From the human T2T-CHM13v2.0 reference genome, Homo sapiens: a stretch of DNA of 64,000 nucleotides. The notes beneath the pieces were generated by a model. That model was not told where the DNA came from. It worked only from the letters and a program-made list of their open reading frames with translations, and ran no database searches. The stretch lies in assembly GCF_009914755.1 (NCBI RefSeq), contig NC_060926.1. One strand, written 5' to 3'. This document shows, piece after piece, positions 1 through 64,000 of this stretch (position 1 is the stretch's first letter; each line of letters starts with the position of its first letter). The position numbers and the translations under genes were made by a program.

Positions 1-235
1 AGGACTGTTGACAATAGAAAGGTTTTTACATAATTAAGCAATAAACTGATCATTCAAATACTATAAATCCATATTATCTTACCAAACTAAACTACGAAGT
101 TGAAGAGGTCAAGTTATAATGTTCCAATTAGATACTTAATTTATTCATTATATCAGTCAAGAAAACATCTGAAAATATAATACAACCAACTGGTAACAGT
201 GATTATCTCTGGATAAACCACTGTAGAACTTTACT

Positions 236-433
236 TATTTTGAGACAGGGTCTCGCTCTGTTGCCCAGGCTGGAGTGCAGTGGCACGATCTTGGCTCACT
301 GCACCTTCTGCCTCCTGAGTTTGAGATTCTCCTGCCACAGCCTCCCGAGTAGCTGGGACTACAGGCATACACCACCACGCCTGGCTGTTTTGTATTTTTA
401 GTAGAGACCGGTTTCACCAACTTGCCCAGGCTA
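236..433 (-). mobile_element. Truncated Alu
   Basis: gagacagggtctcgctctgttgcccaggctggagtgcagtgg... Confidence 0.9.
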
Positions 434-799
434 AACCATTATAGAACTTAAGCCATAACATGGTATCAATTTTAAATTATCAGTTAAAAGATAAACTTTT
501 CATTTTTCAGAAATAGCACTTGACTTACCTCACTGTAACTTACTCAAACTAAAAGCAATATAATCAAATCCATTGTTCAAAATGAATTCATAAAATTACA
601 TGGTCTAAGTGGCAGAATCAGATTTGAAACTCACTTTAAATAATTTACTAGGTGTGAATATGGGAAATTTCTCCTGAGCAGCGTCCTCGTGTTAGAAACA
701 AGGTTGAATAAGGTTTAGAATGCAGAGATGAGAGCTTTACATGTGAAAAGAATATATGTGGCTATCCGGTGACAAATAACTGAAATGTATTCACTGTAC

Positions 800-919
800 C
801 TTATAAATCAATGTGCTGATTAATTTGGTCTCAAAAATATATCCCAGGGGAATCCAGTTCAGAAATCTGAGCAATGTTTCCAAGGTTGCATGTACAAGTG
901 GAGCATTTTGAGAATTTTC
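800..919 (-). CDS. XPO1: Exportin-1 (CRM1) coding exon 9, 120 nt, ENSQNAPLVHATLETLLRFLNWIPLGYIFETKLISTLIYK
   Basis: Minus-strand translation matches known XPO1 residues 214-253; AG acceptor at 921-920, donor AAG|GTACAG at 799; phase 0/0. Confidence 0.97.
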
Positions 920-991
920 CTATAACAAAACACACTTGTAAATAATTGCTTTCCTATTATTGTTTTTAAAAATGAAATTAAAAACACTTAC

Positions 992-1040
992 CATTACAAA
1001 CTGACACAGTTGAAATATCTGTGAGAATTCATTGCACATG
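992..1040 (-). CDS. XPO1: XPO1 coding exon 8, 49 nt, (S)MCNEFSQIFQLCQFVM
   Basis: T-rich acceptor ending AG at 1042-1041; donor ATG|GTAAGT at 991; frame continuous with exons 7 and 9. Confidence 0.97.
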
Positions 1041-1839
1041 CTAAAAAAAAAAACACACAAAAATATCAGATTTAGAAGACACAGAAATAAGTATCAGTTA
1101 TCTATAATACTAATAAAAATGATTAAAGCCCAGTACAGTGGCTCATGCCTGTAATCGCAGAACTTTGGGAGGCCATGGCAGAAGGATTGTTTGAGACCAG
1201 CCTGGGCAACCCAAGGGGAAAAAGATTTCCTAATGACTACAACAAATGTTTAAAACTTAATGGAAGTATAACTATAGTTTATACCAGTTGCTTACTATTA
1301 GAGGCAAATCTAGTTTTCTGTTTTGTTTTAAAAAGAACACTATTGTTAACAATTGGGGAACTGAAAAGAAGCAGAGACAATAACTGATTTGAGGCCAGGC
1401 TCTGTGGCATGCACCTGCAGTCACAGCTATTTGGGAAACTGAGGCAAGAAAATCACCTCAATCCAGGAGGTGGGGGTTGTGGTGAGCCAAGATTGCGCTG
1501 CTGCACTCCACCCCAGGCAATAGAGCAAGACTTGTCTCAAAATAAAATAAAATAACTAATACGTATGTTTGGACACAAATCATTTGCTTAGAACCTATTA
1601 AACTAGTTACCATACAAAACAATTCCTGAAGTGTGTCTTGAACAATTCATTTTTCAACCTTCAGAGGTAAATTATTAGGCCCCGTCTAGGACTATTTCTT
1701 AATCTGCAGTTGAAAACCACTACAAGCAATTTAACATATTACTGATCATAGTTCCTTAAAATATCTACAATTTACATCCAAACTGCTTGAAATTGTTTGA
1801 GAAATCACTTTAAAATTCTAAAACATAATTATTACTTGC

Positions 1840-2021
1840 CTGTCTTTTAAATGCTTAGATTTGACTTGGGTTATCTGTCCACTAGAGAAATCAAATACTT
1901 CTTCACTCAAGAGTTTAAGAATCACCATATTATTTTGACAGAGACTTTCGCTGGTCCTACTTGCTCCAACAATATCACTGATAAAAGTTGGCCAATGTTT
2001 GGGCCATTCTTGTTTCAGTAT
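1840..2021 (-). CDS. XPO1: XPO1 coding exon 7, 182 nt, [60 protein letters not shown](S)
   Basis: Translation matches XPO1; acceptor ttttag at 2023-2022; non-canonical GC donor CAG|GCAAGT at 1839. Confidence 0.97.
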
Positions 2022-2326
2022 CTAAAACAAGACATGAAATGTTAATCGCACTTCATTTCTCAAAGGCAAATAAAACAAACTTCAAAGAAATTATGTAATG
2101 GATAAAGGCAGGAGTAAGGATAAATCACTTTTCATTTTCTCCTCCTTTATTAAAGGAAGAAATGTGCCACCCTCTTCACCCTACTGGGTAGAAAACAAAA
2201 CACAAAATCTTTTATCTTAATCACCGCAGGACCCTTTTCAATTATCCTAATGAAAGGTCCAATCCGTCTAATGGGTCTGTCTGTGTATTAGTATCTGCCT
2301 GATAGATATGTAGAAATTATTCTAGG

Positions 2327-2945
<619 letters not shown>

Positions 2946-3554
2946 AGAAATTATCCTAGGAGACTCAAGGATTTAATTAACCATTGGTGATAAAAAGTGA
3001 CCGGTTAAGACAGCTTATTATTGGATGCAATTTGAGCCTTGAAATGTAGTAGGGTTTGGATATATGAATTTAAAAGAGAGGACGCACTGCAATCGGGGCC
3101 TGAATAAACTTTTAACCAAAAGCCTCATGAACTGCATTATATTTGTATGCAAGTCTGGACTATTTATGGCACACACAAGGGATTTTTCAGATTATAAAAA
3201 TACATGTTAACCTTCTTTATATTCTCTCCTCTCTCTCACCACTCAGAGAAGGGCTAACAGAAAGCTCTAAAGTATAATAAAAGCTGGAGTTAATTACTGA
3301 ATACACTAAAATTTTTGGAAGCTTGGATGTTTCTAAGTCTTATTTAAATAGAAATTACTGTTTTTTCCCCCACACATACCAGGGTTCTCTGGAAAAAATT
3401 TTATGATATTACTATAGAAAACAGATAAACATAAAAATTATAAATTTAGTCTACATAGACAGTTTAAGGACTAAGCATGGAAATCAATTAGAAGGACGAG
3501 GAAATCAAAGGACTCAGAGACATACATGCAAAGGAAATATGCACAGGCATATCA

Positions 3555-3885
<331 letters not shown>

Positions 3886-4133
3886 TAAATAAGAATCCAA
3901 CATAGAGTCCAGTCCACACTGCAGCCACATAAATGATGGCTTTAACGTTATTTGATGATTACTGCCACAGCAAATTAACATTCAAGTACTAGACAGTAGG
4001 TTACCTATTATTATAAGAATACTATCACTACTTCTGCAAAATATTAGTATACTTTATTTCCTAAGTAGGTCGAACATTTTGTTCAAATAATAAGCATAAT
4101 TCTTCTAAGGAAAACAGTTAAGTTAAAGCTTAC

Positions 4134-4178
4134 CTGAACAAGGATCATATTTAATTTTCCGATATACACCTTTTCTTT
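4134..4178 (-). CDS. XPO1: XPO1 coding exon 6, 45 nt, KEKVYIGKLNMILVQ
   Basis: Acceptor ttccttag at 4180-4179, donor CAG|GTAAGC at 4133; in frame. Confidence 0.97.
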
Positions 4179-4386
4179 CTAAGGAAAAGTAAAAGATTAA
4201 ATGAGAGCCTGAGGTAAGTATAAATAAGAATATAACCAGACAATCCTAACAAATGATTACGGCTCTACTGCAAATGACTGACTGTGCATATGTGTGACTA
4301 TGTGTCTTGACAGAATTAGGTTGTAGTCAGACTCAATATCTAAATGATTTTATGCTCTCCCAATAAGCTCCAAAATAAACTCTTAC

Positions 4387-4448
4387 CTCTACACAAGTTG
4401 GGTCAGATGACGTCTTGATAATGAGGCCAACAACGTATTTTTTTATTC
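4387..4448 (-). CDS. XPO1: XPO1 coding exon 5, 62 nt, (G)IKKYVVGLIIKTSSDPTCVE
   Basis: Acceptor AG at 4450-4449, donor GAG|GTAAGA at 4386; phase 1/0. Confidence 0.97.
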
Positions 4449-4595
4449 CTATTAAAAAAATTGCACGTAATAAAAAAATTGTTGAGCTCTTTTGTAGCAT
4501 GCAAATAAATTTTGAGAACTAATTAATGTGGGAATGGAAAGACTAAGTAAAATCAGTTAATATACTCTAATCCTGTCACCAGTATTGGCATTTTA

Positions 4596-6185
<1,590 letters not shown>

Positions 6186-7154
6186 TTAATATACGTGTTA
6201 TTATTTTCCACTATACATTAATTGCAACATTAAGCTCATATTAGAAATACAACATTAACTTCACACACACAATGTTAAAAAAAAGAGGGAAGTTTAGGAA
6301 AAAGTTTTCATTTCAAATGCTCTTTACTTATGGATCTCTTCATAGTAAAACCTACTCTTTAAACAGTTAAGACATGATACTCATATCCTTGATTTTAATT
6401 TGCATCATGTAGAATTTGCTGAGCATCTACTATAGGTTCCATTCTCCAAAATCACAGGGTTCAAGAGTGTTGCAGAATGTTAAATTCTGAGAACATTTTT
6501 AAAGGAAAAGTAGTGTGGTACACCTATATTGAAACACTAAAAGGATATGAAGTAGCAACCCTAATTGAACAAATTACTATTTCCTACTACGTAAAATTAA
6601 CAATTACAAATACTCTCACATCTGTTCACTTTACGCTTTGTCACCAAATCAGTTAAATTATGAAGATTTTTCATTTTCATAGCGTTCAGATTTTTGGAAA
6701 AGCAGTTAAAGGTTGTAGAGCTGTATGTTCCAAGCCTCATCTGGCATATATAGAACTGAGTGAAATTTTCGTTGAAAAGAAAAATAAAAAATTTAGTCAT
6801 TAGCATTAGCAGGAAACTGACAACCTGAAGGCAGCAAAATGCTTGTGAGATTGTATAACTATGAGCTAATGTATTAAATTCACTTTCAAACTATGGTTCT
6901 TCAATGGCACTTAATTATATAATTTTTATTAACTATGACAACACTAGCCATTTCCCACAATATCCCAAATAAAAAATTTCTGTAACAGTAATTATGGACT
7001 TTCCTAATTACGAAAAAAATATTACTAATGCAGTAAAGCAACGTAATACATGTAAGAGAAATCTAATGGTGTTAAGTGTCAATATGCATAGTAACATTTA
7101 TGCTACAAATACATAAAATGAATAGGGAAATGGAAAATATATTTTTTACATTTT

Positions 7155-10380
<3,226 letters not shown>

Positions 10381-11100
10381 ACAACAAAGTCGGTGGGTCA
10401 AATGCTCTAATTGTTTCTTGGAAAGCCATATAAAATTTATTCAAAATATAATACACACTCGTAGAAATGCCTAACCACTTACTGAAAGGCAGCTTATGAC
10501 ATGTAAATGTTCCAAATGCAAGGGTTAATGCATACATCTTTAATATTCCAGCTCTATTGCTCAATATAAAGAAAAATGTGTTTAACAGTCCCATTTCAAA
10601 TAAAAACACAGCAATATCAAATAGTCAATATAAACTTGCAACTGCATAGTATCAACTTCAGCAAGCTAAAAAGATGAGATTTAAATAAACCTCAAGCTAA
10701 CTTAGAAGGTACACACCATCTGCCAAATTCTTTACACAGCAATAATAATCTTATCCCTCAGAAACACCTTGTAAACACTGGATACTCAATGATAGCGTAA
10801 AAAGCACGCATTATTGAACCTGATTTTTATATGAACAGAATTCACTAAAACTCTTTAAAATATTGAGAACAAATTAATTCAAATGGTGTCATATTCCCAT
10901 AGAAGCAACTCAATCTTCAAGTCATAGAGTTGTACATCAGCATCTTACATAGTCAGTGATAGTCATGCAGTAAACATTTTCAACCAAATAAGGATCTGAC
11001 TTATTAAGAGAAAGATGCAGTCCTAGAAAAATCCTTAAAATGTGGGAGTCCATGTTACATATTCCAATTCCTCTCCTCCCCAGCAGCTAATTTTCACGTA

Positions 11101-11929
<829 letters not shown>

Positions 11930-12145
11930 CACCACAGAAAATGGTTTAAGGCTTTTGATACACTATTAAAAATGTAAATTACAAATAGGAAAAAGGCAAG
12001 TTCAATCTAGTTTCGAATCAATTTCAGTTTAAACATTTATTTATTCCATAAGCTAAAAAAATGTAAATTTGGTACATTTCTACATCAATGCTATATATAA
12101 TTGAAATGTTTATTACAAGTATCAGTCCATGAAAACATCAAAATT

Positions 12146-14215
<2,070 letters not shown>

Positions 14216-14744
14216 ATTAAGTATATTTCTTACATTATCCTACCATGGTTTAAATACTGACAAAAAACGATTTGGAATGCCTGTCAACTCTCTGAGATTA
14301 GACTGATAATTTTTGCTCCCATCTCTAACATTGTATTCTGTGGGATTTCTCATGAATTTGTTTTAGATGCAAGGACTTAAGTCTAATATTTACATTTTCT
14401 TTTCAAAATCATAAATGAAACAATCACCTCTGAGTAACACTATCAACTTATTAGAAACTTACATTATCATCTAGTTCTGAAAACTTCCCAAGGAAATTAG
14501 GAAATAGGGTTTCTGCTCTGAATTCCATAGTCAACGAACTATGAAAAGACTAAACACCACACATACAGGGAAAAGCAGCAGAAATGTTAAATTCCAAGAG
14601 CTTTTGCAAAATTGAGGTGTTTTCTCACAACAGGAAGGGAAAGTGAGTTTGAACTGGGCTTTGACTAGCTGGATTAAACTACACGTTCAAGAGATAAGTG
14701 AACAATGGCAATTCTCTATATTAGCAAGAAATAATCAGGAATTG

Positions 14745-17400
<2,656 letters not shown>

Positions 17401-17947
17401 ACCTAATAAATAAGGCAAATACAAAAATTCTCAAAGGCCAATATCAATTAAAGGAAACATGTTAAATATCTTCAATACTACAGGAGATCTTCAGCAGAAG
17501 TGACCCTATTAGTTCCGTTTCTGAAACTTTGAGACTTTGTGGTGAAAAAATTGTAAAGGACACAGAAAAGTAGGTGTTAGTGAGCTCACTTAGGAAGGTA
17601 TTTCAGAAGGTTCAGGATATTTTGAGACTGGTATATGGCAATTTGGTGAAATGCAGATATTTCATGAAAAACAGTTGGTAACCCACTACTTACTCATACT
17701 CAGCATATGTAAGCACAGGGCTTCCTATACATTAGCTCTAATGCCCAAAACCTTGCAACACAAACTGAAATATGAGGTCAAATAATGTAGCCAGTATTAC
17801 GGTGCCAATAAATATACCACGTGTCTCACGTCAAAGGAGAGCACTAAATAAAATTTTATGAGTGGATCAGCTTTGGTCTGCCAACTAAAGACATGAAACT
17901 GTACAACTCAGAAATTTTAGTGGCCCAACTACTTATAAAATCCAACC

Positions 17948-22775
<4,828 letters not shown>

Positions 22776-23856
22776 AACAAAAATTTTTTAAATTAATTTT
22801 GTCTGTAACAAATGTAACTACAGTGTTGATAAACTAGTATAATCATATCTATTTTCAACCTGGAAAACATCTTCCAGAACCATCAAATGTGATAAAAAAC
22901 AGAGATGCAGATTTAAGAACAAAAGGAGGATTTAAAATTATACAACAGTAAAATGGGACAGAAGTAAATCACCTTTTCTTGGTACGGCAGACCATGGCCA
23001 AAATTAAATCTGGGGCTCATAACACATGAGTAAAACAATAGTAGTAAAGAAACAAGGAATGACTACACTAAAGATCCCTGAAGAATAAAGTATGAAGGAC
23101 CTACTTGGACCACATAGTCAAATTGTGCTTATTAATTTCTCAGTCCATCACAGAACGTGATCTAAAATAGTTTCAAACCATAATAAAACATTTAAAGAAA
23201 TGAGAACCTCTTTTAGGGCACATTATTTGCTCCTGCACTATCACTCTTAATCTATGATTTATGATGTATTAAAGATATTGCCACTGAATATACTTAATAT
23301 TCTTAAAAAAAGACACTGGCATTAAAATCTCATCACATTCAACTCTAAATGTGCTCAAACTTTGTCAAGGTTTAAGTCAGATTAGCTAAGTAAATCCATG
23401 TCACTATTCTACCATAATGATGATAAGAGAATGCAGGTGAAGGACAATACTTAAAAGACAAATAATCAAAGAAATTAGACATATTTTAAATGAAAATACT
23501 ACTAGAAGTATCATGTGCCCCATAATAAAGTCAAGAAAAAAATTTCTATTTTTCAGAGATAAATGAAATATAGTAGGTAAAAAGGCAGTGTATCATAACT
23601 GAAATTAGCTAAATCAAAGAATCCCAAGAAACTAATGTTGCCTCAGGTTTCTCAAAATATGACTACATTCCTCAAGGTAGCACAGACAGAAAAGTTAAAT
23701 TACTCATTAACAGGTATCACTACACCTTCATTTTCTGATCTTTCTTCATTTCAGAAGCCAACCTCTTCCAAGGCATTCCCAGAACCACAAAAGGCAAAAC
23801 AGCTTTGTGATCTTTAGTACTTGGCTTTTCCATTCCCGAGTTAACCTTACATATGG

Positions 23857-24470
23857 TTTTTTTTGTTGTTGTTGTTGTTGTTTTTTGAGACGGAGTTTCG
23901 CTCGTTGCCCAGGCTAGAGTACAGTGGCACAATGATGGCTCACTGCAGTCTCAACCTCTTGGCTCAAGGGATCCTCCTACCTCACCCCACTGATACCCCT
24001 GTCCCCGCCGCCACCTGCACCAAAATACCTGGCTAATTTTTAAATTTTTTGTAAACACAGGGTCTCGCTATGTTACCCAGGATGGTCTCAAACTTCTGGC
24101 CTTAAATGACCCTCCCACTTCAGCCTCACGAAGTCCTGGGATTACAGGCTTGAGCCACTGTGCCCGGCCCATATTTTATTTATATATATGTTTTTTTGGA
24201 GATGGGGTCTCACTCTTGTCACCCAGGCTGAAGTGCAGTGGCAGGATCATGGCTCACTGCAGTCTCGACCTTTTGAGCTCAAGCAATGCTCCCACATAGC
24301 TGGGACCACAGACATGAACCACCATACCCAGCTAATTTTTTAAATTTTTGTCCAGATGAGGTCTTGCTATACTGCCTAGGCTGGTATAGAACTCCCAGAC
24401 TCAAGCGATCTACTTGCCTCGGCCTCCTGAAGTGTTAGGATTACAGGCATGGGCCACTGTGCCATAGCCC
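23857..24470 (-). mobile_element. Two tandem AluJ elements just downstream of exon 4
   Basis: Poly(T)-led Alu antisense on plus strand with J-type diagnostics. Confidence 0.88.
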
Positions 24471-24722
24471 ATATTTTTAACTAGAATATTTATTGTCAGA
24501 GTTTTCAACAGTCCAGTCTCCTCTTTCTCCCAAAAGATAACCTGTAAGTGGCCTTCCTGTACCCACCAATACAAACAGACCTGTTTGCTTCATGATAAAA
24601 GCAATAAGCTCCATTAGAGCAAAATATACTAAAGATTCATTACATGCCCCCTCAAACAGTCAACTATAATAAAAATGCCAGGAAAAACAAAATTCTGAAT
24701 TTATAATTCTTTATTTTCCTAC

Positions 24723-24795
24723 CTTCGCACTGGTTCCTTGGAAGAATCTTCCACCTTGTTTTTATCACATTTTCCAAAATTTGTAGTCCATAGTA
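24723..24795 (-). CDS. XPO1: XPO1 coding exon 4, 73 nt, YYGLQILENVIKTRWKILPRNQCE(G)
   Basis: Visible inside ORF 24664..24879; acceptor ttttcag at 24797-24796, donor AAG|GTAGGA at 24722; importin-beta N-terminal (Ran-binding) region. Confidence 0.97.
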
Positions 24796-26754
24796 CTGAA
24801 AATTGGAGAATAGAAGCATGTGAATATATTGCTTATAGGACTGGCAACTCTCAGGATTCACAAATGGACAGACATTCACACATTTACATCTAAAGTTTCA
24901 AAAACATTATGCTACCAAGTTTAATTACACATATTAAACAAGTATCTATTCACCCATATACTGAGTTTTCATGCATTTTCCTCATTTTATTGTTTGCTAC
25001 TCTATATAACGTCCTGCTGTTTATACATGCTCACACCAGGAGGAAGAACCAAATAAAAAGCCCTTTAGCAGCCAAATAGGCTTATCTGTCGAAGGAAAAG
25101 TAGCAGCCAGATATGAATTCACAGCATAAATGACTGCTCATAGGCTCACGTACTTTAACACGAACAGGCTCCTAAGAATTTAGCAGCTTGGATGCTATCA
25201 AGCTTCCTACCATCCTCTAGGAGTTATAAGCTTTTGGCCAAATATTAAAGTATTGTCACAGATACTTTCTATAGAAAGTGTTTACAAGCATCACTGGTGT
25301 GTTACTTAAGGAGCAGCAAGACAACCCATGGGTTTATTTTATATTTTAACCCCACCCTTATAGTTGCTATTTCTACTAATTTAAAGATAAACTTTTGTGC
25401 ACAGTCAAAATAATCACAAACGCATGTTGCAATCTGTATCTACCTTTCAGGTATTTCTTCCTAAATACTGAAAGTTATAACTAAAAGTATAAAAAATTAA
25501 AAAACAGAGATACCACTTTCAAGCCATTTTGTCCCTCCTGCTGATTACTCACTCTAAATAGTCAACAATATTTATAATAATTTATAAAGCCCCAGGAGTT
25601 ACTACCTGAATTACTATGACCAATTAGTGTGGATAGGCAGGAGGAAGAAAAGGGACAAAACCGTTGTGGTACATTTCAACTGAGAGAATTAGGGAAGAAT
25701 CAGCTATAATATCTGAAAGGTAAGCTCATTCATATATAGACATATAACCTCAGATTGCAAGTTTTGGCTGAGAATAAGAGTTCATCTTTAAAATGGTTAG
25801 TCATTACACAATAAAATAGGAGCATTAGTATTTCAACCAAAGGGATCATGTGAATGCTCATTTTATCCAAAGCACAATATAGACTGTCCCAAACTACATT
25901 GTGCTCAAACAGTGAATGTTTTTGCTGTTTTCTTTCATTTTAACATTTCACACTCTTCAAGAAAATTTTGCCATTTCAACTAAAGTACTACATTTGCAGA
26001 ACATTCCTTAAAAACTTTCAAAATAAAAACAAGGCCAAAGCAAAATTCTAAAATTACAAATTTGATGCTATTAAAATGTTTCATAATCAGCAGTAAATAG
26101 TGATGCTTTCTAACCTGTTCACTTTTAAAAACATATCTATTTATTATGTCTAGGTCTGAGAAATATGTAAAAAAAAGAGAGTTGTCCAAATGCCTGAAGT
26201 TCTTAATTAGCTTTTAAAAACATACTACCCTAAGCATTTTCTTTAATTTTATAGGCACAAAATCAGATTGTCAAGACTCAGTAAGTCAAAGCAATGCACT
26301 GCTTACAATGTATCCTCTTGCCAAAAATCAATTAAAAAGCCTTTAAAACACTAAGAAACAAAACCCACCATAAATATAGTTACAAATAAAAATCTTAAAG
26401 ATAACTTCATCTTATTTAACCAAACTTTTTTACATTTTTAATGGAAAGACACTGTCCTTTCTTTTTTATTTACTTCTTCCTATTTGATACTGTTACCTAA
26501 AATTACTATTTACTAACCTGTATTTTCTACAACTGTATAAAGGTAGCATAAGCTTGATGAAGATACAATTCATATTTCATCTTTCTGCCAAGGGGGTTGA
26601 AGCAGGGAGCCCAATAAAAGCTTTGCCCAGGTTAGGTCAAAGGAATACATCTGTTACTATAATATCCTAAAATCCAATCTCTCCCAGACATAAAGACTTT
26701 GCCTATGAAACTAAAACAAAAAAAATTTACATTCCTTTGAAAAAATGTTATTTG

Positions 26755-27030
26755 GGGCCAGGCAAAGTGGCCCTCGCCTGTAATCCCAACATTTTGGGGA
26801 GGCCAAGGCGGGAGGGCCAGGAGTTCAAGATCAGCCTGAGCAACACAGGGAGACCCCACTTCTATAAAAAAATTGGTAAGTTAGCGAGGCATGGTGACAC
26901 GCACCTGTAGCCCTAGCTACTCAGAAAGTTGAGGCAGAAATGTCACTTAAGCCCAGGAGTTTGAGGTTACAGTGAGCTATAATCACACCACTGCACTCCA
27001 GCCTGGGCAACAGAGGTCCTGTCTCTTCAA
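26755..27030 (+). mobile_element. AluJ, the only Alu in intron 3
   Basis: ggccaggcaaagtggccctcgcctgtaatccc... Confidence 0.88.
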
Positions 27031-27449
27031 AGAATTTTTTTTCTTTTTTTTTTTAGTATTTTTGCTCAAAAATCTGAAGTGACAGTCAAATCTGAAAGCC
27101 AATGATAAATCACTACAATCCAAACATTCTAAAGAATTATACTTTTGCCTTACATCTCCAAACTTGAGAAATCCACTGCTGAGTTATGAAGATGAGGGAC
27201 AGATAACAGCAAAGACTAAATGAAAAAATAAATGCATGAAATGATCCCTATGGTAGAAATTTCTACTGAGCCCTTAGAAATACTTATTTTATGCATTGAA
27301 TTCCCCTTTCCCCTCCCACCGCCCATGAAACAAAAACAATTGATGAACAGAATTCAGTTAAAGGGAATCAAAAGGGTAGACCTTGTGGAGGCCTGCCGTC
27401 AAAGCCTAGCTGTGTCAGTTGCACAGGAAGACACCCCTTTTCTTCCTAT

Positions 27450-27760
27450 TACAAGCAATCAACATAATGGAACATTATGATTAATATCAGGTAGTGTTAA
27501 CATCTTTAAAGAAAAAAAAATGATTGCATAAAAGCCAAATGTCATAGTGCATAAATTTAGCACCAAATCATTTGTAATTTATGTAAATTGAAGAATTCTT
27601 TACCTGTTGCTTTCTTTCTGTTCCTCTAATCATCTCATTTTTCACAAGACAAATTTGAGTTTTTAAAAATACTGTTGATAAATCAACTTAAACATTAGTA
27701 ATGTCTGTCAGTATAAAAAGCAAAATTTACCAGGCAAGCAAACAGGCAAACACTGTTATG
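27450..27760. other. Probable ultraconserved element uc.63 (XPO1 intron 3); boundaries approximate
   Basis: uc.63 is described as lying in XPO1 intron 3 (recalled from literature); this is the repeat-free, splice-signal-rich block of that intron. Conservation cannot be seen from one sequence. Confidence 0.6.
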
Positions 27761-28431
27761 TTACTTAAGGTTAGCACTTTGAGGAAGTTCTGGACTGTAT
27801 TTTTGACCTAAAATTTACAAGATGTCAAAACTAATTAATATTTTAAAACTGTTAATTAACAAAGTCTGGTTTCAGAAACAGATGTGAATATGGCTATCTT
27901 CTGTTTTAACACAATGTATATCAAGTGGAAACCTTTCGTGTATTAAACAGAATGCCATAGTATTTATTACTTTAAGGCAGTTTAAAGAGAAGCGTGAATC
28001 ATCAAGCCTAAAACAGACAAAACACATTTTGATCAACCCTTCTGTTCAAACTTAAAAAAGGACCAGAATTATAACATTTTCCATTGTAAATAAAAACTGA
28101 GTGCTGTCCCATTAGAAGCCCAATGCCATGGAGTAGGGTTTTAAGCTGTCCACACAACTTGGTGTCAGAGGTGCCTGGCCTGTATTATATTGATTACTTG
28201 CCCAAAATAATTCCTTAATGTTATGTTTAATCTCTGAATAACATTCAGAATTTATGCTACTTAGACCTGTATACATATACTAAAAAGAAAAAAACAAAAT
28301 CAGACAACCAAAAAAGCCACCTTGCATACTAGTCCCATTACAAAACTTCATTCATAATTCTTAGGACTATTTGCAAGAATTAATTATATGCTTAAGACTA
28401 AATTTTGAAACAAATTAACAATATAAAATAA

Positions 28432-31782
<3,351 letters not shown>

Positions 31783-34176
31783 TTATCCTGGCTTTGATGC
31801 TTTATTTTAATCATGACCTTTTCCTCAGGTAGGAAATACAATACCACATTCAAGACTATCCCATACATCAATCAGGAAAACACACTGCTACACACTCAAT
31901 AACTTATATGGTTGTTCTCTACCCAGAAACCCACCAGAACCACTGTGGTTGCCTGAAAAGATCAGACGCCTGCTTCCATTGTGAGTCTGTGGTTACAAGA
32001 GTTAATGTGTATACTTTAAAATACAATCATACACATTTCTATTTGATTTCATTAAAGGACTGATGGGCATAATGTGTCATATGAGAAATGACAGAAGGCC
32101 GAAAGAATAATGATGTGGCTTATCTAGGGCCAAAGCACATTTTAGCAGTGTTTTGGTCTTCTCCCTGAGAATATCTAGCTAGATAACCTTATCTAACTAG
32201 AGGAAAAGTTGTATCAAAGATCCTCACACAGTAAAAGTTACTTGGTCAAGTTACCATTTTGTCAGATGCTTTGAAGTGATAAGCATTCTACACAGAATCA
32301 AATACTTCCCACACTATCACCACTCACATCAATCGCTACATAAATAATATTCTTTCCTGTTAGTTGTAATTTTACTCTCTGATGCTACTTCTAGTATTTG
32401 CATTCTGATTTATTCTAATCCCACCATTCTTACATAATGTTCTTTATAAACTTAAAACCCCAGCAGGGGTTTAAAAAAAAAAGACACAAAAGCAAACTAA
32501 AGAGAGAAAACCTAGCATCTCCCTTGTACTACTAACTGAATGGTGAAAGCATTTTAGTTGCTAAGCAATAGAGTTCAAGATCTTTAACAGAACACAATAT
32601 TGGAGAAAACATCCAACTCTTCCCGCATCTTTTTTCTAGCTGTCTACTTGGCTAAAAATAGAAAAATGCTTATAACAGAGGGTAGAGGGTAGTCCTAATG
32701 TTACACTGCTAAATATCCTACTATACTAACCATGTATGCAGAAGTTCTGTCTACAGATTAAAAGTCACCCTTGTAAATAATTTCTTCCCCTCCCCCAAGT
32801 TACACATTCCTTTAAAAAAAAAAAAACCTACCTACAGCTTTTTTTCCCAGTTGACTTTAAAAGCTTAATTAGCATAATAAATTTTTCTTGTCATTAGTGC
32901 ATATTTTATGAGTAGCAAAAAAAAAATTTTTTTAATTTTAAGCAATGAGTATCACATATGCTAAATCATTTTCATTATACTGCTAAATGTACCCTTTAAG
33001 CTGAGTGCCTTCTACCTATCAAGCACTGTAATAGGTGCTTTTAAACCTCATAACTAACCCTCCAATCTCTTGTAGGACAGGTCATATTTGTACATGGGAC
33101 TTAAGCAATGACTAGAGAGAGCTTCCAAGAATCAAATTAAGACGTCTAACACTAAAAATCATGTTTTCCACTATAGCAGCTCGCTGCTACTACTACTCCT
33201 TTTCCTTTGAAATAAGACCCCCAAGGAGGTGGTAAACGAAAAGTAGACTGAACTAACGACATAGGACTTTTAGAGACCAAAAGGACTCCTTAACCAGCTT
33301 TAAGCTCTAAATCTTGTTTCTTCATTTATAATACAAAATAAGTTTGCTAGTTATTTCTACGCAACTGATTTTGTCACATGATCTATTAACTACTGCAGAC
33401 AAAATCCTTTTACTTTGGGAAAGTTAACCTATTGTCCTTACAAACAAAAAAATTTAGAAACACTTTTCTTAATCTACTTTTTATTAACAAGTCAATTTTA
33501 AAACAAACCATTAAATTTCTTAATACTATGAAACATTATTAAAAGCAGTATTGCTGTAATATATTCTCAATTACAAAAATTGCCACTAATTCTGTTACAA
33601 GCCATGAAGAACACTGCTCTATGTTGGTTTATTTATCATACCTTTAGATGTAGTGAACTAGTTTAGTGTGAAGATTAAACAGTATTAGTAGCTGAATCTA
33701 TGCGGAAAAAATTAAATGCCCTTTTTCCCAATGGCTACAGACCTGTGCTTCCAATATTACATTCAGAGTTGAACCCAACCTTACTTTCATAGCTTCCTCC
33801 AAAAGCAGCTGCTTTCTATGCATCCATGCTAGAAGAAATGAAGCTTAAAGCTTCATGTTGAATGTATAGCATGAGTAACAACTAAATGACAGGGATAATA
33901 AATACGGATGGTTAATTTTTTCAAGAATGCTTTAGGAGATAATATACTGATCAAAACGCCCTAAAAGTATAAACCTGGGCTAACAAGCTTACAGAATCAC
34001 TGCAAGAGTAATTTTTTCTACTTTTAGCGTTTCCATGGACCTTTTTCAAGTTTCTACTATAGTAAAAGCAGTACTGTTGCATTTCATAAGGGAATGGAAA
34101 CATTTATACATGATGCTTTTTGGACTACTATAAAAGATAGTACTGTATCCACCTTATATATTTTCAGAAAGTGTAA

Positions 34177-34511
<335 letters not shown>

Positions 34512-34640
34512 GGCACTCAGTTTCTTAATTATGCAAATATAAATATCTTGACAATATAAGTAACCTCCCATCTACTAGCTGAACATTTATCTAACCAGAA
34601 ATCTACTGTTCTGGCAACAAAACTACCATAAAAGATTTCT

Positions 34641-35353
<713 letters not shown>

Positions 35354-35856
35354 TTAGTTGGGTTCAAAAAAACCAAAAATCTTAAACTGATCAAAATTTG
35401 GTTTATGTTTAAGATAATTCCCTACATTAACAGTACCACTTTGAAAAGTGCACAAAATTCAACTAACATAAAAATACTTGGTATTCCTGTTTTTATTTAA
35501 ACAAACATATCTGTGAAGTACTTCTGTAAATGTTTTAAAAGTAGAAGAATCGTATTAGTGCCAAACATATTAAGTATATATAAAAGTACAGAGAACCTTT
35601 AATACCTACAAAGTATTTAATAACATTTGGCTCTTAAGGACAAAACAAGTATAATATTCCAAAACAACCCACTCTAACCATGTCAAACATGCAATTTCTT
35701 TCTCCAAACCAATTTTCATTATGGTTAATACAGAATTCCAAATTAATGCAAACTATGGAATATCTTTTTTAAAGGTGATAATTTAAAATTTTATTCTAAA
35801 CCCAACAACTCTGTTACACTGTCATAATGTTATAAAGTTTTGGTTGGCTACTTTAC

Positions 35857-35982
35857 CTGGGCTCCTTCTCCATGGTATAAGCAATTCACCACATTATCTA
35901 ATAAGTTGATATCCAGTTTTTGGCTGAAATCAAGCAGCTGACGAGCTGCATGGTCTGCTAACATTGTCATAATTGCTGGCAT
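35857..35982 (-). CDS. XPO1: XPO1 first coding exon (exon 2 spans 35857-35988), MPAIMTMLADHAARQLLDFSQKLDINLLDNVVNCLYHGEGAQ
   Basis: ATG at 35982-35980 preceded by 6 nt of UTR (TAATCT, in-frame TAA); acceptor ttttcag at 35990-35989; donor CAG|GTAAAG at 35856. Confidence 0.98.
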
Positions 35983-36485
35983 AGATTACTGAAAATAAAG
36001 AAAAAAAATTGAAGCTGCCTATCAAGTTTTGGTATTATCAAAAACTTCCTACAAGTTATTTTACTTCAACCATGTTATTACAAATATTTTAATGAATACT
36101 TTAGAGACTTTAATTACAAAAAACTGAGATAGTAAAAGCAAGTAACAAAAGCTGAAATTACTTAGCTATTTGATAATTACATAAATTATTATGGTCCATT
36201 CAACTTTTCTAGTGTTTAGTTTATACACCAGGAAGACTTTCCTATTCTACTAACATTTATAAAGTATGCTAACCTATTATTTAAACGCATCCACTATTAG
36301 GATTTTATGGTCCTAAAACGTGATACAGTTCAGTATCTTGATGTCAAAACTTTTTAAGCAAGTAGGATTAAGTTCAAGTGAATGTGATTTTCTTTTCTTC
36401 CCAAGTAGGGTCTTCTGAATAACTCAGTAAAAGCTCACTTCACATTATCTTAACTTTATAAAAATAATGCTATAAAGACAGAATG

Positions 36486-36785
36486 GGCCGAGCGTGGTGG
36501 CTCACACCTGTAATCCCAGCACTTTGGGAGGCCGAGGTGGGCGAATCACTTGAGGTCAGGAGTTCCAGACCAGCCTGGCCAACATGACAAAACCCCGTCT
36601 CTACTAAAAATACAAAAATCAGCCAGGCATGGAGGCGGGCACCTGTAATCCCAGCTACTTGGGAAGCTGAGGCAGGAGAACTGCTTGAACCCAGGAGACG
36701 GAGTTTGCAGTAAGCCGAGATGCGCCACCACACTCTAGCCTGGGCAAGAGAATGAGACTCCATCTCAAAAACAAACAAACAAAGA
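36486..36785 (+). mobile_element. AluS, the only Alu in intron 1
   Basis: Full length; TSD aaagacagaatg. Confidence 0.92.
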
Positions 36786-37314
36786 CAGAATGATGTTAAA
36801 AATTAAAATGTGGATATACAGTAATTCCTATTGTCTACAGCAATGGTTAGCAGGAACCACAAGTCTAACATATCTTGGTATAAATGCCCTTAGCCTCTAC
36901 AGAAATAACTTAGCTTCTACACTCAAACCATTCAAATTGTTTCAACCCTCAATGAATTGGGGGATTGAAATTACAGCTACAAACATATTTACTGAATATA
37001 TGATCTAGGAAAAAAAACTTTATGGGCAATATGCCTAACAAGATTTTTTAAATTCCAGGTATTCATTGGCAAGGTAAAAGCTGTAAAAGCTTGCCCATTC
37101 CCAAATAAAAAGGAATTCTAACAGAAAAATGAGCTACTTCGCCTAAATATGCACTGGTTAAAACCTACTAGTTCATATGCAGTGCTATCCTTTTAAGAGG
37201 ATTCTACTCTAAGATGCTGGCACACATCCACTTTTTTGTTGCCCAGAATTATAAAATATATCTTTCCTCTGCTTTTCTTCAAAGCCAATGCCACTCAAAC
37301 CTAATTGGTTAAGT

Positions 37315-37478
37315 CAGTAGTCCTTAACCTTTTTTGGGGTCTAAGATGCCTGAGACTCTGAGGAACCAATAGCTCTAACCCAGTTTTTAAAAACTCACGA
37401 TTTTGTATACAATTATAGAGGATTCAGGACATCCTGAAAGCCATCCATGGCACTCCCAGTTTAGTGTATTTAGAACTA
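37315..37478 (+). mobile_element. hAT-Charlie (Charlie4z-like) DNA transposon relic
   Basis: cagtagtccttaaccttttttggggtc...ttttgtatacaatt...gccatccatgg resembles the recalled consensus. Confidence 0.6.
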
Positions 37479-39647
37479 ACAAGGTCAGATCTCCACTTCT
37501 TCCCATTTTAGGAACTTTCGTGGACCAGAAAATGAGTAGCTAATTTCTTTACATTATATTTAGACAAACTAGCTTGGCAGGGCGGAAAAAAAGTCATTAA
37601 TTCCTGGCTATTTTATAACAGCTTAAAAATGTCCATAACAATAATGGCAGCAAATTCTATTTTAATGCAATTGTCTTATTTAAATATAACGTCTGTTACA
37701 ACAGATTAGAACTCCAAAAGATGAGTCACCTATGATTGATATGATGTAAAAATAATGTAAAACTCAAGAAATTAGGAGTTCAAGAATTGGTCCATTATTG
37801 ACAAAACTGATGAGACTTCAAAACGTTTCGTAGTAGGCATTAAACAAACGTTTTTAAACAGCAGAATACTTGTTACACACCACAAAAAAACCTTAAGATC
37901 TAAATACTGAGAGGAAATATATATTCCACAAATGAATGTGTAAACTCTCCTCCACCTTCAAGTACCATAAAATTTAAAAGATCAGAACAATCTTAATTAT
38001 TTGAGGCTTAAAAGCAATGTCCACAAAGCACCAAGATCCATGTATCAAAAGTTTTCAAATATTTCGGTTAAATATTGAACAAACTTTTCACCTATTTACT
38101 ACCATAGTTGAATGCCAAAACAAAAAAGGATTAAGAAAATGACTCTTACAAGTTTCACTTTCAAATACACTGTTCTTATAAAATTCTCCGAACTAGACTG
38201 ATGTGAAAAACGAGATTTAGAATAGAAGGATTTAAATACAGTAGTTTGCCATCCTTAGAACTAGCGGCTATCTTCGAAATCACCTACCTATTCCTGAACT
38301 GTACATAGTACAGAAATGGCGGCTTTGTGGTCAATGCCAAGCACATTTAGTCCCCCAAATCAAACCGCTTCCAAAACATTCTTTCCACTAACAGCAGTGT
38401 CCCACACTTAAGATATACAATCAGACAGCAAACAAGCCATAGTGCGAGAGGTGTAACCACGAACGCTCATTCCCATTGGGCTCTTCAATCCTAAAATCCA
38501 CTCACTGGATAACATACACTAGGGATTATCCAGCTTAATGGATAATGTGACTCTACAAGTGACACCCAATGCCAATTCCTAAACAAAACCCAGAAAATCA
38601 TAACCGTTGCTTAATAACTTCACACTAGGTGAAAAACAAGTCGCTACAAGGCGAAAGACTGCTCCTTAGGTTGTGTGGGCAATCGCCCGCTTCATTCAGG
38701 AAAAACACACCTCATTAGGGCCCGCCCTCCCCTCGCTTCCCACCCGAACCGATTTGCAGCCCTTCTAACTATAGCACACAGGAGCACGCACTCACCCCGC
38801 CCTTACTCGGAGGAGGCATTTAGACCAGGCGCCTTAAGTTCACCGCCCCTTTCTCTATGCAGCATGGCCTCGGCGTGATCAGAGGAGGTCCGGGCTGAGC
38901 CAGTACTGAATGCTTCCTCTACTACACCACTTCCTCCCACCCAACCCAAACTCACAGACATCGGAATGAAGGAGAATCAGGGCATCCTCCACTGTACAAG
39001 GCCAACAGTAAATGGTTTAACCAACTTATCACATTCAAACCCCTGAAAAGGAACTACAAGACGGAATCCCATGTGCAGGCCCCTGAAAAATTGATCTTTC
39101 CTACTTCACATGCCACTCTGCAAAACCGGAGAGCTTTCGAGTTTCCTTGCTGGAGGAACAGGGAGTCGGCAGCCCCTCCCTCCCCCATCCCAAGCTCTCC
39201 ACCGAGGGGGCCACGTGATGCAGGCGGACGTTTCAATGCTGCTGCACTAAATATTTCTGGAAACTTCCACTCCTAATAATTTACAGAGATGTTCCTGAAA
39301 TCACCCCAACTTCTCCCCAGCCCCAGGGGCTGGGGAACCCCTCCCACCCCGCGCGGGGCCCCGCTTCACTATCACACTCCTCGCCTTCCTCCACCGCCAC
39401 CCGCACACGCGAATGACCCAGCAAGCGCTCCCCTCCCGAGGCCGCCTCCCCGCCTCCATCCCCCAGCGGCAAAAGCGGCTCCATTCAATCGCAGGCTCCG
39501 CTGTGGGCCCGCCGCGCCCCCGGCCCGCCCGCCGCCTCCCGGGCTCGCTTCCCGCGGCCGCCGCCGCCGCGCCCCACGCCGGCCTCCTCCCGCCCGCCCG
39601 GCCGCGCCGCCGCCCGACCCTCGGCCCCGAAGACACAGTCGACTTAC

Positions 39648-39837
39648 CCAGAGATTGAACCAACTGCTCCTTCCTTCCTCGTTGGGGGATTAGGGCGAGG
39701 GAAGGTGGGGAGGGGGGAGAGGGGACGAATCAAGGTGGGTTTCAGTTTTCCCACCTCAAAAAAGGAAATTAAAAAAACGGACAGGAAAAGGGCAAAAAGA
39801 GCTCAATAATATTTACTATTTCAGGGACGCTTCCCCC

Positions 39838-39874
<37 letters not shown>

Positions 39875-40380
39875 GCCCCCCCCCAAAAGGGGAATTAATC
39901 TGGGGAATAAATGCTCCCGCCCGGCTGGGGAGTGAGGGAAGGGGGAGGGAACGGGGTCAAGTCCCAAAGATTCAGCCCCAGGGGGACCCTCCAGCCACAG
40001 GCAGCAGCAGAAGCGGCAGGAGTAGGAGGTGTAGAGTCCACACGGCCGGGGAGACGCTCTGCTGCCAGTTGCAGTCCGACTCCCCCCTACCAAAACACGG
40101 CTCCCTCTCTCACGCGGCTCCGGCGCTGCCCCCCCCCCCCAAGGCTCGCCTAAACTTTCCCCCCTTCTCTTGTTCCTCAGCGACTGGTGGTTCCCCCCTC
40201 CCCCTCTGGGTGGTTGCACGGACTGCAGCAGCAAAGACTGGAACAGGCACCGCCGCCGGGGCTGTAGCTACTGTTGCTCTTGCTGATGCTGTAGCTCCCG
40301 CTGCTCCTGCCGCGGCCGCTGCAGCCGCTTCTCCCCCTCCTCCTAGTGCCTCAAACTCGGAACCGGTTGAAACCGGTTCA
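39648..40380 (-). other. XPO1: XPO1 non-coding exon 1 (long 5' UTR); TSS approximate
   Basis: Consensus donor TGG|GTAAGT at 39647 inside the CpG island; the spliced junction CTCTGG|TAATCTATG agrees with the XPO1 mRNA as I recall it; 5' end inferred from the GC/CCAAT boxes just upstream. Confidence 0.8.
39839..39872 (+). repeat. (AC)17 microsatellite, (GU)17 in the XPO1 transcript
   Basis: Direct count. Confidence 0.97.
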
Positions 40381-40448
40381 GACTGGGAGATTCCATCTCG
40401 GTTGAGTTTTCAGCCCATGGCGCCGCGGAGCGTTTGGAACCTGGGCCT

Positions 40449-40517
40449 CCGCCCCCAGCCCGCCCTCCTATTGGTCAGTTCCAGCTACAGCCGCGCCATG
40501 AGCCTATCTCTCATTGG
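40449..40517 (-). promoter_or_regulatory. Proximal promoter: two GC boxes (Sp1/KLF) and two CCAAT boxes (NF-Y)
   Basis: CCGCCC at 40449-40454 and 40460-40465; ATTGG at 40470-40474 and 40513-40517; consistent with reported NF-Y/Sp1 control of CRM1. Confidence 0.75.
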
Positions 40518-40841
40518 CCCGAGCGCCAGTCAATCCCGCCTCACGGCTCCACACGAGCCCGCCGCTTCGGCCCCTACCTCTTTTCAGCAGCGATTTGCCC
40601 GCAGAGTGGGGGAGGGGAAGTGGGGAGGGTCGAAAGGCAAGAGGAGAGGGGTGGAGGAGGAGGAGGTGGGACGAAGAGCAGGGATGAGTAGAAAAGAGAG
40701 CGAAGGAAAGCCGCGTGGAGGATTCGTTCGAACGAGCTGTCAATCAAGAGCAGCCCGCCCTCGAGCTCTCGACTTCCCTTCCCCCTGCGGCCCTCTCCCT
40801 CCCGGTGCCTAGTTCGCAGGCCCGGCCTTTCTCGCCCGCTC

Positions 40842-40846
40842 ATTGG
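40842..40846 (-). promoter_or_regulatory. Distal CCAAT box
   Basis: ctcATTGGctg, a good NF-Y context (AGCCAATGAG on minus). Confidence 0.55.
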
Positions 40847-41920
40847 CTGGGCCTCTTCGGTGACGGAGAGGGTGGGGCGCAGCTCGTGAGCTGGTGGCGG
40901 CGCGAGTTTGATCGGGGCGCGCGGCAGCGTTCTCTTTGCTTCCCCCGGACTCGGCCGGCCCGCCCCCACCGGCTCCCGCCAACCTGCGGGGGCCTGAGCC
41001 CGCGGGAATCAGGATCCGCCCTTCGGATGGGGGCTGCGTTCGGAAAAGGGAGGGCACACCCAGTTTTGAACTCTGGAAGGGGTGGAGAAAAGAGGGAAAA
41101 AGAACGCTTCCGAGGCCAATTTTAGGCCCCAGACCTCTCTAATCCATTTTAGAGGCCTGGTTTTGGGGCCAGGTAGCTGAGAGAGGGGTTGGGGTGAGGC
41201 GCAGGGCGTGCATTCTTGGCGCCTCGTGATCTTCTCAGGGTGTCGGAAAAGATATCGAAATACTTCTTGGGAAAGTCTCCTTAAAATTTCAACTCTGTCT
41301 CTCCAGGCTGGAATTTGGCTGCTTCAACAAGCAACCTTTCCTGAAAACCAAAACATTGTAATCCCAAGTGATTGGTTTGACAGCGCATGTTTTGGCTGGC
41401 TGAGCTTGCATGCCAACTGCGTCCCACCTGGTGCCCTTGATCTGCAACACTCAGATTTTCCTTTTACCCTAGCTGCACTTCACGTACTAAATCATCATCA
41501 AATAGTATTTTCTGTGAAAGTCACATGCACGTTGCCTTTCACGTGGTTGCCTCTCGTTTGTTCCCAAGCGTCCTCCAAATCAGCTTTACAGATTGTTCTT
41601 TGCTTAAGAGCAAATAGCCCACCAAAATTTACTAGGCCCTTTGTGCCACCAAGAGGTAGATAAATGATTTATTGAATTAATAACAATTTTCTTTAGCAAA
41701 TGTTCATCCACGATGGACTATGGCTAACCTCAAAGCACCACTTATTCTAACTCCCCCTCCAATAAAGAAAAACGCAACAACTCAATGTTTAGATGTACCA
41801 GAATTATTTTGGATGATTTTCAGACCTAAGTTTTTATTCATTACATAAATGAATAATATCAAGCCATTTTATATACATATATAATACATATATAATGTAC
41901 TATGTATGATATATGATGTG

Positions 41921-42623
<703 letters not shown>

Positions 42624-43062
42624 TCACTTGAGCCCAGAAGTTCAAGACCAGCCTGGGCAACATGGCAAAACCTGGTCTCTACCAAAAATACAATAATTAG
42701 CTGGGCATGGTGGCATGCGCCTGTAGTCCCAACTACTCGGGAGGCTGAGGTGAAAGGATCACTTGAGCCTGAGAGGTTGAGGCTGCATGAGCTGTGATGA
42801 TGCCATCATGCAGACTGTACACTCCAGCCTGGGTGACAGAGTGAGACACTGTCTCAAAAAAAATTACCAATCTAACTCTGACAAAAGTGTGATTGTGTAT
42901 GATGCTAAAACAGGGTGAGAGAGAAAGGATCTTTTTTTTTTTTTTTTTTTGGAAAAAGTATCTCACTGTGTCTCTCCCAGGCTGAAAGGATCCTCCCTGA
43001 CTCAGCCATCTGAGCAGCTGGAACTGTAGATGCATGCCACCATGCCTAGCTAGTTTTTTGTA

Positions 43063-43160
43063 AATAAATATATATATATATAATATATATTATACATTAT
43101 AAATATATACATATATGTAATACATATATATGTAAATATATACATATAAATGTAAATATA

Positions 43161-43205
<45 letters not shown>
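43063..43205. repeat. Imperfect (TA)n / AT-rich expansion in an Alu linker
   Basis: tatatatata...tgtgtgtgtg tatatatata...(T)n. Confidence 0.9.
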
Positions 43206-43801
43206 GTAGAAAGGGGTTTTGCCATGTTACCCAGGCTGATCTCAAACTCCTGTAGGCGAGTGATCCTCCTGCCTCAGCCTCCCAAAGTGCTGGGATTATA
43301 GGCCTGAGCCACCTTGCCCAGTCAGGATACTCATTTCAAGAAAAAATTGACCTGGGAAGATAAAGTCTGGGTTGCACCCCTATTTCCATCAAGCTCAATT
43401 TAGTGTGGAGAATATTTATGGAAAATTATGAGTATTCTGTCTGTGATGTTAAGACCCCAGTGAATAATCTACGTAGAGTCTGTGAAGCCTCAAATCAATC
43501 AGGAGCAGAATCAGCAGTTGCCTGCAGGTGAGTTGCTACCTTTTGAGAACATAGTGAAAAAGTAGGTGACAAGGCTGCTAAATCTAGGAGTTACAGTTTG
43601 ATAGTCTGAGAAATCTGTACAGTTCTTCTATGAGGTGACATTGAACAATGGGTCCCAAGAATCTCTTACTCATGGAGAAATGAGAGAAGTATATCACTTA
43701 ACTTGGACCATTCTCAGACAGGACAGAGGAAGCTATAGCTGTTTTGGTTGAAGTACTTCTAGGCCAAAAATAAAAATAATGAGATAGGGTTATAGGTCTG
43801 C

Positions 43802-44164
43802 TGTAACAGTCAGTTTAGGCTGCTGTAACAAAGTACCATAGTCTGGGTGGCTTAAACAACATTTATTTCTCACAGTACTGGAGGCTGGAAGTCTGAGGCC
43901 AGGGCGTCAGCATGGTTTAGGTTCTGGCAAAGGCCCTCTTCGGGTTGCAGACCGGTGACTTCTTCCTGTACTCTCTTGTGAAGGGGGAAAAAAGGCTAGA
44001 GAGCTTTCTGGGGTGTCTTTTATAAGAACGCTAATTTCATTCATGAGGACCCTACCCTCGTTATCTACTGACTCCCAAAGGCCTTATCTCCTCATACCAT
44101 CACATTAGGGTTTAGGATTTCAACATACTGATTTTCAGGGGACACAAATATTCTGTCCGTTGCA
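43802..44164 (-). mobile_element. MLT1A-type solo LTR (ERVL-MaLR)
   Basis: ggctgctgtaacaaagtaccatagtctgggtggcttaaacaac...ggatttcaacata...ggggacaca; TG...CA termini. Confidence 0.85.
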
Positions 44165-45144
44165 ATATATAAGAAGCAAAATAGAGTAGGGAAACTAAAG
44201 TTGGTATCTGTGGATTGAAAAGATATGCCATTTCTTTCTTGCACAAAAACATCTCATTATGGGCCAGGCATGGTGGTGGCTGATGCCTGTAATCCCAGCC
44301 TTTGGGAGGTCAAAGCAGGTGGATCACAAGGTCAGGAGATCGAGACCATCAGGGCCAACATGGTGAAACCCCATCTCTACTAAAAATACAAAAATTAGCT
44401 GGGCGTGATGGTACATGCCTGTAATCCCAGCTACTCGGGACGCTGAGGCAGGAGAATCGCTTGAACCAGGGAGTCAGAGGATGCAGTGAGCCGAGATCAT
44501 GCCACTGCACTCCAGCCTGGTGACAGAGTGAGACTCCATCTCAAAATAAATAAATAAATAAAAATAAAATGAGCTGGGCGAGGTGGCTCATGCCTGTAAT
44601 CCTAGCACTTTGGGAGGCTGAGGCGGGCAGATTACTTGAGGTCAGGAGTTTGAGACCAGCCTGGCCAACATGGCGAAATCCCATCTCTACAAAAATACAA
44701 AAAATTAGCCAGACGTGGTAGTGCACGCCTGGAATACCAGTGCTTTGGGAGACTACTGTGGGAGAATCACTTGAGGCCAGGAGTTCAAGACCAGCCTGGG
44801 CAACATAAATGAGAGTTTGGCTCTACAAAACTAAAAAAATTAACCCAGGCATGATGACACATATCTGTGTCTTAGCTACTCAAGAGGCTTAGGCAGGAGG
44901 ATCCCGTGAGCCCAGGATTCAGGCTACAATGAGCTGTGATCAAGCCACTGCACTCCAGCCTGGGCAGCAGAGCAAGACTGTCTTTAAAAAAAAGAAAAAT
45001 TATATATGGAGTCATGGAAAAATGTGAAAAATAAACGAAAATTTAAAAAAAAAGAAAAATCAGAAAAAAAAACAAAAAACCTATTTTATCAGGTGCTCTG
45101 ACTAGAAAAAAATGAAGAACCTAGCAAAGTCAGTGAATCTATTT

Positions 45145-45452
45145 CAGTAGTTCTCAAACTGAGGGCACTTCCCCAACAAGACATTTAGCAATTAAGTGTT
45201 GGCTATCAAAACAACACTGTCAGCTAATGTCAGAATCAGAGCACATTACAGGTAAATCAGAAGGTGAAGTATATCAGAAGTATGATAATGGAAACACTTT
45301 TGGTTGTTGCAACTGGTTGGGGAGGGGGTGCCATAGACATCTAGTGGCAGAGGCCAGGAGTGCCATGAAACATCTTGCAATGCACAGGATAGCCCCCTAT
45401 ATCAAAGAATGAGAAGCCCACAATGTCAATATACAGAGATTGAGAAACCCTG
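45145..45452 (+). mobile_element. MER20 (hAT-Charlie) with an internal insertion
   Basis: cagtagttctcaa...gacatttagcaat...catctagtggcagaggccagg...caatgcacagga...ttgagaaaccctg. Confidence 0.85.
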
Positions 45453-47426
45453 ATCTACTTATAAATATTTTAAATTATCCTAGCCCAATAAAGGGGAGAA
45501 GAGAGAGCGAGAGAAAACGAGTACATGAGCAAGTATACTGTACCTCAACAAGGTCAGTGCTTCTTTTATTTTTATTTTTATATATTTATTTTTGAGACAG
45601 GGGCTCGTTCTGTCACCCAGGCTGGAGTACAGTGGCACAATCACAATTCGCTGAAGCCTCAACCTCCCTGGCTCCAAGTGGTCCTACTGCTTCAGCCTCC
45701 TGAGTAGCTGAGACTACAGGTGTGCGTCACTGCACCCAGCTACTTTGTTTTATTTTCTGTAGCAACAGGGTCTCACCATGTTGCTGAGGCTGGTCTCAAA
45801 CTCTTGAGTTCAAGCAGTCCTCCAGCCTTGGCCTCCCAAAGTGCTGGGATTATAGGCACAAGCCCCAGTGCCCAGCCCTGGGAGATGTTTTAAAATGTAT
45901 TTTTAGAGCAGAAGAAATTCCTCTCTGAAGAGATCAAATTATCATCTTAAGTGCATTAATAGCAAATTCTCAGTACTTCCCCTGCTTTCAGGTGGTATCA
46001 TGTTTAAACCATTTCAAGCTGGTTTCTGCATGCTTATTGAGAATGTCAGAACAAACAGCAGATAAACCATAAGCCCAGACAGAAGAGGTGAAGGTAATTA
46101 TAATAGCTAACATTTACTGAGCACTTATTATGTGCCAGGAAGTTTTCTTTTTTTTTTTTTTTTTGAGTTGGGGTCTTGCCATGTCGCCCAGGCTGGAGTG
46201 CAGTGGCGCAATCTCAGCTCACTGCAAGTTCCGCTTCCTGGGTTCACACCATTCTCCTGCCTCAGCCTCCTGAGTAGCTGGGACTACAGGCACCCGCCAC
46301 CACGCCTAGCTAATTTTTTGTATTTTTTAGTAGAGACAGGGTTTCACTGCGTTAGCCAGGATGGTCTTGATCTCCTGACCTCGTGATCCACCCACCTCAG
46401 CCTCCCAAAATGCTGGGATTAGAGGCGTGAGCCACTGTGCCCAGCCTGTGCCGGGAACTTTTCTAAACATGTTATGATATCTAGTCATTTAATTTTCACA
46501 ACAGTCCAATGAGGTGGTCATTATTATTGCCATTTTAAGATGGGGAAATAAATACAGAAAGTTAAGGTATTTGAAAATAAAATGAAAAGAATTCAAGGAT
46601 ATCCCAAAAAATAATTAATAACTTAATTGAATGAATGAAATGTGAAGAAGTTTCCTAGAAGGAATAAACTCTTTTAGTTTTTATTTCTTTCCCTTCCTTT
46701 TTATTCGAATATAAATTCCAGAATATTGAGTAAAAGAAAGAAAGACTATCCCCTACTACTTATTTATTTAATATTTAACCATTCTATTTTCTTTTTTTTT
46801 TTTTTTTTTTGAGATGGGGGTCTCACTCTGTCGACCAGGCTGGGAATGCTGTGACACAACCGCAGCTCACTGCAGCCTCAACTCCCAGGCTCAAGCAATC
46901 CTCCCACCTCAGCCTCCCAAGTAGCTGGGACTACAGGTGCATGCCATCACACTCAGTTAATTTTTGTATTTTTTGTACAGATAGGGTTTTGCCATGTTGC
47001 CCAGACTGGTCTCAAACTCCTGGGCTCAAGGAGTCCCCCCACTTGGGCCTCCCAAAGTGCTGGGATTACAGGCATGAGTCATTGTGCTCAATCCTATTAT
47101 CTTTACCTAGAGAAATGTAAAAGTAAAACATTTATTTCAATAACCGGTATAACATTTGCCCAGGCACTGAAAATTGCCACAGCTCGTGAAATATTTTCTT
47201 AGGAGTGGTCTAGCATGATTTGGCAGTACAACTCTTTTTTCATGATGTAACCAGAATCTGAAGATTTTCAAGTGAATAATATTTAAAACACTTTTAATAT
47301 GAAAAGTGAAGTGAAAAATATTACATAAATATATGAGCCATTACAGTCATAATTTCAGCAGTTCTAATCCCTGTAGATGAAAGTGCATGTCATTTAGCTA
47401 AAAAAATGTGAAATTATATATACGTA

Positions 47427-48711
<1,285 letters not shown>

Positions 48712-49651
48712 TATAAGATCATAATATCCTTCTTTACCAGCTCTTTTTATAATAATTATTCAATTCCATGGGTATGTAAAACATTTTTTGTTTATACATA
48801 CATTCATTCCTCTTCTCCCTTTTTCTTTTTCTTTTTTTTTTTTCTTTTTAATTTTTTTTTTTAATACAGAGTCTTATTCTGTCACCCAGGCTGGAGTGCA
48901 GTGGTATGATCTTGGCTCACTACAACCTCTGCCTCCTGGGTTCAAGGTCCTGATTCTCGTGCCTTAGCCTCCTGAGTAACTGGGATTACAAGTGCCCACC
49001 ACCACACCTGGCTAATTTTTGTGTTTTTGGTAGAGATGGGGTTTCGCCATGTTACCCAGGCTGGTCTTGAACTCCTGGCCTCAAGTGATCCACTCATCTC
49101 AGCTTCCCGAAGTGCTGGAATTACAGGTGTAAGCCACCATGCCCAGCTTCACTTTTTCTTTTGACTTTGGGAATATTAAAAAGAAAAAAGGAGGGCTCTT
49201 GGAATTGAAGAAATCAAGGAAAATTCTCTTCTCACTCAACACTTTCCCCCAAAAAACATTGTGAAGGTTGTCAAAGGGGCTTTTTTAAAACTAGGCTCTG
49301 AATCTTGGATACTTACTCTTTTCTAGATGGATACAATAATCTGCTGGATATCAAGTAGTAGTTGTTGTTGCTTATAAGAAAACAACTGAATTTACCATTT
49401 ATCAGTATCTACTACTTGCCAGATGCTATATATATATAAAGAGAGAGAGAGAGAGAGAGTCATAAATAACTAAGAAATAGGGCCAAAGTCATTTTAAATT
49501 TCTAAATGTTTGAATGTCTAATAAAATTAAAAGTGAGATTTAAAAAATCTTGTGTACAGCCAGGCACAGTGGCTCACACCTGTAATCCCAGCACTTTGGG
49601 AGGCCAAGGCAGGTGGATCACGAGGTCAGGAGATCGAGACCATCCTGGCTA

Positions 49652-49933
<282 letters not shown>

Positions 49934-50008
49934 TTAAACTAAAATATTTTCCTGATTTATCCAGATAAGTATTTCATGACACTTTTTTTTTTTTTTTTTT
50001 TTTTTTGA

Positions 50009-50374
<366 letters not shown>

Positions 50375-51405
50375 TAGGATGGTCTCGATCTCCTGACCTC
50401 GTGATCTGCCTGCCTCAGCCTCCCAAAGTGTTGGGATTACAGGCGTGAGCCACCGCGCCCGGCCACGCCCGGCTAGTTTTTGTATTTTTAGTGGAGACAG
50501 GGTTTCACCATGTTGGCCAGGCTGGTCTTGAACTCCTGACCTCAGGTGGTCCACCTGCCTTGGCCTCCCAAAGTGCTGGGATTACAGGCATGAGCCACTG
50601 GCGCCCGGCCTTTTTGTTTTTTGTTTTTGTTTGTTTGTTTGTTTTGAGACAGTGTCTTGCATTGTCGCTCAGGCTGGAGTGCAGTGGTGCGAACATGGCT
50701 CACTGCAGCCTCAACCTCTCTGGGCTCAGGTAATCCTCCCACCTCAGTCTCCCAAGTAGCTGGGACTGCAGGTATGCATCACCATGCCTGGCTAATTTTT
50801 GTATTTCTTGTAGAGATGGGGTTTCACTATATTGCCCAGGCTAGTCTCAAACTTCTTCTTGTTAGAAACCGTGTTGTCCAGACTGGTCTAGAACTCCTGA
50901 GCTCAACCAATCTGTCCGCCTCAGCCTCCCAAAGTGGTGGGATTACAGGTAAGAGCCACCATCCCCGGGCTCATGACACTTTTCTTTGCCTACCAAGATC
51001 CAGTTCATTGGACCCTTAAAAAAAGTATTTTAATATATTTTAATTATTTTTAAACCTACTCTGAGATTGATGAAGGCTGAAGTATTTGAAAATATTTCAT
51101 AAGTCTTTCCTGCATATACCAAATTATACCAAAGAACACATTGAAAGTAATTTGCCTAATAATTTAACTATAAGTTTTCCGTAGAACCTAAATATAATTG
51201 CTAATGCACTGCACAGTCTTTTCTTTCCAGATTGTGTTTACACCATGACAAGCAGCGCTTCTTTCTCTTTACAAGGTAACAGTAGAATTCCCCAACAAGA
51301 GTTTGACAGTGGGCCGGGCTCGGTGGCTCACGCCTGTAATCCCAGCACTTTGGGAGGCCGAGGCAGGCGGATCACGAGGTGTGGAGATCGAGACCATCCT
51401 GGCTA

Positions 51406-51767
<362 letters not shown>

Positions 51768-54571
51768 TCAGGCTTAGTGGAAGCCATATGCTATCCAGAA
51801 GGCTGAGTCAAAACAAGCAGACATGCCAGGCTGAGGAAATAGAAAACAGTGCAGGGTTGGCCTTCAGAGGCAATTAAGTGGGAGACAATTAAGATCACAG
51901 ACTTAATTACCCAGGTGGTATTTGCATTCCTCCAGGCAGAAGCATCATTGTTGTGATAGACCAGTAGGCTCAACTCAAGGAAGCTATGGAGAAGAACTAA
52001 GAAGATTTTATGAATGACACCAGTATAAACAGTTTCAGCCTCTTCCTCCCTTACCGGGATACAAACCTCCCTATCACATGCAAACTTTTCAGATTTCCAA
52101 TTGAAAATAGAGTGGGCCAGGAGGCCAAGAAACCCATGCTATACACAGATGAGTCCAAAGGTTTAGAGAGCTCCCATCCACTGACTCTTTCTAGCATTTT
52201 CAAAATCCAGGATGGTCCACAATGGCCTGTCTTCTAAGTTCATGCTTCCGCTCCATGGCTAGAAAAGACTGGAGGCAAGTCAATGGAGTTCTTCACCCAG
52301 TCATGTACAGTCTTTTCTAGTAGGGTCAGCTCTGATGCTAGAGAAAGATACAAAGAGACAAAAGGTAGTCCTTGAAATAAGTAAGCCTGGGAAAGACCAG
52401 CAAGGGGTCGTTGAACGTTTAAACAGCTCTTCATCACCTTTCCATCAAAAGAGTTTACTTGTTCCTAATACCCCATTGAAAATGTAGAATGTGGCCTGTT
52501 GGGGCTTCCAGCTTCCTATTATCCTGTTACAGAGCTCAGCACAGCTATCTGGATGCTCTGGCTGAATCCTCGTCATGAGAGATGTGAGTGCCCTTCCATG
52601 AACTGGAACCAAGAAGGGAAGAACAAGCCTTCCCTTTCCTTTCTGCCATGGTCTTTTCACACTCCAAAGCAGTTCTCTCCAGAGAGGACCCAGAGGACTG
52701 TAGGCAGCCCTAAGGCCATCAGGGGCAACTCCTAGAAGAATTATCTTCTGGTCTCTTCCTTTAGGGAAGCAAAACTGAGGATGAAGCCAGTGTTTTTTCT
52801 CCCTTATAGTTTTTCTAATAGATGAATGGTGTGGGTAAGAAGAGTGCTTTCAGGCATTTAAGCTTTAGTGGGACTGAAAGATTTGCAAGTGAAAGATACA
52901 TTGCCAGGTGAGGGTGGGGGTTAGGGGGAAGGGTAGCTAAGGGAGGAAAAGAGGACCACTAAAGGACCCTAAAGGGTCAAAAAGAGAGCCAGTAAGGAAG
53001 ACAGAGTAAATGGAGCTTCCAGGACAAACTCTGCCTGTCCTGGAATCTAGAGAAAGAAGTAGAATCACATGCAGATCTAAAAAGGCAACCAGCCGGACGT
53101 CATAATGAGGTTCTCGGTAGGAGAGCATGAGAGAATTTGCTTTTATTGGCCCCAGCAAACATGAAACCCCCAAGGTCTTATGCATAACGTAACTTCATTG
53201 GTTGTTGAAGGCTCAAGCAAACAACTTATACTGTGGAAATAACTGGCATACAGAAAAACACACAAGATTTACTCAGGGGACAAGAACACCTTTATTTATG
53301 AATTCCACATCTATATTTCAAATTCTGCTCCTACAGGGGACATATGACTCTGCAATAACTCCACATGTGGAGAGACAGGTTTGAGCTGTACCAAAAAAAG
53401 TGAATTTCACAGGACCAAACAATATTTGTATAAATGCTGCCACATTTTTAAAAAATTGGAGTAGTAAAATGGGACAGAGAAAAATGTTTGGAATCAGAAG
53501 ATGTGGATTCTCCTCCCAGTTCTGCCCTTATTAGAGCTCTTTGCCATTATGATCAAACTACTAGAAGGTTCCTAAGATCTTTTCTGGCTCAATGATAGTA
53601 CTTCTGTGTATTCTTTTCTTCTTGAAGATGAAAGCGTATACAGAGAAGTGCAGACATATTTTTTTCACTAGGAATTTTGTGAATGTGAAGCTTAAGGAAG
53701 TTTAAGGAAGCATTCTCCATACTAATTCAGTCAATTATTCACTTAAATAATATTTTTTTGAGTCCCACGATGTTTTATGTGCTGTGCTGGGGCTGGGAAG
53801 ACAATGATTATTTCCATAGGCAGAAAAGGACCAAACAATAACAATGTTTTTTCAATACTTGGATCTATAATAAAGTAATCACACATCGTTTCATAAATTT
53901 AATGTTTAGATTTGTTAAAATTTAATTCTTTAAATTTTAAAGTTTTATCCTTAACAACTGGGGGGTTCATTTACTTGTATTGTTGGATTTTTTGTTGTTA
54001 AATACCTGGGAGTTGTTATTTATGTATTTATTGATTGATTTATTCTTTGAGACAGGGTCTTACTCTGTCTCCCAGCTGGAGTGCAGTAGCATGATCTTGG
54101 CTCACCGCATTCTCTGCCTCCTGGGTCCAAGGGATTCTCATACCTCAGCTTCCCAAGTAGCTGGGATTGCAGGTGTGCACCACCACACCTGGCTAATTTT
54201 TTTTTTTTTTTTTGAGATGGAGTCTTGCTCTGTCTCCCAGGCTGGAGTGCAGTGGTGCCATCTTGGCTCACTGCAGCCTCTGCCCTCAGGGTTCCAGTGA
54301 TTCTCCTGCCTCAGCCTCCTGAGTAGCTGGGATTACAGGCACATGCCACCACACCCGGCTAATTTTTGTATGTAATTTAGAAATGAGGTTTTGCCATGTT
54401 GGACAGGCTGGTCTCGAACACCTGACCTCAGGTGATCCACTTGCCTCGGCCTCCCAAAGTGCTGGGATTACAGGTTTGTGCCACCACACCCAGCCAAATG
54501 TTTTAATTTTTAGTAGAGACAGGGTCTCACCATGTTGGCCAGGTTGGTCTCGAACTCCTTACCTCAAGTGA

Positions 54572-54790
<219 letters not shown>

Positions 54791-55298
54791 TGACCATCTG
54801 GGCTCAAGCCATCTTCCAGCCTCAGCCTCCCAAGTAGCTAGGATCACAAACATGCACCACCACGCCTGGCTAATTTAAAAAATTATGTGTAGAGATGAGG
54901 TCTCATCGCATTACCCAGGTTGGTCTTGAACTTCTGAGCTTAAAGGATCTTTCCACCTTGACCTCCCAAAGTGCTGGGATTGCAGGCATGAGCCACCATG
55001 CCTAGCCACCAGGGAGTTTTTTCATTGAATAATCTTGAAAGAAGTCTTCGAAGAGAGTTCAGAATCACTTGGTTAAAAATATGTATTGATAATCCACTCC
55101 GTGCCATGCTCTGTTGTAGGTGGTGAGGATAGGGTAGGAAATAAGACAGGCAGAGCCCCTGCCCTCCAAGAACTCATACTTTTGGGTCCATTAAAATATG
55201 ATAATTTTGGCGGGGCATGGTGGCTCATGCCTATAATCCCAGCACTTTGGGAGGCTGAGGCCGGCAGATCACGAGGTCAGGAGTTTGAGACCAGCCTA

Positions 55299-55487
<189 letters not shown>

Positions 55488-57655
55488 TCAAAAAAAAAAA
55501 AAAAAAAAAAAAAAGATAATTTTAAGGCCGGGTGTGGTGGCTCACGCCTGTAATCCCAGCACTTTGGGAGGCTGAGGCGGGAGGATCACAAGGTCAGGAG
55601 ATTGAGACCATCCTGGCTAACACAGTGAAACCCCATCTCTACTAAAAATACAAAAAATTAGCCAGGTGTGGTGGTGGGCGCCAGTAGTCCCACCTGCTGG
55701 GTAGGCTAAGGCAGGAGAATGGCACGAACCCGGGAGGCGGAGCTTGCAGTAAGCCGAGATTGCGCCACTGTACTCCAGCCTGGGCGACAGAGCGAGACTC
55801 TGTCTCAAAAAAAAAAAAAAAAAAAAAAATTATAATTTTAAACTAATATGCATTTATGCAATTAAAATTCTGTAGCATGCTAGTCAATTGCCCAAGCTTC
55901 ATTAGAAGGGCCTGAAATTTTAAAAGTGATTTTTAAAAATAATTTAAGACTGTTTTTTTATTTAAACAATTTGTGACAAATCACCACTTTTTCTAGCACT
56001 GCTGTTAGAGTGTTCATTTTAAGAAAATCAATGTGACCATGCCATTTTCTCTTCCCTTCCCCAGCAATTCATCCCTCCCTCCCACTAACCCCTGCCCTGC
56101 CAAAAAAAAAAAAATCCTTCTTCCAGGCATGGTGGCTCATGCCTGTAATCCTGTCACTTTTGGAGGCTGAGGTGAATGGATTACTTGAGGCCAAGAGTTC
56201 AAGACCAGCCTGGGCAGCATAGCAAGACTCCCATTTCTACAAAAAATACAAAAATTAGCTGGGTGTAATGGTGTGCCTGTAGCCAGCTACTGGAGAGGCT
56301 GAGGCAGGAGGATCACTTGAGCCCTGGAATCCCAGGAGGCAGCAGTGAGCTATGATTTTGCCACTGCACTCCAGCCTGGGCAACAGAGTGAGACCCCATC
56401 TTAAAAAATAATCCCAGCCAGGCATGGTGGCTCACACCTGTAATCCCAGCACTTTGGGAGGCCGAGGCAGGCGGATCATGAGGTCAAGAGATTGAGACCA
56501 TTCTGGCCAACGTGGTGAAACACCACCTCTACTAAAAATACAAAAAATTAGCTGGGTTTGGCGGCGCGTGCCTGTAGTCCCAGCTATTCCGGAGGCTGAG
56601 TCAGGAGAATCGCTTGAACCAGGAGGCGGAGGTTGCAGTGAGCTGAGATCACAAGACTGCACTCCAGCCTGGAGACAGAATGAAACTGTCTCAAAAAAAC
56701 AAAAACAAAAACAAAAACAAAAAAAAATCCTTCAGTGGCTACTCATTACCTTAAAAGAAAAGAAACCCCAACTCCCTAACAAATCAGACAAGGTGCTTGG
56801 TGACTGGGCACTGGTTCCCTCAGTCCTGCTCATGCTGTCCACTTAGGCCACACTGATTGCTGTTTCCCAGAGTAACATGCTCTCCAGCTCTGGGCCTTTA
56901 AGCATTCTGCTCCCTCAATCCAGGATGTTCTTCACCCCGTCCCTCCAGTGTCTTTGCTGATTCCCTGGACTTGATTCATCCATCCATGACCTCCACCGTT
57001 ATTGTGCCTACATCCATCCTGGGACTTGCCTGCTGCAGTGCAATGGCCCACTTAAGCATCCATCCCCTGACTACAGGGTGGTGCATAGGCCCTAACATGA
57101 AGATGCCTTTAATAAAAGATATTTTGAGGAAATAAATGAAGTAATGAATATATTTCTTCAGATAACACTCCAAGCAGGGTGAACAGCATGAGGGAAGGCA
57201 AGCAAGGCGAACTGGGGACTCTAAAAGGATTTCAGAATGGCTGGGAACATTCAGAGATGCGACAAAAAGGAGAAGCAAGGATACTTTCAGCCAGTTAGAC
57301 AACTTAGACTTCATCCTGAGTTCAATGGTGATTTATTAAAGGGCTTTAAAAAAGCGAGAAATTAGATTAGCATTTTAGAAAAAACATTCTGGGCCAGGTG
57401 TGGTGGTGTGCAGCTGTAGTCCCTGCTAATCGGCAGGCTGAGGTGGGAGGATTGCTTGAGTCTGGGAGGTCAAGGGTGCAGTGAGATGTGACCATACCAC
57501 TGCACTCCAGCCTGGGTGACAGAGCAAGACCCTGTCTCGTGTTAGGGGGGAAAAAACATTCTGAAGAATAGATTTGAAGAAAATAAGACTGAGGACAAGG
57601 AGATATGTTATAGCAACTATTACAGAAAACCAAGGGAGAGCTGGGGCTGCCTTGA

Positions 57656-57967
<312 letters not shown>

Positions 57968-58679
57968 TAGCCAGGATGGTCTCGATCTCCTGACCTTGTG
58001 ATTCACCCGCCTCGGCCTCCCAAAGTGCTGGGATTACAGGCATGAGCCACCACGCCCAGCCCTTCCCTCCCCAGTTGAGTGATAAACTTCTGAAGAGCAG
58101 AAATTCTGCAGTTTATGTCTTTGTATCCTATTGAGTTACCTATAGTGCCTACCTATAGATGAGGTATTCAATAAATATTTGTTGAATTACTGAATGAATG
58201 AAACTTTATGGCTGCATGCAAGACACCTGATAAATTCTTACTCTTAAAAATAAAACTGGCCGGGCACAGTGGCTCATGCCTGTAATCCAAGCACTTTGGG
58301 AGGCCAAGGCGGGTGGATCACTTGAGGCCAGGGGTTCAAGACCAGCCTGGCCAACATGGTGAAACCCTGTCTCTGCTAAAAATACAAAAATTAGCCGGGC
58401 ATGGTGGTGCATGCCTGTAGTCCTAGCTACTTGGGAGGCTGAGGCAGGAGAATCACTTGAACCCGGGAAGCAGAGGTTGCGTGAGCAGAAATCTGCACTC
58501 CAGCCTGGGCAACAGAGCAAGACTGTCTCCAAAATAAATAAATAAATAAATAAATAAATAAAACCAGATGCAGTGGTTCATGCCTGTAATCCCAGCACTT
58601 TCGGAGGCCAAGGAAGGAGGATCACTTGAACCTAGGAGTTCAAGACCAGCCTGGCAACATAGTGAGACCCCCATCTCTA

Positions 58680-58844
<165 letters not shown>

Positions 58845-59056
58845 CTAAAAGAAAAGCAACTTAAAAAACTTTTTTTTCCAGGTTAGGCAGGGTGGCTCAT
58901 GCCTGTAATCCTAGCACTTTGGGAGGCCGAGGCAGGCAGATCACTTGAGGTCAGGAGTTCGAGACTAGCCTGGCCAACATGGTGAAACCCTGTCTCTGCT
59001 AAAAATACAAAAATTAGCTGGGCATGGTGGCACGTGCCTGTAGTCCCATCTACTCA

Positions 59057-59179
<123 letters not shown>

Positions 59180-59317
59180 TTATTATAAAGTAAATGCTTA
59201 AACGGATCCTATTTCACTCAGTTTGTACAAAGAGAAAAGTCTGTACAACCAGCCACTTAGAATTATGTTATGTAGAGATCCCTTGTCCAATTCAATATAA
59301 AAGTATATATATTTTAA

Positions 59318-59575
<258 letters not shown>

Positions 59576-60164
59576 TAGTAGAGACTGTGTTTCACTATGT
59601 TGGCCAGGCTGGTCTCAATCTCCTGGCCTCAAGTGATCCACCCACCCGGGGCTTCCCAAAGTGCTGGGGTTACAGGCGTGAGTCACCATGCCTGGCCTGC
59701 AATATAAAAGTATATTATATGGTACATATGTTTTGAGAAATCTTGTCACTTAGATATGTCAGAAATGTCAGAAGCAGTGTTCTGTGCTTTCTGTACAGAA
59801 AAATTCTGTATGTTTTTCAGATTCCCTCTGCAAATATTGTAACTCATAAAATATTGAACTGTGATTCCTGAAGTTATAGGGCAAACCAACCCACAAAAAG
59901 ATGTGCCAGGTATGGTGGAGGAGGTCATTATAGTTAATCAATAACCCATTAGTGGAAATCAGCAATAATCTTAACAGTTAACCTAATAAACACAGTTAGC
60001 CTACATAATGAATGCTTTGATTCATTCTTCAACTTTTACTTAATTATTTCCACAATCAAAGAAGTGATGGCAAAATTTTAAATTTTGAATTTCAATATCC
60101 TGTCAAAACATCTTCAAACAAGGTCATGATTAATCATATACACAAAAAAGAAACAAAATCATGA

Positions 60165-60551
<387 letters not shown>

Positions 60552-60743
60552 TAGCTAATTTTTAATTTTTGTAGAGATGGGGTCTCACTTTGTATCCCAG
60601 GCTGGTCTCAGTCTCCTGGTCTTGGTCCTCCCACCTCAGCCTCTCACGGAGCTTAATTGCAGGTGTGAGCCACTGCTCTTGGCTTGTGCTTTCTTGAAAA
60701 TATTGAAAGGCACAAGAAGAACCAAAGATGGAAACAATTTTAA

Positions 60744-61225
<482 letters not shown>

Positions 61226-61683
61226 CAAGTACTTGGGAGGCTAAGGTGGGAGGATCACTTTAGCCCAGGAATTTGAGAACAGCCCAGGAATATGAGCAAC
61301 ATAGTGAGATAACATTTTTTTTTTTTTTTGAGACAGGGTAGTGCTCTATTGCCCAGTCTGGAGTATAGTGGCTCGATCAGAGCTCACTGCAGCCTTGATC
61401 TCCTGGGCTCCAGCTATCCTCCCACCTCAGCCTCCTAAGAAGCTGGGACCACAGGCATGTACCGCCACACCTGGCTAATTTATTTTTTATTTTTTGTAGA
61501 GACAGGATCTCCCTATGTCACCCAGGTTGGGCAAGATAACATTTCAAGCAGCAGCAGCAGCAGCATCGTGATTTAAAACTCTGGAGATCGGGCCGGGCAC
61601 GATGGCTCACACCTGTAATCCCAGCACTTTGGGAAGCCGAGGTGGGCAGATCATGAAGTCAGGAGTCCAGACCATCCTGGCTA

Positions 61684-61947
<264 letters not shown>

Positions 61948-62012
61948 TCACAAGGTCAGGAGATGAAGACCATCCTGGCTAACACGGTGAAACCCCATCT
62001 CTACTAAAACTA

Positions 62013-62425
<413 letters not shown>

Positions 62426-63858
62426 TTATTAACACTATCAGTCACTAAGTGTTTTTTGGTTGTCTATGTCTATGTCCATAGTGCCAGGCACTCTCAGGCA
62501 TTCTGAAGATACGCTGCTTTCATGATTCGGCTTTTATTTGACTGATAAATAATAACCATGACATACACTATTCAGATATTAACAAGATATTATATTTGTC
62601 ACTTGACCAATATGCACAGTGTTTTCCTTGGTTTAAAAACAACAACAAAAAAATCTAAAAACCTGTGAAAATAAGGTAGCAAAACAAAAAAACAAACAAA
62701 CAAAACAAGAAAATGAAGTTCTACATGATTACCAAATAGGTGGGGCACCGTGGCTCACGCCTGTAATCTCAGCACTTTGGGAGGCTGAGGCAGGTGCATT
62801 GCTTGAGCCCAGAAGTTCAAGACCAGCCTGGGCAACATGGCAAAACCTTGTCTCTACAAAAATACACCCATGGTGGTGGGTGCCTGTAGTCCTAGCTATT
62901 CAGGAGGCTGAGGTGGGAGGATTATCTCCTGAGTCCAGGAGGTTGAGGCTGCGGTGAACCATGATTGTGCCACTGCATTCCCACCTCAATGATAGTGAGA
63001 CTCTGTCTCAAAAAAAAAAATTTTTTTTCAAAAAAGATTACCAAATAATTACCCCTCAAGGTCAAAGAATAATTTTGTCATTGGGAGTGCTTTTCACTCT
63101 CATCAAGTCACTCTGAAAGGAGATCCTAGTATTTGAGATTCATTTTCAGATGGTGTTTACAGTCTCTCCCTCTGGTGAGGAAATGTGTTTTAAGAAGACA
63201 TTTAAAATCTTGATCATTGTCTTTAGAATTTTTATTGATTCAGATTTACACAGCTTGAAGCACCACATTTGATATCTACAGCACTAATTATATTATTAAA
63301 CAATGGCTTCTTTCCTTTTTTTAGAATGTCACAGGAAGAAAAAAGTATTTTTCCTGTAAAGTCATAACCTTCTATTCAGAGATTCAGAACTTTATTACTC
63401 AGCACCTGTATCAGCAATAATGTTAAATTCTTTACAAGATGAAGAACAGACTAAAAGTAATTCCAGAGTTTTAAGTTGTGTATTTGTATTGCTATTTTTA
63501 TTTTGGTAAGACAATAAAATCTGTTGCTATATCATTTCATTTATTTATTTATTTTTGTAGAGATGAGGTCTCCCTATGTTGCCCAGGCTAGTCTCAAACT
63601 CCTGGCCTCAAGCAATCCTCCCTCCTCGATCTCCGAAAGCGTTGGGATTACCTGTGTGAGCCATCAAGCCTGCCCTATCATTTTAATTCTCTTAACTTTG
63701 GCCAACAATATTAGATAGCTGTTGATGGACTAGAAACTCCCTAATGATATGATAATTCCAAGAGTACCACTTTCTGAACTGTTACTCAAATTGATTTCTA
63801 GAGGCTTAAAGCAGGCAAGGAGTTACTGTTGTAATCATACTAATTAAGATAAAAACTA

Positions 63859-63999
<141 letters not shown>

Positions 64000-64000
64000 A

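What the first reader, a model, noticed from the sequence alone, without database searches (positions are those of the whole stretch)
27382..27447. Poison cassette C: 64-nt exon-like segment at the edge of the ultraconserved block
Seen: minus strand gattgcttgtaatag|GAAGAAAAGGGG...CCTCCACAAG|GTCTAC. It is a GC-richer island in an AT-rich intron, opens with a GAAGAA enhancer-type motif, and has a weak donor. Inclusion after exon 3 gives EEKGCLPVQLTQLGFDGRPPQ, a frameshift through exon 4, and TGA in exon 5 (4405-4403), many junctions before the last exon, which predicts NMD. Weak sites plus a conserved upstream intron are hallmarks of regulated poison exons.
Basis: partly seen in the sequence, partly recalled or inferred. 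Interest (0 to 1): 0.7.

Follow-up and report, generated by a model that had tools for sequence, protein, structure and literature searches.

The report
Known XPO1 poison exon beside uc.63
This is a real, already catalogued 64-base optional exon in the nuclear-export gene XPO1 that shifts the reading frame to an early stop and is included more in neurons, where it likely turns XPO1 down by getting the message destroyed; it sits with a second such exon at the ultraconserved element uc.63, which likely controls their splicing.

Summary
Observation confirmed, interpretation supported, and already known. Window 27445-27382 (minus) is a 64-nt exon in XPO1 intron 3; inclusion shifts the frame to a TGA at 4405-4403 in exon 5. 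It maps exactly to hg38 chr2:61525270-61525333, listed as NMD-inducing and conserved in mouse, with PSI +0.135 on cycloheximide in human iPSC neurons, FDR 1.7e-6 (PMC13078869 supplement). The mouse orthologue goes from PSI 0.22 to 0.57 on cycloheximide, tracks Xpo1 decline in differentiating neurons (r 0.945) and is named in PMC11188260. Added here: it is the second of a tandem pair. A 68-nt stop-bearing exon lies 158 nt upstream in both species, inside uc.63 (mapped to 27755-27478), and the 64-nt exon starts 32 nt past that element. No paper linking uc.63 to these exons was found in the held library. The splicing signals alone are not above chance (1,666 equally good pseudo-exons in 36 kb of XPO1 intron). 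The regulator is unknown; PTBP is not supported. Feedback from XPO1 activity is untested and, by my arithmetic, could give only about 1.1-fold in HEK293.

The parts
27382..27445 (-). Poison cassette exon C, 64 nt, frameshifting; hg38 chr2:61525270-61525333; mouse GRCm39 chr11:23218849-23218912
   Evidence: sequence, translation; human coordinates, cycloheximide response; mouse; RefSeq alternative exon in the supplied table
27604..27671 (-). Partner poison exon B, 68 nt, with an in-frame TAA at its third codon (27665-27663). RefSeq lists only 27604-27666, whose upstream bases are not AG
   Evidence: AG acceptor at 27673-27672, stop after 78 codons, 158-nt gap to C equal to the mouse gap; mouse 68-nt cassette PSI 0.038 to 0.145 on cycloheximide (day 3). 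Human inclusion from the 27671 acceptor is inferred from mouse, not seen in a human table
27478..27755 (.). Ultraconserved element uc.63 (278 bp): holds exon B with both its splice sites and branch-point-like motifs, and the U-tract and branch-point-like motifs upstream of exon C; ends 32 nt before C
   Evidence: hg19 coordinates, length; published uc.63 primers and siRNA targets match 27755-27573; ends set by taking the forward primer's first base as the element's end; the implied hg19-hg38 offset of 227,135 agrees with the value I recall
4403..4405 (-). Premature TGA in exon 5 reached when exon C is included
28532..28633 (-). Upstream constitutive exon 3 (Pfam IBN_N positions 1-32, weak match below the curated cut-off)
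24723..24795 (-). Downstream constitutive exon 4 (Pfam IBN_N positions 34-60, weak match below the curated cut-off)
27419..27454 (-). Predicted hairpin burying the acceptor AG and the GAAGA start of exon C (-12.4 kcal/mol)
   Evidence: 3.1% of shuffles fold as well; picked after inspection; no covariation test possible
27376..27397 (-). Predicted hairpin burying the exon C donor (-9.2 kcal/mol); an alternative fold extends it by pairing the exon's 5' purine run with intron +5..+12
   Evidence: 7.8% of shuffles fold as well; prediction only
27303..27324 (-). Four G-runs 58-79 nt downstream of the weak donor; candidate hnRNP F/H-type enhancer (role recalled)
   Evidence: GGG runs in the 250 nt downstream are not significantly enriched (p 0.10)
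27504..27524 (-). Second AG 58 nt upstream of the exon C acceptor, with a much stronger pyrimidine tract (0.94 against 0.56), inside uc.63; candidate alternative or decoy acceptor; use would give a 122-nt exon with a stop at 27461
   Evidence: no transcript evidence seen

Best explanation
It is a conserved, weakly defined cassette exon of XPO1 intron 3 whose inclusion shifts the frame to a stop in exon 5 and likely sends the mRNA to nonsense-mediated decay; inclusion is higher in neural cells, so it likely helps lower exportin-1 as neurons differentiate, together with a 68-nt partner exon inside uc.63. Shown by sequence: frameshift, stop position, weak donor. Shown in published tables: inclusion in human and mouse, rise on cycloheximide, nuclear enrichment flag in mouse, neural bias, correlation with falling Xpo1 mRNA in mouse. 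Inferred: that UPF1-dependent decay is the route; that roughly a quarter to a half of transcripts take this path in neurons and about a tenth or less in HEK293 and undifferentiated SH-SY5Y; that uc.63 and the length-conserved 1.1-kb intron segment are the cis-control platform; that default skipping comes from the weak, structure-buried splice sites and is overcome by a neural, PTBP-independent factor not identified here.
For: Frameshift and stop. Human: NMD_in, conserved in mouse, delta PSI +0.135 on cycloheximide in iPSC neurons, FDR 1.7e-6; NMD_in in GENCODE v43. Mouse: PSI 0.219 to 0.574 at day 6, gene up 2^1.47, flagged valid in natural samples by cycloheximide and by nuclear/cytoplasmic comparison; event-gene r 0.945, gene trend tau -0.80, flanking 100-nt PhastCons score 1; RT-PCR described as rising with differentiation, with primers that match human exons 3 and 4 at 2 and 1 mismatches. 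Steady-state mouse PSI: embryonic brain 0.05-0.07 (E11), 0.17-0.22 (E14), 0.14-0.17 (E18); 6 of 6 adult brain samples 0.06-0.17; 31 of 34 non-brain samples at or below 0.04. SH-SY5Y columns D against U (read as differentiated, undifferentiated) 0.074 against 0.009, 5 against 5, Mann-Whitney p 0.008. Spacing conserved: exon 3 to C 1,086 nt human against 1,085 mouse; B to C 158 against 158.
Against: All inhibition evidence seen is cycloheximide; I saw no UPF1, SMG6 or SMG7 data and no exon deletion for XPO1. In human iPSC neurons the PSI change explains only about 0.2-0.3 of the 1.11 log2 rise in XPO1 mRNA, and in mouse 0.87 of 1.47, so other events or general stabilisation contribute. XPO1 mRNA does not fall significantly between SH-SY5Y U and D (70 against 63 TPM, p 0.37). 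Exon C was listed at day 6 only of the three stages in which Xpo1 appears in that table. 3 of 34 non-brain mouse samples have PSI 0.08-0.15 (heart, lung, testis). The RT-PCR primers span both B and C, 68 against 64 nt, so a gel band may not separate them, and I could not see the figure. XPO1 was absent from the held supplements of three other human unproductive-splicing papers, which may be incomplete. No candidate regulator motif near C reached significance.
Confidence: 0.88

Rival explanations
1. Autoregulatory feedback: exon C and B inclusion senses XPO1 activity (directly, or through an XPO1 cargo such as a shuttling splicing factor or snRNP supply), so that loss of XPO1 causes skipping and more mRNA. 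This adds to the best explanation and does not replace it.
For: XPO1 inhibitors lower XPO1 protein and raise XPO1 mRNA (PMC8248106, passages). Tethered XPO1 activated exon inclusion in both lucMAPT reporters (PMC11389820, section 7). Poison exons at ultraconserved elements are the classic homeostatic design in SR genes (abstract listings).
Against: No splicing analysis after XPO1 inhibition was found. With the 4.8-fold decay factor derived from mouse, full skipping of C would raise mRNA only 1.05-1.10-fold in SH-SY5Y U and HEK293 and about 1.4-fold in Daoy and SH-SY5Y D. The tethering result is artificial and context-dependent by the authors' own account. XPO1 is not in the held supplement of an autoregulation screen (one small file).
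Confidence: 0.2
2. Decoy-exon or intron-detention mechanism: B and C, with the extra upstream AG, mainly act as non-productive splice sites that keep intron 3 in nuclear transcripts, and decay of spliced-in products is secondary. The reported uc.63 RNA would be this intron-containing XPO1 RNA.
For: uc.63 RNA is reported as about 2,200 nt, nuclear, same strand, identical to the XPO1 primary transcript across exon 3 and part of intron 3. A mouse event joins exon 3 extended to the B donor (1,029 nt; 1,030 in human) to exon C. Both B and C were flagged as nucleus-enriched. uc.63 siRNAs slightly lower XPO1 mRNA.
Against: Spliced inclusion junctions are measured and respond to a translation block, which points to cytoplasmic decay. 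Nuclear enrichment is also what NMD predicts. No listed paper reports XPO1 intron 3 as detained (four listings, not read). The decoy-exon model itself is recalled.
Confidence: 0.2
3. [quoted passage not shown]
For: Two papers report uc.63 as regulated independently of XPO1, with knockdown phenotypes not copied by XPO1 knockdown. Steady-state PSI in HEK293 is only 0.02. Exon C lies outside the element.
Against: No separate promoter was characterised. The uc.63 qPCR amplicon (27755-27603) and both siRNA targets lie within XPO1 pre-mRNA, and the reverse primer sits on the end of exon B. Exon lengths and spacings are conserved to within one base, and inclusion is developmentally regulated in both species. 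The supplied RefSeq table lists no enhancer at 27.4-27.8 kb.
Confidence: 0.1
4. Splicing noise or a repeat-derived cryptic exon specific to human.
For: Splice signals are no better than many pseudo-exons.
Against: Orthologous 64-nt exon in mouse with PSI up to 0.57. One match in the human genome for 27340-27800 (that search gives lower bounds). Alu-like Rfam matches lie only at 26757-27027.
Confidence: 0.02

Closest known systems
Mouse Xpo1 NMD-stimulating cassette exon, chr11:23218849-23218912 (PMC11188260; supplement rows, section 9 and passages read)
   Same: It is the orthologue: same length, same intron, same 158-nt distance to a 68-nt partner, same decay class.
   Different: The paper treats Xpo1 in one sentence as a validation example; it names no regulator (PTBP1 'n/a'), and the word ultraconserved occurs only in its reference list.
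Human XPO1 SE-NMD event chr2:61525269:61525333 (PMC13078869; supplement rows and passages read; its table also marks the exon NMD_in in Yan et al. 2015, a paper not held)
   Same: It is this exon, with the same flanking junctions.
   Different: Table entry only; XPO1 does not occur in the main text.
Ultraconserved poison exons of SR and related genes (SRSF3, TRA2B, SMNDC1; seen as search listings and abstract starts, TRA2B also in passages)
   Same: Weak cassette exon, premature stop, extreme local conservation, decay-coupled control of dosage.
   Different: Host is a nuclear export receptor and not a splicing factor; exon C lies beside the element, not in it; it works by frameshift, with the stop two exons later; it is one of a tandem pair; autoregulation is not shown; flux in HEK293 looks low.
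uc.63 transcribed ultraconserved region (PMC5482607: first two of six parts and passages; PMC5706872: passages)
   Same: Same locus and strand; the element ends 32 nt before exon C and contains exon B.
   Different: Described as an independent lncRNA; the passages read do not mention cassette exons or decay.
Chlamydomonas XPO1 (Cre03.g146487) premature-stop exon event (PMC7534427; passages read)
   Same: An exon-skipping-class event that puts a premature stop in the importin-beta N-terminal domain of XPO1 and rises in the post-mitotic phase (PSI 0.82); human B and C also interrupt that domain.
   Different: Homology of the intron position or sequence was not testable; decay was not tested there; may be convergent.

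Membership tests
NMD-inducing (poison) cassette exon | AG/GT-bounded exon that is spliced into real transcripts and can be skipped | tested here: met
   published junction-level events map exactly to it; RefSeq alternative exon
NMD-inducing (poison) cassette exon | Inclusion creates a stop more than 50-55 nt upstream of a downstream junction | tested here: met
   TGA 4405-4403; 16 nt to the 5/6 junction, 61 nt to 6/7, 243 nt to 7/8
NMD-inducing (poison) cassette exon | Inclusion isoform rises when translation-dependent decay is blocked | tested here: met
   From published tables, not my own data: +0.135 human iPSC neurons, 0.219 to 0.574 mouse; cycloheximide only
NMD-inducing (poison) cassette exon | Dependence on UPF1/SMG factors | not testable with these tools
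   No knockdown RNA-seq available; no XPO1 row in the supplements
Regulated, conserved poison exon | Conserved between human and mouse | tested here: met
   Lengths and spacings match to within 1 nt; published conservation flags. Base-level identity not testable: no vertebrate orthologue was available
Regulated, conserved poison exon | Inclusion changes with cell state and opposes host mRNA level | tested here: inconclusive
   Inclusion is neural-biased in both species; anticorrelation strong in mouse (r 0.945), not significant in SH-SY5Y (p 0.37)
Ultraconserved autoregulatory poison exon (SR-gene type) | Exon overlaps an ultraconserved element | tested here: not met
   Exon C starts 32 nt outside uc.63; partner exon B is wholly inside
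Ultraconserved autoregulatory poison exon (SR-gene type) | Host protein level feeds back on inclusion | not testable with these tools
   Only indirect hints; no splicing data after XPO1 perturbation found
PTBP-repressed neural poison exon | Responds to PTBP1/2 loss and carries PTBP motifs | tested here: not met
   PTBP1 effect 'n/a'; 0 in the Ptbp2 cKO and Linares columns; no CUCUYY in the exon or 250 nt on either side
Alu-derived cryptic exon | Overlap with an Alu or other multi-copy repeat | tested here: not met
   One genomic match; SRP/Alu-like matches only at 26757-27027; orthologue in mouse
Independent T-UCR lncRNA (uc.63) | Own promoter and ends, distinct from host pre-mRNA | not testable with these tools
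   Authors state the promoter is uncharacterised; the cloning paper was not held

The most novel reading that the evidence does not exclude
uc.63 is not a free-standing cancer lncRNA but the splicing-control element of a tandem poison-exon switch (68 + 64 nt) through which exportin-1 activity sets its own mRNA level. The switch would be thrown in post-mitotic cells, would contribute to the XPO1 mRNA rebound seen with selinexor-class drugs, and would echo a premature-stop event in the same domain of algal XPO1. The first half alone (uc.63 as the cis-element of B and C) I put at about 0.65; the feedback is the uncertain part.
Probability: 0.18. Interest if true: 0.72.

Novelty: already known. 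Interest (0 to 1): 0.3.

Why it matters
The exon itself is catalogued, so finding it again adds little. The value lies in three connections that I did not find in print in the held library (searches; most subscription papers are not covered). First, a named ultraconserved element studied as a cancer lncRNA coincides with one XPO1 poison exon and abuts a second, which gives a concrete reason for its conservation and a caution for uc.63 qPCR and siRNA work. Second, XPO1 is a dosage-sensitive gene (pLI 1) and a drug target, so an endogenous decay exon is a ready handle for splice-switching oligonucleotides in either direction. Third, the unexplained XPO1 mRNA rebound after inhibitor treatment can be checked against these junctions in existing RNA-seq.

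Tried and rejected
Regulator motifs (dinucleotide shuffles, many tests, uncorrected). Downstream 250 nt of C: YCAY 8 against 5.6 (p 0.13; 6.7% of 690 intron windows have 8 or more), SRSF3-type WCWWC 5 against 2.4 (p 0.07), GGG runs p 0.10, no TGCATG. SRSF10-type motif upstream 2 against 0.33 (p 0.045). YGCY upstream of B 5 against 1.6 (p 0.005) is the only clear excess near the exons. No regulator is claimed. Structure: the 191-nt region is no more stable than shuffles (z -0.17); local hairpins are borderline (p 0.03, 0.08) and constitutive exons 2 and 5 have donors as strongly paired; inverted-repeat search gave mainly A/T-run pairs (25 of 65 shown). Rfam: no family over B, C or uc.63. Frame rescue by including B and C together (132 nt) fails because B has its own stop. 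Supplements without XPO1 rows: PMC7347940, PMC10123112, PMC6547761; PMC8091538 main text has no XPO1 and its supplement was not searched. Papers not held: the uc.63 cloning paper, the pgFARM poison-exon screen, Yan et al. 2015. A bacterial promoter/terminator scan was irrelevant and empty. No MaxEnt or SpliceAI scoring and no vertebrate alignment were available. bioRxiv supplements and all figures could not be seen and may bear on novelty.

Full report
Observation. The minus strand at 27445-27382 carries a 64-nt segment bounded by TAG and GT, GC 0.547 in an intron of 0.25-0.38. Splicing it between exons 3 and 4 shifts the frame and reaches TGA at 4405-4403 in exon 5 after 136 codons. The stop is 408 nt from the start codon, 16 nt before the exon 5/6 junction and 61 nt before 6/7. 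The donor is the poorest of 12 XPO1 donors compared, matching the recalled consensus at 3 of 3 exonic positions and 0 of 4 at +3..+6. These signals do not pick the exon out from noise: 1,666 pseudo-exons in 36,464 nt of XPO1 intron pass the same crude thresholds, and the GAA content is as expected from shuffles. The GC island is the one distinctive local feature (1.5% of windows). The reality of the exon rests on annotation and RNA data.

It is a published decay exon in human. Supplementary Table 4a of PMC13078869 lists an XPO1 event at hg38 chr2:61525269:61525333 between exons of 102 and 73 nt. One offset (61,497,888) maps all three exons exactly to window 28532-28633, 27382-27445 and 24723-24795. 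The row reads NMD_in, conserved in mouse, delta PSI +0.135 for cycloheximide against DMSO in iPSC-derived neurons, FDR 1.7e-6, gene log2 fold change 1.11, pLI 1. Table 2 of that paper marks the mouse exon as NMD_in in Yan et al. 2015 (second-hand; that paper was not held), as found by Zhuravskaya et al. 2024, as supported by long reads at E14.5 and E18.5, and the human exon as NMD_in in GENCODE v43. A hidden sheet gives steady-state PSI: mouse embryonic brain 0.05-0.07 at E11, 0.17-0.22 at E14, 0.14-0.17 at E18; all 6 adult brain samples 0.06-0.17; 31 of 34 non-brain samples at or below 0.04, with single heart, lung and testis samples at 0.08-0.15; HEK293 0.017-0.024; Daoy 0.08-0.09; SH-SY5Y D 0.064-0.087 against U 0.004-0.021. 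I read D and U as differentiated and undifferentiated; the difference is clear (p 0.008), but XPO1 TPM differs little (63 against 70, p 0.37).

It is a published decay exon in mouse. PMC11188260 lists Xpo1 chr11:23218849-23218912 (64 nt) at day 6 of neuronal differentiation with PSI 0.574 on cycloheximide and 0.219 in control, validated in natural samples, event-gene correlation 0.945, gene trend -0.80, PhastCons 1 for the flanking 100 nt, and no predicted PTBP1 effect. The text names Xpo1 among four genes whose exons were detected by RT-PCR with rising inclusion; the primers match human exons 3 and 4. I saw the tables and text, not the figure.

A tandem pair. The same table lists a second Xpo1 cassette, 68 nt, ending 158 nt before the 64-nt exon (PSI 0.038 to 0.145 at day 3). 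In the window, the donor at 27604 lies exactly 158 nt before exon C, and an AG 68 nt upstream defines exon B as 27671-27604, with TAA at its third codon. RefSeq's 27604-27666 is five bases short and has no AG before it, so it is probably a 5'-partial model. B, C and B+C all give premature stops. The exon 3-to-C distance is 1,086 nt in human and 1,085 in mouse, whereas C to exon 4 is 2,586 against 2,220: the constrained part is the upstream kilobase. A mouse event also joins an exon 3 extended to the B donor (1,029 nt; 1,030 in human) to C; in human that extension meets a stop at 28513.

The ultraconserved block is uc.63. PMC5482607 places uc.63 (278 bp) at hg19 chr2:61752501-61752778 in XPO1 intron 3. 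Its primers and siRNA targets match the window at 27755-27734, 27626-27603, 27705-27683 and 27595-27573. Taking 27755 as one end gives 27755-27478, and the implied hg19-hg38 offset equals the one I recall. So B is inside the element and C begins 32 nt beyond it. The element also holds the U-tract, a second AG at -60 with a pyrimidine fraction of 0.94, and branch-point-like motifs upstream of C. The uc.63 RNA is described as nuclear, about 2,200 nt, same strand and identical to XPO1 primary transcript, with an uncharacterised promoter; two groups argue that it is independent of XPO1. Of the papers listed, none seen joins uc.63 to these exons; one search asked for the terms together and the 14 listed papers had no uc.63 occurrence. 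The library lacks most subscription papers.

Mechanism. Shown: frameshift, stop, inclusion, cycloheximide response, neural bias. Inferred: decay by NMD proper. The odds of inclusion rise 4.8-fold (C) and 4.3-fold (B) on cycloheximide in mouse. Applying 4.8 to steady-state human values gives a true flux of about 0.09 in HEK293, 0.04 in SH-SY5Y U and 0.28-0.30 in SH-SY5Y D and Daoy; this borrows a mouse factor and is rough. Exon C alone explains 0.87 of the 1.47 log2 rise in mouse and 0.2-0.3 of the 1.11 in human neurons, so it is one contributor among several. Default skipping fits the weak donor and poor pyrimidine tract. Folding predicts a hairpin over the acceptor and another over the donor, and an alternative fold 2.5 kcal/mol lower that frees the acceptor but still buries the donor; these are borderline against shuffles (p 0.03, 0.08), chosen after inspection, and untested for covariation. 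No trans-regulator is established: PTBP is unsupported, and NOVA-, SRSF3- and hnRNP H-type motifs downstream are present but not significantly enriched (factor names for YCAY and G-runs recalled).

Rivals. Feedback from XPO1 activity is attractive because inhibitors raise XPO1 mRNA and tethered XPO1 promotes exon inclusion in reporters, but I found no splicing data after inhibition, and the arithmetic caps the gain from skipping C at about 1.1-fold in HEK293. A decoy or detention role would explain the nuclear uc.63 RNA but is untested. An independent lncRNA does not explain conserved exon lengths, spacing and regulated inclusion. Noise or Alu origin is excluded by the mouse orthologue, the single genomic match and the Alu-like matches lying elsewhere.

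Comparison with known systems. It is a member of the conserved NMD-inducing cassette exons and is itself listed in at least two papers. It works like the ultraconserved poison exons of SR genes but fails or leaves open two of their features: C is beside the element, not in it, and autoregulation is not shown. B and C interrupt the importin-beta N-terminal domain (weak Pfam matches for exons 3 and 4), and Chlamydomonas XPO1 has a premature-stop event in that domain that peaks after mitosis at PSI 0.82; homology could not be tested.

Verdict. Already known; interest 0.3. The residual value is the link to uc.63, the tandem architecture and a cheap test of feedback in existing inhibitor RNA-seq.

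Noticed in passing
window 27604-27671 (-): RefSeq's alternative exon 27604-27666 lacks an acceptor AG; the mouse-supported exon is 68 nt from 27671. An ATG at 27633 inside it is in frame with exon 4, so re-initiation after its early stop could in principle give exportin-1 lacking the first 76 residues; no evidence that this happens.
   Followed up: partly
window 27604-28633 (-): A mouse table lists exon 3 extended by about 0.93 kb to the exon B donor and then spliced to exon C. Such an isoform would contain the published uc.63 qPCR amplicon up to the donor and is a candidate for part of the uc.63 signal.
   Followed up: partly
window 18475-18600 (-): Another RefSeq alternative exon (126 nt) between exons 4 and 5 has no AG at its listed start, has Alu-like sequence upstream by eye, and would carry an in-frame stop at 18514-18512 if spliced in.
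   Followed up: no
window 1840-2021 (-): Exon 7 has a GC donor, and the mouse 182-nt orthologue is listed as an NMD-repressing cassette, PSI 0.995 to 0.888 on cycloheximide at day 12: a further unproductive route for XPO1.
   Followed up: no
window 27672-27921 (-): Five YGCY motifs against 1.6 expected (p 0.005, uncorrected) and an ACTAAY in the 250 nt upstream of exon B, largely within uc.63; MBNL- and QKI/SF1-type sites by recall.
   Followed up: no
window 26757-27027: Alu-like sequence (SRP-family Rfam matches below gathering score) begins about 350 nt downstream of exon C; the C-to-exon-4 distance is 366 nt longer in human than in mouse.
   Followed up: no
Chlamydomonas Cre03.g146487 (PMC7534427): Algal XPO1 has a premature-stop splicing event in the same N-terminal domain, rising after mitosis.
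   Followed up: partly

What the first reader, a model, noticed from the sequence alone, without database searches (positions are those of the whole stretch)
27604..27700. Poison cassette B inside the probable uc.63: candidate AS-NMD autoregulatory switch for XPO1
Seen: minus strand TACTAAT (near-consensus branch point, A at 27695, ~23 nt from the AG; also a QKI/SF1 ACUAAY motif), then gtttaagttgatttatcaacag|TATTTTTAA...GAGGAACAGAAAGAAAGCAACAG|GTAAAG. This is a 68-nt exon with a purine-rich ESE-like 3' half, a good donor and TAA at codon 3. The weak pyrimidine tract can fold into GUUGA-UUUA-UCAAC right before the AG. Established: ultraconserved elements often mark poison exons of autoregulated genes (e.g. 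SR proteins), and XPO1 mRNA rises on XPO1 inhibition (selinexor, leptomycin B). Inference: uc.63, usually treated as an independent intronic lncRNA, may be a splicing rheostat. A shuttling XPO1-cargo RBP would sense export capacity and tune poison-exon inclusion.
Basis: partly seen in the sequence, partly recalled or inferred. Interest (0 to 1): 0.85.

Follow-up and report, generated by a model that had tools for sequence, protein, structure and literature searches.

The report
Known XPO1 poison exon in uc.63
This is a real 68-base "poison" exon of the nuclear-export gene XPO1 that sits inside an ultraconserved element and sends the message for decay; its mouse twin is already published, and the idea that it lets XPO1 sense its own activity is untested.

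Summary
The sequence observation holds. On the minus strand there is TACTAAT (27700..27694), a weak pyrimidine tract, an AG at 27673-27672, a 68-nt exon (27671..27604) and a CAG|GTAAAG donor. Spliced after XPO1 exon 3, the exon reads Y-F-stop.

Four published uc.63 oligos map uniquely to 27573..27755. The exon, its branch site and both splice sites therefore lie inside uc.63.

The exon is not new. RefSeq already uses its donor. Zhuravskaya et al. 2024 (PMC11188260, supplements) list two cycloheximide-stabilised NMD-stimulating cassette exons in mouse Xpo1. They are 68 and 64 nt long with a 158-nt intron between them, the same geometry as human 27671..27604 and 27445..27382. The authors confirmed them by RT-PCR with primers that map to human exons 3 and 4.

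The motif pattern alone is not beyond chance: 1 hit on the gene strand, 3 on the opposite strand. The proposed hairpin is not significant (z -0.60).

The autoregulation idea has no supporting data. Six library searches found no paper linking this exon to XPO1 activity. It is plausible and testable, because the rise of XPO1 mRNA on selinexor is described as an unexplained feedback loop.

Verdict: already-known poison exon, speculative rheostat.

The parts
27694..27700 (-). Branch-point-like TACTAAT, branch A at 27695, 23 nt upstream of the acceptor G
   Evidence: Read directly. It is the yUnAy candidate at a typical distance from the AG. It lies inside the uc.63 siRNA-1 target 27683-27705.
27672..27693 (-). 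Weak pyrimidine tract plus acceptor AG (27673-27672); holds an extra AG at 27688-27687 and a 5-bp hairpin that is not significant
   Evidence: 11 of 20 pyrimidines; z -0.60; AG positions.
27604..27671 (-). 68-nt poison (NMD-stimulating) cassette exon B of XPO1; in-frame TAA at 27665..27663
   Evidence: length, stop at codon 79. The hub's RefSeq table lists exon 27604-27666 with the same donor. The mouse orthologue chr11:23218623-23218690 (GRCm39) is a CHX-responsive NS-CE in PMC11188260 supplements.
27598..27603 (-). Intronic part of the donor, GTAAAG
   Evidence: 7 of 9 match to the recalled consensus.
27446..27603 (-). 158-nt intron between the two poison exons, the same length as in mouse
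   Evidence: Mouse coordinates give 23218691..23218848 = 158 nt.
27382..27445 (-). 64-nt poison exon A: frameshift with a stop at codon 137; the more used of the two in mouse; lies outside uc.63
   Evidence: It is in the hub's RefSeq table. The mouse orthologue is chr11:23218849-23218912, PSI 0.574 under CHX against 0.219 in DMSO.
27573..27755 (-). Part of ultraconserved element uc.63 (278 bp in all) anchored by four published oligos
   Evidence: each oligo has one match in the window and 0 in 100 shuffles.
28532..28633 (-). XPO1 constitutive exon 3 (upstream splice partner), ends in phase 0
   Evidence: Hub annotation.
24723..24795 (-). XPO1 constitutive exon 4 (downstream splice partner)
   Evidence: Hub annotation.

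Best explanation
The stretch 27671..27604 (minus strand) is a genuine alternative 68-nt cassette exon in intron 3 of XPO1, lying wholly inside ultraconserved element uc.63. When it is spliced between exons 3 and 4, translation stops at its third codon, after 78 residues of XPO1. More than 20 exon junctions remain downstream, so the isoform should be degraded by nonsense-mediated decay. A second poison exon of 64 nt lies 158 nt downstream. Together they form a tandem unproductive-splicing module that lowers the yield of productive XPO1 mRNA. A weak pyrimidine tract, a near-perfect branch site and a GAA/purine-rich exon half suggest that inclusion depends on trans-acting enhancer proteins and can therefore be tuned (inferred). 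The only regulation shown so far is developmental: in mouse, inclusion of both exons rises as Xpo1 falls during neuronal differentiation. The 'uc.63 lncRNA' measured in cancer papers is most simply unspliced or partly spliced XPO1 pre-mRNA across this module (inferred).
For: - Sequence anatomy and reading frame.
- Identity with uc.63: the four oligos that Marini et al. 2016 designed on the uc.63 sequence (PMC5482607, passages read) map once each to 27573..27755.
- Human usage of the donor: the RefSeq exon 27604-27666 in the hub table.
- Mouse usage: the supplements of PMC11188260 list chr11:23218623-23218690 (68 nt) and 23218849-23218912 (64 nt) as NMD-'Stimulating' cassette exons. PSI under CHX against DMSO is 0.145 vs 0.038 and 0.574 vs 0.219, event probability is 1 and PhastCons is 1. 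Correlation of NMD-protective splicing with Xpo1 expression is r 0.739 and 0.945.
- Orthology: order, lengths and the 226-nt start-to-start spacing are identical to human.
[quoted passage not shown] The RT-PCR primers map to human exons 3 and 4.
[quoted passage not shown] Their forward primer and both siRNA targets are intronic.
Against: - No human junction reads or NMD-inhibition data were seen here.
- Human RefSeq does not annotate the 27671 acceptor; its exon starts at 27666 without an AG.
- In mouse this exon is the minor one, with PSI 0.038 without CHX. Its quantitative effect on XPO1 output could be small.
- Cycloheximide is an indirect NMD block.
- The sequence pattern alone is not rarer than chance.
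- Ultraconservation of 278 bp exceeds what a 68-nt exon with its splice signals obviously needs, so another constraint may coexist.
- I could not see Fig. S9 of PMC11188260, so I cannot say which RT-PCR band corresponds to which exon.
Confidence: 0.85

Rival explanations
1. One reading: the exon is a homeostatic rheostat. Reduced XPO1 export activity changes the nuclear level of a shuttling splicing regulator (or of an NMD factor), poison-exon inclusion falls, and productive XPO1 mRNA rises.
For: - XPO1 mRNA induction on selinexor is described as a feedback loop that senses export inhibition, with no mechanism given (PMC9434827, discussion passage).
- The poison exon exists and has enhancer-dependent architecture.
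- XPO1 scored as an unexpected activator of exon inclusion in a tethering screen, and it exports snRNAs (PMC11389820, passages).
- By recalled knowledge, ultraconserved poison exons are typical of autoregulated splicing factors.
Against: - No data link XPO1 activity to this exon. Searches found no such paper in the library; the supplements of most papers and papers not held were not searched.
- XPO1 is not an RNA-binding splicing factor, so any loop must be indirect.
- Basal inclusion of this exon is low in mouse (0.038). Repressing it further could raise mRNA only slightly, so the 64-nt exon would have to carry the effect.
- The known regulation is developmental.
- The mRNA rise could be transcriptional.
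Confidence: 0.15
2. The ultraconservation reflects a DNA-level function, such as a developmental enhancer or another protein-binding module, and the poison exon is a passenger or a second, overlapping function.
For: - By recalled knowledge, many intronic ultraconserved elements act as enhancers.
- Two TGCATAAA motifs lie 23 bp apart at 27525-27555.
- 278 bp of perfect conservation is more than the exon and its splice signals obviously need.
Against: - The RefSeq functional-element list in the hub table has no enhancer or silencer at this place.
- TGCATAAA is not enriched in the window: 4 against 4.76 expected.
- The exon and all its signals sit centrally in the anchored part of uc.63.
- The neighbouring 64-nt exon outside uc.63 also has PhastCons 1, which fits constraint on the splicing module.
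Confidence: 0.2
3. uc.63 is an independent long non-coding RNA (T-UCR) with its own start and its own pro-survival function, as the cancer papers propose. The splice sites are incidental.
For: - Marini et al. report that uc.63 siRNAs cause apoptosis and XPO1 siRNAs do not (abstract and passages).
- The RefSeq exon 27604-27666 begins without an AG, as a first exon would.
Against: - The same paper says the transcript matches the XPO1 primary transcript from the end of intron 2 through exon 3 into intron 3, so it starts upstream of uc.63.
- No promoter was characterised.
- The qPCR amplicon 27603-27755 cannot tell it from pre-mRNA.
- 5' ends of transcript models are often truncated cDNAs (recalled).
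- The mouse data show a spliced 68-nt cassette.
Confidence: 0.1
4. The exon is splicing noise: a pseudo-exon used at a low level and cleared by NMD, with no regulatory role.
For: - PSI is low without CHX (0.038).
- Similar motif conjunctions occur by chance in the window.
Against: - The exon and its flanks are perfectly conserved among human, mouse and rat, by the definition of an ultraconserved region (abstract of PMC9829027).
- Exon geometry is identical in mouse.
- Inclusion changes with the stage of differentiation and correlates with gene expression.
Confidence: 0.05

Closest known systems
Mouse Xpo1 NMD-stimulating cassette exons (Zhuravskaya et al. 2024, Genome Biol, PMC11188260)
   Same: - Same gene and the same intron; the RT-PCR primers map to human exons 3 and 4.
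- Same lengths (68 and 64 nt), the same order and the same 158-nt spacing.
- By the definition of uc.63, the 68-nt exon has the same sequence.
   Different: - The data are from mouse embryonic-stem-cell-derived neurons and use cycloheximide.
- In the passages read and the searches run, the paper does not name uc.63 and does not test XPO1 inhibitors or feedback.
Ultraconserved poison exons of SR-protein and other splicing-factor genes (Lareau 2007, Ni 2007; recalled, not read here)
   Same: - A stop-bearing cassette exon inside an element perfectly conserved among mammals.
- A purine-rich exon and NMD of the included isoform.
   Different: - Those genes encode RNA-binding proteins that bind their own pre-mRNA.
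- XPO1 is a transport receptor, so direct autoregulation has no obvious route and none has been shown.
T-UCR uc.63 / Uc.63+ lncRNA of breast and prostate cancer papers (PMC5482607 passages read; PMC5706872 search listing only)
   Same: Same 278-bp element and the same strand as XPO1.
   Different: - Those papers treat it as an independent non-coding RNA. They do not mention the splice sites, the stop codon or NMD; no paper in the library holds both 'uc.63' and 'nonsense-mediated'.
- Their assays cannot separate it from XPO1 pre-mRNA.
PTC-introducing exon-skipping event in Chlamydomonas XPO1 (PMC7534427, passages)
   Same: An alternative splicing event that puts a premature stop in the N-terminal importin-beta domain of XPO1, with PSI changing over the diurnal cell cycle.
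   Different: A green alga, a different event type and no sequence relation shown. If it is a parallel at all, it arose independently.

Membership tests
Poison (NMD-stimulating) cassette exon | Bounded by a usable acceptor (branch site, AG) and donor (GT) on the gene strand | tested here: met
   TACTAAT 23 nt from the AG and a donor matching at 7 of 9. The pyrimidine tract is weak (11 of 20).
Poison (NMD-stimulating) cassette exon | Inclusion creates a premature stop more than 50-55 nt upstream of the last exon junction | tested here: met
   the stop is at codon 79, in exon B itself. The hub table gives 25 exons for NM_003400.4, so many junctions follow.
Poison (NMD-stimulating) cassette exon | Actually spliced into transcripts as a cassette | tested here: met
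   Mouse: listed as a cassette exon (CE) from RNA-seq, with RT-PCR reported. Human: only the donor is in RefSeq (hub table), and no human junction counts were available here.
Poison (NMD-stimulating) cassette exon | The included isoform accumulates when NMD is blocked | tested here: met
   Mouse only, with cycloheximide: PSI 0.145 against 0.038. No specific NMD-factor depletion and no human data were seen.
Ultraconserved element uc.63 (Bejerano 2004 set) | The place in the window is the element called uc.63 | tested here: met
   Two primers and two siRNA targets designed on the uc.63 sequence each match once, at 27573..27755. Third intron of XPO1, as stated.
Ultraconserved element uc.63 (Bejerano 2004 set) | At least 200 bp with 100% identity among human, mouse and rat | not testable with these tools
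   No vertebrate genomes are held. This is taken from the literature (abstract of PMC9829027; 278 bp). The identical mouse exon geometry is consistent with it.
Autoregulatory AS-NMD loop | The activity or level of the gene's own product changes inclusion of its poison exon in the homeostatic direction | not testable with these tools
   No expression data are available here, and no paper was found.
Autoregulatory AS-NMD loop | The gene product, or a defined mediator, binds the pre-mRNA at or near the exon | not tested
   No CLIP data are available. The ACUAAU and GAA-rich motifs are only compatible with QKI/SF1 and TRA2/SR binding (motif assignments recalled).

The most novel reading that the evidence does not exclude
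The tandem poison-exon module in and beside uc.63 is the missing mechanism behind the XPO1 mRNA rise used as the clinical pharmacodynamic marker of selinexor. Export block traps or depletes a regulator. Candidates are an enhancer-type RBP cargo, UPF1 or other NMD factors (UPF1 shuttling through XPO1 is recalled), or more slowly the snRNP supply, which depends on XPO1-mediated snRNA export. Either the weak-tract poison exons are then skipped or their isoforms are stabilised. Part of the 'uc.63 lncRNA' cancer literature would then be reading out XPO1 pre-mRNA splicing state.
Probability: 0.15. Interest if true: 0.65.

Novelty: already known. Interest (0 to 1): 0.33.

Why it matters
XPO1 is an essential export receptor and a drug target (selinexor). 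A conserved unproductive-splicing module gives a handle for raising or lowering XPO1 with splice-switching oligonucleotides. It also offers a concrete, testable candidate for the unexplained drug-induced rise in XPO1 mRNA. It suggests that the 'uc.63 lncRNA' biomarker papers may be measuring XPO1 pre-mRNA or its splicing state. However, the exon itself is already annotated and is published in mouse. The remaining value is the explicit link between uc.63, the poison exon and the feedback hypothesis, which none of my searches found in print.

Tried and rejected
- **Hairpin at the acceptor:** folded. It is predicted but no better than shuffles (z -0.60), so I rejected it as evidence.
- **Whole uc.63 as a structured RNA:** my estimated span 27525-27802 gives z -0.66, and 49 of 200 shuffles fold as well. 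No signal.
- **Rfam scan of 26800-28700**: nothing in uc.63. The only matches are two below the gathering score, mir-3135-like and mir-1268-like, at 26882-27009.
- **TGCATAAA enrichment:** none at window level.
- **Chance test of the splice-motif conjunction**: not distinctive, so the sequence pattern cannot carry the claim.
- **Literature on XPO1 poison-exon autoregulation:** searches found only the mouse paper. I checked the other co-occurrences and they are unrelated to an XPO1 poison exon.
- **Thomas et al. 2020,** on ultraconserved poison exons, is not held. I do not know whether XPO1 was in their screen.
- **Earlier findings of this scan** were not open.
- **Exact ends of uc.63 in the window:** not fixed. 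My estimate 27525-27802 rests on a recalled hg19 coordinate for the XPO1 start. Only 27573-27755 is anchored by calls.
- **Day or sheet of the two mouse PSI rows:** not looked up.

Full report
**1. The observation**

- TACTAAT lies at 27700..27694, with the branch A at 27695.
- A purine-interrupted tract ends in AG at 27673-27672.
- The exon runs 27671..27604 and is 68 nt.
- The donor is CAG|GTAAAG.

The coding parts of exons 2 and 3 are 126 and 102 nt, so exon 3 ends in phase 0. The new exon therefore reads TAT TTT TAA. The predicted protein ends ...NTKYF* at codon 79.

The pyrimidine tract has 11 of 20 pyrimidines, against 12-17 of 20 for the 8 constitutive XPO1 exons scored in the window. 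The donor matches the (recalled) consensus at 7 of 9 positions, within their range of 5-8. The last 34 nt hold 27 purines, a level reached by 0.66% of the 63,967 34-nt windows on this strand.

If it were used, it would still lead into the same stop.

The small hairpin is predicted but is not better than chance: z -0.60, and 50 of 200 shuffles fold at least as well.

I also asked how often the window gives the same motif conjunction: TACTAAY, a first AG 15-40 nt on, and a donor matching at 7 of 9 or better within 40-250 nt. It occurs once on the gene strand (this site, out of 6 TACTAAY). It occurs three times on the other strand (out of 11 TACTAAY). The motifs are really there, but on their own they prove nothing. 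The case rests on outside evidence.

**2. It is uc.63**

Marini et al. 2016 (PMC5482607; abstract and passages read) place uc.63, 278 bp, in the third intron of XPO1, transcribed in the sense of XPO1. They give two primers and two siRNA targets designed on the uc.63 sequence.

Each of the four matches the window exactly once, and none matches in 100 shuffles. The positions are 27734-27755, 27603-27626, 27683-27705 and 27573-27595. So at least 27573..27755 belongs to uc.63. The exon, its branch site and both splice sites lie inside it.

Since uc.63 is 278 bp, it cannot reach below 27478. The second alternative exon (27445..27382) is therefore outside it.

**3. It is a poison exon, and that is already in print**

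The hub's RefSeq table lists alternative exons 27604-27666 and 27382-27445. It looks like a transcript start or a truncated cDNA. Human RefSeq supports the donor and not the acceptor.

The acceptor is supported by mouse data. Zhuravskaya et al. 2024 (Genome Biol, PMC11188260) name Xpo1 among four genes with evolutionarily conserved NMD-stimulating cassette exons (NS-CEs). [quoted passage not shown]

Their supplementary tables (GRCm39) list two such exons on the + strand.
- **chr11:23218623-23218690, 68 nt.** PSI is 0.145 with cycloheximide against 0.038 in DMSO. Correlation with gene expression is r 0.739. PhastCons is 1.
- **chr11:23218849-23218912, 64 nt.** PSI is 0.574 against 0.219. Correlation is r 0.945. 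PhastCons is 1.

Neither has a predicted PTBP1 effect (n/a). Their order, their lengths and the 158-nt intron between them equal those of human 27671..27604 and 27445..27382. The RT-PCR primers map to human exons 3 and 4, with 2 and 1 mismatches.

Including the 64-nt exon alone shifts the frame to a stop at codon 137. Including both gives the same early stop as exon B alone.

**4. How it most likely works**

Shown:
- the stop codon and its position;
- the conserved tandem exons;
- stabilisation by cycloheximide in mouse;
- a rise of inclusion as Xpo1 falls in differentiating mouse neurons.

Inferred:
- the included human isoforms are NMD substrates;
- the weak tract plus the purine/GAA-rich half makes inclusion depend on enhancer proteins, so that it can be tuned;
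- the module lowers productive XPO1 output.

In mouse the exon in the finding is the minor one. The 64-nt neighbour carries most of the effect.

**5. The autoregulation idea**

The rise of XPO1 mRNA on selinexor is real. It is described as a feedback loop that senses export inhibition, with no mechanism given (PMC9434827, discussion passage).

No paper in the library links that loop to this exon, or links uc.63 to NMD. Searches found only the mouse paper as relevant. The other co-occurrences proved unrelated when I read the passages.

XPO1 is not a splicing factor, so any loop must be indirect. Basal inclusion of this exon is low, so repressing it further could add little mRNA. I put the rheostat reading at about 0.15. 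It remains a cheap and clear experiment.

**6. The lncRNA reading**

The uc.63 qPCR amplicon (27603-27755) starts in the intron and ends at the exon's donor. Both siRNA targets are intronic. Marini et al. themselves say the transcript matches the XPO1 primary transcript, and that their siRNAs slightly lower XPO1 mRNA.

The simplest reading is that 'uc.63 RNA' is XPO1 pre-mRNA or a partly spliced form. The RefSeq 5' end at 27666 keeps a small door open for an internal start.

**7. Other checks**

- Folding of the estimated whole uc.63 span gives no structure signal (z -0.66).
- No Rfam family matches in uc.63.
- TGCATAAA is not enriched: 4 against 4.76 expected.

**8. Limits**

- No vertebrate genomes, RNA-seq or CLIP data were at hand.
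- Fig. S9 of PMC11188260 could not be seen.
- Thomas et al. 2020 is not held.
- The exact ends of uc.63 in the window are estimated from a recalled coordinate.

**Verdict**

The element is uc.63 and the exon is a true poison exon, but this is already known. The feedback switch is an untested hypothesis of moderate interest.

Noticed in passing
window 27382-27445 (-): A second, 64-nt poison exon lies 158 nt downstream of the one in the finding and outside uc.63. Its donor is very weak (AAG|GTCTAC, 4 of 9 to the recalled consensus), yet in mouse it is the more included of the two (PSI 0.219 in DMSO, 0.574 with CHX). Together the two exons add 132 nt, a multiple of three, but the stop in exon B still ends the frame.
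   Followed up: partly
window 27666 (-), 5' end of RefSeq exon 27604-27666: The annotated 5' end is preceded by TT, not AG. The human model therefore starts inside the poison exon, either as a truncated cDNA or as an internal start. The RefSeq exon 28532-28619 likewise begins without an AG.
   Followed up: partly
window 26882-27009: Sub-threshold Rfam matches to mir-3135 (59.6 bits, gathering score 80) and mir-1268 (24.5 bits, gathering score 83) lie on opposite strands. By recalled knowledge these families derive from repeats, so this is probably a repeat fragment and not a microRNA gene.
   Followed up: no
window 27525-27555 (+): Two TGCATAAA motifs lie 23 bp apart in the intron between the two poison exons, reading UUUAUGCA on the RNA strand. 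A third lies at 27288-27295 on the minus strand. They are not enriched at window level, and their meaning is unknown.
   Followed up: partly
literature, not the window (PMC7534427): Chlamydomonas XPO1 also has an alternative splicing event that introduces a premature stop in the N-terminal importin-beta domain, with PSI cycling up to 0.82 over the diurnal cycle. This may be an independent case of unproductive splicing control of exportin-1.
   Followed up: no
window 2021/1840 region, exon 7 donor: The constitutive exon 1840-2021 has a GC donor (CAG|GCAAGT), not GT.
   Followed up: no
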